Shown: positions 1 to 64,000 of the stretch, one piece after another
Position numbering within the stretch: position 1 is the first letter of the stretch
Layout of the letters: the number at the start of each line of letters is the position of its first letter
Origin: Bacteroidia bacterium
GTDB lineage: Bacteria > Bacteroidota > Bacteroidia > Bacteroidales > CAJPTX01
NCBI GenBank assembly: GCA_002749065.1
Contig: PDTX01000003.1
Span: 15,898-79,897 of the forward strand
Reading direction: 5' to 3'
DNA: 64,000 nt
Notes under the pieces: model-generated
The model's input: only the letters and a program-made list of their open reading frames with translations
Told to the model about the DNA's origin: nothing
Databases searched by the model: none
Position numbers and translations under genes: made by a program

Positions 1-444
1 ATCCTGTCGCAGGCCCTGCTCTACGGCGTGATGACCGTGCTCTCGAGCGGGGTGGCCGCCGCGCCCCAGCATGGCTTCGCGGCCATCCTGAAGGCGGCCA
101 ACGACGGGGAGTACGACTTCGTGGCGGATGTGCGCGAGTACGGGCGGCGGGCCGCGGAGATGAAGCGCATCTTCACCGAGAACGGTTTTGAGATAGTGTA
201 CGACCAGGACATGGACCGCCCGCTGGCCGATGGGTTCTACTTCACGGTGGCCTACCCGGGCATGGGCGGGGGCGAGCTGCTGCGCGAGCTCCTGGAGTAC
301 GGGATTAGCGCCATATCGCTGGGCGCGACGGGTAGCGAGCGGACCGACGGGCTCCGGGCCTGCGTCTCGCACGTGTACCCCCGGCAGTTCCCGCTGCTGG
401 AGGAGCGGCTCCGGGCCTTCAACGCCCGGCATGCGGCCCGCTAG
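1..444 (+). CDS. PLP-dependent aminotransferase class I/II, C-terminal part (5' truncated by window edge)
   Basis: Frame open from base 1; DGFYFTVAYPG...GISAISLGATGS...GLRACVS resembles the C-terminal domain of Bacteroidales aminotransferases; adjacent to a 2-oxoacid oxidoreductase operon. Confidence 0.75.
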   Translation: MLSQALLYGVMTVLSSGVAAAPQHGFAAILKAANDGEYDFVADVREYGRRAAEMKRIFTENGFEIVYDQDMDRPLADGFYFTVAYPGMGGGELLRELLEYGISAISLGATGSERTDGLRACVSHVYPRQFPLLEERLRAFNARHAAR

Positions 445-508
445 CGGCGTGCGCTGCGCGAATAGAGTAGTGAATTGAGTGTAAACCATAAGTGAAAAGG
501 AATTAGCA

Positions 509-736
509 ATGGCAAAGATAGTAGGTGCAATCGAGGTGGATATCGAGCGCTGCAAGGGCTGCGAGCTCTGCGTGGTGGCTTGTCCGAAGGATGTGTTGGC
601 GCTTGCCGTAGAGGTGAACGCCAAGGGCTACCACTATGCGGAGATGAAGAACCCGGACAACTGCATCGGCTGCGCGATGTGCGCGACGGTGTGCCCGGAT
701 AGCTGCATAGAGGTCTACAAGCTCAAGGTAGCGTAG
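509..736 (+). CDS. 2x[4Fe-4S] ferredoxin, delta subunit of 2-oxoacid:ferredoxin oxidoreductase
   Basis: Two CxxCxxCxxxCP motifs (CKGCELCVVACP, CIGCAMCATVCP). Confidence 0.93.
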   Translation: MAKIVGAIEVDIERCKGCELCVVACPKDVLALAVEVNAKGYHYAEMKNPDNCIGCAMCATVCPDSCIEVYKLKVA

Positions 737-765
737 TGGTTTTGAATTTTTAAAAGGAGGATATA

Positions 766-1845
766 ATGGCAGAGTATAAGTTGATGAAGGGGAACGAGGT
801 AATCGCGGTGGCCGCCATCCTGAGCGGCTGCGATGGCTACTTCGGCTACCCCATCACTCCGCAGTCGGAGGTTTTGGAGACGCTGCAGGCGGAAGCGCCC
901 TGGCGTACTACGGGCATGGTGGTTCTGCAGGCCGAGAGCGAGGTCGCAGCCATCAACATGGTTTACGCCGGCGCGGCGTGCGGCAAGAAGGTGATGACCT
1001 CCTCCTCCAGCCCCGGTATCAGCCTCAAGCAGGAGGGGATTACCTACATCGCGGGCGCTGAGCTCCCCTGCATCGTGGTGAACGTGGTGCGTGGCGGCCC
1101 CGGCCTGGGGACCATCCAGCCGGCGCAGTCGGACTACTTCCAGGCGGTGAAGGGCGGCGGCCACGGCGACTACCACATGGTGGTGCTGGCCCCGGCCTCC
1201 GTGCAGGACATGCACGACTTCGTATTCCTGGGCTGGGAGCTGGCCTTCAAGTACCGTACCCCGGTCATGATCCTCTCCGATGGTGTGATCGGCCAGATGA
1301 TGGAGAAGGTGAAGCTCAACGAGCAGCAGCCCCGCTGGACGAACGAGGAGGTGGCCGCGAAGTGTGGCGAGTGGGCCACCGTGGGCAAGCCCGCGAGCCG
1401 CAGCCGCAACGTTGTGACCTCGCTGGAGCTCGACTCGGGCCGCCAGGAGCAGTTCAACCACAAGCTGCAGGCCAAGTACCGCACCATCGAGGAGAATGAG
1501 GTCCGCTTCGAGGAGTTCCAGACCGAGGATGCGGAGTACCTGCTGGTGGCCTACGGTTCGTCGAGCCGTATCTGCCAGAAGGCCGTAGACCTGGCCCGCG
1601 AGCAGGGCATCAAGGTGGGCCTGCTGCGCCCGATCACCCTGTACCCCTTCCCGACCAAGCGCCTGGCCGAGCTGGCCGGCAAGGTCAAGGGCATGATGTC
1701 CGTGGAGATGAGCGCCGGCCAGATGGTCGAGGATGTGCGCTTGGCCGTTAACGGCAAGGTGCCCGTGGAGCACTACGGTCGCTTTGGCGGCATGATTCCC
1801 AGCCCGAATGAGGTGGTGGATGCCCTTAAAGTATTCATGAAATAA
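766..1845 (+). CDS. vorB: 2-oxoacid (3-methyl-2-oxobutanoate-type):ferredoxin oxidoreductase alpha subunit
   Basis: GYPITPQSE, QAESEVAA, TSSSSPGISLKQE and RGGPGLG motifs. Confidence 0.9.
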   Translation: MAEYKLMKGNEVIAVAAILSGCDGYFGYPITPQSEVLETLQAEAPWRTTGMVVLQAESEVAAINMVYAGAACGKKVMTSSSSPGISLKQEGITYIAGAELPCIVVNVVRGGPGLGTIQPAQSDYFQAVKGGGHGDYHMVVLAPASVQDMHDFVFLGWELAFKYRTPVMILSDGVIGQMMEKVKLNEQQPRWTNEEVAAKCGEWATVGKPASRSRNVVTSLELDSGRQEQFNHKLQAKYRTIEENEVRFEEFQTEDAEYLLVAYGSSSRICQKAVDLAREQGIKVGLLRPITLYPFPTKRLAELAGKVKGMMSVEMSAGQMVEDVRLAVNGKVPVEHYGRFGGMIPSPNEVVDALKVFMK

Positions 1846-1860
1846 ATAGGAGAATATACC

Positions 1861-2625
1861 ATGGAGTTGGCAGAAATCAAGAAACTGGGTGGGGAGAAGG
1901 TATATAGCCGTTCCGCGCTGCTCACCGACAACATCATGCACTACTGCCCGGGCTGCACGCACGGGGTGGTTCATAAAATCCTCGCAGAGGAAATCCAGGC
2001 CCTCGGCCTCCAGGAGGACGTCATCGGCGTCAGCCCGGTGGGCTGCTCGGTGCTGGCCTACAACTACATCGACATCGACTGGCAGGAGGCCGCCCACGGC
2101 CGCGCCCCGGCGTGCGCCACGGCGATATCGCGCCTGCGCCCCGACAAGGTGGTCTTCACCTACCAGGGCGACGGCGACCTAGCCTCCATCGGCACGGCCG
2201 AGATCATCCACGCCTGCAACCGCGGGGAGAACATGTTCACCATCTTCATCAACAACGGGATATACGGCATGACCGGTGGCCAGATGGCCCCCACGACCCT
2301 CCCCGGGATGAAGACGGCCACCTGCCCCGAGGGGCGTGACGTGAGCATGGTGGGCAGCCCGCTGGTCATCACCGAGCTCATCGCCCAGCTGCCCGGTACG
2401 TGCTTCGTGGCGCGCCACTCGGCTCACACGCCGGCCACCATCAACAAGCTGCGTCAGGCCATCCGCAAGGCCATCAAGAACACCCAGGAGAAGAAGGGTA
2501 CGTCCTTCATCGAGGTGGTGTCGACCTGCAACTCGGGGTGGAAGATGTCGCCCGTGAAGTCCAACGACTGGATGGTAGAGAACATGTTCCCGATGTATAA
2601 ACCAGGTGTGCTGAAGGACGAGTAG
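1861..2625 (+). CDS. 2-oxoacid:ferredoxin oxidoreductase beta subunit (TPP-binding)
   Basis: YCPGC, HGRAPA and TPP motif GDGD...NNGIYGMTGGQMAPTT. Confidence 0.92.
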   Translation: MELAEIKKLGGEKVYSRSALLTDNIMHYCPGCTHGVVHKILAEEIQALGLQEDVIGVSPVGCSVLAYNYIDIDWQEAAHGRAPACATAISRLRPDKVVFTYQGDGDLASIGTAEIIHACNRGENMFTIFINNGIYGMTGGQMAPTTLPGMKTATCPEGRDVSMVGSPLVITELIAQLPGTCFVARHSAHTPATINKLRQAIRKAIKNTQEKKGTSFIEVVSTCNSGWKMSPVKSNDWMVENMFPMYKPGVLKDE

Positions 2626-2657
2626 AATCGGCCCCACATACCGGAATAGATATTGAT

Positions 2658-3203
2658 ATGACAGAAGAAATCATCGTAGCAGGCTTTGGTGGGCAGGGTG
2701 TCCTATCCATGGGTAAGATACTGGCCTACTCGGGCATCATGCAGGACCAGGAGGTTTCCTGGATGCCGTCCTACGGCCCGGAGATGCGTGGCGGCACCGC
2801 GAACGTGACGGTTATCCTGAGCGACTCGCGCATCAGCTCCCCCATTGTGCAGGAGTACGATACGGTCATCGTGCTGAACCAGCAGTCGCTCGACAAGTTC
2901 GAGCAGTCGGTGAAGCCCGGGGGTATCCTCATCTTCGACCCGAACGGTATCACCCGTCGGCCCGAGCGTAAGGACATCAAGATTTTCAGCGTGAAGGCCG
3001 CCGAGGAGGCCACGGCCATGAACAACGCCAAGGCGTTCAACATGATCGTGCTGGGCGCCCTGCTGAAGGTGAAGCCGCTGGTGCAGATGGAGAACGTGGT
3101 GAAGGGCCTGAAGAAGTCCCTGCCCGAGCGCCATCACAAGCTCATCCCCATGAACGAGGAGGCTATCCAGCGTGGCATGTCCATCGTCGAGGAGGTGAAG
3201 TAG
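2658..3203 (+). CDS. 2-oxoacid:ferredoxin oxidoreductase gamma subunit
   Basis: AGFGGQG and SYGPEMRGG motifs. Confidence 0.93.
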   Translation: MTEEIIVAGFGGQGVLSMGKILAYSGIMQDQEVSWMPSYGPEMRGGTANVTVILSDSRISSPIVQEYDTVIVLNQQSLDKFEQSVKPGGILIFDPNGITRRPERKDIKIFSVKAAEEATAMNNAKAFNMIVLGALLKVKPLVQMENVVKGLKKSLPERHHKLIPMNEEAIQRGMSIVEEVK

Positions 3204-3227
3204 TACGCTTAGCGCGGTTATTATAGG

Positions 3228-3258
3228 AGGGGGCGAACCAGACGGTTCGCCCCCTTTT
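3228..3258 (+). terminator. Intrinsic terminator of the vor operon
   Basis: AGGGGGCGAACC-agac-GGTTCGCCCCCT followed by T run. Confidence 0.85.
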
Positions 3259-3407
3259 CGTTTCTGGCTTTGGGCTTGAGCCGCTTAGGAGTTTTCGAGC
3301 GGGTTCGTCGGCCTTAGGAGGCCCAGCGCGAGGAGGAGGCTGGGCCTATACCGTCCCGGCCACCGTACCCCGGTCTCGCCAGAGATCGTCCCGGGCCCCG
3401 CTGTTCG

Positions 3408-3728
3408 CTAGGGCAGGGGCTCGCGTCGGGTCTGCAGCCCTACGGCCAGGTAGTCGGACGCGTCGATGATGTCGCTCCCGCTCATTTCCACCACCAGCTC
3501 GCCGTCCGCCGTGGCGAAATGCACGTCCAGCACGTCGTCCAGCTCGGGGTCGCGCCCCGCGTGCTTGAACCGATGCTCCTTCACCCGCTTGACTAGCACG
3601 TTGAAGAAGTCCTGCACCGGGAGGCGGTAGGGGGCTTCCCCCCCCTCCGGTTGCGCAATGCACACGTAATCATGGCTGTAGAGCACGTCCCCCTCCTCGA
3701 GCTCCACCCGTATGTTGACCCTATCCAT
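3408..3728 (-). CDS. Hypothetical acidic protein (106 aa)
   Basis: High-GC3 reading frame starting MDRVNIRVELEEG; TACCTTTG box on minus strand at 3790-3797. Confidence 0.65.
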   Translation of the reverse strand: MDRVNIRVELEEGDVLYSHDYVCIAQPEGGEAPYRLPVQDFFNVLVKRVKEHRFKHAGRDPELDDVLDVHFATADGELVVEMSGSDIIDASDYLAVGLQTRREPLP

Positions 3729-3789
3729 CCTGGCTGTCCCTCGCAATCTTGGTGAATACCATCGTCCTGCCCCCATCGGCGGGCGCGGG

Positions 3790-3826
3790 CAAAGGTAGGC
3801 AATGCCAGCAATTATAGCTACATTTG
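3790..3826. promoter_or_regulatory. Back-to-back Bacteroidetes -7 promoter boxes
   Basis: CAAAGGTA (minus-strand TACCTTTG) at 3790-3797 and TACATTTG at 3819-3826; both match TAnnTTTG. Confidence 0.6.
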
Positions 3827-3852
3827 CCCGCAATCAATACCGTATCCATACG

Positions 3853-4602
3853 ATGAGCCATAGCAAGCCGAACGCCGAACACCCCTTGCCCCCGTCGAGC
3901 TTCCCGAGCTTCACCGCTGAGATAGTCGCTCTGCACGATGCCGGGCGACCGGCTGAGGCCCTCGCCTACTTCAAGCAGCACAAGGCGCACTTCACCCATC
4001 GGCAGATTGCCGACGAGCCCCCTCTGCTGGTCGCCATGCTCCGCTCGCTCATCGATACCCATCAGCTCCGCGCCGCGCTGGTGTTCGAGCAGCTCTACAT
4101 CCCCGAGGCGACCCCTGATGTGCACCCCGACCTTCTGCGGGCCCTCATCGCGGTCTACTGCCTCCTGCTCCAGGAGGGCTGGACCGAGGGCGATGTGGAG
4201 GATGCATCAGCGGATTCCGCGGCCTACCTCGCCCGCCTCGATGCCCTCGAGGCCCTAGAGCAGGAGCGGGAGGAGCGCCGGGCCGCCAGCGCGTTGACCT
4301 CCAGCTCCCCCGACCTTTCGCCCCGCGTGCCGGAGGGGGCTTCCCAACGTGCATCCGAGCCAGCCCCCTCCATGCTGCGCGAGCTGCCCGAGGAGTTTCA
4401 GGGCCTGCACGTGGCCGAGCTGCTACGGGTGGACTCCCCGACCCACGGCGCGCTCCGCTGGCGGGGGGAGGAGTACGCCTACGCCCTCTCGGGCAACCCG
4501 CCCTACGGGGCGCAGCTCCGCGTGGGTGTCGCCGTGCGCATCGTCTGGGTATGGAAGGACGGCGAGCTGGCCCCCCAGCTGCTGGGCCTAGCGCCCCGCT
4601 AG
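3853..4602 (+). CDS. Hypothetical protein (helical N-terminus, Ser/Pro linker, beta-rich C-terminus)
   Basis: Long ORF with host-like codon usage; ATG at 3853 lies downstream of the promoter box. Confidence 0.65.
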   Translation: MSHSKPNAEHPLPPSSFPSFTAEIVALHDAGRPAEALAYFKQHKAHFTHRQIADEPPLLVAMLRSLIDTHQLRAALVFEQLYIPEATPDVHPDLLRALIAVYCLLLQEGWTEGDVEDASADSAAYLARLDALEALEQEREERRAASALTSSSPDLSPRVPEGASQRASEPAPSMLRELPEEFQGLHVAELLRVDSPTHGALRWRGEEYAYALSGNPPYGAQLRVGVAVRIVWVWKDGELAPQLLGLAPR

Positions 4603-4642
4603 CCTTTGTGGCTCAGCATCTAGCTTGATGCGCAGCGGGGCG

Positions 4643-4677
4643 AAAAAAAATCCCCTGCGACACGGGCCGCAGGGGAT
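4643..4677 (-). terminator. Intrinsic terminator of the DUF1266 gene
   Basis: TCCCCTGCG/CGCAGGGGA stem with A8 on plus strand (U8 on minus). Confidence 0.8.
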
Positions 4678-4700
4678 GGAAAATCTGGAAAACCGTGGGG

Positions 4701-5489
4701 CTACCACGCGAGGCGCATCCAGGGGCTCTTCTCCTGCTCGAGCAGCAGCTTCACGGTGGCATCCTGCGCATCGAGCGAATCCCACATCAGGCTGCGGCCG
4801 ATGATGTAGCTCTTGCCGAAGTCCGCCCAGGAGCTGAGCGACGATTTGCTGACCATGGCGTTGGCCCGCTCGATGTAGTCCCACGCCTCGCGCTCGTTGA
4901 TGTAGCCCAGGTCGAAGGCGCAGCGGGCCAGTATGACCGCCTGCTCGGCATCGAAGCCCACCGCCCCGTACTTCAGGACGTCCTCATCGTTCTGTATTGC
5001 AAGGCGCTTGAGCTCGGGTAGCTGCTTGAGGAGGTCTTTGGTCAGCTCGAGCAGGTATTCGTAGAGGTCCTTATTGTCGCCAGCGGCATCGTGCAGGAAG
5101 TCCTTCCTCTTGGTCCCGTCCTCCAGCTTGGCCGCGCCGTAGATTATGGGTATGAGGGAGGCGAACTGGCCGCTCAGGCGGAACTCGATTTCCCTTCTGA
5201 CCTCCTCGGTGTTTTGGAGATTGTAGCGCTGATTGAGGTAGATTGTCACGAAGCGACGTCGGCTCTCGCCCAGGGCAAGGGTATTATGGAAGCCGAGCAG
5301 GTACTCGCAGGTGGCTGCGCCGATGGCCAGCATCCGCTGCTCCTTCTCCGAGAGGGTGCTGTTCTTGTCCATGCGGTAATTGCTGAGGATATCCTTTGCC
5401 TCCCTCATGCGGGGTAGGACCTTCGTGTAGAAGTACCAGGCGCCGTAGATGACCACGGCAATTAGGATAAGGTAGTTAATGTAGTCCAT
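4701..5489 (-). CDS. DUF1266-like membrane-anchored protein
   Basis: N-terminal TM helix; GFDAEQAVILARCAFDLGYINEREAW...SSWADFGKSYIIGRSLMW...SPWMRLAW matches the DUF1266 pattern. Confidence 0.75.
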   Translation of the reverse strand: MDYINYLILIAVVIYGAWYFYTKVLPRMREAKDILSNYRMDKNSTLSEKEQRMLAIGAATCEYLLGFHNTLALGESRRRFVTIYLNQRYNLQNTEEVRREIEFRLSGQFASLIPIIYGAAKLEDGTKRKDFLHDAAGDNKDLYEYLLELTKDLLKQLPELKRLAIQNDEDVLKYGAVGFDAEQAVILARCAFDLGYINEREAWDYIERANAMVSKSSLSSWADFGKSYIIGRSLMWDSLDAQDATVKLLLEQEKSPWMRLAW

Positions 5490-5572
5490 CGCTCGAGTTT
5501 TTCTTTGTACTTTATTGGGTACTTATCTAAATCGCATCAGAAGCCCTAAGCGTGAAGCTCCCTTCTGCGCGA

Positions 5573-5714
5573 CAAAGGTAATTATTATACTGATATGTAC
5601 GCTGCGTGGGGATGAAAATATGCTTACATTCCCCTCATTTTTTAGCATTTACCGGGTGGAGCGTGGTCTGGATTTCACACTTATTGCGACGATGGTTTTT
5701 TTGTCTACCTTTGT
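5573..5714. promoter_or_regulatory. Divergent TACCTTTG promoters for the DUF1266 and WGR genes
   Basis: CAAAGGTA at 5573-5580 and TACCTTTG at 5707-5714 in an AT-rich spacer. Confidence 0.6.
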
Positions 5715-5820
5715 CTGCTGGAATGCGCCACCTCCCGCCACATGGCGTGGCGGGCATGGCCTTGGTGGGAGTCTGATTACAAACTGCAGTGTAATTGCAT
5801 AATCTATAAGTCACAGTATC

Positions 5821-7236
5821 ATGAAAGTATACCTGGAGAGCCGGGATAGCAGCGCGAAGAATTTCTGGGAGGTCGAGGTCATCGGCCGCGTCCAGACCCT
5901 CCGCTACGGGATGGCGGGCTGCGAGGGTCGCGAGAAGGTCAAGGAGTTCGAGAGCGAGGAGGCGGCCGTGAAGGATGCCGAGAAGCGCGTCGCGGCCAAG
6001 CGCCGTGAGGGCTACACCGACGCGGTGAACCTCATGGAGGAGCCGGACGGGGGGGCGAGCACCATCGATTGCGGGCCCATCCCGGGGGATAAGCTCGCCC
6101 TCTTCACCCCGGAGCGTCTCCGGCGGACCAGCGGTTTCCGGGCCAGCTACTGGAAGCGGAAGGTGGGCGAGCTGCTGCGCGGCACGGTGTACCTCAACTC
6201 GACGCGCCTTGAGCCCAGGGAGGACCCGGTGTGGCTCGTGCCCCAGTTCGAGGCGATGGCCCGGTGGGAGCTGCCCGGCGTGGAGAAGCGCGTGGACCGC
6301 AACGCGGAGGGGCACGTCGTGGCCATACGCTACCTCGTGAACGGGCTGGAAATCCTCGTGCTGGAGCGGCTCGACTTCCTCGGCAACGGGTGGATAGACG
6401 GCCGGATACGCCCTTTCTTCACCCCCGAGGACGAGGTCGGGTTGCCCTTCGGGCGCAAGCGCGACATCGTGGGGGGCACGCATAGCTTCCTGTCGAAGTA
6501 CCTGGCCTTCTGCGTGGAGCATCTCGAGCGCGTGGAGGACGAGGCGACCCGCAGCAGCAAGGACGCGAAGGTGCGCTCGGTGGCCGAGAGCGGCATCGGC
6601 GTGGTGGTGCAGAACCTCATGGAGGGCACGGGCTACACGCACCGCCTCAAGGAGGGGAAGAGCACGGTGATGCTGCAGATAGACCTGCCCCAGGGCCACG
6701 ACACGCGCTACCTGGAGCTGAGCATGCCCCACAAGTCCTTCCTCAAGCGCGCCGGGGACGTGCTGCCCACCGTGCGCGTGGTGGAGGAGCTGCTCGCGCG
6801 CGTGGAGCTACCCTTCCTGCTGGGGAACCGGGATGGCGCGCCGGAGTGGGGGGTGATATTCCGCGAGCAGCTGCTGGACCTCTACCTCCGTCTCGATACG
6901 GAGGAGGCGATGGCCGCGGAGCGCGCACGGATTATCTCCGGGCAGGACGCGCTGCAGGAGGCCTTCCCCGAGGTCATGGCCGGGATGGGCTACGAGTGGT
7001 CGGCCGACCTTTTCTGCTCGTACTACGCCTCCCTCTACAGCAAGTACCGCTCCGAGAGCGACGTGTACCCCGCCGTGCTGCACGTGCAGATGCCCGAGCG
7101 CAAGGTGCTGCACCTGCTCTTCGACTACACGAGCTACCCCCAGGCCCTGGGCCTCATACAGCCCACCGTGGAGCTCGTAGCCCAGGCGATGGCGGATGCC
7201 CCCCTGCCCTTCAAGTACAAGACCCCGAGGGGGTAG
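5821..7236 (+). CDS. WGR domain-containing protein
   Basis: N-terminal SAKNFWEVEV...RYGMAGCEG...KEF...A...KRREGY fits a WGR domain; remainder unassigned. Confidence 0.75.
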   Translation: MKVYLESRDSSAKNFWEVEVIGRVQTLRYGMAGCEGREKVKEFESEEAAVKDAEKRVAAKRREGYTDAVNLMEEPDGGASTIDCGPIPGDKLALFTPERLRRTSGFRASYWKRKVGELLRGTVYLNSTRLEPREDPVWLVPQFEAMARWELPGVEKRVDRNAEGHVVAIRYLVNGLEILVLERLDFLGNGWIDGRIRPFFTPEDEVGLPFGRKRDIVGGTHSFLSKYLAFCVEHLERVEDEATRSSKDAKVRSVAESGIGVVVQNLMEGTGYTHRLKEGKSTVMLQIDLPQGHDTRYLELSMPHKSFLKRAGDVLPTVRVVEELLARVELPFLLGNRDGAPEWGVIFREQLLDLYLRLDTEEAMAAERARIISGQDALQEAFPEVMAGMGYEWSADLFCSYYASLYSKYRSESDVYPAVLHVQMPERKVLHLLFDYTSYPQALGLIQPTVELVAQAMADAPLPFKYKTPRG

Positions 7237-7338
7237 GGGAGGGGGATGCGCCGCCCGGGCCAAGTCGAAAGGCCGCTTTTCGCGCCTTCCCAACCCCTAA
7301 TATATGGGGCGATTGCGCCGCATTGCAATAAAAAATAC

Positions 7339-7346
7339 TACTTTTG
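7339..7346 (+). promoter_or_regulatory. -7 promoter box of recA
   Basis: TACTTTTG matches TAnnTTTG. Confidence 0.55.
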
Positions 7347-7421
7347 CGACTAGAAGAATTCTGAGGCTCCGGGCAGCGGGCCGCAGAGCGGGGAATACGT
7401 AACGCTTTCTAGACGGGGAAT

Positions 7422-8489
7422 ATGGCCGAGAAGGAGAACAATACGGTGCTTTCGGGTGATCGCTTCGAGCAGATGGACCCCGATAGGCGCAAGGCGCTGG
7501 CGCTGGCGCTCGAGAAGATAGAGAAGGACTACGGCAAGGGGGCTGTCATGTCGATGAGCGAGGGGGTGCACGAGGACGTGGCGGTAATCCCCTCGGGGTC
7601 CATCATGCTGGACTGCGCGCTGGGCATCGGCGGTTTCCCCCGGGGGCGCGTGATTGAGATCTACGGCCCGGAGTCGTCCGGGAAGACCACCCTGGCCATC
7701 CACGCCATCGCGCAGGTGCAGAAGCTGGGCGGGGTGGCCGCCATCATCGACGCCGAGCACGCCTTCGACCCGAGCTACGCGGCGAACCTGGGGGTGGACA
7801 TGTCCTTCCTGCTGATTTCGCAGCCCGACAACGGGGAGCAGGCCCTCGAGATCGTGGAGCAGCTGGTGCGCTCCGGGGCGGTGGACCTGGTGGTGGTGGA
7901 CTCCGTGGCGGCGCTCACGCCCAAGGCGGAGATCGAGGGCGATATGGGCGACGCGAAGGTGGGCCTCCAGGCCCGGCTCATGTCGCAGGCGCTCCGCAAG
8001 CTCACCGGCACCATCAGCAAGACGCAGACGGCGTGCATCTTCATCAACCAGCTACGGGACAAAATCGGCGGCATGGCCTTCGGCCCCACCGAGACCACCA
8101 CGGGGGGGAACGCCCTGAAGTTCTACGCCTCCCTGCGGATAGACATCCGGAAGTCCACGGCCATAAAGGACTCGAACGATGAGCAGCTGGGCAACCGGGT
8201 GCGGATACGAATCGTGAAGAACAAGATGTCGCCGCCCTTCCGCCGCCTGGAGTGCGACCTAATCTACGGGGAGGGCCTCTCGCGGGGCGGCGAGCTGATG
8301 GACCTGGGGATGCAGTACGGCCTCATCCAGAAGAGCGGCGCGTGGTTCAGCTACGAGGGTACGAAGCTGGGCCAAGGGCGGGAGAACGTCCGCCGCCTGC
8401 TCAACGACAACGCGGAGCTGGCCGACGAGCTGGAGGCGAAGATACGGGAGCGGATCGCCGAGGACCCCTCCAAGCTGAAGTTCGTGTAG
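7422..8489 (+). CDS. recA: Recombinase A
   Basis: [31 protein letters not shown] and [10 protein letters not shown] motifs. Confidence 0.99.
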
Positions 8490-8620
8490 TTCTATGGAGT
8501 TTTGCCCCCGGCGCTGGTGGCCTTCCGCCGCCCCGGCGTGTTGGTACTGGGCTTGACAATTTGGTGTATAGTCTGTGCGGGTGAGAGTGAGAGCCCTGCG
8601 AGTACTTTGATTAGGAGGTA

Positions 8621-10927
8621 ATGATGATGGACGAGAATACGAGAAAGGATATGCCCGAGCTTTCGGGGCAGTCGCCCTGTGCAGAGGAGCAGGGCGCTTT
8701 GGCCGGTGCGCCGGTAGAGCCAGTGGCCCAGGAGGCGCCGCGGGCTGAGGTGGACGAGGCGCCGGTGGCCACGGATGGGGTGCAGACCCCCGTGTGCGCC
8801 GCGGAGCCACCGGCCGTGGATGCGCCCGCTATGGAGCTGGAGCAGGTGCCGTCCGTTGCGCCGGGGATGGACGAGGCGCCGGTGGCCACGGATGGGGTGC
8901 AGACCCCCGCGTGCGCCGTGGAGCCACCGGCCGTGGATGCGCCCGCCATGGAGCTGGAGCAGGTGCCGTCCGTTGCGCCGGGGATGGACGAGGCGCCGGT
9001 GGCCACGGATGGTGTGCAGGCCCCCGCGTGTGCCGCAGCATCGCCCGCCGTAGATGCGCCCGCCCTGGAGCTGGAGCAGGTGCCGTCCGTTGCGCCGGGG
9101 ATGGATGCAACCCCGGAGGAGGCGAAGGTGTCCGAGGCGGCGGAGCTGGAGGAGGGGAACGAGCTGGACAGCCTGGACCCCTTGAGCTTTGCCGAGCTGG
9201 TGGCCCTGATGGAGGCGAAGATGGCCGAGCCGATAACGGCCCAGCTCCGCATGGCGGTGGAGGACATCAAGACGGTGTTCTACCGCAAGGTGCGGGCCCA
9301 GCACGAGGAGGAGCGTCGCCAGTACGACCGTGCGCAGCGCGAGGCCGAGGAGGCGGGCGCCGGGGGCGAGGGGGATGAGGGCTTCACCCCGTCCAGCATC
9401 GCGGAGCTACCCCGCTTCCAGGAGCTGTACTCGCAGTTCAAGGAGGCGAAGAACGCGCACCGTCGCCGGGTGGAGCAGGAGCAGGAGCAGAACCTGGTGG
9501 CCAAGCGGCGCATTATAGACGAGATTTTGGCCCTGACCACGCGCGCCGAGGTGAAGGGGGCAACCTTCAACGAGTTCGACGAGCTCCGCAAGCAGTGGAA
9601 GGAGGTCGGCTTCGTACCCCAGCGCGAGGTGGACAACCTCTACAAGTCGTACACGCACGCGGTGGAGCAGTTCTTCGACTACCTGAACATCAACCGCGAG
9701 CTGCGGGACCTGGACCACAAGAAGAACTTCGACGCGAAGACCGCGCTCTGTAACCGGGCCGAGGAGCTGATAGTGATGCCCGACCCGGTGGAGGCCTTCC
9801 GCCGCCTACAGGACCTGCATGCGCAGTGGAAGGAGATAGGCCCGGTGATGCGGGAGAAGAGCGACGAGATATGGGAGCGCTTCTCGGCGGCCACGGCCCG
9901 CATCAACACCCGCCACCGGGAGCACTTCGAGGCCCTGAAGGTGAAGTACGAGGAGAACCTCGTGCGGAAGGAGGCTTTGTGCGCGGAGCTGGAGGAGCTG
10001 CTGGCCAGGGAGCGCAGCGCGCTCAAGCAGTGGTTCCAGGACTCGGAGCGGGTGGTGGCCATGCAGCAGGAGTGGCGCAAGATAGGCCCGGTGCCGCGCA
10101 AGCACAATGCCCGGATATGGGACCGTTTCCAGGAGCTCTGCGAGAAGTTCTTCACGGGGCGTAGGGAGTTCGAGAAGGGCGTTCGGGCTGAGGGGCAGGT
10201 GAATATCCAGAAGAAGCTGGACCTGTGCGTGCAGGCCGAGGCGCTCAAGGACAGCCAGGACTGGAGCGCGACGACCAAGGAGCTCATCGAGCTGCAGAAC
10301 CAGTGGAAGCAGGTGGGCTACACGCCCTACAAGAAGGGGAACGAGCTCTGGACGCGCTTCCGCACGGCGATGGACTTCTTCTTCGAGGCGCGGAACAAGG
10401 CCCAGGCCTCGGCCCGCGACAGCCAGCGGGAGAACCTCAAGCTCAAGCAGGCCATCATCGAGGAGCTGCGTGCCTACCAGCCCGGTGAGGATGTGCAGGT
10501 GTCGGTCGAGTGGCTCAAGCAGATACAGAACCGCTGGAGCGAGATCGGCTTCGTGCCCTTCAAGCAGAAGGATGCTGTGCAGCAGCAGTACCGCAAGGAG
10601 ATAGACCGCCTCTACGACATGCTGCGCGTCGACCGGCTGGAGCAGAACATGGAGACCTTCAAGACCCGGGTGGACGGGATGAAGGGGCAGGACGACGGGG
10701 CCCTCTCGCGGGAGAAGAGCCGCCTGAACGCCAAGGTGCGCGCCCTGGAGGCCGAGAAGCGGCAGATGGAGAACAACCTGAGCTTCTTCTCGTCGAGCTC
10801 GTCGGACAACCCGGTGCTCTCCCGCTTCCAGTCGCAGCTCGAGGGGCTGGACCAGGAGATCGCCCTCCTGCGCGAGAAGATGAAGCACGTCGACAAGGCG
10901 GCCAAGGAGGACAGCGCGGAGGAGTAG
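8621..10927 (+). CDS. DUF349 domain-containing protein with repeat-rich acidic N-terminus
   Basis: Repeated WKEIGPV/WRKIGPVP...W.RF helical units typical of Bacteroidetes DUF349. Confidence 0.85.
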   Translation: MMMDENTRKDMPELSGQSPCAEEQGALAGAPVEPVAQEAPRAEVDEAPVATDGVQTPVCAAEPPAVDAPAMELEQVPSVAPGMDEAPVATDGVQTPACAVEPPAVDAPAMELEQVPSVAPGMDEAPVATDGVQAPACAAASPAVDAPALELEQVPSVAPGMDATPEEAKVSEAAELEEGNELDSLDPLSFAELVALMEAKMAEPITAQLRMAVEDIKTVFYRKVRAQHEEERRQYDRAQREAEEAGAGGEGDEGFTPSSIAELPRFQELYSQFKEAKNAHRRRVEQEQEQNLVAKRRIIDEILALTTRAEVKGATFNEFDELRKQWKEVGFVPQREVDNLYKSYTHAVEQFFDYLNINRELRDLDHKKNFDAKTALCNRAEELIVMPDPVEAFRRLQDLHAQWKEIGPVMREKSDEIWERFSAATARINTRHREHFEALKVKYEENLVRKEALCAELEELLARERSALKQWFQDSERVVAMQQEWRKIGPVPRKHNARIWDRFQELCEKFFTGRREFEKGVRAEGQVNIQKKLDLCVQAEALKDSQDWSATTKELIELQNQWKQVGYTPYKKGNELWTRFRTAMDFFFEARNKAQASARDSQRENLKLKQAIIEELRAYQPGEDVQVSVEWLKQIQNRWSEIGFVPFKQKDAVQQQYRKEIDRLYDMLRVDRLEQNMETFKTRVDGMKGQDDGALSREKSRLNAKVRALEAEKRQMENNLSFFSSSSSDNPVLSRFQSQLEGLDQEIALLREKMKHVDKAAKEDSAEE
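8753..9103 (+). repeat. Three in-frame tandem 117-bp repeats (39 aa, DEAPVATDGVQTPVCAAEPPAVDAPAMELEQVPSVAPGM)
   Basis: Direct comparison of copies at 8753, 8870 and 8987. Confidence 0.95.
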
Positions 10928-10978
10928 GTTCGGGCTGGCGGCGCGCGTTTGGAATAATAGTTCGGAAGGAGTAATTGA

Positions 10979-12628
<1,650 letters not shown>

Positions 12629-12712
12629 CGGTGCAGATTCCGATTAGAGTAGTACATCAATTGCAAACCTCCCCAGCGGTTCAATGCCTGGCTGGGGCGC
12701 ATAGACGATTTC

Positions 12713-14572
12713 ATGGATAGGCAGTCGATAACGGGATTCGTCCTCATAGCCCTGATTCTCACGGGCTATTTTTTCTACACCAAGCCCAGCGATGAGGAGA
12801 TAGCCCGCATGCAGCGGGAGCGCGATTCGGTGGAGGCGGTGCGAGCACGGGAGCAGGAGCAGCAGCAAATGGCCCAGACCAATGGGCAGTCCGCCTCGCC
12901 ATCCGCGGGTGGTGGCGCAATGCTCGATTCGCTCTTCGTGCAGGACTCGCTCGTGCAGCAGTACCACCTGCGCAACGACAAGCTGGACCTGACGGTGGAG
13001 TCGCTGGGGGCCTACATCTCCGACGCGCATATCCGCGGCTTCAAGACCTGGGACGGCGACTCGCTGCGCCTGTTCTCCGGGAGCGGGAACGGGATGGTGC
13101 TCAACTTCTTCGCGAAGGGCGTGCCGGTGTCGACGGGCCAGCTGAACTTCTCGCTGGCCAGCCCGCTGCAGGGGCTGACGGCCCAGGCCCAGGGCGATAC
13201 GGCGCGCATGACCCTGGTGGCCCGGATGCCGGAAGGGGCCAAAATCGTGGTGGACTACGCGCTGCCCTTCGGGAGTTACATGCCCAGCCTCCGCTTCCGC
13301 CTGGACGGTATGCGCAGGGTGCTACCCTCCAACAGCAACTCGGTGGACATGCAGTGGAGCATGCGCTCGCCCCGCCAGGAGAAGAGTGTGGACCGGGAGC
13401 GCGAGTACACGATGCTGACCTACCAGGCCGCCAACGGGGACTTCGAGGAGATGGCCGCCACCGAGGACGGCGAGACCGAGCGGGTGAAGACCAAGATAGA
13501 CTGGGTGGGCTTCAAGGAGCAGTTCTTCTCGGCCTTCCTGGTGAACCGCGAGCACTTCGAGTTCTCCGACCTGTCGGTGCGCGCCGTGTCGGGCGACGAG
13601 GTCATCGCCGATTTCCGGGCGAACTTCATGCTGCCGCTCAGCGCCAAGCCCTCCACGGAGTACAACTTCGACCTCTACATGGGGCCGAACCTCTACAAGC
13701 TGCTGGAGGCCCAAGGGCAGGGCTTCGAGCAGGTGGTGCCCATGGGCGGATGGGTGATACGGTGGGTGAACAAGTACCTGGTTATCAACGTGTTCGACTG
13801 GCTCAACACCCGCATAGCGAGCTACGGCTTCATCATCCTGATTCTGACCCTGATGATAAAGCTGTTGGTCTTCCCGCTGACCTACAAGTCCTACACCAGC
13901 CAGGCGAAGATGCGGGTGCTCAAGCCGCTGATCGACGAGGTGAGCGCGAAGTACCCCAAGAAGGAGGACACGATGAAGAAGCAGTCGGCCGTCATGGCCC
14001 TCTACCGCAAGGCCGGGGTCAACCCCATGGGCGGCTGCCTGCCGATGCTCATCCAGTTCCCCTTCCTGATCGCGATGTTCCGCTTCTTCCCGGCCTCCTT
14101 CGAGCTGCGGCAGAAGGGCTTCCTGTGGGCGAGCGACCTCTCGAGCTACGACTCCATCCTGAAGCTCCCCTTCAGCATCCCCTTCTACGGCGACCACGTC
14201 TCCCTCTTCACCCTCCTGATGGCCGTGGCCATGTACTTCTCCACGGCCATGAACATGAAGCAGACCGACGCGATGAACCAGCAGATGCCCGGCATGAAGT
14301 ACATGATGCTCTACTTCATGCCCCTGATGATGGTGGTCTGGTTCAACAGCTACTCCTCCGGCCTGAGCTACTACTACTTCCTGTCGATGTGCATCACCAT
14401 CATCCAGACGCTGGTCATCCGCCGGACCATCGACGAGAAGAAGCTCTTCGAGCGGCTGAAGAAGAACGCCGAGTCGGACAAGAAGCCGAAGCGCTCGGGC
14501 TTCATGCAGCGCCTGGAGAAGATGCAGCGCGAGCAGCAGAAGAAGATGGAGCAGAAGGGGCGGGGACGCTAA
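12713..14572 (+). CDS. yidC: Membrane protein insertase YidC
   Basis: Periplasmic domain followed by NPMGGCLPMLIQFP and FLWASDLS. Confidence 0.97.
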   Translation: MDRQSITGFVLIALILTGYFFYTKPSDEEIARMQRERDSVEAVRAREQEQQQMAQTNGQSASPSAGGGAMLDSLFVQDSLVQQYHLRNDKLDLTVESLGAYISDAHIRGFKTWDGDSLRLFSGSGNGMVLNFFAKGVPVSTGQLNFSLASPLQGLTAQAQGDTARMTLVARMPEGAKIVVDYALPFGSYMPSLRFRLDGMRRVLPSNSNSVDMQWSMRSPRQEKSVDREREYTMLTYQAANGDFEEMAATEDGETERVKTKIDWVGFKEQFFSAFLVNREHFEFSDLSVRAVSGDEVIADFRANFMLPLSAKPSTEYNFDLYMGPNLYKLLEAQGQGFEQVVPMGGWVIRWVNKYLVINVFDWLNTRIASYGFIILILTLMIKLLVFPLTYKSYTSQAKMRVLKPLIDEVSAKYPKKEDTMKKQSAVMALYRKAGVNPMGGCLPMLIQFPFLIAMFRFFPASFELRQKGFLWASDLSSYDSILKLPFSIPFYGDHVSLFTLLMAVAMYFSTAMNMKQTDAMNQQMPGMKYMMLYFMPLMMVVWFNSYSSGLSYYYFLSMCITIIQTLVIRRTIDEKKLFERLKKNAESDKKPKRSGFMQRLEKMQREQQKKMEQKGRGR

Positions 14573-14590
14573 CTCTTATCCATTCGCACC

Positions 14591-15496
14591 GTGCGTCGGA
14601 AGCTGCTAGTCGTCCTCCTAATCATGCTCGCGGTCCTCTGCCTGATCGCCTTTGCGCTCCTGCAGTGCCCCGCACCCGGCCCGCAGCCCGAGGCCCCCGC
14701 CCCCAGCCCGGGGGTTGAGGAGCGCATTCCGGGGGGCTCAGGGGGGCAGGGCGACTTCCTCGGGCAGGACGTATCGGTCCTGCGCTCCATGGCCGAGCCG
14801 CTGCACGGGCGGGATGGCTACCCCGTGGTCCACCACGCGCACTACACGGTGGGCTACAGCACCCGGGAGGAGCACCCCGTGTGGGTGGCCTACACCCTGA
14901 CGGCCGCGGAGACGAAGAAGCGCCACAAGCGCAGCAACCAATTCCGGCCGGACCCCTCCCTGCCCGAGATGGACGTGAGCACCCGCGACTACTCGCGCAC
15001 CGGCTACGACAGGGGGCATCTGGCCCCGGCCGCCGATATGTCCTTCGACAAGCAGGCCATGCTGCAGTCCTTCTACCTGTCGAACGTGTGCCCCCAGCTC
15101 CCGGGCTTCAACCGGGGGGTGTGGTCGAGCCTCGAGGGCCGGGTGCGCGCCATCGCGTGGGCCTACGACTCGGTCTACGTGGTCACCGGCCCCCTCTTCC
15201 GCGACACCCTCGGGTGGATTGGCGTCCGGCGGCACATCCCCGTCCCGAGCCACTTCTTCAAGGCCCTGCTGACCCCGGACCTCCAGCATGCCGTGGCCTT
15301 CGTGCTGGAGCACACCAGCGGCCGGGGGGCGAACGGGCGGCTGGACCCAGCCGAGCAGATTGGCCAGGGGGCCTGCTCCATCGACGAGCTGGAGGCCCTC
15401 TCCGGGCTGGACCTCTTCCCCCTGCTGCCCGACGAGCTGGAGCAGCGCCTCGAGGCCCAGCCGCCCGACCTGCATGTCTGGGGCCTGGCCGACTAG
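14591..15496 (+). CDS. DNA/RNA non-specific endonuclease (NucA/EndoG family), exported or membrane-anchored
   Basis: GYDRGHLAPAAD active site, SFYLSNVCPQ and FNRGVW; hydrophobic N-terminus. Confidence 0.92.
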   Translation: MRRKLLVVLLIMLAVLCLIAFALLQCPAPGPQPEAPAPSPGVEERIPGGSGGQGDFLGQDVSVLRSMAEPLHGRDGYPVVHHAHYTVGYSTREEHPVWVAYTLTAAETKKRHKRSNQFRPDPSLPEMDVSTRDYSRTGYDRGHLAPAADMSFDKQAMLQSFYLSNVCPQLPGFNRGVWSSLEGRVRAIAWAYDSVYVVTGPLFRDTLGWIGVRRHIPVPSHFFKALLTPDLQHAVAFVLEHTSGRGANGRLDPAEQIGQGACSIDELEALSGLDLFPLLPDELEQRLEAQPPDLHVWGLAD

Positions 15497-15605
15497 CTTT
15501 TTATTTCCCCCGTGGCTTGCTACGAGTGGCGATTTTTGTAAATTAGAGGGGGAATAGCCTAGGGGTTTTCGTGCTAAGTCGTTGATATACAGTGGCTAGG
15601 AGCTG

Positions 15606-16580
15606 ATGATATCGATTTGTATCCCGGTCTACAACTTCGTTGTGGTCGACACGGTGAGCGCCCTTCTGCAGGAGGCCGACCAGCGTGGCCTCCCGGTGGA
15701 GGTCGTGCTCTTCGACGACCACAGCATGCCCTACTACGAGCAGCAGAATCGGGTGCTGCGCGAGCGGCCGGAGGTGAAGTACCTCCCCCTGATAGAGAAT
15801 ATCGGCCGCTCGCGCATCCGCAACCGCATGGCCGACCTGGCCACCGGTGAGTGGCTGCTCTTCATGGACTGCGACATGGCCCCCTACGACGGCGGCTTCC
15901 TGCGCAAGTACGCGGAGATGGTCGCCAGCGAGCACGACGTGGTCTGCGGTGGGGTCTACTCGGGGGAGCGCCCAGACGACCCCCAGCTCATGCTCCGGTG
16001 GCGCTCGGACAAGCTCCGGGCCAAGCACCAGAAGTGGCTGCTGCAGAATACGGACAGGCTGCTCATCAGCACGGGCAACTTCATGATACGCCGCGAGGTG
16101 TACCAGCGGGTGCGCTTCTCGGAGAGCCTCACGGGCTACGGCCAGGAGGACCAGCTCTTCGCGCTGGAGCTGGCCCGGATGGGGAGCTCGGTCGTCTGGA
16201 TTGATAACCCGACCCTGCACCTGGGCGAGGAGCCCAACGAGGAGTTCTTCGCCAAGATGGAGCAGTCGCTGGTCAACCTGGTGCGGGTGTGGAATGCGAA
16301 CCCGGACTTCCACCGGGAGATGCTGCGGGCGAGCCGAAGGCTGCGGGCCATCCACCTGCTCAAGTGCCTGCGCCTGTCGCGCCCGCTCCGCTGCCTCTTC
16401 CGCATGGCTAGGAGCCACCTGCGGCGCTACATCCTCTCCGGCCGCCGGAGCATGATGTGCTTCAGCCTGTACCAATCCGGCTACCTGATGGAGGCCTTCA
16501 GCGTGCCGAACCTCAACCGGCTGGCGGCCGCGGGTCTGCCGATGAGCTATGCCGAATCCAGTGTACATGATATAACCTAA
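15606..16580 (+). CDS. Glycosyltransferase family 2
   Basis: ISICIPVYN, DDHS, LFMDCD and GYGQED motifs. Confidence 0.9.
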   Translation: MISICIPVYNFVVVDTVSALLQEADQRGLPVEVVLFDDHSMPYYEQQNRVLRERPEVKYLPLIENIGRSRIRNRMADLATGEWLLFMDCDMAPYDGGFLRKYAEMVASEHDVVCGGVYSGERPDDPQLMLRWRSDKLRAKHQKWLLQNTDRLLISTGNFMIRREVYQRVRFSESLTGYGQEDQLFALELARMGSSVVWIDNPTLHLGEEPNEEFFAKMEQSLVNLVRVWNANPDFHREMLRASRRLRAIHLLKCLRLSRPLRCLFRMARSHLRRYILSGRRSMMCFSLYQSGYLMEAFSVPNLNRLAAAGLPMSYAESSVHDIT

Positions 16581-16593
16581 TCATATTAAAGCG

Positions 16594-17535
16594 ATGAAGA
16601 AAATCACTGTTGTAGGCGCCGGCAACGTCGGTGCGACCTGCGTGAACGAAGTGGCGAGAAGGCACCTGGCCGAGCAGGTGGTGGTGGTGGACCTCAACGA
16701 GGGCGCGGCCAACGGCAAGGCGCTCGACCTGTGGGAAACCTCGCCAATTCAGGGCTTTAGCACCCGCCTGGTGGGTGCGGGCAACGACTACTCCCTGACG
16801 AAGGGCTCGGAGGTGGTGGTCATCACCGCGGGCCTACCCCGCAAGCCGGGGATGAGCCGCGACGACCTGATAGGCACCAACGCGAAGATTATGAAGACGG
16901 TGGCCGAGAGCCTGGTGGCCCAGTCGCCGGAGGCCATTTTCATCGTGGTGACCAACCCGCTGGACGTGATGACCTACGCGTGCCTGCTGGCCTCCGGGCG
17001 GCCGCCGCGGAAGGTGTTCGGCATGGCGGGCATCCTCGACACGGCCCGCTACCGCGCCTTCATCGCGGAGGCGCTCAACGTGGCCCCGTGCGACATCCAG
17101 GCCATGCTGCTGGGGGGCCACGGCGACACGATGGTGCCGCTGCCGCGCTACACGACCGTGGCGGGCATCCCGGTGAGCGAGCTGATGGGTCAACAGGAGC
17201 TGGAGGCCATCATCGAGCGGACCAAGAAGGGTGGCGGCGAGATCGTGAACCTGATGGGCACCTCGGCCTGGTACGCGCCGGGCGCGGCGGCCGCCGAGAT
17301 GGTGGCCGCCATCGCCCGCAACGAGCGGCGTGTGCTGCCCGTGTGCGCGCACCTCGACGGGCAGTACGGCCTGAGCGGCATACACCTGGGCGTGCCGGTC
17401 ATCCTGGGCGAGAACGGCGTGGAGGAGGTCATAGAGCTGCAGCTCAACGAGCAGGAGATGGCCCTGCTGCACCAGTCGGCCGACCACGTGAAGAGCGTGA
17501 TGGCCACCCTCGATGGCATGAAGCTCTTCGCCTAG
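16594..17535 (+). CDS. mdh: Malate dehydrogenase (LDH-like)
   Basis: GAGNVG, TAGLPRKPGMSRDDL, LDTARYR and GGHGD motifs. Confidence 0.96.
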   Translation: MKKITVVGAGNVGATCVNEVARRHLAEQVVVVDLNEGAANGKALDLWETSPIQGFSTRLVGAGNDYSLTKGSEVVVITAGLPRKPGMSRDDLIGTNAKIMKTVAESLVAQSPEAIFIVVTNPLDVMTYACLLASGRPPRKVFGMAGILDTARYRAFIAEALNVAPCDIQAMLLGGHGDTMVPLPRYTTVAGIPVSELMGQQELEAIIERTKKGGGEIVNLMGTSAWYAPGAAAAEMVAAIARNERRVLPVCAHLDGQYGLSGIHLGVPVILGENGVEEVIELQLNEQEMALLHQSADHVKSVMATLDGMKLFA

Positions 17536-17559
17536 GGGGAGCTTGAACAAGGAATACAC

Positions 17560-17599
17560 GTAGTGCCCCCGGCGCGCGGGTCGTGCCGGGGGATGCTAC
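17560..17599 (+). other. GC-rich hairpin between mdh and the TonB receptor gene (no U tract)
   Basis: CCCCCGGCGCG-cgggt-CGTGCCGGGGG. Confidence 0.55.
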
Positions 17600-17624
17600 A
17601 GCAACCTAAATTATTGATACACCT

Positions 17625-19649
17625 ATGAATAGAAGTCTACGCCTTGCGCGCCTGGGCACGCTGTGCCTCTGGGGGCTGCTGCTTATCGCCCCGCTCAACC
17701 GCCTGAAGGCACAGTACGTCGCGGCCAGTAAGAGCAACATGAAGGTGATTCAGCCCCTCCTGCTCGATGGGCGCGAGCTGGGGCGCTACCGCATGTTCTC
17801 CGTGGCCGATGCGCTGCGCTACAACTCCGGCCTGCTCTTCAAGGACTACAACGGCCTGGCGGGCTTCAAGACCGTCAACGTGCGCAGCCTGGGGTCGGAG
17901 CGGACCCACGTGTTCTTCAACGGCATCGAGCTGGGCAATGCGCTCAACGGCCAGATAGACCTCTCGCGCTTCGGCATGGCCAACATGGGCAGCATGTCGC
18001 TCTACCAGGGTGCGCGCGGCGATATCTACCAGTCGGCCACCGACTTCGCCAGCTCCAGCAGCCTCTACCTGGAGTACCGGCGGCCCAGCTTCGCGGAGGA
18101 GAAGAAGACCAACTTCTCGGCCATGATGCGGGGCGGGGCCTTCATGACCTTCAACCCGAGCCTGATGTACGAGCATCAGCTCAGCGAGCGGCTCAGCACC
18201 TCCTTCAACTTCGACCTGCTCACCAGCCGGGGGAACTACCCCTACGACTTCCGCCTCTTCGACCAGAAGGGCCAGGAGCTCTACCACGAGAAGGGCTCGC
18301 GGGCCAACGGCAAGATACACGCCGTCCGGGCCGACGCCAGCCTCCACGGCCGCTTCAGCAAGGGCCTGTGGTCGGTGACCGCGTACGCCTACGGCTCGGA
18401 GCGCGGCGTGCCGGGGGCCATCATCAACCATACGACCTCCTACCGGGGCGAGCGCCTCACCGAGCGCACCTACTTCGTGCAGGGCGATGCCCGCTTCTTC
18501 GTCTCGCAGGCCTACCGCACCAAGCTGGCCTACAAGCTCAGCGAGAACTACATACGACTGGAGAACAGCGACAGCAAGGTCCGCAAGGTGGACGACTCCT
18601 GGAGGGAGTACGGGGCCTACATCTCCTCCCAGCACCTCTACGAGTTCAACGACATGTTCAAGCTCTCGGGGGCCTACGACGCCAACTTCAGCCTGATGCG
18701 CAAGTGGAACCAGATCACCGACCGGGCCTACAAGAACTTCGCGGACCCCTGGCGGGTAAAGCACCTGGGCTCGCTGGCCGGCAGCTTCAGCTGGAAGGGC
18801 CTGAGCGCCTCGGCGAGCGTGTACGGCACCTTCGTGCAGAACGCCGGCAAGGCGGGCTACAACCCCTACAAGGACGAGATGGCGGTGTCCCCGTCGCTGG
18901 TCCTCTCCTACAAGCCCTTCACCCTGATGCCCTTCTACGTGCAGGCCTACGCCAAGAAGTCGTACCGCGTGCCGAACTACAACGACCGCTTCGTGTCGCA
19001 CGTCCTGGGCGAGCGGCTCAAGCCGGAGGACGAAATCCAGTACGACTTCGGCCTCATGTACGACGGGGTGACCGACGGCCGCTTCCGCGAGTTCGGCCTC
19101 ACGCTCGACGCGTACTACAAGGACATCAAGGACAAGATCATAGCCTACCCCACCGGCGAGCTGATACGCTGGACGATGGACAACCTCGGCAAGGTGCGCG
19201 TCCTGGGCGGCACGGCCACCGGGCACATGCGCTTCCGCTTCACCGACGACCCGAAGGCCCTTCAGTTCAAGACCAAGCTGCAGTATACCTACCAGCGGGC
19301 CCAGGACATCACCAGCAAGGACGACCTCTACTACGAGAACCAGATACCCTACATCCCCTGGCACAGCGGCTCGGCCATCCTGAGCCTCCTGCTCCGCGGC
19401 TGGTCGCTCAACTACAGCTTCCTCTACGTGGGCGACCGCTACAGCCGCCAGGAGAACATCGCCTACTACAAGATGCAGCCCTGGTACAACCACGACGTGT
19501 CGCTGGGCAAGCGCTTCCAGCTCGAGGGGGGCTGGCGGCTCAACTGCATGCTGGAGGTGAACAACATCCTGGGCGAGGACTTCGAGATCGTGACCAACTA
19601 CCCCATGCCCAAGCAGAGCTTCCGTCTAACCGTAAACGTGGAGATGTAG
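17625..19649 (+). CDS. TonB-dependent receptor, BtuB-like
   Basis: Signal peptide; plug SVADALRY...KDYNGLAGFKTVNVRSLG...NGQIDLSRF; C-terminal VNNILG...NYPMP..FRLTVNVEM. Confidence 0.88.
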   Translation: MNRSLRLARLGTLCLWGLLLIAPLNRLKAQYVAASKSNMKVIQPLLLDGRELGRYRMFSVADALRYNSGLLFKDYNGLAGFKTVNVRSLGSERTHVFFNGIELGNALNGQIDLSRFGMANMGSMSLYQGARGDIYQSATDFASSSSLYLEYRRPSFAEEKKTNFSAMMRGGAFMTFNPSLMYEHQLSERLSTSFNFDLLTSRGNYPYDFRLFDQKGQELYHEKGSRANGKIHAVRADASLHGRFSKGLWSVTAYAYGSERGVPGAIINHTTSYRGERLTERTYFVQGDARFFVSQAYRTKLAYKLSENYIRLENSDSKVRKVDDSWREYGAYISSQHLYEFNDMFKLSGAYDANFSLMRKWNQITDRAYKNFADPWRVKHLGSLAGSFSWKGLSASASVYGTFVQNAGKAGYNPYKDEMAVSPSLVLSYKPFTLMPFYVQAYAKKSYRVPNYNDRFVSHVLGERLKPEDEIQYDFGLMYDGVTDGRFREFGLTLDAYYKDIKDKIIAYPTGELIRWTMDNLGKVRVLGGTATGHMRFRFTDDPKALQFKTKLQYTYQRAQDITSKDDLYYENQIPYIPWHSGSAILSLLLRGWSLNYSFLYVGDRYSRQENIAYYKMQPWYNHDVSLGKRFQLEGGWRLNCMLEVNNILGEDFEIVTNYPMPKQSFRLTVNVEM

Positions 19650-19650
19650 C

Positions 19651-20928
19651 ATGAGGTACGCACTGAAGCTGGCCCTGCCCCTGCTGACCCTCGCGGTCCT
19701 CGTGGCGGGCTGCCGCAAGGACGAGCACCCCTCCAACGTGGAGCAGGAGAAGATACCGGGCTACACCGCGCCCCAGGACCGCGCGACCATCAAGGCCCCC
19801 CGGGGCATGTACGTGCTCAACAACGGGGGGAGGGGCAACTACGAGACCACGGTGGACTACATCGACTTCGCCACCGGGGTCTACCACCACAACTTCTTCG
19901 CGGAGAAGAACACCCTGCTCTCGCTGGGCGACAACGGGCTGGCGATGAAGATCGCCCAGCAGAAGCTCTTCGTGGTGCTCAACGGCTCGCACCGGGTCGC
20001 CGTGCTGTGCGCCGACCCCGACGATGAGGCGAACTTCGGGCGGCTCCTCGGGGAGGTGGCCGTCAACCAGCCGAGCGACATCGTCATCGTGGGCGACTAC
20101 GCCTACGTGACCTCCATGATACGCCCCAAGACCGCGGAGGGCCGAAGGCCCCTGGGCGAGGTCATCCGCTTCGACATCACCCAGTTCGCCAAGGGCGCGG
20201 AGAAGCGCATCGCCCAGGAGGACATCCCCCGGGCCGACAGGGTGACCGTCGGCTGCCAGCCGGTGAGCATCGTGCGGGGGGGGACGGAGAGCCCGGGGGA
20301 GTACAAGGACTACCTCTTCGTGGCGAACTCCGGCTCGCTCAACGCCCCGGAGTTCGACAACACGGTCTCGTTCATCTCCATCGCGGATGGCGGCCTGGTG
20401 CTGCGGGGGCAGGCCGAGGTGCGCGCCCGGCCCTTCATGCTGATGGCGGCCCACGGCTTCCTGCTGGTGGGCACCAAGGGGGAGAGCGGGCTGGATGAGG
20501 CCCTGGAGCTGCAGAAGTACGCCATCGATGGGGACAGGGTGCAGCTCACGCCCGTGAAGGTGGGGGGGAAGACCCTCTCGCCCCGGGCCGAGGTGGTCAA
20601 GGCGACCTACAACCTGGATGACCTCTTCATGGTGAAGGGGCGGCCGTCGAGCAACGGCGCGGCGCGCGCACCCCGCTTCGAGGTCGTGAAGACCCTGCCG
20701 AGCAACCAGGAGGGCTACCATAGGTCCTCGAGCAAGCTCCCCGCGGCCCAGGTGCCCATCGAGGCGCTCACGGCGCTGGCCATCGCCCCGAACTTCGACC
20801 GCGTGGTGCTGGATGCCCGCAATGGCACCTCCAGCGGGCGGGTGCTCTACTTCAACTCGGAGGGCAAGCCCCTGTGGTCGGCCCGCGCGGGCATCATCCC
20901 CATGGCCGTGGCATTCCAAAACAAATAG
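19651..20928 (+). CDS. YncE/DUF5074 beta-propeller lipoprotein (BtuG-like)
   Basis: Lipobox VAGC; GMYVLNNG...TVDYIDF..G.Y..NFF...N...LGD motif. Confidence 0.78.
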   Translation: MRYALKLALPLLTLAVLVAGCRKDEHPSNVEQEKIPGYTAPQDRATIKAPRGMYVLNNGGRGNYETTVDYIDFATGVYHHNFFAEKNTLLSLGDNGLAMKIAQQKLFVVLNGSHRVAVLCADPDDEANFGRLLGEVAVNQPSDIVIVGDYAYVTSMIRPKTAEGRRPLGEVIRFDITQFAKGAEKRIAQEDIPRADRVTVGCQPVSIVRGGTESPGEYKDYLFVANSGSLNAPEFDNTVSFISIADGGLVLRGQAEVRARPFMLMAAHGFLLVGTKGESGLDEALELQKYAIDGDRVQLTPVKVGGKTLSPRAEVVKATYNLDDLFMVKGRPSSNGAARAPRFEVVKTLPSNQEGYHRSSSKLPAAQVPIEALTALAIAPNFDRVVLDARNGTSSGRVLYFNSEGKPLWSARAGIIPMAVAFQNK

Positions 20929-20938
20929 GAGGAGAAAG

Positions 20939-22249
20939 ATGAAAAGAATAGCATACTCTGTGGCCCTGGTGGCGACCCTGGCCCTCATGCTGGCCTCCTG
21001 CAACAAGGAGAAGGAGGTGCTGCCCCGCATCGGCCTGGCCAAGGACTACCTCGTGGTGCGCCTCGAGCCCCTAGCCCTCGAGTGCGGCCTGGAGGGGGAG
21101 AGCTACCGCTGGGAGACGGTGAGCTACATCCCGGAGGACTCCGTGCAGCCCCGGGAGCTCAAGGCCACCCTCTCCCGCAAGCGGCGCTGCGTGGCCATCT
21201 TCGACCACGTCGGCCTCTACAACCTGAATTTCTACTACAACGAGGGGCGGGAGGACGCCATCAGGCTGAGCTTCCAGGTGAAGGTGGAGCAGGAGCCCAC
21301 CCCGTACTCGGCCTACATCAGCGAGGTGCTGGAGTACCGCCCGGCGCCGGGCTACTACGTCAACCCCCGCATAAAGGGAATACCGACCCACGACGAGCCG
21401 CTCATCCTGCGCCGCTGCCGCAGCATCCTGGTGCGCGAGGACGTGGAGAGCTTCGACCCGGGCACCCTGGGCAACAACCGGGAGAACTTCGTCTCCCTCG
21501 GGGCCTTCGGGGGCTACGTCGTCTTCGCGTTCGACCACATGGTGGTCAATCAGAAGGACCCGGTGAGGGAGGACGCGGAGTGCAACGACTTCATCATCTA
21601 CGGGCGGAACTACCCCGGCAAGGGGAACGTACCATGCTACCACCCCGGCATCGTCTACGTGGCCTACGACAGGAACGGGAACGGGAAGCGGGACGAGGAC
21701 GAGAAGTGGTACCAGCTGCGGGGCGAGGTCCCCCACGACCAGCTCACCCGTACTGACGTACGCTACACCTACAACGGGGGGAGCGCCGTGGTGTCGGGCT
21801 CTGACGATGAGCGTCGTGGTTTCCACCTCGTTGACCACATCCTCGTGGAGGGTGCCAGCCCCAACCTCGCCAGCGCCAACAGCCTCAGCAGCTACTGGCC
21901 CTACGTCGAGAAGCCCGCGAAGGGTGGGGTAGAGCCTCTGTCCTTCTCAGCCCTCCGCCTGCCCGAGCAGGGGAGCGAGGAGCTCGGCGCGACCAAGGCC
22001 GACCTCAAGGTGACCTGGAAACCGCTCAGGGGCTACGCCGACTCTCAGCCCTACGGGCAGAACAAGGGCCTGGACATCAGCAACGCGGTGGATGAGGATG
22101 GTAGGCCCGTCGACCTGCCCGGCATACACTTTGTCAAGGTGCAGACCGGCGTGCTGCAGCAGCTCGGGGGCGAGAATGGGCTCTGCGAAACCAAGATAAT
22201 GGGCGCGGCGGACCTCCGGCTCCTCCCCCCGGAAAAGCGACCCAAGTAG
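20939..22249 (+). CDS. Cell-surface lipoprotein (BtuH-like / PKD-associated)
   Basis: Lipobox LASC; VLEYRPAPG, VSLGAFGGYVVFAFDH, PGIVYVAYDRNGNG and DISNAVD..G.PV.L.GIHFVKVQTGV motifs. Confidence 0.75.
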   Translation: MKRIAYSVALVATLALMLASCNKEKEVLPRIGLAKDYLVVRLEPLALECGLEGESYRWETVSYIPEDSVQPRELKATLSRKRRCVAIFDHVGLYNLNFYYNEGREDAIRLSFQVKVEQEPTPYSAYISEVLEYRPAPGYYVNPRIKGIPTHDEPLILRRCRSILVREDVESFDPGTLGNNRENFVSLGAFGGYVVFAFDHMVVNQKDPVREDAECNDFIIYGRNYPGKGNVPCYHPGIVYVAYDRNGNGKRDEDEKWYQLRGEVPHDQLTRTDVRYTYNGGSAVVSGSDDERRGFHLVDHILVEGASPNLASANSLSSYWPYVEKPAKGGVEPLSFSALRLPEQGSEELGATKADLKVTWKPLRGYADSQPYGQNKGLDISNAVDEDGRPVDLPGIHFVKVQTGVLQQLGGENGLCETKIMGAADLRLLPPEKRPK

Positions 22250-22274
22250 CCCATGCGTACTCGCCATTGGCCCA

Positions 22275-22304
22275 TGCTCCCGCCTCCAGGGCGGGAGCGT
22301 TTTT
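22275..22304 (+). terminator. Intrinsic terminator after the btu-like trio
   Basis: GCTCCCGCC-tccag-GGCGGGAGC then GTTTTT. Confidence 0.8.
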
Positions 22305-22406
22305 CTAGCCCTTCCCGGGTCGCGACCCGCCCGTGGGCTGCATCCCCGATGCGACGCTGCGCCCGCCCTCCAGCGCCTATGGACCACTCAAGCACCCAGA
22401 TGCCCC

Positions 22407-23081
22407 ATGCCGCTGATAGTCATTGAGGGGGTCGACGGCGCGGGCAAGAGCACCCAGGCCCAGCTATTGGCCGAACGTCTACGCCAGGAGGGCGCGCGCG
22501 TGGAGCACATCCACTTCCCCCGCCTCCAGAGCCCCGTCTACGGCGAGCTCATCGCGGCCTTCCTCCGGGGGGAGTTCGGCGATGCGAGGGCCACGGACCC
22601 CCGCCTCATCGCCCTGCTGTACGCCGGCGACCGTGCGGCCATCGCCCCCCAGCTCCACGCGCGCCTCGGGGCCGGGGAGTACATCCTCTGCGACCGCTAC
22701 TACATCTCCAACCTCGCCTACCAGGGGGCCAAGGTGCAGGCTGGCCCCGAGCGGGAGACCCTGATAGACTGGATACTGCGCATGGAGCTGGAGCATTTTG
22801 CCATCCCCCCGGCCGACCAGACCATCTTCCTGGACGTGCCCCCGGCCTTCACCCAGCGCGTGCTCACCGAGCGAGCCGCCCAGGAGCAGCGCGAGTACCT
22901 CCGGGGGCAGCACGACGTGCATGAGCGCGACGCCGACATGCAGGCGGAGGTGCGTCGCATCTTCCTGCAGCTGGAGCGCCGCGTACCCCGCTTCCACCGG
23001 ATTGTCTGCACCGATGGCCAGGGGCACATGCGCGCCGTGGACGATATCGCCGCCGAGCTCTGGGGCAGGGTTCGTGGATAA
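22407..23081 (+). CDS. tmk: Thymidylate kinase
   Basis: IEGVDGAGKSTQ, LYAGDR and DRYYISNLAYQ motifs. Confidence 0.93.
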   Translation: MPLIVIEGVDGAGKSTQAQLLAERLRQEGARVEHIHFPRLQSPVYGELIAAFLRGEFGDARATDPRLIALLYAGDRAAIAPQLHARLGAGEYILCDRYYISNLAYQGAKVQAGPERETLIDWILRMELEHFAIPPADQTIFLDVPPAFTQRVLTERAAQEQREYLRGQHDVHERDADMQAEVRRIFLQLERRVPRFHRIVCTDGQGHMRAVDDIAAELWGRVRG

Positions 23082-23086
23082 TTTCC

Positions 23087-23094
23087 TACCTTTG
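23087..23094 (+). promoter_or_regulatory. -7 promoter box of ffh
   Basis: TACCTTTG. Confidence 0.6.
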
Positions 23095-23135
23095 CGCGGG
23101 GCCTTGCCCCATGCACAAATATACCGGCTTCTACT

Positions 23136-24464
23136 ATGTTTGATAAGCTCTCTGATAGATTAGAAAGTACCTTTAAGCGCCTCAAGGGCCAGGGCAGGAT
23201 CACCGAGATCAACGTCGCGGAGACCATGCGCGACGTGCGCCGCGCGCTCATCGATGCCGATGTTAACTACAAGGTGGCCAAGGAGTTCACCGACCGGGTG
23301 AAGGAGGAGGCCCTTGGCCAGGACGTGCTGACGGCCGTCCAGCCCGGGCAGATGATGGTCAAGATTGTGCACGACCAGCTCGCCGAGCTCATGGGCGGCA
23401 CGGCCACCGAGATCAACCTCAGCGGCAAGCCGGCCATCATCCTCATCGCCGGTCTGCAGGGCTCCGGGAAGACCACCTTCAGCGGCAAGCTCGCCCACCG
23501 CCTCAAGCGCAAGCAGGGCCACAGCCCGCTGCTGGTGGCCTGCGACGTGTACCGCCCGGCGGCCATCAACCAGCTCCGCGTCGTGGGCGAGTCGGTGGGC
23601 GTGCCCGTGTACTCCGAGGAGGGCAACAAGGATGTCATCGCGGTGGCCCAGGCCGCCATCCGGGAGGCCAAGAAGAACGGCAACAGCGTGGTCATCATCG
23701 ATACGGCCGGGCGATTGGCCATCGACGAGGAGATGATGCAGGAGGTCTCGAACCTCAAGGCCACCGTGGCGCCCAGCGAGATTCTCTTCGTGGTGGACTC
23801 CATGACGGGGCAGGACGCCGTCAACACCGCCAAGGCCTTCCACGACCGGCTCGACTTCGACGGGGTGGTCCTCACCAAGCTCGACGGCGACACCCGCGGC
23901 GGGGCGGCCCTCACGATTCGGTCCGTGGTGGAGAAGCCCATCAAGTTCGTCGGCACGGGCGAGAAGATGGACGCGCTTGACGTGTTCCACCCCGAGCGTA
24001 TGGCCGACCGCATCCTCGGCATGGGCGACATCGTCTCCCTGGTGGAGAAGGCCCAGGAGGAGTACAACGAGGAGGAGGCCCGGCGGCTGGAGAAGAAGAT
24101 CAAGCAGAACAAGTTCGACTTCAACGACTTCCTCAACCAGCTCGAGCACATCAAGAAGATGGGCAACATCAAGGACCTGATGGGCATGATACCCGGGGTG
24201 GGCAAGGCCATCAAGGATGTCGACATCGACAACGACTCCTTCAAGGGCATAGAGGCCATCATCCGCTCGATGACCCCCGCCGAGCGGTCCAACCCCACCC
24301 TGATCGACCAGTCGCGCCGCCAGCGTATCGCCCTGGGCAGCGGCTCGACCGTCACGGAGGTCAACCGCCTCCTCAAGCAGTTTGAGGAGACCCGCAAGGC
24401 CATGCGGATGATGAGCCGTGGCGGCCAGAGGCCCTCGCTCCGCAAGGCCAAGAAGCGCCGCTAG
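23136..24464 (+). CDS. ffh: Signal recognition particle protein
   Basis: [22 protein letters not shown] and [10 protein letters not shown] motifs; M domain. Confidence 0.99.
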
Positions 24465-24509
24465 CCGCATTTCGCGCAACCAATTTCGTCAACCAGCAAT
24501 ACGGAGCAT

Positions 24510-25385
24510 ATGCAACTACTCGATGGGAAAGCCGTGGCCAGCAGCCTGGCCGAAGAGATGCGCGCCGAGGTGCAGCGCCTGGTGCAGCAGGGGCAGCGCC
24601 CCCCCTGCCTTGTCGCCGTCCTGGTGGGCGACAACCCCGCCAGCAAGGCCTACGTCGCCAGCAAGGAGAAGAAGTGCCTTGAGCTGGGCTTCAGCTCCCG
24701 GGTATGCCGCTTTGAGGAGAGCGTGAGCGAGGCTGAGCTGCTGGCTGAAATCGGGCGGCTCAACCGGGACCCGGAGGTGGACGGCTTCATCGTGCAGCTG
24801 CCGCTCCCGGGGCACATCGACGAGCGGAAGGTCACCCAGGCCATCGACCCCCGCAAGGACGTGGACGGCTTCCACCCCACCAACCTCGGCCTGATGATGC
24901 TCGGCCTGGACACCTACCTGCCGGCCACCCCCTACGGCATCCTCCGCATGCTGCAGCACTACGAGATCCCCACCAAGGGGAAGCACCTGGTGGTGCTCGG
25001 CCGTAGCCACATCGTGGGCCTGCCCGTGGCCAACATGCTGGTCCAGAAGGCCTACCCCGGCGACTGCACCGTCACCATATGCCACAGCCGCACGCAGGAC
25101 CTGGAGGGCATCCTCCGCCAGGCCGACATCCTCATCGTGGCCATGGGCGTGCCCGAGTTCCTGCGGGCCGACATGGTCAAGGAGGGCGCGGTGGTCATCG
25201 ACGTGGGCATCAACCGCGTGGACGACCCCAGCCGCAAGTCGGGCTACCGCCTGGTGGGCGATGTGGCCTTCGATGAGGTCGCCCCCAAGACCAGCTACAT
25301 CAGCCCCGTGCCCGGGGGCGTGGGCCCGATGACCATCATTACCCTCATGTACAACACCCTCAAGGCGCGCCGCCAGCAGCTCTAG
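24510..25385 (+). CDS. folD: Methylenetetrahydrofolate dehydrogenase/cyclohydrolase
   Basis: [14 protein letters not shown] and [10 protein letters not shown] motifs. Confidence 0.98.
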
Positions 25386-25416
25386 GCCACTGGCCATGGC
25401 CACCCCAAGGCCTTTC

Positions 25417-25452
25417 GCGGGCCACCCGAAGGGGTGGCCCGCTTGTATTTTT
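25417..25452 (+). terminator. Probable terminator after folD
   Basis: GCGGGCCACCC-gaag-GGGTGGCCCGC then TTGTATTTTT. Confidence 0.7.
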
Positions 25453-25588
25453 GCCCAACAAGCCCTATTCTTTCTAAATAGCCCCGCCCCCCGCGCCCGC
25501 CAATTGCAACTCTCTGCGGGAAAGGTTATCTTTGCGGAAATCGGTACCAAGCCATGGTGCGAGTCGATAACCAATAAAGTAGAAGCAG

Positions 25589-27220
25589 ATGGATATAAAA
25601 CTGTTGCTGGGTGATGAGGCCATCGCCCAGGGAGCCATCGATGCGGGGGTCAGCGGCGTATACGCCTACCCCGGCACACCGTCCACCGAGATCATGGAGT
25701 ACGTCCAGGGGGCGAAGGCCGCCCGGGAGCGGAACATCCACCGCCAGTGGTCGGCCAACGAGAAGACCGCCATGGAGGCCGCCATCGGCATGTCCTACGC
25801 CGGCAAGCGCGCCCTGGTGTGCTTCAAGCACGTGGGGATGAACGTGGCCGCCGATGCCTTCGTCAACTCCGCCATCACCGGCACCAACGGCGGGCTGGTG
25901 GTCCTGGTGGCCGACGACCCCTCGATGCACAGCTCCCAGAACGAGCAGGATACCCGCGAGTACGCCAAGTTCGCCATGGTGCCCTGCCTGGAGCCCTCCA
26001 CCCAGCAGGAGGCCTACGACATGATGTTCCACGCCTTCGACCTCTCCGAGAGGGTCAACGCCCCCGTGGTCATGCGCATCACCACCCGCATGGCGCACTC
26101 CCGGGCCGGGGTGAAGCTCCGCGAGAAGGTCAACGAGCAGAACCAGCTCCGCCTCCCGGAGGACAAGCGGCAGTTCGTCCTCCTGCCGGCCATCGCCCGC
26201 CGCAACTACCACCGCCTACTGGGCATGCAGGACGAGATGGTGAAGCTCGCGGAGGACTCCCAGTTCAACGCCCTGCGGCTCGGCAACAAGGACGGCATCG
26301 GGATCATCACCACCGGCATCGCCCACAACTACTTCCTCGAGGCCATCGAGGGCAACTTCCAGGGCATGAGCCTGCTGAAGATTACCCAGTACCCGCTCCC
26401 GCGCCGCATGATAGAGTCGCTCTACAACCACTGCAGCGAGATCATCGTCATGGAGGAGGGCTACCCCGTGGTCGAGGGCCTGCTCCGCGGCTACTTCAAC
26501 CACGGCAAGCCCATCCACGGTCGCCTCGACGGTACGCTCCCCCGCGAGGGCGAGCTCAACCCCAACCACGTGGCCAAGGCCCTGGGCAAGCCCATCGAGG
26601 AGGGTGCGAAAATCCCCGACCTGGTGGCGGGTAGGCCCCCGGCGCTCTGCATGGGCTGCGGCCACCGCGACGTCTACGACGCGCTTAACGCCGCGCTCGA
26701 GGAGTACGGCGACGGCCGGGTATTCTCCGACATCGGCTGCTACACCCTCGGCGCGCTCCCCCCCTTCAATGCCATCAACTCCTGCGTGGACATGGGCGCG
26801 TCCATCACCATGGCCAAGGGGGCGGCCGACGCTGGCCTCGTGCCCGCGGTGGCCATGCTCGGCGACTCCACCTTCACCCACTCGGGGATGACGGGCCTGC
26901 TCGATGCCATCAACGAGAACAGCCCCATCACCGTGATCATCTCCGACAACTCCACCACCGGGATGACCGGCGGCCAGCAGTCGGCCGGCACCGGCAAGAT
27001 CGAGGAGATATGCCTCGGCCTGGGCGTGGACCCCAAGCACATACGCCGGATGGTGCCCCTCAAGAAGCACTTCGAGGAGAACGTCGCCATCATGAAGGAG
27101 GAGCTGGCCTACAAGGGGCTCTCGGTGCTCATACCCGAGCGGGAGTGCATCCAGACCTACGCGCGCCGCCAGCGGGCCGCCAAGGCCCAGAAGGATGCCG
27201 AGAAGAAGGCCAGCAAGTAA
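25589..27220 (+). CDS. iorA: Indolepyruvate ferredoxin oxidoreductase alpha subunit
   Basis: YPGTPSTEI, NEKTAME, DDPSMHSSQNEQD, PALCMGCGHR, DIGCY and GDSTF motifs. Confidence 0.93.
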   Translation: MDIKLLLGDEAIAQGAIDAGVSGVYAYPGTPSTEIMEYVQGAKAARERNIHRQWSANEKTAMEAAIGMSYAGKRALVCFKHVGMNVAADAFVNSAITGTNGGLVVLVADDPSMHSSQNEQDTREYAKFAMVPCLEPSTQQEAYDMMFHAFDLSERVNAPVVMRITTRMAHSRAGVKLREKVNEQNQLRLPEDKRQFVLLPAIARRNYHRLLGMQDEMVKLAEDSQFNALRLGNKDGIGIITTGIAHNYFLEAIEGNFQGMSLLKITQYPLPRRMIESLYNHCSEIIVMEEGYPVVEGLLRGYFNHGKPIHGRLDGTLPREGELNPNHVAKALGKPIEEGAKIPDLVAGRPPALCMGCGHRDVYDALNAALEEYGDGRVFSDIGCYTLGALPPFNAINSCVDMGASITMAKGAADAGLVPAVAMLGDSTFTHSGMTGLLDAINENSPITVIISDNSTTGMTGGQQSAGTGKIEEICLGLGVDPKHIRRMVPLKKHFEENVAIMKEELAYKGLSVLIPERECIQTYARRQRAAKAQKDAEKKASK

Positions 27221-27247
27221 ACTCTAACCGCCAAAAATTCAGACAAA

Positions 27248-27838
27248 ATGACAAAGACCGATATAATCCTCGCGGGTGTGGGCGGACAGGGTATGCTCTC
27301 AGTGGCCGCCATCGTGGGCCACGCCGCCGTGAGCAACGAGCTACATCTCAAGCAGGCCGAAACCCACGGCATGAGCCAGCGGGGGGGCGACGTGCAGTCG
27401 CACCTCCGAATCGCGGAGAAACCCATATGCTCGGACCTCATCCCCATGGGCAAGGCCGACCTCATCCTCTCGGGCGAGCCCATGGAGAGCCTCCGCTACC
27501 TCCCCTACCTCGCGCCCAAGGGCTACATCGTCACCAGCATCGCGCCCATCGTCAACATACCCGACTACCCCGACCTCGACCAGGTGCTGGCGCGCATCAA
27601 GGAGTACCCGCGCCACGTCCTGGTCGATGCCGAGCAGATCGCCAAGGACTGCGGCTCGGCCCGCTCGGCCAACGTCGTGATGCTCGGGGCGGCCTCCCCC
27701 CTGCTCATCATCGACTTCCAGTCGCTCGAGAACGGCATCGTGGCCCTCTTCGAGCGCAAGGGGCAGGACGTGGTCGACGCCAACCTCAAGGCCCTCCGCG
27801 CCGGGCGCGAGCTGGTCAAGGACATGAAGTTCGACTAG
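27248..27838 (+). CDS. iorB: Indolepyruvate ferredoxin oxidoreductase beta subunit
   Basis: GVGGQG and ETHGMSQRGG motifs. Confidence 0.93.
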   Translation: MTKTDIILAGVGGQGMLSVAAIVGHAAVSNELHLKQAETHGMSQRGGDVQSHLRIAEKPICSDLIPMGKADLILSGEPMESLRYLPYLAPKGYIVTSIAPIVNIPDYPDLDQVLARIKEYPRHVLVDAEQIAKDCGSARSANVVMLGAASPLLIIDFQSLENGIVALFERKGQDVVDANLKALRAGRELVKDMKFD

Positions 27839-27861
27839 GGGGAGCACCACCCCACGAACGT

Positions 27862-28632
27862 ATGCGTATCATCCTCACTGGTACGGGCATCTCGCAGGGC
27901 ATCCCAGTGATAGGATGCCCCTGCGAGGCCTGTCGCTCCACCGACCCCCTCGACAAGCGGCTCCGCACCGCGGCCCTGGTCCAGGAGGGCGATACCAACG
28001 TGGCCATAGACATCGGGCCGGACTTCCGCCAGCAGATGATGCGGGCGGAGGTCACGGCCCTCCACGCCGTCGTCATCACCCATGAGCACTCCGACCACGT
28101 GGCCGGGCTTGACGACGTACGCCCCTTCAACTTCACCATGCGCTGCGAGATGCCCCTCTACGCCGAGCCCCGCGTCCTCAAGGCGCTGGCCCAGCGCTTC
28201 CCCTACGCCTTCGCCCCCCCCGAGCAGCGCTACCCCGGGGCGGCCGCCTTCGACGTGCGCCCCATCCAGCGGCTACTCCAACCCCTGGACGTGGCCGGCC
28301 TCCCCTTCCTCCCCTTCCGCGTGATGCACGGCCGCCTGCCCATCACGGGCTACAGGGTGCGGGACTTCGCCTACATCACCGATTGCAGCGCCCTCCCGGA
28401 GGAGAGCCTCGCGGCGCTCCGTGGCCTGGAGGTGCTGGTCCTCAACACGCTGCGCTACCGGCCACACCCCATGCACCTGACGCTGGCCGAGTCGCTGGCC
28501 ATCGTGGAGCGGCTCCAGCCCCGGCGGGCCTTCTTCACGCACGTATCGCACGAGCTGGGCCCGCACCGCAACGTCCGGGACCTGCCGCCCAACGTGCGGA
28601 TAGCCTACGACGGGATGGTCATCGACCTCTAG
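27862..28632 (+). CDS. MBL-fold metallo-hydrolase (PhnP family)
   Basis: GTGISQGIPVIGCPCEAC, THEHSDHVAGLDD and AYDGM motifs. Confidence 0.92.
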   Translation: MRIILTGTGISQGIPVIGCPCEACRSTDPLDKRLRTAALVQEGDTNVAIDIGPDFRQQMMRAEVTALHAVVITHEHSDHVAGLDDVRPFNFTMRCEMPLYAEPRVLKALAQRFPYAFAPPEQRYPGAAAFDVRPIQRLLQPLDVAGLPFLPFRVMHGRLPITGYRVRDFAYITDCSALPEESLAALRGLEVLVLNTLRYRPHPMHLTLAESLAIVERLQPRRAFFTHVSHELGPHRNVRDLPPNVRIAYDGMVIDL

Positions 28633-28709
28633 GTCCCCTCCCATACCCCTCCCACACCCCTCTCGTGGGGCGGGGCATCCTCCTTCCGGATTTGCTTTGC
28701 GCTTCCCGC

Positions 28710-30182
28710 CTAGAACACCGGGCTGAAGAGGCGCGCTATGGCCTCTAGGCCCCGCCGCGCCAGGGGGCGTTGCCGCCACTCCGCGAGGTCGAGGTCGTGG
28801 CTCTTGCGCGTATTGCCGATGAACTCCAGCTCGAGCCGCCGGGTGATGTCCCTGTCGTAGAGCAGGGCCAGCACCTCGTAGTTCTCCTCGAAGGAGCGTA
28901 TGTCCATGTTGGCCGAGCCGACGATGGCCAGCTCCCCGTCCACAATCAGGGTCTTGGAGTGGTTGAAGCCGCCGGTGTAGAGGTAGACCCTTATGCCGCT
29001 CTCGAGCAGGTCCTCTATGTAGGAGTGGATGGCCCAGAGCACCAGCTTGGCATCGCCCCTCCGGGGGAGTATGATGCGCACGTCGACCCCGCTGAGGGCG
29101 GTGGTGCGCAGGGCCATCAGGAGGCTGTCGCTGGGGATGAAGTAGGGGGTGCAGATGTAGATGTAGCGCTTGGCCCGGGCGATGGCCGTGATGAAGGCGT
29201 GCAGGGGGGTGCTGTAGGGGTCCTCGGGCGCGCTGGTGATGATTTGGACCGGGGTATTGCCCCCCTCCACCGGGATGGGGCAGTAGTCCGGGCTGGGGGC
29301 CTCGCCGCTCACGTAGGCCCAGTCGCGGAGGAATATGCGGTGCAGGGCGTGGGCCGCGGGGCCCTTGATGCGCAGCTGCGTGTCGACCCACTGCCCGATG
29401 GAGGAGCCCGTGATGTAGCGCTGGGCGATGTTCATCCCCCCCATGTAGGCCATGGTGCCGTCGATGACCACGATTTTCCGGTGGTTGCGGTTGTTGATGC
29501 GGTTGCCCAGCAGGGGGAATATCACCCGCTCGAAGGGGTATATCCTCACCCCGCCCTCCTGCAGGCGGGCGAGCAGGGACTTGGACAGGCCCCAGCTGCC
29601 CACGGCATCGTAGATGATGCGGACATCGACCCCCTGCCCGGCCCGCTCGATGAGCTCGGCGGCGATGCGCTGGCCGAGGGCATCGTCGGTGAAGGTGTAG
29701 TACTCCATGTGGATGAAGTCCTGGGCGTGGCGGATGTCCTCGAGCAGGGAGGCGAAGGCGACCTCCCCCTCGTGGTAGAGCTCCACCCCGTTGCTCCCGA
29801 GCACGGGGGCCTCCCCCTGGTGGTCGAGCAGGGTGGCGATGTAGGCGTGCGTCTCGAGCACATCGTGCTGGGGGGGGATTTCCGAGAGGGGGATGGTGGC
29901 TGTCCCGAAGCGGTCCTCCACCTCGCGGCGGCTGTCGGGGTAGCGGCGGGCTGTGAGCCGCCGGCGGAGGTTCTGCCCCAGGAAGATGTAGAAGACCAGG
30001 CCCATGATGGGGAGCAGGATCAGGACCCAGACCCACAGGAGCGTCTTGGTGGGGTTGCGCCGGTCCAGGATGACCATCAGCACGCTCGCGGCGATGGTCA
30101 GGCAGTAGAGCAGGGCGAGGATCCGGAGGATGAGCCCGAGCTCGTAGCCATCGACCCATTGGGTGAGTAGCAGCTGTAGCAT
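28710..30182 (-). CDS. cls: Cardiolipin synthase
   Basis: Two HKD motifs (NHRKIVVID, HSKTLIVD) and N-terminal TM helices. Confidence 0.95.
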   Translation of the reverse strand: MLQLLLTQWVDGYELGLILRILALLYCLTIAASVLMVILDRRNPTKTLLWVWVLILLPIMGLVFYIFLGQNLRRRLTARRYPDSRREVEDRFGTATIPLSEIPPQHDVLETHAYIATLLDHQGEAPVLGSNGVELYHEGEVAFASLLEDIRHAQDFIHMEYYTFTDDALGQRIAAELIERAGQGVDVRIIYDAVGSWGLSKSLLARLQEGGVRIYPFERVIFPLLGNRINNRNHRKIVVIDGTMAYMGGMNIAQRYITGSSIGQWVDTQLRIKGPAAHALHRIFLRDWAYVSGEAPSPDYCPIPVEGGNTPVQIITSAPEDPYSTPLHAFITAIARAKRYIYICTPYFIPSDSLLMALRTTALSGVDVRIILPRRGDAKLVLWAIHSYIEDLLESGIRVYLYTGGFNHSKTLIVDGELAIVGSANMDIRSFEENYEVLALLYDRDITRRLELEFIGNTRKSHDLDLAEWRQRPLARRGLEAIARLFSPVF

Positions 30183-30224
30183 GGTTGGGGAGAGGTGCTT
30201 AGGTTGGCCAGGCGGGGGCTCGGC

Positions 30225-30665
30225 CTAGAGCACTGCGTCTATGATCCGCTGCGGTGTCCGGATGGGGCGGCGCGTGGCACCATCCACAAAGGCCAGGGTG
30301 GTCGTCCCCCAGACAATCAGCTCGTCGTCCTGCGCCCGGGTGATCCGGTAGCCCCAGACGACGCTCGCGCCCCGTAGCTCGAGGATGCCGCTGGTGACAT
30401 TGAGCACGTCATCGTAGTGCGCCGGGGTGTGGTACTTGATTTGCAGGTCGACCACCGGCAGCATGATGTCCTCCTCCTCCATCCGCCCGTAGGTGAAGCC
30501 GAGGTGGCGCATGGTCTCGTTGCGGCCCACCTCGAAGAAGAGCGGGTAGTTGCCGTAGTAGACGTAGCCCATGGCGTCGGTCTCGCCGTAGCGGACGCGG
30601 ACCTGCGTGGTGAAGGCCCCCCGCAGCACGGAGGTGTCGCCCTTGAAGTCTAGCTGTTTGCCCAT
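30225..30665 (-). CDS. Acyl-CoA thioesterase (YbgC/FadM family)
   Basis: RVRYGETDAMGYVYYGNY..FFEVGR. Confidence 0.92.
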   Translation of the reverse strand: MGKQLDFKGDTSVLRGAFTTQVRVRYGETDAMGYVYYGNYPLFFEVGRNETMRHLGFTYGRMEEEDIMLPVVDLQIKYHTPAHYDDVLNVTSGILELRGASVVWGYRITRAQDDELIVWGTTTLAFVDGATRRPIRTPQRIIDAVL

Positions 30666-30855
30666 GGTGACCAGAAGTGATTAGCATGAATTCCTGCGGC
30701 CAAAGGTAGTGAAAATTTTGGCACATACACCCCGCCCCCGCCATGCCCGGCCCCCGCCGCGGGGCCCTTTTCGCGGCGCATTTGGTATTGTATGCCAATA
30801 GGTATATATTTGCGCAGTGCCATTCGACCGGCATGCTGTAGTATAAGAACTCGTA

Positions 30856-31263
30856 ATGGTGGATAATACGTCAATGCGCTCCCCGGCTCTCCAGCTCGAG
30901 GGCACGGCTAGCACCCCCACGGTGGATTTCGATAGCCAGACCGGATGCCTGCATCTGCGCGGCGTGTCCATGCCCGAGAACGTGCTGGTCTTCTACCGGC
31001 CCATCCTGCAGTGGATTCGCGACTACTCCCGCCACCCCGCGGAGGCAACCTGCATGCGCTTCGACCTCCTCTACTTCAACACGGCCTCCTCGAAGCTCCT
31101 GCTGGAGCTCTTCTCCATCCTGGAGGACATGCACGAGGCCGGGCGCCGCGTGGAGGTCGAGTGGCTCTACCGCGAGGAGGACCTCGACATGGAGGAGGCC
31201 GGCGAGGACTTCTCCAACCTGCTCCAGCTGCCCTTCCGCATGGTGAGGAAGCCGAACGACTAG
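30856..31263 (+). CDS. DUF1987 / SiaC-family protein
   Basis: TPTVDFD...G.S.PEN...FY.PI..W...YFNTASSK...W.Y...D.DM.EAGEDF. Confidence 0.88.
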   Translation: MVDNTSMRSPALQLEGTASTPTVDFDSQTGCLHLRGVSMPENVLVFYRPILQWIRDYSRHPAEATCMRFDLLYFNTASSKLLLELFSILEDMHEAGRRVEVEWLYREEDLDMEEAGEDFSNLLQLPFRMVRKPND

Positions 31264-31317
31264 CCCCTCGGCGTGCCCCCGCCCGCCACATTGCCCAACA
31301 GTAATACCGACAGCACA

Positions 31318-32058
31318 ATGAACTATACCAATCGGCGGAGCATCCGCAGCTACCGCAAGGACCCCATCGACGAGCAGCACCTCTCGGCCATCCTGCGTGG
31401 GGCCCTGCGGGCATCCAACACCGGGAACATGCAGACCTGGAGCGTGGTCGTGACGCGCGACCCGGCCAAGAAGGCCGCCCTGGCACCCTGCCACTTCGGT
31501 CAGCCCATGGTGGAGGCCGCGCCGGTGGTGCTGACCTTCTGCCTGGACTACAACCGGCTGGAGAAGTGGTGCCAGGCCTCGGGCGCGCAGGGCGTGCACT
31601 ACGACAGCCTCATGGCGGTCTATGTCGCCACCATCGACACCATCATCGCCGCGCAGAACGCCGCGGTGGCCGCCGAGGACCTCGGCCTGGGCATCTGCTT
31701 CCTGGGCACGGCCGTCTACAACATGCAGGGGATTATCGACATCCTCAAGCTCCCCCGGGGGGTGGTCCCCGTGACGACCATCACGATGGGCTGGCCCGAC
31801 CAGCTCCCGCCCCTGACCGAGCGTCTGCCCCTCGAGGCCCTCGTGCATCAGGAGGAGTACTGCGAGCGCAGCCCCGAGGAGGTGCGGGCCCTCTACCGCG
31901 ACATTGAGGCCAACCCGGCCAATCAGGCCTTCGTGCGGGAGAACAGCAAGGAGGCCCTGGCCCAGGTGTTCTGCGAGGTGCGCTACAGCCCGGAGTCGTA
32001 CCGCCAGTTCTCGGCCAAAATGCTTGAGGCGCTGCGTGCACAGGGCTTCGCGGTCTAG
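31318..32058 (+). CDS. Nitroreductase family protein (NfsA-like)
   Basis: RRSIRSY, ASNTGNMQ and AAQN..VAAE.LGLGICFLG motifs. Confidence 0.92.
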   Translation: MNYTNRRSIRSYRKDPIDEQHLSAILRGALRASNTGNMQTWSVVVTRDPAKKAALAPCHFGQPMVEAAPVVLTFCLDYNRLEKWCQASGAQGVHYDSLMAVYVATIDTIIAAQNAAVAAEDLGLGICFLGTAVYNMQGIIDILKLPRGVVPVTTITMGWPDQLPPLTERLPLEALVHQEEYCERSPEEVRALYRDIEANPANQAFVRENSKEALAQVFCEVRYSPESYRQFSAKMLEALRAQGFAV

Positions 32059-33664
32059 GCCCTACCGCCTACTCCTATACCTTATCTGCTTCCTGGGAGT
32101 CGTCCCCTCGGCATGGGGGGGCGACTCCCTTCGCTTCGTGGGCGGGCTGCCCAGCGACTACCGTACGGACTGCGTGTACCCCCTCCCGCTCGATACGCTG
32201 CGCCTGCGGCGAGGCCTCTCGCACTGCCTCGACCGGCTACGGGCGGCGGGCTACCTCGAGGCCAGCCTGGATGGGGTGCTGCTGACCACCGACAGCACGG
32301 GGCGGCAGGCCGTATCGGGCGAGGTATCGCTGCATCTCGGGCCGCGCTACTACCTCTCGGGCGGCGACGACCGGGCCTACACCCCCGAGACGCTCCGCGC
32401 GGAGCTGGAGGGGCTCGCGCGGCGCGATAGCCTCGGCGCGTCGCAGCGCCTGGAGTACCACCAGCGGGTGGTGGCCCCGGGGCGCGTGGGCCTCTGGGTG
32501 GCGGGCGCGGAGCCGCTGAGAATGCCCCTTGCGGGTCTTGTGCAGGAGGGGGGAGAGGTGCTCCGCCCGGGCGTGCTGCTCCGTCTGGCGGGCTTGCGGC
32601 TGGGCGACAGCCTGACGGCGGAGGGGATGCATGCGGCGGCCGCCAGCCTAGGGCGTTTCCCCTACCTGCTCGTGGCCAGGCCATCGGCCGTGGATAATCG
32701 TGCCGAGGGGGCCACGCTGCATCTCTACCTGGAGAGGCGGGCGGCCAGCCATGCCGAGGGGGTGCTGGCCCTCGCACCCCGGCAGGGGCGGGGGGGGACG
32801 GACTGGGCCATCGATGGGGACGTACGTCTGCTCAACCTGCTGCGCTTCGGGGAGAGCTTCCGCTTCACCTTCCGGGGGCGGGAGGGGGGCGACCGCCACC
32901 TGCATATGTCCACTGACTGGCCCGTGGTTCTGTCCAGCCGCTGGGGCGTGGGGGCGAGCTTCCGCCTGAAGAGCCAGCGGGGCTACGGGCGCAGCTACAG
33001 CGCGATGGGCTACACCGCCTACCTGGTGGATGTGCGCCAGCGTGTGGGGCTGGAGCTGGCCCATGGCCAGTCGGCCGACGAGCAGACCCTGAGCGTGGAG
33101 AGCACCAGCCTGGGGCTGAGGTATAATTACACCAGCCGTCGCTACCATGGCGCGTGGTCGAGGGGTAGGGAGGGGATGCTGCGGGTCTCCATCGCCCGCC
33201 GTAGGGCCTCGGACGGGGCGCGCGGCACGCTCCTGGCCTACGAAGGGGAGCTGCGCCCCAGCTGGACCATCGGCCGGCGGTGGTACCTCGATGCCAGCGT
33301 GCTGGGCCGGGGGCTCTTCCCCTTTGGGGCTGTGCCGCTCCTGGGGATAGAGCAGCTGACGCTCGGGGGGCGCGACGGGCTGTGGGGCTACCACGACGGT
33401 GCGCTCCGCACGCGGGTCTACGGGTTGGTGGGGGCTGAGCCCGGTCTGCAGGCGGGTCGTTGGTTGCGCCTTGGGCTTATCGCCTCCGTGGGGGCGGTGC
33501 ATGCCTCGGGGGGGGGCTTTGTGGCCATGGGTGGGGGGCTGTCCGCCACGGCCAGGACCGACCGTGGGCATCTGGCCCTGCGCGTAGCCCGGGGCTGGGA
33601 CACCCGTCCGTCGGCCAGTCCCTCGAGCCTCATGCTGCACCTCGAGCTGCGCCTGCTCTTCTAG
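32036..33664 (+). CDS. Outer-membrane beta-barrel protein, BamA/TamA-like (start uncertain)
   Basis: Signal-like segment after GTG 32036; GYLEAS POTRA-like segment, L.NLL.FGE, LGG..GL.GY and terminal Phe. Confidence 0.65.
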   Translation: MHRASRSRPYRLLLYLICFLGVVPSAWGGDSLRFVGGLPSDYRTDCVYPLPLDTLRLRRGLSHCLDRLRAAGYLEASLDGVLLTTDSTGRQAVSGEVSLHLGPRYYLSGGDDRAYTPETLRAELEGLARRDSLGASQRLEYHQRVVAPGRVGLWVAGAEPLRMPLAGLVQEGGEVLRPGVLLRLAGLRLGDSLTAEGMHAAAASLGRFPYLLVARPSAVDNRAEGATLHLYLERRAASHAEGVLALAPRQGRGGTDWAIDGDVRLLNLLRFGESFRFTFRGREGGDRHLHMSTDWPVVLSSRWGVGASFRLKSQRGYGRSYSAMGYTAYLVDVRQRVGLELAHGQSADEQTLSVESTSLGLRYNYTSRRYHGAWSRGREGMLRVSIARRRASDGARGTLLAYEGELRPSWTIGRRWYLDASVLGRGLFPFGAVPLLGIEQLTLGGRDGLWGYHDGALRTRVYGLVGAEPGLQAGRWLRLGLIASVGAVHASGGGFVAMGGGLSATARTDRGHLALRVARGWDTRPSASPSSLMLHLELRLLF

Positions 33665-33745
33665 CGCGCAGCATTTGGATTTCTCAGGGAGAAAGGCGAA
33701 TATTGCAATACGATGCGAGCTCGTTGTACGTAAAGGATTAAGGCT

Positions 33746-34543
33746 ATGAGCATGGAGGAAGGCTTCGGCATGCCGATGCCCCCGCGGACCGACCCGGCGC
33801 TGGGTATCCAGTGGGTGAGGGTGGAGGGTGGCCGGTTCCTGATGGGCAGCCCGGCCGATGAGGAGGGGCGGGGAGATGATGAGTGGCAGCACGAGGTGAA
33901 GCTCTCGGGCTTCTGGATGAGCGCGACGGTGGTGACCAACGCGCAGTACAATGCCTTCCTGAAGGCGATGGAGGCCAAGGGGGGCGGGGTGTGGAAGAGG
34001 GTGGGGAGGAGCGGTTCGGCTTACAATTTGAACACAAACTCCGGGTACTTCTATGAGGGAGCGCAGCCGGTGGTGGGCGTTACTTGGGACGATGCCATGG
34101 CCTTCTGCGAGTGGGTGGGGAATGGCGTGACCCTGCCAACGGAGGCGCAGTGGGAGTACGCTTGCCGCGCGGGGAGCAAAGCGGCATATGGCATGGGTGC
34201 GGACGGGGTCCAGGTAAATGGTTTCAATTTGGGAGATTATGCCTGGTATGATAAAAACGCGGGTCGCAGGACGCATGCGGTGGGTAAGAAAAGGGCCAAT
34301 GCTTTCGGTCTATACGATATGCACGGGAATGTGTGGGAGTGGTGCTCGGACTGGTATGCGCGCTACGAGGACAGCCCGAAGAGGAACCCCCTTGGCCCGA
34401 TGGATGGCACTGACCGTGTGGTTCGTGGTGGTAGCTGGGGCGATGGGCCACGCGTCTGTCGCTGCGCAAGTCGGGGTCGCATGGACCCTATGGATAGGGT
34501 CATTTTCTTGGGTTTCCGCCTGGTCGCTCCGCTCGAGCCCTAG
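33746..34543 (+). CDS. FGE-sulfatase (SUMF1 / C-type lectin fold) protein without signal peptide
   Basis: GGRFLMGS, VTNAQY, PVV.VTWDDA, LPTEAQWEYACRAG, GLYDMHGNVWEWC, RGGSW and GFR motifs; no catalytic CxxxxC. Confidence 0.93.
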   Translation: MSMEEGFGMPMPPRTDPALGIQWVRVEGGRFLMGSPADEEGRGDDEWQHEVKLSGFWMSATVVTNAQYNAFLKAMEAKGGGVWKRVGRSGSAYNLNTNSGYFYEGAQPVVGVTWDDAMAFCEWVGNGVTLPTEAQWEYACRAGSKAAYGMGADGVQVNGFNLGDYAWYDKNAGRRTHAVGKKRANAFGLYDMHGNVWEWCSDWYARYEDSPKRNPLGPMDGTDRVVRGGSWGDGPRVCRCASRGRMDPMDRVIFLGFRLVAPLEP

Positions 34544-34645
34544 TTCTGCAATGGCAAATTGCGGAATATTCGAATGTGCAGTATTCGAATATATTCCTAT
34601 CTTTCGCATTGTGTAGCGGTGTTGCTACGCGTAAAAACAATTCTT

Positions 34646-35503
34646 ATGATGAAGCGAATGCTAATTCCTGCTTTGATGCTGTCACTCGGGCTGGTATTGT
34701 TGTACGGTTGTGGTGGTGGGGGGAGTGCTAGTAGCGCAGTTTCTTCAAATTTACAGCCCCCGCAGACTGACCCGACGCTGGGCATCCAGTGGGTGAGGGT
34801 GGAGGGCGGCCGGTTCCTGATGGGTAGCCCGGACGAGGAGAAGGGGCCCTATGACGATCAGAGTCCGCAGTGCGAGGTGGAGGTTTCCGGCTTTCTGATG
34901 AGCGCGACGGAGGTGACCAACGCGCAGTACAATATGTTCCTAGAGGCGATGGAGGCCAGGGGGGGCGAGGTGTGGGAGAGGGTGAAGTGGAGCGGCGCGA
35001 GTAACCCCGGGTTGCAATCGAAGTTCAAGGGGGATAGGCAGCCGGTGGTGTGCGTTTCATGGGATGATGCCATGGCCTTCTGCGAGTGGGTGGGGAATGG
35101 TGTGACCCTGCCGACGGAGGCGCAGTGGGAGTACGCCTGCCGCGCGGGGAGCACTGGTCGTTTCTGCTTCGGCGAGGACGAGGCGCAGCTGGGCGACTAC
35201 GCCTGGTATAATGAGAATGCGGGTGATGCGACGCACGTAGTGGCAGGGAAGAAGGCCAATGCGTGGGGTTTATACGATATGCACGGGAATGTGTGGGAGT
35301 GGTGCTCGGACTGGTACGATGCCCATACGGCCGAGCCGGTGAAGGACCCCACTGGTCCGACGGATGGTTTCACCCACGTGCTTCGGGGTGGTAGCTGGAG
35401 CGATATCGAGGTCAGCTATTGTCGCTCCGCGTTTCGGGCTGGGGCCGCTAGCTCTAGAACTGGTAGCTTGGGCTTCCGCTTGGTCGCCCCGCTCGAGCCC
35501 TAG
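34646..35503 (+). CDS. FGE-sulfatase (C-type lectin fold) lipoprotein, paralogue of the upstream gene
   Basis: Same motifs plus signal peptide with lipobox LYGC and Gly/Ser linker. Confidence 0.93.
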   Translation: MMKRMLIPALMLSLGLVLLYGCGGGGSASSAVSSNLQPPQTDPTLGIQWVRVEGGRFLMGSPDEEKGPYDDQSPQCEVEVSGFLMSATEVTNAQYNMFLEAMEARGGEVWERVKWSGASNPGLQSKFKGDRQPVVCVSWDDAMAFCEWVGNGVTLPTEAQWEYACRAGSTGRFCFGEDEAQLGDYAWYNENAGDATHVVAGKKANAWGLYDMHGNVWEWCSDWYDAHTAEPVKDPTGPTDGFTHVLRGGSWSDIEVSYCRSAFRAGAASSRTGSLGFRLVAPLEP

Positions 35504-35621
35504 TCCCCTGGCGGCGGATGCTGGGTCTGCCGCAAGTACCTTCGAAACGCCTAATCATTGAACAAAAGCCCTCTTCGCGACCTTTACTAGAGTGGTGGAA
35601 TATTCGCATATGGACAACTGA

Positions 35622-36584
35622 ATGGGTACGCAGCAAGAGCGGGTATTGTGTTTGGATATGATAGACCCCCTGAGCCTCTACGGGGTCAACAATGCGAAGT
35701 ACCACCTGCTAGCCTCCCACTTCTCGGGCCTCAAGCTGGTGGCCCGGGGCGCGGAGATTAGGGCCAGCGGCCAGCCGGAGCAGCTCGACGAGCTGGAGGG
35801 CTTCATCGCCCGCTGCGAGGACTACTTCCGCCGGCATGGCGACCTACCCCAGGAGCGGATGCGCGAGCTGCTCAGCGGCGATATGCAACCCAGCTACATC
35901 CCAGAGCCAGAGGGGGAGGCGGTGCTCCTCTACGGCGCGAAGGGTCGCCCTATCGGCCCCCGCACCCCGAGCCAGCTACGCCTGGTGGAGGCCGTGGCGA
36001 CCAGCGACCTGCTCTTCGCGCTCGGACCCGCCGGCACGGGCAAGACCTACATGGCCATCGCCCTCGCGGTGCGCGCGCTCAAGCGGCGGGAGCTGCGTCG
36101 GATAGTGCTCACCCGCCCGGCCGTGGAGGCGGGCGAACGCCTCGGCTTCCTGCCCGGCGACCTGAAGGAGAAGCTCGACCCCTACCTCCAGCCCCTCTAC
36201 GACGGCCTACGCGACATGCTCCCCCAGCCGGTGCTCAAGGGGAAGCTCGAGGACGGCACCATCCAGATAGCCCCCCTGGCCTACATGCGCGGCCGCACCC
36301 TCGACGACGCCTTCGTCATACTCGACGAGGCGCAGAACGCCACCCTCGGCCAGATGAAGATGTTCCTCACCCGCATGGGGCGCAACGCGAAGTTCGTGGT
36401 CACCGGCGATGCCAGCCAGGTGGACCTCCCCAGCCCGAGCCAGTCTGGCCTGGGGCATGCGGTCGACCTGGTGCGTGGCCTGCAGGGCGTGTCCGTCGTG
36501 GAGTTCGGGATGCGCGACATCGTCCGCCACCGGCTCGTGAGCGAGATAGTGAGAGCCTTCGACCAGGAGGGCAGAACCGAATAG
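35622..36584 (+). CDS. phoH: PhoH-like ATPase
   Basis: GPAGTGKT, TRPAVEAGERLGFLPGD, RGRTL and DEAQN motifs. Confidence 0.96.
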   Translation: MGTQQERVLCLDMIDPLSLYGVNNAKYHLLASHFSGLKLVARGAEIRASGQPEQLDELEGFIARCEDYFRRHGDLPQERMRELLSGDMQPSYIPEPEGEAVLLYGAKGRPIGPRTPSQLRLVEAVATSDLLFALGPAGTGKTYMAIALAVRALKRRELRRIVLTRPAVEAGERLGFLPGDLKEKLDPYLQPLYDGLRDMLPQPVLKGKLEDGTIQIAPLAYMRGRTLDDAFVILDEAQNATLGQMKMFLTRMGRNAKFVVTGDASQVDLPSPSQSGLGHAVDLVRGLQGVSVVEFGMRDIVRHRLVSEIVRAFDQEGRTE

Positions 36585-36602
36585 TAACCAGATACCGTAA
36601 CG

Positions 36603-37556
36603 ATGCAGCAAGCAGTTCTAAAGACCGATTTTCAGTTCACGGGCCAGCAGTCCGTATACCACGGCAAGGTCCGCGATGTGTACACCCTCAAGGGCGACCT
36701 CCTGGCGATGGTGGTGAGCGACCGCCTCAGCGCGTTCGACGTGGTGATGCCCTGGGGGATACCCGGCAAGGGGCAGGTGCTCAACATGATAGCCGCCGTC
36801 TTCCTGGATGCCACCCGCGACATCCTCCCCAACTGGAAGCTGGCCGTGCCCGACCCGATGGTCACCGTGGGCTACCGCTGCGAGACCTACCCCGTGGAGA
36901 TGGTCGTGCGGGGCTACCTCAGCGGGCACGCCTGGCGCGAGTACAAGGCCGGAAGGCGCGAGCTCTGCGGCGTGGCGCTCCCCGAGGGCCTGCGGGAGAA
37001 CGAGCAGCTCCCCACCCCCATCATCACCCCCACCACCAAGGCCGCCGAGGGGCACGACGAGGACATCAGCCGCGGGGAGATTATCGCCCGGGGCATCGTG
37101 AGCGAGGCGGAGTACGTGCAGCTCGAGGAGTACGCCCTGGCCCTCTTCGCCCGCGGCACGGAGATGGCGGCTCGGCAGGGCCTCATCCTCGTGGACACGA
37201 AGTACGAGTTCGGCCGCCGCCAGGGGCAGATTATGCTCATCGACGAGATCCACACCCCCGACAGCTCCCGCTACTTCTACTCCGAGGGCTACCACGAGCG
37301 GCTCGAGAAGGGCCAGGCCCAGCGCCAGCTCTCGAAGGAGTTCGTGCGGCAGTGGCTCATGGAGAGCGGCTTCAGCGGGCAGGAGGGGCAGCAGATTCCG
37401 GCCCTCACCCCCGAGCGCCAGCGGGAGATCACCAGTCGCTACGTGGAGCTCTACGAGCAGATTACCGGCGGGACCTTCGAGGTGGCCCTCGGGGGCGACC
37501 CCCTGGCCCGCATCGAGCGCAACGTGGAGGGCTGGATTCATGAGCGGGGGGAGTAG
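36603..37556 (+). CDS. purC: SAICAR synthetase
   Basis: [22 protein letters not shown] and [11 protein letters not shown] motifs. Confidence 0.97.
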
Positions 37557-37595
37557 GCGGGGCGGCTCGCGTTTGCATATCTGGAGACTTATCCC

Positions 37596-37789
37596 TACCT
37601 TCGCGGCATGATTGAATGGGGTTTGACATGTACGCGCCCCGGTATCTTTTCGCCGGGAGTCAGCTGCAGAACCCCTTTTTTTTTGTTCTCATGGCCCGGT
37701 CGGGTAGCCTTACACCCTGGGTCATCCCCCATTGACCACTTCGTAAAGCCCCCTAGCCCCGCTGCTCGTAGCGCTGCTAGGGGCTTTTT
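37596..37789 (+). promoter_or_regulatory. Promoter box plus structured leader with two terminator-like hairpins
   Basis: TACCTTCG at 37596; GGGGTT...AACCCC followed by T9 (37676-37684); AAAGCCCCCTAGC...GCTAGGGGCTTTTT. Confidence 0.55.
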
Positions 37790-37810
37790 CATGCGTGGAG
37801 GTTTGGCCTG

Positions 37811-38410
37811 ATGGCGGCGCTGGACTACCGTACGATAGCGGCCCCCTGCGAGGGGCTGTACAAGGACCGGGGCTCGCGCTTCCTGGCCTACGCGCTGCCC
37901 GCGGCCTCGGTTGAGGTGGCCATGGCGGAGGTGGCCCGCCTGCGGGCGCAGCACCACGCGGCCCGCCACTGCTGCTACGCGTACGTCCTGGGCGCGGAGG
38001 GGGATGACTCCCGGGCCAACGATGATGGCGAGCCCAGCGGCTCGGCCGGTCGGCCCATACTCGGCGTGTTGCTCTCGCGGGAGCTGCGGGATGTGCTGGT
38101 GGTCGTCATCCGCTACTTCGGCGGCATCAAGCTGGGCGTGCCGGGCCTGATTGCGGCCTACCGCGGCGCGACCGAGGATGCGCTGGACCAGGCGGAGGTG
38201 GTGGTTCGGACGGTGGAGCGCCACTACGCCCTGCGCTTCGACTACGGGGTGCAGCACGAGGTGATGGAGGTGCTCAAGCGGGTGGAGGCCCGGGTGGAGG
38301 GACAGGACTACGGCGCGGACTGCCGGATGCGGGTGGCCTGGTCCCTGGCCATGGATGATGAGGCCTGCCAGCGGCTCGAGAAGATTTGTGGAATTGTGGC
38401 CGTGGAGTAG
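37811..38410 (+). CDS. yigZ: YigZ / IMPACT family protein
   Basis: KDRGSRF, H.CYAY, DDGEPSGSAGRPIL and RYFGGIKLG motifs. Confidence 0.93.
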   Translation: MAALDYRTIAAPCEGLYKDRGSRFLAYALPAASVEVAMAEVARLRAQHHAARHCCYAYVLGAEGDDSRANDDGEPSGSAGRPILGVLLSRELRDVLVVVIRYFGGIKLGVPGLIAAYRGATEDALDQAEVVVRTVERHYALRFDYGVQHEVMEVLKRVEARVEGQDYGADCRMRVAWSLAMDDEACQRLEKICGIVAVE

Positions 38411-38476
38411 CCCCGATGGGTGGCTCGCCGGTCGTTTTGTGTGTGAATACGGAGTGTACAAACGAAAGGTAGATTT

Positions 38477-39394
38477 ATGAAAGGGAAAAGCTTAGTTTCG
38501 ATTAATGACCTCACCAAAGAGCAGCTCGTTGGCATACTGGACGTCGCGGAGGAGTTCGAGCGCAACCCCCGTCAGCCCCTGCTGGAGGGGCACGTGGTGG
38601 CGACGCTCTTCTTCGAGCCCTCCACGCGAACGCGCCTGAGCTTCGAGAGCGCGGTGAACCAGCTCCGCGGGCGGGTGATAGGCTTTTCCGATGCGTCCTC
38701 GTCCAGCACCTCGAAGGGCGAGTCGCTCAACGACACGATACTGACGGTGTCCAACTACGTGGACCTGATCGTCATGCGGCACCCCATCGAGGGGGCGGCC
38801 CGGCTGGCCAGCGAGGTGGCCCCCGTGCCGATAGTCAACGCGGGCGACGGGGCCAACCAGCACCCCTCGCAGACCATCCTCGACCTCTACAGCATCCGCA
38901 AGACGCAGGGCACGCTCGACGGCATCACCATCTGCATGGTCGGCGACCTGCGCTACGGCCGCACGGTGCATTCGCTGCTGCAGGCCCTCTCGCACTGGAA
39001 CACCAAGTTCGTGTTCATCGCCCCGCCCGAGCTGCGCATGCCCGAGGAGTACCTCCGCCTGCTCGACCAGAAGGGTCTGCACTACGAGGAGCACAGCACC
39101 CTGGAGGACCACATCGCCGAGGTGGACATCCTCTACATGACCCGCGTGCAGCAGGAGCGCTTCTCCGACCCGCTGGAGTACGAGCGCGTCAAGAACGTCT
39201 ACATCCTCCGGGCCAGCATGCTCGAGGGGGCCAAGCCCAACATGCGGGTGCTGCACCCCCTGCCCCGCGTCAACGAGATCGCCATGGACGTGGACAGCAC
39301 CCCCTACGCCTACTACTTCCAGCAGGCCCGCAACGGGGTGTACGCCCGCCAGGCCATCATATCCACCATACTGGGCAAGCGGGAAATCAGGTAG
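38477..39394 (+). CDS. pyrB: Aspartate carbamoyltransferase catalytic subunit
   Basis: [16 protein letters not shown] and HPLPR motifs. Confidence 0.98.
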
Positions 39395-39424
39395 CCAAAT
39401 CATCACAGCAAGGAAACACAAGGA

Positions 39425-39889
39425 ATGGAAGCGACAAGGAAAGAGCTAATCGTCAGCGCGATAGAGAACGGCACGGTGATAGACCACATCCCGGCCGACA
39501 AGGTATTCAAGGTCATTGACATCCTGGGCCTGCAGGGGATGGGCAGCCAGATGACCATCGGCGTCAACCTCGACAGCCGGACCATGGGCAAGAAGGGCAT
39601 CATCAAGATTGCCGACAAGTTCTTCGAGCCAGAGGAGGTCGACCGCATCGCCCTGGTGGCCCCCCACGCCAAGCTCAACATCATACGGGGCTACCGCGTG
39701 GAGCACAAGGAGCAGGTCGAGGTCCCGGCCCAAATCGTGGGCATCGTCAAGTGCATCAACCCCAAGTGCATCACCAACGTGCAGGACGTGACCCCCAAGT
39801 TCGTGGTGGAGAGCACCAGCCCCATGCGCCTACGCTGCGCGTACTGCGACAAGGTGTCGGGGCAGGAGCAGATTTTGGAGTCAATCTAG
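39425..39889 (+). CDS. pyrI: Aspartate carbamoyltransferase regulatory subunit
   Basis: AIENGTVIDHI; CINPKC...CAYC zinc site. Confidence 0.97.
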   Translation: MEATRKELIVSAIENGTVIDHIPADKVFKVIDILGLQGMGSQMTIGVNLDSRTMGKKGIIKIADKFFEPEEVDRIALVAPHAKLNIIRGYRVEHKEQVEVPAQIVGIVKCINPKCITNVQDVTPKFVVESTSPMRLRCAYCDKVSGQEQILESI

Positions 39890-39891
39890 CG

Positions 39892-40980
39892 ATGAGCCAG
39901 CCGCAGGAACCGACTTCGCCCCCGGCCGGGCAGCCCGACGGCGCGAAGGCCACCGAGCTGTCCGCCCTCGGGGAGTTCGGCCTCATCGACCGCCTGACCC
40001 GCGACTTCCCGCCCCTGCACCCGGAGACCCGGGTGGGCATAGGCGACGACTGCGCCGTGCTCGCCCCCCCGGCGGGCCAGGAGACCGTGGTCACGACCGA
40101 CCTCCTGCTGGAGGGCGTGCACTTCGACCTGACCTACTTCCCGCTCATGCACCTGGGCTACAAGGCCGTCATCGTGAACCTGAGCGACGTGTACGCCATG
40201 AACGCCCAGCCCCGGCAGATCACCGTCTCGCTGGGCATCTCCAAGCGCTTCAGCGCGGAGCAGCTCGACGAGCTCTACGCCGGCATCCTCCAGGCCTGCC
40301 GCGAGTACGAGGTCGACCTGGTGGGGGGCGACACCTCCGCCAGCCTCACGGGCCTGTGCATTTCCATCACGGCCATAGGCTACGCCCCCCGGGAGAAGCT
40401 GGTGTACCGGGGCGGGGCCAAGCCCAATGAGCTCATCTGCGTGACGGGCAACCTGGGCGCAGCCTACGTGGGCCTCCTCCTGCTCGAGCGCGAGAAGCGC
40501 GTGATGCTGGCCAACCCCGAGGGGAAGCCCCAGCTCGACGGCTACCGCTACGTGCTGGGCCGCATGCTCCGCCCCGAGGCCCGGCGCGACGCGGTGGAGC
40601 ACCTCCAGGTCGCGGGCATAGTCCCCACGGCCATGATGGACGTGAGCGACGGGCTCAGCAGCGAGCTGCTCCACCTGACCAAGGCCTCCGGGGTGGGCTG
40701 CCGGGTCTACCCCGAGCGTATCCCCATCGACCGGGAGACTATGCGCGTGTGCGACGAGATGGGCATGGACCCCATCCTCGCGGCGATGAACGGGGGCGAG
40801 GACTACGAGCTGCTGTTCACCGTGCCGATGGAGCTGCAGGAGCGGGTCGATGAGCTGGGCGTGTCCATCATCGGCTACACGACCGAGGCCGAGGGACAGG
40901 CCCTCATGGTGACGGCCAGCGGCCAGGAGATACCAATAGTGGCCCAGGGCTGGAACGCCTTCCGCGAGGGGGAGGCCTAG
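39892..40980 (+). CDS. thiL: Thiamine-monophosphate kinase
   Basis: GEFGLI, GIGDDCA, NLSDVYAM, DVSDGL and GGEDYELLFT motifs. Confidence 0.96.
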   Translation: MSQPQEPTSPPAGQPDGAKATELSALGEFGLIDRLTRDFPPLHPETRVGIGDDCAVLAPPAGQETVVTTDLLLEGVHFDLTYFPLMHLGYKAVIVNLSDVYAMNAQPRQITVSLGISKRFSAEQLDELYAGILQACREYEVDLVGGDTSASLTGLCISITAIGYAPREKLVYRGGAKPNELICVTGNLGAAYVGLLLLEREKRVMLANPEGKPQLDGYRYVLGRMLRPEARRDAVEHLQVAGIVPTAMMDVSDGLSSELLHLTKASGVGCRVYPERIPIDRETMRVCDEMGMDPILAAMNGGEDYELLFTVPMELQERVDELGVSIIGYTTEAEGQALMVTASGQEIPIVAQGWNAFREGEA

Positions 40981-41084
40981 CCTTTTGGGCAACTTTTGCA
41001 CCGGCATTTGCATTCTATGGGGAAAAAATGCTACCTTCGCGCCGGTAAAAAGGTAGGAAGCAGAAATCCAGAAGGAGAAGTACA

Positions 41085-41351
41085 ATGAAAAAGGGGATTC
41101 ATCCGGAGAATTATCGCCTGGTAGCGTTCAAGGATATGTCCAACGACAAGGTCTTCCTGACCAAGTCGACCGTGAGCACGAGGGAGACCATCGAGATTGA
41201 TGGGGTGGAGTATCCGCTCTTCAAGCTCGAGATCTCCAGCGCGTCGCACCCGTTTTACACCGGTAAGATGAAGCTCGTGGATACGGCCGGCCGCGTGGAC
41301 AAGTTCATGAGCCGCTACAAGAAGCACATGGACAAGCAGCAGAAGAGCTAG
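41085..41351 (+). CDS. rpmE2: 50S ribosomal protein L31 type B (zinc-free)
   Basis: [10 protein letters not shown]...[12 protein letters not shown]...AGRVDKF; no cysteines. Confidence 0.96.
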
Positions 41352-41411
41352 GGGAAGCGACCCCTCTCTGCTCTCGGCCTCCCGCGGGGGGGCCTGTGGG
41401 GCTTGCGTTAT

Positions 41412-41452
41412 GCCCATCTAGGCTACAGTGGATGTGTCTGGATGGGCTTTTT
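41412..41452 (+). terminator. Probable terminator after rpmE2
   Basis: GCCCATCTAGGC...GTCTGGATGGGC then TTTTT. Confidence 0.7.
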
Positions 41453-41467
41453 GTTGACTAAAAACTG

Positions 41468-42700
41468 ATGGCTATGCGATGCACTCAACCCGAGCACCCG
41501 CCCTGTGGCCCCGTGGTGCTGAACGACTGGGGCATGCGTGAGGTGCTCTTCCCGCTCACCTACCTGCGCCCCGTGGGCGACCTACGCTTCGGCATCCTGC
41601 CGCAGGCGGAGAGCTGGGCCCTGGCCCTCGGCGCGGAGGCCACCTACTACCAGACGGACCAGGAGCTACGCCCCATCTTCAGACCCCTTCCCGGCCCGGG
41701 CAACACGCATCCGCTGCAGCTCAACGCCTCGGTGCTGCCGACCCTCGAGCTGGTGGAGGCAGTCCGCTCGCTGGGCATCGGCCAGGCGCTGCGCAGTGGT
41801 GAAGTCCTGCTGGCGGCCCGCTGCGATGCGCCTCTGGAAGACCCCTCCCGGGCGGACTCCCTCGAGCGGGTGGACTTCGGGGGCGAGGTGCTCCGCGTCG
41901 AGGCGCCGTGGGACATATTCAAGCTGGCGGGGCGGGCCATGGAGCTGGATTTCGCCCGCCTGACCGCTGGGCGTGCCTCCCAGCCCCTCAGCCCGACCGT
42001 CAATGTGCTCGGCACGCACCGCATCTTCCTCGAGCCGGGGGCCCGGGCGGAGTGCTGCACGCTCAACGCCACGGAGGGGCCGATATACCTCGGCCGGGAT
42101 AGCGAGGTGATGGAGGGCTCGCTGGTGCGTGGGCCCTTTGCCCTCGGGGAGCACTCCGTGCTGCGGATGGGCGCGAGGGTCTACGGCCCGACGATAATCG
42201 GCCCGGAGTGCAGGGTCGGTGGCGAGGTCAGCAACGTGGTCTTCCAGGGCTACGCCAACAAGGCGCACGAGGGCTTCATCGGCAACGCGGTGATAGGCCA
42301 GTGGTGCAACCTCGGGGCGGACACCAACTGCTCCAACCTCAAGAACGACTACGGCCGGGTGAGGGTCTGGAGCGTGGCGCAGGGGCGCTTCGTCCAGACG
42401 GGGGAGCAGTTCTGCGGCCTGATCATGGGCGACCACAGCAAGAGCGGCATCAACACCATGTTCAATACCGGGACCGTCGTGGGCATGTTCTGCAACGTGT
42501 TCGGCGATGGTTTTCCCCGCACGTGGGTCCCCAGCTTCTCGTGGGGCGGGGCGGCTGGTTTCTCGGAGCACGCGCTGCCCAAGGCCCTCGCGACGGCCCG
42601 CCTGGTCATGGCGCGCCGCGGGCGGGAGCTCTCGGCGGCGGAGGAGGCGCTCATCGGCCATCTGCACGGGCGTTTTGCCGACAGGCCGGGGGCTTTCTAG
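41468..42700 (+). CDS. GlmU-like putative sugar nucleotidyltransferase with hexapeptide repeats
   Basis: PLTYLRPV.DLRFGIL, NKAHEGFIGN and NLGADTNCSNLKN motifs. Confidence 0.88.
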   Translation: MAMRCTQPEHPPCGPVVLNDWGMREVLFPLTYLRPVGDLRFGILPQAESWALALGAEATYYQTDQELRPIFRPLPGPGNTHPLQLNASVLPTLELVEAVRSLGIGQALRSGEVLLAARCDAPLEDPSRADSLERVDFGGEVLRVEAPWDIFKLAGRAMELDFARLTAGRASQPLSPTVNVLGTHRIFLEPGARAECCTLNATEGPIYLGRDSEVMEGSLVRGPFALGEHSVLRMGARVYGPTIIGPECRVGGEVSNVVFQGYANKAHEGFIGNAVIGQWCNLGADTNCSNLKNDYGRVRVWSVAQGRFVQTGEQFCGLIMGDHSKSGINTMFNTGTVVGMFCNVFGDGFPRTWVPSFSWGGAAGFSEHALPKALATARLVMARRGRELSAAEEALIGHLHGRFADRPGAF

Positions 42701-42834
42701 CGCGCCCCCTCCGGCGGATGGGCGGTTCCGCATCGTAAACAATGCATGGGTGGATACGTTTGTCAAGCGTGTGGCGGCGGGCCTTTGGGCGGATGCCCGG
42801 TGGTCGTCGCCGCATCCTAGAGGAGAATTATTTT

Positions 42835-45264
42835 ATGGCACAGGAAGAGAAGAAGTTCGCCGTGGAGGCTACAGTGTATCTGGCTGAGGACGGCGATGGG
42901 GGTGAGCGCTTTGTTCCCTTCATGTCGGGCTTCGAGCTGGGGAAGCACCAGGTCGAGACGCCCGAGCAGCTGCCGCTGGTGGAGCTGCGGAACAACGTGT
43001 TTTTCCCGCAGACGGTCACGCCCATCAGCATAGGGCGGAGCCGGACGCGCCGCCTGGTGAAGGAGCTGCACGAGGAGAAGAGCCTGGTGGCCATAGTGGC
43101 CCAGCGCGACCCGAAGGAGGACATCCCGGGGGTGGATGGGCTCTACGATGTGGGGACCCTGGCGGTGGTCCATCGGGTCATAGAGATGCCCGACGGCAAC
43201 ATCACCCTGCTGGTGGAGGGGGTACGCCGCCTCGCGGTGCGGGAGGTGGTGCAGGTGGAGCCCTTCTTCGTGGCCCGCTGCGAGGACCTGCCGGAGCTGG
43301 AGCTCAGCGAGACCATGGACAGCGAGATGGAGCGCGTCGCCAAGCTGCACCTCCTGGCCGAGGAGGCCGCGCGCTACTTCGGCGAGACCTTCCCGGCCAT
43401 CGTGGCCCCGGTGCAGAGCCTCTCGCGGATGCAGAACCCGACCATGCTGATGAACTTCATCGCCATGCAGCTGAGCATCGGCACCCGCGACAAGCAGGAG
43501 CTCCTGGCCAAGCCCAGCCTCGAGGCGCGCGTTGTCGCCCTGCTGCAGATCATCAGCATGGAGATGATGGCCATGGAGCTGCGCGAGGAGATACAGCAGC
43601 GCACCAAGACGGAGATGGAGCAGCAGCAGCGGGAGTTCATCCTCCAGCAGCAGATACGCACCATCCAGGATGAGCTGGGCGAGGGCGATGAGGACGACTA
43701 CGAGAAGTTCGAGGCCGCCGGCAAGAAGCTCAAGCTGGCCAAGCCGGTGCGCGAGGCCTTCAACCGCGAGCTGCAGCGCCTGCGCAAGCTCAACCCCATG
43801 GCGCCGGACTACTCGATACAGACGGCCTACCTCCAGCTCTTCACCGAGCTGCCCTGGGGCAAGTTCTCCAAGGACAACTACGACCTGCAGCGCGCCAAGA
43901 CCATCCTCGACGAGGACCACTTCGGCCTGGAGAAGGTCAAGGACCGCATCCTCGAGTTCCTGGCCGTGCTCAAGCTCAAGAACAACCTCAAGTCCCCCAT
44001 CCTCTGCCTGTACGGCCCTCCCGGGGTGGGGAAGACGAGCCTGGGCAAGTCCATCGCCCGCGCCCTGGGCCGGAAGTACGCCCGCATATCGCTGGGCGGG
44101 GTGCACGACGAGAGCGAGATACGGGGCCACAGGCGCACCTACATCGGCGCGATGCCCGGGCGCATAGTCCAGAACCTGCGGAAGGTCAAGAGCAGCAACC
44201 CCGTCTTCATCCTCGACGAGGTCGACAAGCTGACCAGCAGCCCGATGGGCGACCCGGCCAGCGCCCTGCTCGAGGTGCTGGACCCGGAGCAGAACACCAC
44301 CTTCCACGACAACTACCTGGAGGTGGAGTACGACCTCTCGCGCGTGCTCTTCATCACCACGGCCAACGACGTGTCCGCCATCCCGGCGGCCCTCCGCGAC
44401 CGCATGGAGATGATCGAGATGACGGGCTACCTGATGGAGGAGAAGGTGGCCATAGCCCGCGACCACCTCATCCCCAAGCAGCTGGAGGAGCACGGCGTGA
44501 AGGCCGAGCAGTTCGCCGTGGGCGATGAGCTGCTCGAGCGGGTCATCACCGAGTACACCCGCGAGAGCGGGGTGCGGAAGCTCAACCAGGAGCTGGCCCG
44601 CATGGTGCGCCACCGGGCCCGCTTCATCGCGGGCGACGAGCCCTACGAGCCCCGCCTGACCCTCGAGGACCTGCGGGCCAGCCTGGGCACGCCCCGCTTC
44701 CTCAAGGAGGTGTACGACGGCTCCGCGGTGGTGGGCGTGTCCGTGGGCATGGCCTGGACCCAGGTCGGCGGGCAGATACTCTACGTGGAGTCCAGCCTCT
44801 CGCCCGGGGAGGGCAAGCTGACCATGACCGGCAGCCTGGGCAACGTGATGAAGGAGTCGACCACGATAGCCCTCCAGCTCATCAAGGCCCGCCAGGCCGA
44901 GCTCGGCATCGCGGCCGAGATGTTCAAGAGCCACGATGTGCACGTCCACGTACCTGAGGGGGCCATCCCCAAGGACGGGCCGAGCGCCGGGGTCACCATG
45001 CTCACCTCGCTGGTGTCGTCCTACACCGGGAGGCCCCCCCGCTCCGGCATCGCCATGACGGGCGAGATCACCCTCCGGGGCAAGGTGCTACCCGTCGGCG
45101 GCATCAAGGAGAAGATCCTGGCGGCCAAGCGGGCGAACCTGAGCCACATCGTGCTGCCGGCCGACAACCGCAAGGACATAGAGGAGATCAAGGAGATGTA
45201 CATCAGGGGCCTGGAGTTCAGCTACGTGGAGGACGCCAAGCAGCTGCTGGGCATCGTCTTCTAG
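42835..45264 (+). CDS. lon: Lon protease
   Basis: GPPGVGKTS, LDEVDK, PKDGPSAG and GGIKEK motifs. Confidence 0.98.
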   Translation: MAQEEKKFAVEATVYLAEDGDGGERFVPFMSGFELGKHQVETPEQLPLVELRNNVFFPQTVTPISIGRSRTRRLVKELHEEKSLVAIVAQRDPKEDIPGVDGLYDVGTLAVVHRVIEMPDGNITLLVEGVRRLAVREVVQVEPFFVARCEDLPELELSETMDSEMERVAKLHLLAEEAARYFGETFPAIVAPVQSLSRMQNPTMLMNFIAMQLSIGTRDKQELLAKPSLEARVVALLQIISMEMMAMELREEIQQRTKTEMEQQQREFILQQQIRTIQDELGEGDEDDYEKFEAAGKKLKLAKPVREAFNRELQRLRKLNPMAPDYSIQTAYLQLFTELPWGKFSKDNYDLQRAKTILDEDHFGLEKVKDRILEFLAVLKLKNNLKSPILCLYGPPGVGKTSLGKSIARALGRKYARISLGGVHDESEIRGHRRTYIGAMPGRIVQNLRKVKSSNPVFILDEVDKLTSSPMGDPASALLEVLDPEQNTTFHDNYLEVEYDLSRVLFITTANDVSAIPAALRDRMEMIEMTGYLMEEKVAIARDHLIPKQLEEHGVKAEQFAVGDELLERVITEYTRESGVRKLNQELARMVRHRARFIAGDEPYEPRLTLEDLRASLGTPRFLKEVYDGSAVVGVSVGMAWTQVGGQILYVESSLSPGEGKLTMTGSLGNVMKESTTIALQLIKARQAELGIAAEMFKSHDVHVHVPEGAIPKDGPSAGVTMLTSLVSSYTGRPPRSGIAMTGEITLRGKVLPVGGIKEKILAAKRANLSHIVLPADNRKDIEEIKEMYIRGLEFSYVEDAKQLLGIVF

Positions 45265-45386
45265 GCTAACCTTCTTCTAGATAGCCCCCCGTCCCCTCCG
45301 GGGAAAACGGATTATTCTTACCTTGCGACGCATTCTCCGGATGACCCCTGCGCCATCGGCCGGAGGTGCGGGGTAAATCGAGATGT

Positions 45387-46379
45387 ATGGATAAGGAGAG
45401 CAGCGTTCGCATCACACGGGAGGAGATTCTGGCCCTCGGGCGGGAGACCATCCGGACGGAGGGGGAGGCCATCCTGGCCCTCCAGCGCTACCTGGGTGAG
45501 GACTTCCACCAGGCCGTGCTGACCCTCCTGCACATGGAGGGCCGGGCCATCATCACCGGCATCGGCAAGAGCGCCATCATCGCCCAGAAGATAGTGGCCA
45601 CGCTCAACTCCACGGGCACGCCGTCGGTCTTCATGCACGCCGCGGATGCCATACACGGCGACCTGGGCATCGTCCAGCCCGGCGATGTCCTCATCTGCCT
45701 CTCCAAGAGCGGCACCACCCCCGAGATCAAGGTCCTGGTCCCCCTCCTCAAGATGATGGGCAACCCCCTCATCGCCATCGTCTCCAACACCGACAGCTAC
45801 CTGGCCCAGCAGGCCAAGCTCGTCCTCCCGGCCACCGTCGAGCACGAGGCCTGCCCCAACAACCTGGCCCCCACCACCTCCACCAGCGCCCAGCTCGTCA
45901 TCGGCGATGCCCTGGCCGTCACCCTCCTCAAGGCCCGGGGCTTCACCCCCTCCGACTTCGCCCGCTACCACCCCGGGGGCGCCCTCGGCAAGCGGCTCTA
46001 CCTGCGCGTCGATGACATCCTCGACCACGAGACCCTCCCGGCCGTGGGCCCGGACGACAACCTCTCCCGCCTCATCGTCGAGATATCCAGCAAGCTCCTG
46101 GGCGCAACCGCCGTGCTCGGGCCAGCGGGCGAGCTGCTCGGCATCGTGACCGACGGCGACCTCCGCCGCATGCTCCAGCGCAAGCTCGACATCGAGACCA
46201 CCCTCGCGCGCGACATCATGTCGACGCAGCCCCACACGATAGCGAGCGACGAGCTGGCCATCAACGCGTTCAACCGGATGGAGCGGCACAAGATCACCCA
46301 GCTTATCGTCCTGAACCAGGGTCGCTACGCCGGCATGCTCCACCTGCATGACCTCCTGCGGGAGGGCATAATAGGCTAG
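45387..46379 (+). CDS. kdsD: Arabinose-5-phosphate isomerase (KpsF/GutQ family, SIS plus two CBS domains)
   Basis: GIGKS, HGDLG, EACPNNLAPTTS, HPGGALG and TDGDLRR motifs. Confidence 0.93.
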   Translation: MDKESSVRITREEILALGRETIRTEGEAILALQRYLGEDFHQAVLTLLHMEGRAIITGIGKSAIIAQKIVATLNSTGTPSVFMHAADAIHGDLGIVQPGDVLICLSKSGTTPEIKVLVPLLKMMGNPLIAIVSNTDSYLAQQAKLVLPATVEHEACPNNLAPTTSTSAQLVIGDALAVTLLKARGFTPSDFARYHPGGALGKRLYLRVDDILDHETLPAVGPDDNLSRLIVEISSKLLGATAVLGPAGELLGIVTDGDLRRMLQRKLDIETTLARDIMSTQPHTIASDELAINAFNRMERHKITQLIVLNQGRYAGMLHLHDLLREGIIG

Positions 46380-46400
46380 AATAAGTTCTGAAATTACTGT

Positions 46401-48863
46401 ATGCGATTTGTACGTTTCCCCATATTCCTCTTCATCCTACTCTTCACCTTCCTCAGCGCCTCGGCCCAGTCGACCCGCGTGCGCGGCAAGATAGTCGATG
46501 CCGACACGGGCGAGCCCCTGGCCTTCATCGGGGTCACGGTCAAGGGGAAGCCCATCGGCACCATCACCGACGACCAGGGGATATACTTCCTGGAGACGCG
46601 GACCAGCTTCGACACCCTGGTCTTCAGCTACATCGGCTACCAGAGCCAGCAGCGCAGGGTGCAGCCCGGGAAGTTCCAGTACGTCAACATCAGCCTCAAG
46701 GCCGAGAACATCCAGGTGGAGGAGGTCGTGGTGCGGCGCGAGCGTAGCCCGGCCCTCCGCGTCCTCGACTCGGTCATCGCCCACAAGGCACGCAACGACC
46801 CCCGGGGCATCGACCGCTACCGATGCCGGGTCTACAACAAGCTCCAGGTCGACCTCAACAACATCGACTCCAGCACCTTCGACCTGGCCCCCTTCCGCTC
46901 CCTGGCCTTCCTGCGCCAGCAGCTCGACACCAACGCCGCAACGGGCAAGGTGTACCTCCCGGCCTTCATGTCCGAGGCCGTCTCCACCGACTACTACCAG
47001 CGCGACCCCCGGAAGGTCCGAGAGGTCATCGAGGCCTCACGCCTCTCCGGCGTGGAGAACGACGGCTTCGACCAGTTCATGGGCGGGCTCTACCAGGACA
47101 TCAACCTCTACGACAACTTCATCAACATCTTCGACAAGGGCCTGGTGAGCCCCATCAACAGCAGCGGACCCCTGTACTACCGCTACTTCCTGGTCGACTC
47201 CTCAGTCCGCCACGGCGTCAAGCACTACCAGATATCCTTCAAGCCCCGCCGCCGGGGCGAGCCCACCTTCAAGGGCTACATCTGGGTCGACACCGTCCAC
47301 TACGCCCTGGTCGAGGCCAAGATGGAGCTCACCGACGCCAACCTCAACTTCGTCAACTACCTGCTGCTCACCGAGGAGAGCGTGCTGGTGGACGACTCGG
47401 TCTACTTCCCCCGCCGCAAGCAGTTCTTCATGGATGTCACCGTGGATAGGTTCCTGGGCGACTACACCATGGGCCTCTTCGGCCGCAAGACCGTGCTCTA
47501 CGACTCGGTGAAGCTCGGCGAGCCCATGCCCCGCGCCATCGCCCGCAACCCCAACGAGGTCATCCTCCGGAAGCAGATCGACACCGACGACTCCGCGGCC
47601 TGGAACAGGCTCCGCCCCGTGGAGCTCTCCCGCCAGGAGAAGCAGATATACCGCATGGTCGACACCGTCAAGAGCCTCCCCTTCTACACCGCCGCCCGAA
47701 CGCTGGTGCGCACCTTCGCCCTGGGCTACATCCCCCTGAAGTACGTCGAGATCGGCCGGATATACAACTTCTACAGCCACAACCCCATAGAGGGGCACCG
47801 CGCCCTCTTCGGCCTACGAACCACCCGCGAGCTCTGGGAGCCCGTGCGCCTGAGCGGCTACGCGGCCTACGGGTTCAAGGACAGGGACTGGAAGTGGATG
47901 GGCCAGCTCGAGTGGGTGCAGAGCCGCTACCCCTGGCGGAAGTTCACCCTCCGGGCCAAGTACGACATGGTGACCCTCGGGGAGGACCCCGACCGCCTCT
48001 CGCAGAACAACATCCTGGGCACCATCCTGCGGCGCAAGTGGAACTACATGTACACCCCCGTGCGGAGCTACAGCCTGGACTACTACCACGAGGTCTACAG
48101 CGGCCTCAGCATGGAGGCCGGGCTGGGCTTCCACACCATCTACGCCACCCCCTACGTCACCTTCAACGAGCCGGATGGCACCGCCCACCGGGTGTTCGAG
48201 TACCCCGAAATCGAGTTCGGCATACGGTGGAAGCACAAGGAGAAGTTCATCACCAACCGCTATGAGCGACGGGCCGCCTCGAGCAAGTACCCCGCCCTGT
48301 CGCTCCGCCTGACGGGCGCCCCCGGCCTGGGCCGCTTCTTCACCTACCCCTACCTCAAGGCCGAGGGGCAGTTCGACTGGAAAGTCCCCTTCAACCCCAT
48401 CGGCTTCTCCCGCTTCATCCTCACGGGGGGCTACGTCCTCGGCGATGTGCCCTACCCCCTGCTCAAGCTCCACGAGGGCTCGGAGACCTACGGCCTCTCG
48501 CGCTACGGCTGGAACATGATGGGCTACTACGAGCTGGCCTCCGACCGATGGGCCTCCCTGGTCTGGGAGCACCACTTCAACGGTCTGCTATTCAACCATG
48601 TCCCCCTCCTCCGCGAGCTGCAGATCCGCGAGGTCGTGGCTGGCAAAATCCTGACGGGCGATGTGCGCCCCGCCAACCTCCAGCGCTTCACGCCCCCGGC
48701 CAGCCTGGAGGGCATCGGGCGGATACCCTACATCGAGCTCTCGGCCGGGGTTGAGAACATCCTCCACCTGATCCGCATCGATGCCGTGTGGCGACTGACC
48801 CACAACGGCCCCAATAGGTCCTTCCCCCTGGGTCTCCGGGCGGGCATATACTTCCAGCTCTAG
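46401..48863 (+). CDS. Outer-membrane protein with carboxypeptidase-regulatory-like and DUF5686 domains
   Basis: GKIVDADTGEPL...FSYIGY N-terminus; YIELSAGVENI...RIDAVWRL C-terminus. Confidence 0.85.
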   Translation: MRFVRFPIFLFILLFTFLSASAQSTRVRGKIVDADTGEPLAFIGVTVKGKPIGTITDDQGIYFLETRTSFDTLVFSYIGYQSQQRRVQPGKFQYVNISLKAENIQVEEVVVRRERSPALRVLDSVIAHKARNDPRGIDRYRCRVYNKLQVDLNNIDSSTFDLAPFRSLAFLRQQLDTNAATGKVYLPAFMSEAVSTDYYQRDPRKVREVIEASRLSGVENDGFDQFMGGLYQDINLYDNFINIFDKGLVSPINSSGPLYYRYFLVDSSVRHGVKHYQISFKPRRRGEPTFKGYIWVDTVHYALVEAKMELTDANLNFVNYLLLTEESVLVDDSVYFPRRKQFFMDVTVDRFLGDYTMGLFGRKTVLYDSVKLGEPMPRAIARNPNEVILRKQIDTDDSAAWNRLRPVELSRQEKQIYRMVDTVKSLPFYTAARTLVRTFALGYIPLKYVEIGRIYNFYSHNPIEGHRALFGLRTTRELWEPVRLSGYAAYGFKDRDWKWMGQLEWVQSRYPWRKFTLRAKYDMVTLGEDPDRLSQNNILGTILRRKWNYMYTPVRSYSLDYYHEVYSGLSMEAGLGFHTIYATPYVTFNEPDGTAHRVFEYPEIEFGIRWKHKEKFITNRYERRAASSKYPALSLRLTGAPGLGRFFTYPYLKAEGQFDWKVPFNPIGFSRFILTGGYVLGDVPYPLLKLHEGSETYGLSRYGWNMMGYYELASDRWASLVWEHHFNGLLFNHVPLLRELQIREVVAGKILTGDVRPANLQRFTPPASLEGIGRIPYIELSAGVENILHLIRIDAVWRLTHNGPNRSFPLGLRAGIYFQL

Positions 48864-48869
48864 CTAGCC

Positions 48870-49352
48870 ATGCTCTACTTTACACATCCTTTCGCCCGTA
48901 CGTTCCACCTTCTGCTCCTTCTGCTCGCGAGCGGCGCGCTCTCCGGCTGCGGCCTGGACGCGCATCGGCAGGGAATGGTCCGCCGGGTGAACCTCCCGGG
49001 TGGCTGGCAGGCCACCGGGCTGCCCTACCGCCTCGGCGGGGAGGAGGCTCCGTTGCCCGGCGCCCTCGGGCTGGACAGCCTCAGCCTGGCGGAAATCTAC
49101 ATCTACGGGCATGACACCTGCCGGCTCCTCCCCAGCCCGGGTGGCCCGCACCTGAGCCTCCGCTGGGCCTACGATGAGCACAGCAACGAGCTGACCCTTA
49201 GCCGTATGGACGATGATGGGGCGGAGGCCGAACTGTACGCCACCCTGCGGATAATTCCCCAGGATACGCTGCTGTACGTCGGGGTGGGTACGGACCCGGC
49301 CAGCGGCAAGACGCTCTACAAGCCCTTCCGGCGCGTCTACTGGTTCTACTAG
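48870..49352 (+). CDS. Hypothetical lipoprotein
   Basis: Hydrophobic stretch with lipobox LSGC; host-like codon usage. Confidence 0.65.
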   Translation: MLYFTHPFARTFHLLLLLLASGALSGCGLDAHRQGMVRRVNLPGGWQATGLPYRLGGEEAPLPGALGLDSLSLAEIYIYGHDTCRLLPSPGGPHLSLRWAYDEHSNELTLSRMDDDGAEAELYATLRIIPQDTLLYVGVGTDPASGKTLYKPFRRVYWFY

Positions 49353-49402
49353 GGTTGCATATCCATCTCGCCCAGCTTTGGGCACCATTCTTCGGCATTA
49401 GG

Positions 49403-49448
49403 AAAAGCGAGAGCGGCGGCGACCCCTACGGGCCGTCGCCGCTCTCGC
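49403..49448. terminator. Terminator between convergent genes
   Basis: GCGAGAGCGGCGGCG...CGTCGCCGCTCTCGC stem preceded by A4. Confidence 0.75.
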
Positions 49449-49471
49449 GTATTCCGTCGTGGGTGGGTGGC

Positions 49472-49900
49472 CTAGAAGAGGCGGTTCTTCTCGCGGTCCT
49501 TGATGACGGTGCCGAATATCTTGTGCTGTATCTCCTTTCGCTTGGGGTCGTTGGAGAGGATGGTGACGACGCGGCTGATGGCCTGGGGCTTGGGCTCTAT
49601 GCGGAAGAAGACCTTGATCTCGCCGGTCTTCCCGGGCAGGATGGGCCCCTTGGGGTAGGACTTGATCTCGGTGCCGCAGCAGCCGCTGACGCTCTGGAGT
49701 ATGAGGGGCGCATCGCCGCTGTTGTGCACGGTGAAGGCGACGTTGCCGGTGCCCTCGTGGAGCTCCTTGATCTGGATCTGGCCCATCTTGATGGTGTCGG
49801 GGGTGACCTCTATCTGGGGGGCCTTGGCCCAAGCCGTGGCGGGGAGCAGGGCCAGCGCGAGCAGGGGCAGGAGGGCGAGTACGGGAAGGATTCGCTTCAT
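49472..49900 (-). CDS. DUF1573 domain-containing exported protein
   Basis: Signal peptide; NSGDAPLIL..V.GCCGT...PILPGKTGEIKV. Confidence 0.85.
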   Translation of the reverse strand: MKRILPVLALLPLLALALLPATAWAKAPQIEVTPDTIKMGQIQIKELHEGTGNVAFTVHNSGDAPLILQSVSGCCGTEIKSYPKGPILPGKTGEIKVFFRIEPKPQAISRVVTILSNDPKRKEIQHKIFGTVIKDREKNRLF

Positions 49901-50017
49901 AGTTCCTAATGGATTTGGTTACCGTAAGAGTAAACGTCGTGCGGGGAGCTTTGTTGCCCGGAGCGCGGTAAAAGAAATAATCGTATATTTGCGTGACCTT
50001 TGATTCGGAACACAAGT

Positions 50018-52072
50018 ATGATGACAATGACTGAGCGATTGGCGCGTGTGCATGCGCTCGTGGGGGGGGCGCGAGGCTGCCTACTGGCCCTGTTGCTGGG
50101 CCTGGGGGTGCTTCTCCCGCTGGCCTCGCATGGGCAGATGAGTAAGATAGAGCAGGCGAATGCCTTCTACCGGGCCGGGGGCTACATGTCGGCCCTGCCG
50201 CTGTACAAGGAGGTGATGGAGACGGTGAACAAGGATGAGCTGGGGGACTACCTCTTCAAGATCGGGGAGTGCTACCGCCTCACGGGGCAGTACCGCCAGG
50301 CGACCATCTGGTACCACAAGTCGATACTGCGCGATTTCCGCGACCCGAAGGTGCATCTCTACTACGCGCAGTGTCTGCTGGCCGTGGAGAAGTACGACGA
50401 GGCGAAGGTGGAGTTCGAGAACTACAAGAAGCTGATGCCCAACGATGAGCGGGCGGCCAACGGGCTGGAGTCGGTGGAGCTGGCCAAGTCGTGGTCCGAG
50501 TCGCCCACCGGGTACAAGATCCGCAACATGCGCTCCATCAACAGCAAGTACAACGACTACGGCCCCGTCTACGGCTCGAAGGACTACCGTACGCTGTTCT
50601 TCACCTCCTCGCGCGAGGAGGCCACCGGGAAGAAGTACCACGCCGGCACTGGGGAGAAGTTCAGCGACATCTTCGTCTCGCTGAGCAACGGGGCGGGGCG
50701 CTGGAGCAAGCCCCAGCTCATGAAGGGCTCGGTCAATACGGAGGTGGAGGAGGGGACACCGGGGGTCAACTCCAGCTTCACCAATTTCTACTTCACGCAG
50801 TGCAAGTCGACCAAGAAGCGGCGGAAGAAGACCGACCACCTGGGCTGCCAGATCTACGAGGCGCGGCAGACCGGCCAGGGCTTCGACGAGGCCAAGCTCA
50901 TACCCATAGCCCCCGACTCCGTCGTGGTGGCCCACCCGGCCATCTCGCCCGACGGGCTACAGCTCTACTTCACGAGCGACCTCCCGGGGGGCTTCGGCGG
51001 CACCGATATCTGGATGGTGAGCCGCACCAGCGTCGACGGGGCCTGGGGCAAACCCATGAACATGGGCTCGGCCTTCAACACCTCCGGCAACGAGATGTTC
51101 CCCTACGTCCACGCCGACGGCACGGTCTACTTCTCCTCGGACGGCCTGCCGGGCATGGGGGGGCTGGACATCTTCAAGGCCACACCCCGCAGCGACAGCA
51201 GCTTCAAGGTTGAGAACATGCGCGCGCCGGTGAACTCCTCGAGCGACGACTTCGGCATCACCTTCCAGGCCGAGCGGGAGGAGGGCTTCTTCTCCTCGAA
51301 CCGGCCGAAGGGGCGGGGGGGCGACGACATCTACTGGTTCTACCTCGCGCCGCTGACCTTCAACATGGCGGGCACCATCCAGGATGAGAAGGAGGGCAAG
51401 CCGCTCCAGGGCGTGAAGGTCCGCCTGGTGGGCAGCGACGGCTCCATCCAGTACGTCCGCACGAATTCCAAGGGCCAGTACAAGTTCATGCTCTCGCCCA
51501 ACACGGAGTACGTGGTGGTGAGCATGGTGAAGGGCTACCTGAATGGCAAGACGAAGGTGTCGACCAAGGGGCTCTCGGCCAGCAAGGACTTCGAGCAGAT
51601 CGTGAAGATGAGCTTCGCCGGGGGCGGGAAGGCCATCTCGATTCCGAATATCTTCTACGATGTGGGTAAGCACGAGCTGCGGCCTGAGTCGGGCGAGGCG
51701 CTCCAGCAGCTGGTCCAGCTCCTGAACGACAACCCCCAAATCAAGGTGGAGATAGGCTCGCACACCGACGCGGTGGGCTCCGAGAAGTTCAACTACCAGC
51801 TATCCAAGCGTCGTGCGCAGTCGGTGGTCCGCTACCTCATAGAGCAGGGCGTGACGGCCAGCCGCCTACGGCCCAAGGGCTACGCCGCGACCCTGCCCGC
51901 CGTGGTGAACGAGGCTGACCACGAGCGGCATCCCTTCCTGCCAGTAGGCCAGAAGCTCGACGCGAAGTACATCCGCCGCCTAACCGAGCCGCAGCAGGAG
52001 GTGGCAAGGCAGATAAACCGACGCACGACCTTCCGGGTTATCGCGGAGAGCGATGACGAGCCGGGTGTCTAA
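50018..52072 (+). CDS. OmpA-family protein (TPR, PD40, carboxypeptidase-regulatory, OmpA; PorE-like)
   Basis: TPR region; LYFTSDLPGGFGGTDIW, FSSDGLPGMGGLDIF, SHTD..G...N.QLS.RRA and NRRT motifs. Confidence 0.9.
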   Translation: MMTMTERLARVHALVGGARGCLLALLLGLGVLLPLASHGQMSKIEQANAFYRAGGYMSALPLYKEVMETVNKDELGDYLFKIGECYRLTGQYRQATIWYHKSILRDFRDPKVHLYYAQCLLAVEKYDEAKVEFENYKKLMPNDERAANGLESVELAKSWSESPTGYKIRNMRSINSKYNDYGPVYGSKDYRTLFFTSSREEATGKKYHAGTGEKFSDIFVSLSNGAGRWSKPQLMKGSVNTEVEEGTPGVNSSFTNFYFTQCKSTKKRRKKTDHLGCQIYEARQTGQGFDEAKLIPIAPDSVVVAHPAISPDGLQLYFTSDLPGGFGGTDIWMVSRTSVDGAWGKPMNMGSAFNTSGNEMFPYVHADGTVYFSSDGLPGMGGLDIFKATPRSDSSFKVENMRAPVNSSSDDFGITFQAEREEGFFSSNRPKGRGGDDIYWFYLAPLTFNMAGTIQDEKEGKPLQGVKVRLVGSDGSIQYVRTNSKGQYKFMLSPNTEYVVVSMVKGYLNGKTKVSTKGLSASKDFEQIVKMSFAGGGKAISIPNIFYDVGKHELRPESGEALQQLVQLLNDNPQIKVEIGSHTDAVGSEKFNYQLSKRRAQSVVRYLIEQGVTASRLRPKGYAATLPAVVNEADHERHPFLPVGQKLDAKYIRRLTEPQQEVARQINRRTTFRVIAESDDEPGV

Positions 52073-52105
52073 CATTAGGGCTGGTAGAGCAGAGGGAGGT
52101 ATCCA

Positions 52106-52480
52106 ATGGCAAGGAAACGCATGATACAACTAGTACTCCTCGCGCTACTCCTACCCCTTCTGGTGGCCGGTGGCCCGGCGAGCGCGCAGAAGTTCTACCA
52201 ATGCCAGGTAGGCGAGGTGGCCGATGTCAAGGTGTGGGCGGCGGAAACGCCGGAGGAGGCCGATTTCTGGGCCTACTTCGTGTACGATGCCTCCGAGCTG
52301 GGTGGGCCTGGTGTGGTCATGCAGGTGCCGACGGCGGCGGAGGCGGCCTTCAAGCTGACCTTCGTGGACAAGCAGGAGGAGGCGGACTTCTCGCTCTGGC
52401 TGATAGAGGACAAGGCCAAGGCCGGCTGGCATAGGCCAGAGAGGTCCCGGGTGCTCGACAAGTACATCAAGAAGAAGTAG
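52106..52480 (+). CDS. Exported hypothetical protein (DUF6150-like AD repeats)
   Basis: Signal peptide; repeated ADVKV, ADFW and ADFS units. Confidence 0.6.
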   Translation: MARKRMIQLVLLALLLPLLVAGGPASAQKFYQCQVGEVADVKVWAAETPEEADFWAYFVYDASELGGPGVVMQVPTAAEAAFKLTFVDKQEEADFSLWLIEDKAKAGWHRPERSRVLDKYIKKK

Positions 52481-52490
52481 GAGCGTAGGA

Positions 52491-53666
52491 ATGGCATCAT
52501 CGCGCTACATGCAGCGTGGCGTTTCGTCCCAGAAGGAGGATGTGCACGCCGCGATATCCCGGCTCGATAAGGGCCTCTTCCCCAAGGCTTTCTGCAAGAT
52601 TAGCCCCGACATCCTGGGAGGGGATGAGGACTACTGCGTGATCATGCATGCGGATGGGGCGGGGACGAAATCCTCGCTGGCCTACGCGTACTGGCGCGAG
52701 ACGGGCGACCTGTCCGTGTGGCGGGGGATAGCCCAGGATGCCATCGTCATGAACCTGGACGACCTCCTGTGCGTGGGGGTGACCGACGACATTCTGCTCT
52801 CCTCGACGATAGGGCGCAACAAGCGGCTCGTGCCCGGCGAGGTCATCAGCGCCATCATTGAGGGCACGGAGGAGGTCTGCGCCATGCTGCGGAGCCACGG
52901 GGTGAACATCCGGCTGACAGGGGGCGAGACGGCCGATGTGGGCGACCTGGTGCGCACCGTAATCGTGGACAGCACCGTGGTGGCCCGCCTGCCGAGACGG
53001 GAGGTCATCTCCAACGACAGGATAGCCCCCGGCGATGTGATTGTGGGGCTAAGCTCCTTTGGCCAAGCGAGCTACGAGACGGAGTACAACGGCGGGATGG
53101 GGAGCAATGGCCTCACGTCCGCCCGCCACGACGTGTTCTCCAAGCTGGTGGCCGAGCGCTTCCCGGAGACCTACGACGGGGGGATAGACCCCGAGCTGGT
53201 CTACAGCGGCTCGCTGGGGCTGACGGATGCCGTGGAGGGCAGCCCGCTGGATGCGGGGCGGCTGGTGCTCAGCCCGACGCGCACCTACGCGCCGGTAATC
53301 CGTGAGGTCCTCGCGCAGCTCGGGCAACGTGTACACGGCCTGGTGCACTGCTCCGGCGGGGCGCAGACGAAGGTGTTGCACTTCGTGGAGGGGCTGCGCG
53401 TGGTGAAGGATGCGCTCTTCCCCACGCCCCCGCTCTTCCGGCTCATTCAGCGGGAGTCGGGTACGGATTGGCGGGAGATGTATCAGGTCTTCAACATGGG
53501 CCACCGGATGGAGGTCTACCTCCCCGAGGAGCACGCGCAGACGGTGGTGGATATCGCCCAGGGCTACGGGGTGGATGCCCGGGTGGTGGGGCGATGCGAG
53601 GCGAAGGAGGGTAGGGCAGAGGTGCTGATTGTCTCGCCGCACGGGGAGTTCCGCTACGGGGGGTAG
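52491..53666 (+). CDS. purM: AIR synthase (phosphoribosylformylglycinamidine cyclo-ligase), Bacteroidetes type
   Basis: HADGAGTKS, MNLDDLLCVG, GGETADVGD, SNGLT and FNMGHR motifs. Confidence 0.92.
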   Translation: MASSRYMQRGVSSQKEDVHAAISRLDKGLFPKAFCKISPDILGGDEDYCVIMHADGAGTKSSLAYAYWRETGDLSVWRGIAQDAIVMNLDDLLCVGVTDDILLSSTIGRNKRLVPGEVISAIIEGTEEVCAMLRSHGVNIRLTGGETADVGDLVRTVIVDSTVVARLPRREVISNDRIAPGDVIVGLSSFGQASYETEYNGGMGSNGLTSARHDVFSKLVAERFPETYDGGIDPELVYSGSLGLTDAVEGSPLDAGRLVLSPTRTYAPVIREVLAQLGQRVHGLVHCSGGAQTKVLHFVEGLRVVKDALFPTPPLFRLIQRESGTDWREMYQVFNMGHRMEVYLPEEHAQTVVDIAQGYGVDARVVGRCEAKEGRAEVLIVSPHGEFRYGG

Positions 53667-53720
53667 CCGGTAGAGGCCAGAGCCAGAGTTTTGGTTTCCC
53701 TTTTTGGGTGGCTTCTCGGT

Positions 53721-53764
53721 TTTACGAGCTGCATCTAGTAAATTTACGAGCCGTATCTAGTAAA
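53721..53764. repeat. Two tandem 22-bp imperfect palindromes (operator-like)
   Basis: TTTACGAGCTGCATCTAGTAAA followed by TTTACGAGCCGTATCTAGTAAA; -7 box TACCTTCG at 53781. Confidence 0.85.
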
Positions 53765-53815
53765 ATCTGCACGAAAGGGCTACCTTCGCGCCATTGGCTT
53801 GCTTAGCAATGGATT

Positions 53816-55000
53816 ATGGAGTATAGCAGACCGCAGCTTCGGGAGCTGAAGGAGCGTATTCTGGCCCCGCGGCGGCAGCTGCAGATGCTGGTGGGGCCTC
53901 GGCAGGTGGGGAAGACGACCATGGTGGGCCAGCTGCTCAGGGGGCTGTCGATGCCAGTTGTGTCCGTCTCGGCCGATGGCGTGCTGACCGACGGGCGGGC
54001 GTGGATATCGCAGGTGTGGAGCAATGTGCGGCGTTTGCTGGCCGAGGGGGCGGGGGAGGCGCTGCTGGTGATAGACGAGGTGCAGAAGGTGGACCAGTGG
54101 AGCTCGGTGGTCAAGGCGGAGTGGGATGCCGATACGCGCGATGGCCTCGGCCTGAAGGTTCTGCTCCTGGGCTCGTCGACCCTGCTGATTGATAGGGGCT
54201 TGAGCGAATCCCTCATGGGTCGTTTCCGCCTCATGAGGCTGGGCCACTGGTCGTACAGGGAGATGGCCGATGCCTTCGGCTGGTCGCTGGAGCAGTACGT
54301 CTACTTCGGCGGCTATCCGGGTTCGGCGGGCTTCATCGACCGTGAGGACGATTGGTACGACTACGTTCTGCACTCGCTCGTCGAGCCGACAATCTCGCTC
54401 GATGTCCTCATGATGTCCCAGGTCAACAAGCCCATGCTGCTCCGCCGCGCCTTCGAGCTGGGCTGCGCCTACTCCGGGCAGCTGCTCTCCTACACCAAGA
54501 TGCTCGGGCAGCTTCAGGATAAGGGCAACACGACCACCCTCTCGCACTACCTCAAGCTGCTGGACGAGGCGGGCCTGCTGGGGGCGCTGGAGAAGTACGC
54601 GGGGGAAGAGCTGCGACGGCGGGCCTCCATCCCGAAGTTTCAGGTATACAACAGCGCGCTGCTCGCGGCGCAGGGGCATGGGTCGTTCCAGTCGGCGCGG
54701 CTGGATGGTAGGGAGTGGGGGCGGCGCGTCGAGTCGGCCGTTGGTGCGCACCTGCTCAACCAGTGCATGGGGGGCGCGCTGCGGCTCTACTACTGGCGGG
54801 ATGGGGGGCAGGAGGTGGACTTCGTGCTGGAGCACCGTGGGCGGGTGGTGGCCCTCGAGGTGAAGTCGAACGCCGCCGGGATGAAGCGTGGGATGGAGGC
54901 TTTTGTGCGGCGATTTAGCCCCCACCGAACGTACCTTGTGGGTGAGGCTGGCTTGCCGCTGGGGGATTTCCTCAGCATGGATGCGCGGGGGCTATTCTAG
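53816..55000 (+). CDS. AAA+ ATPase with DUF4143 (COG1373)
   Basis: GPRQVGKT, VIDEVQ, LGSS and GGYP motifs; C-terminal EVDFV...LEVK of PD-(D/E)XK type. Confidence 0.92.
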   Translation: MEYSRPQLRELKERILAPRRQLQMLVGPRQVGKTTMVGQLLRGLSMPVVSVSADGVLTDGRAWISQVWSNVRRLLAEGAGEALLVIDEVQKVDQWSSVVKAEWDADTRDGLGLKVLLLGSSTLLIDRGLSESLMGRFRLMRLGHWSYREMADAFGWSLEQYVYFGGYPGSAGFIDREDDWYDYVLHSLVEPTISLDVLMMSQVNKPMLLRRAFELGCAYSGQLLSYTKMLGQLQDKGNTTTLSHYLKLLDEAGLLGALEKYAGEELRRRASIPKFQVYNSALLAAQGHGSFQSARLDGREWGRRVESAVGAHLLNQCMGGALRLYYWRDGGQEVDFVLEHRGRVVALEVKSNAAGMKRGMEAFVRRFSPHRTYLVGEAGLPLGDFLSMDARGLF

Positions 55001-55008
55001 GCCTCGGG

Positions 55009-58000
55009 TCAGCCTATCTCCGCCATCAGCCGTATCGTTTCGCCCAGCGCGTGCACGATGCGCGCGTAGTGCTCGATGTCGTCGAAGGACAGGCATCGGG
55101 GTGGCTCGCCCTTCTTTGCCTTGCGGTCCTTGAGCCACTTCTGCGCGGGCTGGTAGCCGCCGATGTAGAGCTCCCAGACCGCCTTCGGCACGCCCTCGAA
55201 GTGCTGGGTGTCGTTGATGTAGACCCGGCCGTCGGCCCAGCGTATTGCTTCCACCGCGCAGTCGCCCTCCACGGGGAAAGTGCATGCCAGTGGCCACGAC
55301 TGGGCGTTCTCCATGAGGTGCAGCGCGCGTAGCTGCCCGCCGAGGGTTACCAGCCGCAGGTACTCTTTCCTATCGGTGGGGTAGGGGATGCGCGGGAAGT
55401 CTATCTTGAGGAATTCCTTGTACCGCTCGCGGTAAGTGAGTGAGTGGAGCGTGGCGTAGATGTAGTCAAAGAGCTGGAGGGGCTCGACCATTTCGTCGAG
55501 GGCCTGTTCGATTTTGGATAGCTCGGCGGGATTGAGGTTGGGGACGAGGCGGTGGGGGGAGGGGGTTGCTTCTGACATGCTGAGCTCCAGCGCGGAGGTG
55601 GATTCGAGGTGGTAGAGGGGGAAGGCGTAGTCACCGCCCTGCGTGCCCGGGCTAGACCAGCTTCTGAAGTCGATGATATTCCTCGACACGAAGCAGGGTG
55701 CGGATGCATCTTTTGGATGACCGAGCTTGCATATCAGGGCCAAATTCTGAGGATGTGACAGGTGAAAAAAATTTTCGAATCGTGGCCTGGCCACGATTCC
55801 GTTTGTAGTACCTGTGTAGTAGAGGAATTTCGTGTCGAAGGGGCGGTAGCCTATTGGTCGGATGAGCTCGGGCTTTAGGGTCTGGCCTACATCTGCCTTT
55901 GCCCGGGCGATGGACCAGTCGCGGGTGTCCGTCAGGCCATACTTGGTCCGCAGTTCCTCCTCTGGTAGGGCGATGAGGTCCCTGATGCGCCTCTCTACCT
56001 GCTTGGGACTATCGCAGATGAGGAAGGCATCCTTCGTGGTGACTATGCCGACTGAGCTTTGTGGTATTAGCTCGTTGATGGCGAAGCTCGCCTGGTATTC
56101 CTCCTCCAGCTCGAAATCCTTGGGCACGAAGAAGTACTGCGGGGCCCTGGGCTGCAGCTCCTGCCATGGCACGCTGCCCAGGCTACCCGCATCTAGGTAA
56201 GCAAACTTATCCTCCCTCGTGCCGAGTAGCTCGTGGTGGAATACGCAGCCCATTCCTTTCCCTTTTGTTCCAGAGCTCACGAAGATGCCGATGCTCACCC
56301 CCTGCATGATGTCGAAGACGTTCTCATCCTTGCCACCGTCGCGGGTGGTCTCCCTCTTGCGGGCGTTGCCGTGGAGGTCGAGGAGGTAGATCGTGTCGAA
56401 GGTCCGGAGCAGCTGCCATCGCATGCCGCGGAAGGTGGGGTTGTCGAGGTAGCCGTGGGGGGTGATGAAGGCCAGCACGCCGCCCTCGGGGTTGCGCTCA
56501 ATGTAGTGCTGGCCCATGCGGATGAACTTCACGTAGTCGTCATTGAGCCACTTGGGGTTGCGCTCGTCGAGCTTCCGCAGGCCGCCCGGCTCGGTCTTGT
56601 AGCTCTGCATTAGGTCCATTATCCATTGGCTCTTGTTGGTGCTCGCGCCGTTGTAGGGCGGGTTGCCGAGCATGACCATGACGGGAGCGATGCGCTTGAT
56701 GGCATTGGCGGCGTTGGCCTCGCGCGAGAGCCAGGAGGCGAAGAGGTTGCGCGTGTCTGGATGCTCGTTCTCCAACGCATCGGTGAGGTAGATGCGGATG
56801 CGGGGTGTCTGGTCAGGGGGCGGGGTGTAGCCCGTGTTGCGGAGCTGGCTCTCGAGATTGAGGTGCGCAATGGCATAGGGGGCCATGAGCAGCTCGAAGC
56901 CGTAGAGGCGGGGGAGGAGGTGTTGTTCTACGTAGCCCTGCCATGCGCCCTTGTTGCTCTTGAACTTGGTGTGAATCTGGCGCACGACTTCGGCCAGGAA
57001 GGTGCCCGTGCCGGTGGCTGGGTCAAGTATTTGCACGCGGTGGTGGGGGGCGGTGGCCGTGGAGCTGTCAGCCAGGCCCTTGGCCAGCCCGAAGTCACGG
57101 ATGAGGATTTCATCCACGGCCCGCACGATGAAGCTGACTACAGATTGAGGGGTATACCATACGCCCTTCGTCTTGCGTAGGTCAGGGTCGTATGCAGTCA
57201 GGAAGTCCTCGTAGAAGTGGATGATGGGGTCGTGGGTCTCGTCGTGCATGACGGCCTGGGTATCCACATAGTTGAAGGTGGTGGCTAGGTCGTCGACTAT
57301 CCACGCATAGCGGGGGTCGAGGTCGAAGGTGGCAATGGTCTGGAATACCTGTCGAAGGAAGGGATTGGACTGGGGGATTAGGGTGGCGGCGTTTTGCCGG
57401 GTGAATTGGTCCCCCGTGCTGTCGTTAATCCGTGCGGCGAAGAGGCCGTAGGTAATGGTCTGGGCGTAGAGGTCGGCGAAGGCGTTCGGGCTGAGGTCGT
57501 GGATGAGCACGTGGCGGAAGGCCTTGAACTGGTCCACGATGGGAACATTGGTTTCCTCACTCAATGCATCCAGCGGCGACTCCTCCGCCTCTTCATCGAG
57601 TTCGTAGCCGGCGAGAATGCGGTCGATGGTCTGGGCTAGCAACCGCGCCTTCCCGGCCATGATCTGGGCCAGCTGCTGTGCGGAGGCGATGCCCTGGGGC
57701 TGGGCGATGCGGATGTGGCCCACCACCAGCTCCATGAACTTCCCCTCGTTCTCCTTGATGTGTACGATTTTGCCCCCTTTGAGCTCCCCGATGCGCACGC
57801 TGTCGACGAATTCGCCCCCCTGGTAGACGTGGAAGTCGAGGTAGTCGGTGAATATCAGGTTCTCGAGCGCCTCTTTGTACCTATCGAATTGCTCCCGGTT
57901 GGCCCTCCGGCCATCGAGGTCGGGGTCGCCGATGTCCTTGGCCTCGATGAAGGCCACGGTGAGCTTGCTGCCCCTCGCGCTGATGATGTAGTCGGGCGCG

Positions 58001-58152
58001 CCGCAGGCGATGCGCTTGGGCTCGTTGGTGGTGCTGTGGCCGGGGAGTAGGGCGGTGAGCAGGCCCTGTAGGTGAGGTCGGTAGGAGTGCTCGGTGGCCT
58101 TGCCCTGCTGGAGGGTGGCGTTGAGCTGCTGGATGTATTCCTTGATGGTCAT
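55009..58152 (-). CDS. Single-chain restriction-modification enzyme (Type ISP-like C-terminus / Type IIG), amino-methyltransferase
   Basis: GAPDY...IEAK nuclease motif; GVWYTP, LDPATGTGTF and GNPPY; YRPFD, DFPRIP and IGGYQ..KWLKDRK; no helicase motifs. Confidence 0.88.
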   Translation of the reverse strand: MTIKEYIQQLNATLQQGKATEHSYRPHLQGLLTALLPGHSTTNEPKRIACGAPDYIISARGSKLTVAFIEAKDIGDPDLDGRRANREQFDRYKEALENLIFTDYLDFHVYQGGEFVDSVRIGELKGGKIVHIKENEGKFMELVVGHIRIAQPQGIASAQQLAQIMAGKARLLAQTIDRILAGYELDEEAEESPLDALSEETNVPIVDQFKAFRHVLIHDLSPNAFADLYAQTITYGLFAARINDSTGDQFTRQNAATLIPQSNPFLRQVFQTIATFDLDPRYAWIVDDLATTFNYVDTQAVMHDETHDPIIHFYEDFLTAYDPDLRKTKGVWYTPQSVVSFIVRAVDEILIRDFGLAKGLADSSTATAPHHRVQILDPATGTGTFLAEVVRQIHTKFKSNKGAWQGYVEQHLLPRLYGFELLMAPYAIAHLNLESQLRNTGYTPPPDQTPRIRIYLTDALENEHPDTRNLFASWLSREANAANAIKRIAPVMVMLGNPPYNGASTNKSQWIMDLMQSYKTEPGGLRKLDERNPKWLNDDYVKFIRMGQHYIERNPEGGVLAFITPHGYLDNPTFRGMRWQLLRTFDTIYLLDLHGNARKRETTRDGGKDENVFDIMQGVSIGIFVSSGTKGKGMGCVFHHELLGTREDKFAYLDAGSLGSVPWQELQPRAPQYFFVPKDFELEEEYQASFAINELIPQSSVGIVTTKDAFLICDSPKQVERRIRDLIALPEEELRTKYGLTDTRDWSIARAKADVGQTLKPELIRPIGYRPFDTKFLYYTGTTNGIVARPRFENFFHLSHPQNLALICKLGHPKDASAPCFVSRNIIDFRSWSSPGTQGGDYAFPLYHLESTSALELSMSEATPSPHRLVPNLNPAELSKIEQALDEMVEPLQLFDYIYATLHSLTYRERYKEFLKIDFPRIPYPTDRKEYLRLVTLGGQLRALHLMENAQSWPLACTFPVEGDCAVEAIRWADGRVYINDTQHFEGVPKAVWELYIGGYQPAQKWLKDRKAKKGEPPRCLSFDDIEHYARIVHALGETIRLMAEIG

Positions 58153-58244
58153 GCGGCGCTTGCTTTTCGGGCGTAAAGGTAGGGAAAAAGGGGCTACGTG
58201 GAATGCCCCACATAGCCCCTCCAATTCTGGTCTATGGCCGATGC

Positions 58245-60167
58245 CTAGTGGTACCGGCCCATCTTCAGCATGGCGATCTCATCCTCCTCCAGGAAGCGCC
58301 ACTCCCCGCGGGGGAGGTTCTTCTTGGTCAGCCCGGCGTAGTACACCCGGTCGAGCTTCACCACCTTGTAGTCCAGCGCCTCGAAGAGCCGACGGACCAC
58401 CCGGTTCTGCCCGGAGTGCAGCTCCACGCCCACCACCGACTTGTCCTCGGGTCGGGTGTAGTCGATGCTATCCACCCTCACCACGCCCACCTCGGTCTCG
58501 ATGCCCTCCAGGAGCCGCGCCATGTCGTCCTGGGTCACGTTCCTGTCCAGCCCCACCTCGTAGATCTTGCTCTTGGCGTAGGAGGGGTGGGTGAGCTGCT
58601 CGGTGAGCTCCCCGTCGTTGGTCATGAGCAGCAGGCCGGTGGTGTTGCGGTCTAGCCGACCGACGGGGTACACCCGCTCGGAGCATGCCCCCTCGATGAT
58701 GTCGAGCACGGTGCGCCCGGCGTTCGGATCCTCCAGGGTGCAGAAGCAGTCCTTGGGCTTGTTCATCAGGATGTACACCTTGCGCTCCCGCTTCAGCACC
58801 TCCCCCTTGAAGGTGATTTCCTGCTCGGCCGGGGTGACCTTCGTGCCGAGGGTGGTGACCACCTGCCCGTCGACCATCACCTCGCCCTGCTCTATGAGTA
58901 GGTCGGCGTCCCGCCGCGCGCATACCCCGCAGTGGGCTATGTAGCGGTTGAGGCGCATGGGCTTCGTGGGGTCAAATACGGCCACGGGTTGCTCCTGCTT
59001 CTTCCTGCGGGGCCTGCGGTCATCCCGACGGTCGAAGCGGTCATCGGAGCGTTCGAAGCGCCCCGCCCCGCGGCGTGAAAAGCGGTTGTCCCTCCTGTCG
59101 TCCCTTCCGTACCTGCTCTCCCTTCTATCGTCCCTTCCGTACCTACTTTCCCTCCTATCATCCCTACTTTCCCTCCTATCATCCCTTCCGAACCGACTTT
59201 CCCTTCTGTCGTCCCTTCCATACCTGCTTTCCCTTCTATCGTCCCTTCCGTACCGGCTTTCCCTTCTATCGTCCCTTCCGTACCGGCTTTCCCTTCTGTC
59301 GTCCCTTCCGAACCGGCTCTCCCTTCTGTCGTCCCTTCCGTATCGGCTCTCCCTCCTATCGTCCCTTCCATACCTGCTCTCCCTTCTATCGTCCCTTCCG
59401 TATCGGCTCTCCCTCCTATCGTCCCTTCCATACCTGCTCTCCCTCCTGTCGTCGCTTCCGTATCGGCTCTCCCTCCTGTCGTCCCTTCCGTACCTGCTCT
59501 CCCTCCTGTCATCGCTTCCGAACCTGCTTTCCCTTCTGTCGTCCCTTCCATACCTGCTCTCCCTTCTATCGTCGCTTCCGAACCTGCTCTCCCTCCTGTC
59601 GTCCCTTCCGAACCTGCTCTCCCTTCTATCATCGCTTCCATACCTGCTTTCCCTTCTGTCATCGCTTCCGTACCTGCTCTCCCTCCTGTCATCGCTTCCG
59701 AACCGGCTCTCCCTTCTATCGTCCCTTCCGAACCGGCTTTCCCTCCTGTCGTCCCTTCCATACCGACTTTCCCTTCTATCGTCCCTTTCGAACCGGCTCT
59801 CCCTCCTGTCGTCCCGCCTATCATCCCGACGCTCAGGCCGCCGTCCCCCCATCATCCGCTCCTCCTCGCTATCGTAGGGTTGCTGCGGCTCGGGTTCGGG
59901 CGTCGCGGGCTGCACGTAGTTGAACTCCCGTTTAGCTGTCCGTGGGCGGTAGCTGCCCGACTCCTCACGGCGGGCAGGGCGCTCCGCGTACTCGCGTCGC
60001 TCCTCCCTTTCGTCCTGCGCCCTCTCCTCTCGGGGGGCCATCGTAGCGCGCCGGGTGCGCGGCATGTACTGCCGGGCTGGCTCCTCGCTACGGCCACGTC
60101 CGCTTCGGCCATCCTCCCGACGGTCACCGCGGCTCCTTCTGCTCATTCTGTCTTCCATGTAGTCCAA
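58245..60167 (-). CDS. rRNA pseudouridine synthase (RluB/RluF/RsuA family) with long repetitive N-terminus
   Basis: S4 domain MRLNRYIA..G...RR.AD; MNKPK, YPVGRLDRNTTGLLL and GQNRVVRR motifs. Confidence 0.95.
   Translation of the reverse strand: MDYMEDRMSRRSRGDRREDGRSGRGRSEEPARQYMPRTRRATMAPREERAQDEREERREYAERPARREESGSYRPRTAKREFNYVQPATPEPEPQQPYDSEEERMMGGRRPERRDDRRDDRRESRFERDDRRESRYGRDDRRESRFGRDDRRESRFGSDDRRESRYGSDDRRESRYGSDDRRESRFGRDDRRESRFGSDDRRESRYGRDDRRESRFGSDDRRESRYGRDDRRESRYGSDDRRESRYGRDDRRESRYGRDDRRESRYGRDDRRESRYGRDDRRESRFGRDDRRESRYGRDDRRESRYGRDDRRESRYGRDDRRESRFGRDDRRESRDDRRESRYGRDDRRESRYGRDDRRDNRFSRRGAGRFERSDDRFDRRDDRRPRRKKQEQPVAVFDPTKPMRLNRYIAHCGVCARRDADLLIEQGEVMVDGQVVTTLGTKVTPAEQEITFKGEVLKRERKVYILMNKPKDCFCTLEDPNAGRTVLDIIEGACSERVYPVGRLDRNTTGLLLMTNDGELTEQLTHPSYAKSKIYEVGLDRNVTQDDMARLLEGIETEVGVVRVDSIDYTRPEDKSVVGVELHSGQNRVVRRLFEALDYKVVKLDRVYYAGLTKKNLPRGEWRFLEEDEIAMLKMGRYH
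59097..59807 (-). repeat. 24 tandem coding repeats (23 x 30 bp plus one 21-bp unit) encoding RRESR(Y/F)G(R/S)DD
   Basis: Counted from the translation and the DNA. Confidence 0.97.
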
Positions 60168-60319
60168 ATTTCTCTTCTGTTACTTGCTATAGAACTGTTG
60201 TAGCATTTGTTAATCCGCGGCAAAGGTACTAACTTTCGCCCACAATCCCGTACCACGAGGGGCTTCGCCCGGGCGTGGCCCACCGTGGATGGTCAAAACA
60301 AGCTAAAAATCTCTGGAGA

Positions 60320-61180
60320 ATGCAGCACGCTAAAACGCCCACAGTGGCGCTGGTGTACGACTTCGACGGCACCCTCTCGCCCAAGAACATGCAGGAGTAC
60401 GACTACCTCAAGGCCATCGGCGTGGCCAGCTCGGAGGACTTCTGGGACAAGTGCGCCCGCATGGTCCAGCAGTACAACGCCAGCAACATACTCTGCTACA
60501 TGAAGCTCATGCTCGACAAGGCCCGGGCCGAGGGCGTGAGCCTCAAGCGCGAGCAGTTCCGCGCCTTCGGCGCGTCGGTGGAGCTCTACCCCGGCGTGCT
60601 CGAGTGGTTCGGCCACATCAACAGCCTGGGCCAGGAGCTCGGCCTGCGCATCGAGCACTACATCAACTCCTCCGGCCTGGCCGAGATGATAGAGGGCACT
60701 CCCATCGCCCAGCACTTCCGCCAGATATACGCCTGCTCCTTCATGTACATCGACGGGGTGGCCCAGTGGCCCGCCGTGGCCGTCGACTTCACCACCAAGA
60801 CCCAGTTCCTCTTCATGATTAACAAGGGGATTGAGCGCGTATCCGAGAACCGCCGGGTCAACGACTACCTCGCCGAGGCCCACCGGCCCGTCCCCTTCAA
60901 GCACATGATATACTTCGGCGACGGGGAGACCGACATCCCCTGCATGCGCCTGGTCAAGCAGCAGGGCGGGAACTCCATCGCCGTCTACGCCCCCGGCAAC
61001 CACGCCAAGCAGCAGGCCGCCCGCGGGCTCATGCGCGACGACCGGGTGAACTTCGCCTCACCGGCCGACTACTCCCAGAACGGGCAGCTCTACTGCATCG
61101 TGCACGCCATACTCCAGAAGATAAAATTCGGCCATGAGTTCGACACCCTCCAGCGGGAGAACCGCCAGGAGTACTCCTAA
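60320..61180 (+). CDS. HAD-superfamily hydrolase
   Basis: YDFDGTL, INSSG and YFGDGETDIP motifs. Confidence 0.9.
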   Translation: MQHAKTPTVALVYDFDGTLSPKNMQEYDYLKAIGVASSEDFWDKCARMVQQYNASNILCYMKLMLDKARAEGVSLKREQFRAFGASVELYPGVLEWFGHINSLGQELGLRIEHYINSSGLAEMIEGTPIAQHFRQIYACSFMYIDGVAQWPAVAVDFTTKTQFLFMINKGIERVSENRRVNDYLAEAHRPVPFKHMIYFGDGETDIPCMRLVKQQGGNSIAVYAPGNHAKQQAARGLMRDDRVNFASPADYSQNGQLYCIVHAILQKIKFGHEFDTLQRENRQEYS

Positions 61181-61211
61181 ACCCCCTCACCCCAAACGGA
61201 CACCCCACGCC

Positions 61212-61643
61212 ATGAGGAGACTGCTATGCCTACTCGCCCTGCTGCCCATGCTCCAGGCCGCGCGCGTCGCCGAACCCCCCTTCGCGCAGACGACTTCGTC
61301 GACAATATCGCCGAGGTGCAGCACGCGCTGCATGGCCCGCTGAGCCCTTGGTGAACCTCCTGTCGATAGCCCCCTAGGGGCGCTGGAGGTGTACCGCGCT
61401 GCGCACGTGGCCCGGAGCATCCCGCCCCGGGAGATGGCTCGTCGGGCCCATGCCCATCAGGCGGGCGGGATGCTGCTCTCGGCCCGTCGGCTCAACGGCG
61501 GCACGTGGGAGGTAACCCAGAACGGCTACTACAGCATCTACCGCTTCGTGTACGACCCACGGTCAGGTGCGTGCTGCGCGTGGAGGTATGGAAGAGGCGG
61601 GAGTGACTATTGCTTCTATATCTACCGGACATGCCCTATGTAA
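61212..61643 (+). pseudogene. Small lipoprotein-like gene with two compensating frameshifts
   Basis: Signal-like MRRLLCLLALLPMLQA; the segment ~61260-61346 is protein-like only in a shifted frame; TGA at 61341. Confidence 0.5.
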
Positions 61644-61746
61644 CGCATAGCCGGTAGGGATTGTCACATGGTATTCTGTGGAGGGCTCCACTCTGTTGAA
61701 ATCGATGCCTATGGCTGGTCTGGTGCAGGACATTATGGAGGGAGGC

Positions 61747-62346
61747 TTATTCCGTGGATTTCTCACCTAGATTAATGCCGATAGCCTTAGCAAAATCTCT
61801 GAGCTCTTCGTCATTGTTTAGCGTATCCATCCCTTCGATTTTCTCTTTAAAATCAGCGGCATCTGCTTCAGCGGCATTGACTACGGAGATATAAAATTCC
61901 GCATTGGCTAGTATGAGTTTACGGCATCTATCATCATCTACCACTTTCCCAAGAATTCGTCTTGTGAATTTTTTAGCATTTTCGTCTACAACACCCCATT
62001 GCCTAAACAGTGATTCGAAGAGCAGAAACTCCTCTTCGCTTATGTTCTTATTGTTCTCATTGCTACAATAGTGGTCTATGATATCTTTTAGAGTGGGAGT
62101 CCAATCTTCATTTCCTGCCTTATGGAACAGCTTGAACTGGAACGACCCCATGCTCGGTACTTCTATCTTGTCCTCAGCAATTTCTTGTAGTTTTAATTTT
62201 AGTGTATTTTTTAGTGATTTAGTCGGTTCCATTAGATTATTTTGAAGGTATATAGCTAGCATTTCGTATATGTAGGAACTATCTTCTTGTCCTTCTCTGT
62301 ATCCGCCGTATTCTTTGTTCCATTTCTTCTCATCTTGTGATTTTAG
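61747..62346 (-). pseudogene. 3' remnant of a low-GC gene truncated by an IS
   Basis: AT-rich; frame stays open upstream of Met 62262 until the IS end at 62347. Confidence 0.65.
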
Positions 62347-62645
62347 GGCTCTTCGTCAGAAAGTGTACTCTTGATTTGTACCGTAGATTATCAACCGGAT
62401 AAACTCCTTATTCCTAAAGCCATAGGCGCGCCGGAATAGCGTCCGGAAAAGGTTGTTCTTGCCCTCTAGCATACCTGAGCTAATTTGATACTTGCAGAAA
62501 GCTATGATGCCATCTCGATGTTGCTGCAATGAATTTGACAGCGCATTGAAACTACTGGCTCCCAAATTCTTAGCCATTTCAATGCATGTATCAAGCGTAG
62601 AAACAGCCTTAAGCATTGACGGTTGCTGAATTGCCTTCCGATACC
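62347..62645 (-). mobile_element. ISL3-family element remnant (transposase C-terminus and terminal inverted repeat)
   Basis: ISSGMLEGKNN...RRAYGFRN motif; terminus GGCTCTTCGTCAGAAAG containing the stop codon. Confidence 0.8.
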
Positions 62646-63293
62646 CTAGTAAATCCCCCTGTCCCAGCTCCCCCCCTCGCGCCGCACCGGCACTTTCAGC
62701 CCCGTGTAGGCCAGGTAGCGGTACATGGTCCCCGGCGCAACGCCCACCCGCTTCGCCATCTTCACAACGGACATGCCCCCATCCAGCGCCTTGGATATCC
62801 AATCATGCCTCCTTACGCACTTGGGGTTCAGCTGGCTACGCCGCCCAAGCGGCCTCCCCAGCTTTACCCCCTCAGCCCGCCGCCGCGCCAGGGCCTCCTG
62901 CGTCCTGGTGCTGATGAGCTCCCGCTCCACCTCCGCGCAGAGACCCAGCGAGAAGGCCAGCACCTTGCTCTGCAGGTCGTCGGTCAGGCAGTAGCCCTCC
63001 TTGATGGTCCGTACGCAGCAGCGCTTCTGCATGCACCCATTCAGTATCTCCATTATCATGAACAGGTTGCGCCCCAGGCGGGAGAGCTCGGTGCAGAGGA
63101 TGGTGTCCCCCTCCTCGAGCGCCTCGAGGACACCCCCGAGCTTCCGCTCGCCGTAGGCCCGCGTCCCGCTGATGGTCTCCTCCACCCAGCTATCCACCGC
63201 GAGCCCCTCCCGCTTGCAGTACTCGCCTATCTCGTAGCGCTGGTTCTCCACCGTCTGCTTATCGCTGCTGACGCGGATGTAGCCGTATATCAT
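62646..63293 (-). CDS. Serine recombinase, Mpi-family DNA invertase
   Basis: MIYGYIRVSSDKQTVENQR, ELSRLGRNLFMIMEILN.CM and QSKVLAF...AE.ER.LIS.RT.EALAR; C-terminal HTH; closely resembles Bacteroides Mpi as recalled. Confidence 0.85.
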   Translation of the reverse strand: MIYGYIRVSSDKQTVENQRYEIGEYCKREGLAVDSWVEETISGTRAYGERKLGGVLEALEEGDTILCTELSRLGRNLFMIMEILNGCMQKRCCVRTIKEGYCLTDDLQSKVLAFSLGLCAEVERELISTRTQEALARRRAEGVKLGRPLGRRSQLNPKCVRRHDWISKALDGGMSVVKMAKRVGVAPGTMYRYLAYTGLKVPVRREGGSWDRGIY

Positions 63294-63483
63294 TCTTCCC
63301 CCTCCCTGATTTCCCCGCCACCCGGCAGAATGCGGTTTGTACCCCTTGAACTCTCCCCGCGAATATACCCCACCTTCGCCACGCCCCCGTGGGGCCATCG
63401 GCCCATCGGGGAGCGCGCAGCCCGCCGGATTTTTCCTACCTTAGCGCGCCCGCCCACCGTGTAACACCTGAACCGTGCTCCGT

Positions 63484-64000
63484 ATGCGTAGGATTGTTCG
63501 ACTACTCGCCCAGGCATCCATCGGCCTGCTGCTGCTGGTGCTCCCGGGCCCCTCGAGGGCGGAGGGGCTGCTGCTCCCCCGGCCGCGAAACCTGGTGAAC
63601 GATTCGGCCTTCGTGCTGAGCACCAGCGAGATTGAGGGCCTGGAGAGGGTCCTGCGGGCCTACATGGACAGCACGAGCCGGCAGGTCTTCGTGGTCACGG
63701 TGCGGGACCTCAAGGGCCACGATGCCAACGGCTTCGCCACCGAGCTGGGCAACCAGTGGGCGGCGGGCCAGCGGGGGCTCGACAACGGGGTGATTATCCT
63801 CCTGCGCCCGGGGCGCGACCTGCCACGGCGGGCGGCATCCGATAGCGCGGACCTGGCCCCCAGCCCGGCGGGCGATGGGGCAGACCTGGGGGAGGGCTAC
63901 ATTGCGGTGGGCTACGGCCTGGAGCCGGTGCTGCCCGACGCGCTGGCCGCCCGCATTGTCCGCGAGGTCATGGGTCCGTTGGTGGTGGAGGGGCGCGTCT
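63484..64000 (+). CDS. TPM domain-containing protein (3' truncated by window edge)
   Basis: Signal peptide; VNDSAFVLS, VVTV..L, W..G....DNGVIILL and IAVGYGLEPVLPD motifs. Confidence 0.88.
   Translation, partial: MRRIVRLLAQASIGLLLLVLPGPSRAEGLLLPRPRNLVNDSAFVLSTSEIEGLERVLRAYMDSTSRQVFVVTVRDLKGHDANGFATELGNQWAAGQRGLDNGVIILLRPGRDLPRRAASDSADLAPSPAGDGADLGEGYIAVGYGLEPVLPDALAARIVREVMGPLVVEGRV

Follow-up and report, generated by a model that had tools for sequence, protein, structure and literature searches.

The tandem genes A and B of the analysed window (the whole stretch of 64,000 nucleotides, C15:15898-79897 of the source assembly G000, which comprises 1.32 Mb and is 74% complete) are very probably former targets, now retired, of an HRDC-type DGR that lies on contig C5 of the same assembly. 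A sequence-only reading of the window had described two tandem FGE-type lectin genes without a reverse transcriptase (RT) or template repeat (TR), had taken them for remote or retired DGR targets, and had asked for a genome-wide search for the template. Both genes are intact ORFs with a PF03781 domain (Table 1). An RT family search of the whole assembly finds a single RT, which lies on C5 as does the TR, so the window indeed holds neither, and A and B are paralogous to this DGR's targets. The proposal that they are retired therefore stands. That they are live remote targets is unsupported, given ∼25% non-adenine mismatch to the TR, two indels, no homogenisation of third codon positions and the absence of the downstream tag described below; from such features we infer that A and B are inactive as targets.

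Table 1. Features of the window (plain coordinates) and of contig C5 of G000.
Feature	Position	Strand	Remarks
Gene A	33746-34543	+	265 aa, intact ORF, PF03781 E 1.5e-57
Gene B	34646-35503	+	285 aa, intact ORF, PF03781 E 4.3e-58
Probable fossil variable repeat of A	34409-34543	+	Colinear with the 135-nt TR, C5:78522-78388
Probable fossil variable repeat of B	35369-35503	+	One codon inserted, one deleted relative to TR
Earlier-noted hairpin after A	34544-34566	+	9-bp stem, 5-nt loop, one G-T pair; not the antisense-spacer tag
Perfect inverted repeat	34566-34592		10-bp arms, 7-nt loop, upstream of B leader
Promoter/leader module of B	34570-34645	+	From upstream alignment; homologous to leaders of t1-t3 and C8
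Earlier-noted hairpin after B	35511-35533	+	9-bp stem, 5-nt loop, two G-T pairs; + strand only
DGR cassette	G000:C5:81175-76180	-	Order t1-HRDC-RT-TR-t2-t3
t1	ends C5:80157	-	Local FGE target
HRDC gene	starts C5:80002	-	Overlaps RT in another frame
RT	starts C5:79536	-	335 aa, YMDD
TR	C5:78522-78388	-	135 nt, 29 adenines, none at codon position 3
t2	ends C5:77209	-	Local FGE target
t3	ends C5:76180	-	Local FGE target

The C5 cassette has a YxDD RT, a TR, an HRDC gene and an adenine-biased variable repeat (VR), and is thus an HRDC-type DGR (architecture C of Wu et al.); no Avd match above the cut-off is found in the assembly. HRDC homologues stand beside 74/80 of the closest RT loci, which are mostly Bacteroidota by their record titles, and viral relatives of the RT reach 27-41% identity only. 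In the genus relatives, several of them incomplete assemblies, the DGR RT is matched in 0/13. The cassette and the A/B pair are on separate contigs, with at least about 50 kb between them. Neighbours of the cassette include queA-like and AAA-ATPase-like genes, phage genes were not seen in the stretch around it, and t2 contains an internal duplication of 14 residues in its scaffold (the TNAQYNAFL segment).

Compared with the TR, the VR of A has mismatches at 20/29 adenines and 27/106 non-adenine sites, and that of B at 18/29 adenines and 26/103 non-adenine sites, so that mismatches are enriched at adenines in both (p 2e-5 and 3e-4). A TR-colinear C-terminal segment that combines adenine-biased mismatch with drift is what marks a retired target, and both genes have one. 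The genome contains nine short FGE paralogues, and their non-adenine mismatches to this TR range from 1 of 106 in t1, through 4 in t3, 5 in t2, 15 in C8:25k and 18 in C15:265k, to the values of B and A just given and on to 37/106 in C15:161k and 39/106 in C15:225k. The value of A and B lies in this natural experiment, in which nine paralogues form a series from 1 to 39 non-adenine mismatches against a single template.

As the TR has no adenines at third codon positions, each homing event should reset these positions. In t1, t2 and t3 they differ from the TR at 0/45, 2/45 and 1/45, far under the 19-25% between the targets' own scaffolds (p 2e-4 to 7e-3). The corresponding figures for A and B are 21/45 and 17/44, not under the 26-32% of their scaffolds. 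This contrast indicates that, since their divergence, t1-t3 have been renewed from the TR and A and B have not. Between A and B themselves, differences are found at 24/27 TR-adenine sites, against 15/43 third positions and 10/59 other sites (Fisher p 7e-6 for TR-adenine sites versus third positions). When the codons beside the indels are left out, 15/17 TR-adenine sites versus 10/35 third positions differ; pairs of cassette targets differ at 17-20/28 TR-adenine sites. Since change is faster than synonymous at exactly the TR-adenine sites, we infer that A and B were once DGR targets and were randomised separately. This excess could also stem from positive selection on binding loops.

Three other explanations have to be considered. 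It is unlikely that a second DGR, located in the unassembled quarter of the genome, has A and B as live targets. The incomplete assembly leaves room for one, leftovers of another DGR type are described for Treponema denticola SP32 in the sections seen of PMC4891356, and A and B agree on 13 non-adenine states unlike the C5 TR, as a different template would give. These common states would go back to common ancestry, to gene conversion or to an older version of the TR. Against a second template, the two VRs differ at 49/132 sites, 15 of them third positions, plus two indels; a single template for both would need at least 37% adenine, third positions included, and the known TR has 21%, with none there. 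An adenine-tolerant genome scan gives the C5 TR as the best match to the VR of A and found this TR alone. The scan was ungapped, and B was therefore also scanned in three parts, without a distinct match. No other template-like match is found in the assembly or in the 13 genus relatives, and the downstream flanks of A and B look mutually unrelated by eye. Less likely still is that A and B never were DGR targets, and are ordinary duplicates with binding loops that diverged under positive selection. The adenine-templated positions are unconstrained loop residues anyway, and the NNY codon signal is family-wide, with at least 11/13 pyrimidine-ending codons in 47/53 scorable homologue segments from 77 metagenomic loci. 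The earlier counts for this signal, 11/13 and 12/13, were made against an assumed template; the signal itself is confirmed, and with the real template the AAC/GAC codons end in C or T in 12/13 cases in A (6 in T) and 13/13 in B (8 in T), compared with scaffold C/T frequencies at codon ends of 0.45 (A) and 0.44 (B). Past targeting is favoured by the 25/26 variable codons that keep the third-base pyrimidine of the template, by the leader module and 62-73% protein identity that A and B have in common with the cassette targets, and by the expansion of short FGE genes, which is confined to G000 and its sister genome G009 (9 FGE matches in G009, 3 in G007 and 2 in each of eleven other genus members).

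Least likely of all, and hardly probable, is that the C5 TR still acts on A and B as live remote targets, with heavy non-canonical mutagenesis. Their mismatches are still enriched at adenines, and the sections seen of Wu et al. 2018 (PMC5758913) report remote targets and non-adenine changes for non-phage DGRs, including natural targets with up to 11 non-adenine differences and indels, which are read there as possible non-canonical mutagenesis. The 26-27 non-adenine mismatches of A and B exceed this published maximum, and 72/81 VR-like segments in related loci have five or fewer. The mismatches are also mostly at third positions (21/27 in A, 18/26 in B), which homing would reset, and 5 of the last 36 nt differ from the TR. 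According to the same sections, a remote target is accepted only when its VR-TR differences are A-to-N, with minor exceptions allowed. The cognate RT and TR that Wu et al. look for in the same genome are present in the C5 cassette; the differences of A and B are not restricted to adenines, and B has indels as well. Since 7/81 segments have 15 or more non-adenine mismatches, decayed copies recur in the HRDC lineage. In other Bacteroidota cassettes (L196, L215, L224, L231 and L237), decayed target paralogues are seen beside template-matched ones.

The 3' ends, on which the sequence-only reading had relied, say little about targeting. It is correct that the last 37 nt of A and B differ at 3 bases. 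As 137/702 overlapping 37-nt windows of the A/B alignment show 3 differences or fewer, and as longer identical runs (46 nt and 35 nt) occur upstream of the gene ends, this shared end is not special and not diagnostic. The end is coding-conserved, and 5/36 of the last nucleotides differ from the TR in both genes, compared with 0-2 in the cassette targets; a TR-matching 3' end (the IMH/IMH* of Wu et al. 2018) is absent from A and B. Hairpins do exist after both stop codons, as had been noted, but they are imperfect, and A is followed by a stronger repeat distinct from its hairpin. This perfect inverted repeat is longer than in 300/300 shuffles and is, by its position, possibly operator-like. The hairpin after B is no more stable than shuffles (z -0.4 on the + strand, +1.0 on the - strand), and an origin of this hairpin as a remnant of the TR flank was rejected (p 0.21). 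The perfect, GC-rich 7-10-bp stem with a 4-nt GRNA loop known from BPP-1 is absent after A and B. It discriminates little in the HRDC lineage, since it is rare in template-matched targets too, with perfect stems of at least 7 bp after only 3/66 template-matched VRs in related loci. As support for DGR targets, the conserved IMH and the hairpins are thus weak. The two compensating one-codon indels that had been described are real, and both lie in B relative to the TR.

A different downstream element emerges from the comparison of paralogues and related loci. A T[GA]AGC motif is found 25-60 nt beyond the GFR codons in 44/55 loci (against a mean of 4 and a maximum of 9 in shuffles), and it forms the end of a sequence reverse-complementary to the cognate TR spacer's first 20-30 nt. 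Here, we call this antisense copy of the start of the TR spacer, located after the stop codon, the tag; it is a criterion defined in this analysis and not a published one. In the related loci, which were those of RT homologues (L184-L263), 64/72 template-matched VRs beat all 100 shuffles in the antisense-spacer test and 8/72 did not, and the median score was 41 for cognate versus 18 for non-cognate spacers. Of seven decayed paralogues, six failed to beat the shuffles. Spacer and tag co-vary in columns 6-17 across 19 dereplicated loci, with 170/228 matches (permutation mean 83, maximum 116); these loci were drawn from 48 anchorable ones (11 VRs from 9 loci were not anchorable), and kin among them are not fully independent. 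The cognate spacer is the unique best match in just 12/19 clusters. Using an independent repeat-finding method, the tag was found in 39/57 cellular loci versus 2/42 phage DGRs.

In G000, a 13/14-nt tag is present after t1 and after C15:265k (p 0.0015 each) and occurs genome-wide at one further, unrelated place. It is absent after A (p 1.0) and B (p 0.74), and also after t2, t3, C8, 225k and 161k. As t2 and t3 match the TR closely and yet have no tag, tag loss is only a putative cause of decay. A whole-flank RNA duplex test was weak (t1 p 0.05, 265k p 0.31); such energies are too blunt for this GC-rich genome. Nor was t1 scored by a weight matrix made for the downstream motif across the lineage, as the spacer of the C5 cassette has its own sequence. 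Past t2 (C5:77209-77100) comes the TR's own 3' flank (p 0.001), which suggests a recent VR-TR recombination, and t2 and t3 may be newly retired. The TR's own 3' flank also follows a paralogue in G009 (C33:6794-7071, p 0.001), and G009:C118 has a further piece of it. The arrangement suggests VR-TR recombination that deleted HRDC and RT as a route to DGR loss in G009.

How the cDNA of a DGR finds and enters its target is called unresolved in the portions consulted of recent papers. Naorem 2017 (PMC5703328, as far as consulted) proposes pairing between the cDNA-linked spacer RNA and the DNA of the target at the 3' end of the VR. Spacer plus antisense cDNA is colinear with the lower strand of the target, so the geometry of the tag fits this model, and in the HRDC lineage the tag likely pairs with the cDNA-linked RNA primer. 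The primer-IMH pairing modelled for BPP-1 in that paper has a similar geometry. Unlike in BPP-1, the complementary tag of the HRDC lineage sits past the stop codon, outside the TR/VR repeat. The Bordetella BPP-1 target site consists of (GC)14, IMH and stem-loop according to the part of Guo 2011 (PMC3240598) consulted, and BPP-1 uses Avd and a perfect 7-10-bp GC-rich stem with a GRNA loop, whereas perfect stems are rare in the HRDC lineage. Inverted repeats are given for 34% of DGRs in the sections seen of PMC5758913. An antisense tag in HRDC DGRs is undescribed in a full-text literature search, supplements and most subscription papers excepted, and is likewise absent from the portions consulted of PMC5758913, PMC12875486, PMC8867640, PMC6182149, 10.1101/2023.10.23.563531, 10.64898/2026.09.22.753630 and 10.1101/2024.11.15.621889. 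With the tag, the 2017 primer-pairing model can be tested directly by swap and rescue, and live targets can be separated from retired ones by a sequence rule.

Retirement of A and B would have proceeded as follows. Promoter-plus-target modules would have been duplicated out of the cassette, which is consistent with the homology of these modules. While still addressable, each copy would then have been randomised separately at its adenine-templated codons, as the excess at adenine sites suggests. The copies, which have no antisense copy of the TR spacer (14-30 nt) after the stop codon today, would next have lost it, with a putative causal role for that loss. Ordinary mutation would have eroded the match to the TR while selection kept the fold, in line with the purifying selection on B. 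A and B are probably fixed because they are without a downstream tag that would dock the RNA-cDNA.

Taken alone, A and B are new cases of known decayed ex-targets, as in Treponema denticola and cyanobacteria, and an ordinary, already described outcome of DGR evolution. What the comparison of paralogues exposed is a lineage-wide, co-varying complement of spacer RNA and post-target DNA. Plausible, though on balance slightly doubtful, is the joint reading in which an RNA code, the 14-30-nt antisense spacer copy, addresses HRDC targets, replaces the cruciform and holds the cDNA-linked primer in place, and in which tagless copies are frozen and export fixed lectin specificities. If true, the element would work as a factory spreading such specificities over the chromosome, with A and B as two products in a nine-gene decay series.

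In the case of T. denticola (the TvpA family; Nimkulrat et al. 2016, PMC4891356, in the sections seen), the likeness includes an HRDC gene that overlaps the RT, the failure to find an Avd, several CLec targets of the FGE type, mostly lipoproteins, located both within the core and at a distance from it, and targets with excess VR mutations described as "suspicious" or leftover. In contrast to that system, the host of the C5 DGR belongs to Bacteroidota and its TR is downstream of the RT, and A and B, with ∼25% non-adenine mismatch, are far more decayed than the Treponema remote targets. Cyanobacterial CLec paralogues (Vallota-Eastman et al. 2020, PMC7517822, as far as consulted) are similarly dispersed and have remnant TR-VR homology, and the idea is put forward there that diversification is removed after a variant is selected. 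In contrast to A and B, most of them are cytosolic fusions with a kinase or peptidase, and retirement was scored by a 50% identity cut-off, whereas a third-position clock and a cis tag are used for A and B.

At the protein level, the two genes had been described as FGE-type lectin genes and likened to lipoprotein DGR targets such as TvpA. The FGE type holds for both, as PF03781 is found in each; by inspection, a lipoprotein signal is seen in B and not in A. The fold was modelled for B alone, and the domain model (pLDDT 87) has TM 0.77 to FGE and TM 0.72 to TvpA (2y3c), which also matches B in sequence (E 8.7e-28). B has a signal peptide ending at Cys22 (by inspection, no predictor), while A begins a few residues ahead of the domain and has no signal peptide (by inspection). 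SUMF1/FGE thus has the same fold as B and belongs to the same Pfam family as both genes. FGE enzymes have two catalytic cysteines in a C-terminal loop. Unlike in Streptomyces FGE, the first Cys of this C-terminal pair is absent in B when aligned to 6muj/2q17; it is also missing from A (by inspection), and neither protein reaches an NCBIfam equivalog cut-off. Because this first Cys is missing, A and B would be TvpA-like binding proteins rather than enzymes. The scaffold of B has dN/dS 0.27-0.28, with 0.24-0.27 for t1, t2, t3 and 265k among themselves, whereas A has 0.40-0.49 versus the cassette targets and 0.54 versus B. These ratios indicate purifying selection on B and possibly relaxed selection on A. 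It is likely that B is a membrane-anchored, ligand-binding predicted lipoprotein (receptor or adhesin) of fixed specificity. In the upstream alignment, the leader of A has lost part of the module common to B and t1-t3; given this eroded promoter and the lack of a signal peptide, A is likely cytoplasmic or decaying. Residues ∼145-165 of A form a loop insertion that is also seen in G009 paralogues and P0016/P0028 and is missing from B and t1-t3. With this insertion and the 35-46-nt runs identical to B, A is probably a mosaic formed by gene conversion.

A and B are flanked by phoH and, upstream, by a gene of 586 aa (window 31904-33664) that has no Pfam or NCBIfam match. Its homologues, with 24-33% identity, occur in 4/5 genus relatives, and by inspection the product is outer-membrane-barrel-like. 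The order phoH-purC is kept among relatives. Neither an FGE gene nor a homologue of the 586-aa gene was found beside phoH in the loci of 11 relatives, and synteny gives no date for the insertion of A and B, as phoH has no FGE neighbour there. In G009, the gene next to phoH is efflux-like (by inspection). Sigma-70 and terminator scans were uninformative. The synonymous divergence of A and B from t1/t3 is 0.24-0.34. Between G000 and G009 it is 0.50 for phoH and 0.47 for purC, and since the values of A and B are below these, the copies probably arose after the split of the two genomes; gene conversion could shorten this clock. A tree of the paralogues, without the fragment G009_C80b, splits off the G009 copies together with 225k and 161k (87% support) and leaves the order of duplication unresolved, with supports of 34-39 within the G000 group. 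The nearest homologue of B found outside has 71% identity, and the clusters are small, with 1 member for A and 2 each for t3 and RT (5/8 queries were not in the collection).

Two further paralogues are worth describing. C15:265616-264839 (265k, L006) is a remote copy of t1 with a near-identical N-terminus, a t1-like flank and the tag. It has few synonymous and many amino-acid-changing non-adenine differences and one extra codon, and its leader contains a GAAAC tandem array. 265k is the best candidate for a remote target that is still live or has only just been retired. The VR of C8:25604-24867 (L009) keeps C at 13/13 variable third positions and has 8 differences in the last 36 nt. Clusters of the same paralogues appear to be held by the assemblies P0010, P0013, P0016 and P0028 (longest contig 46748 each) and by P0015 and P0021 (109881 each).
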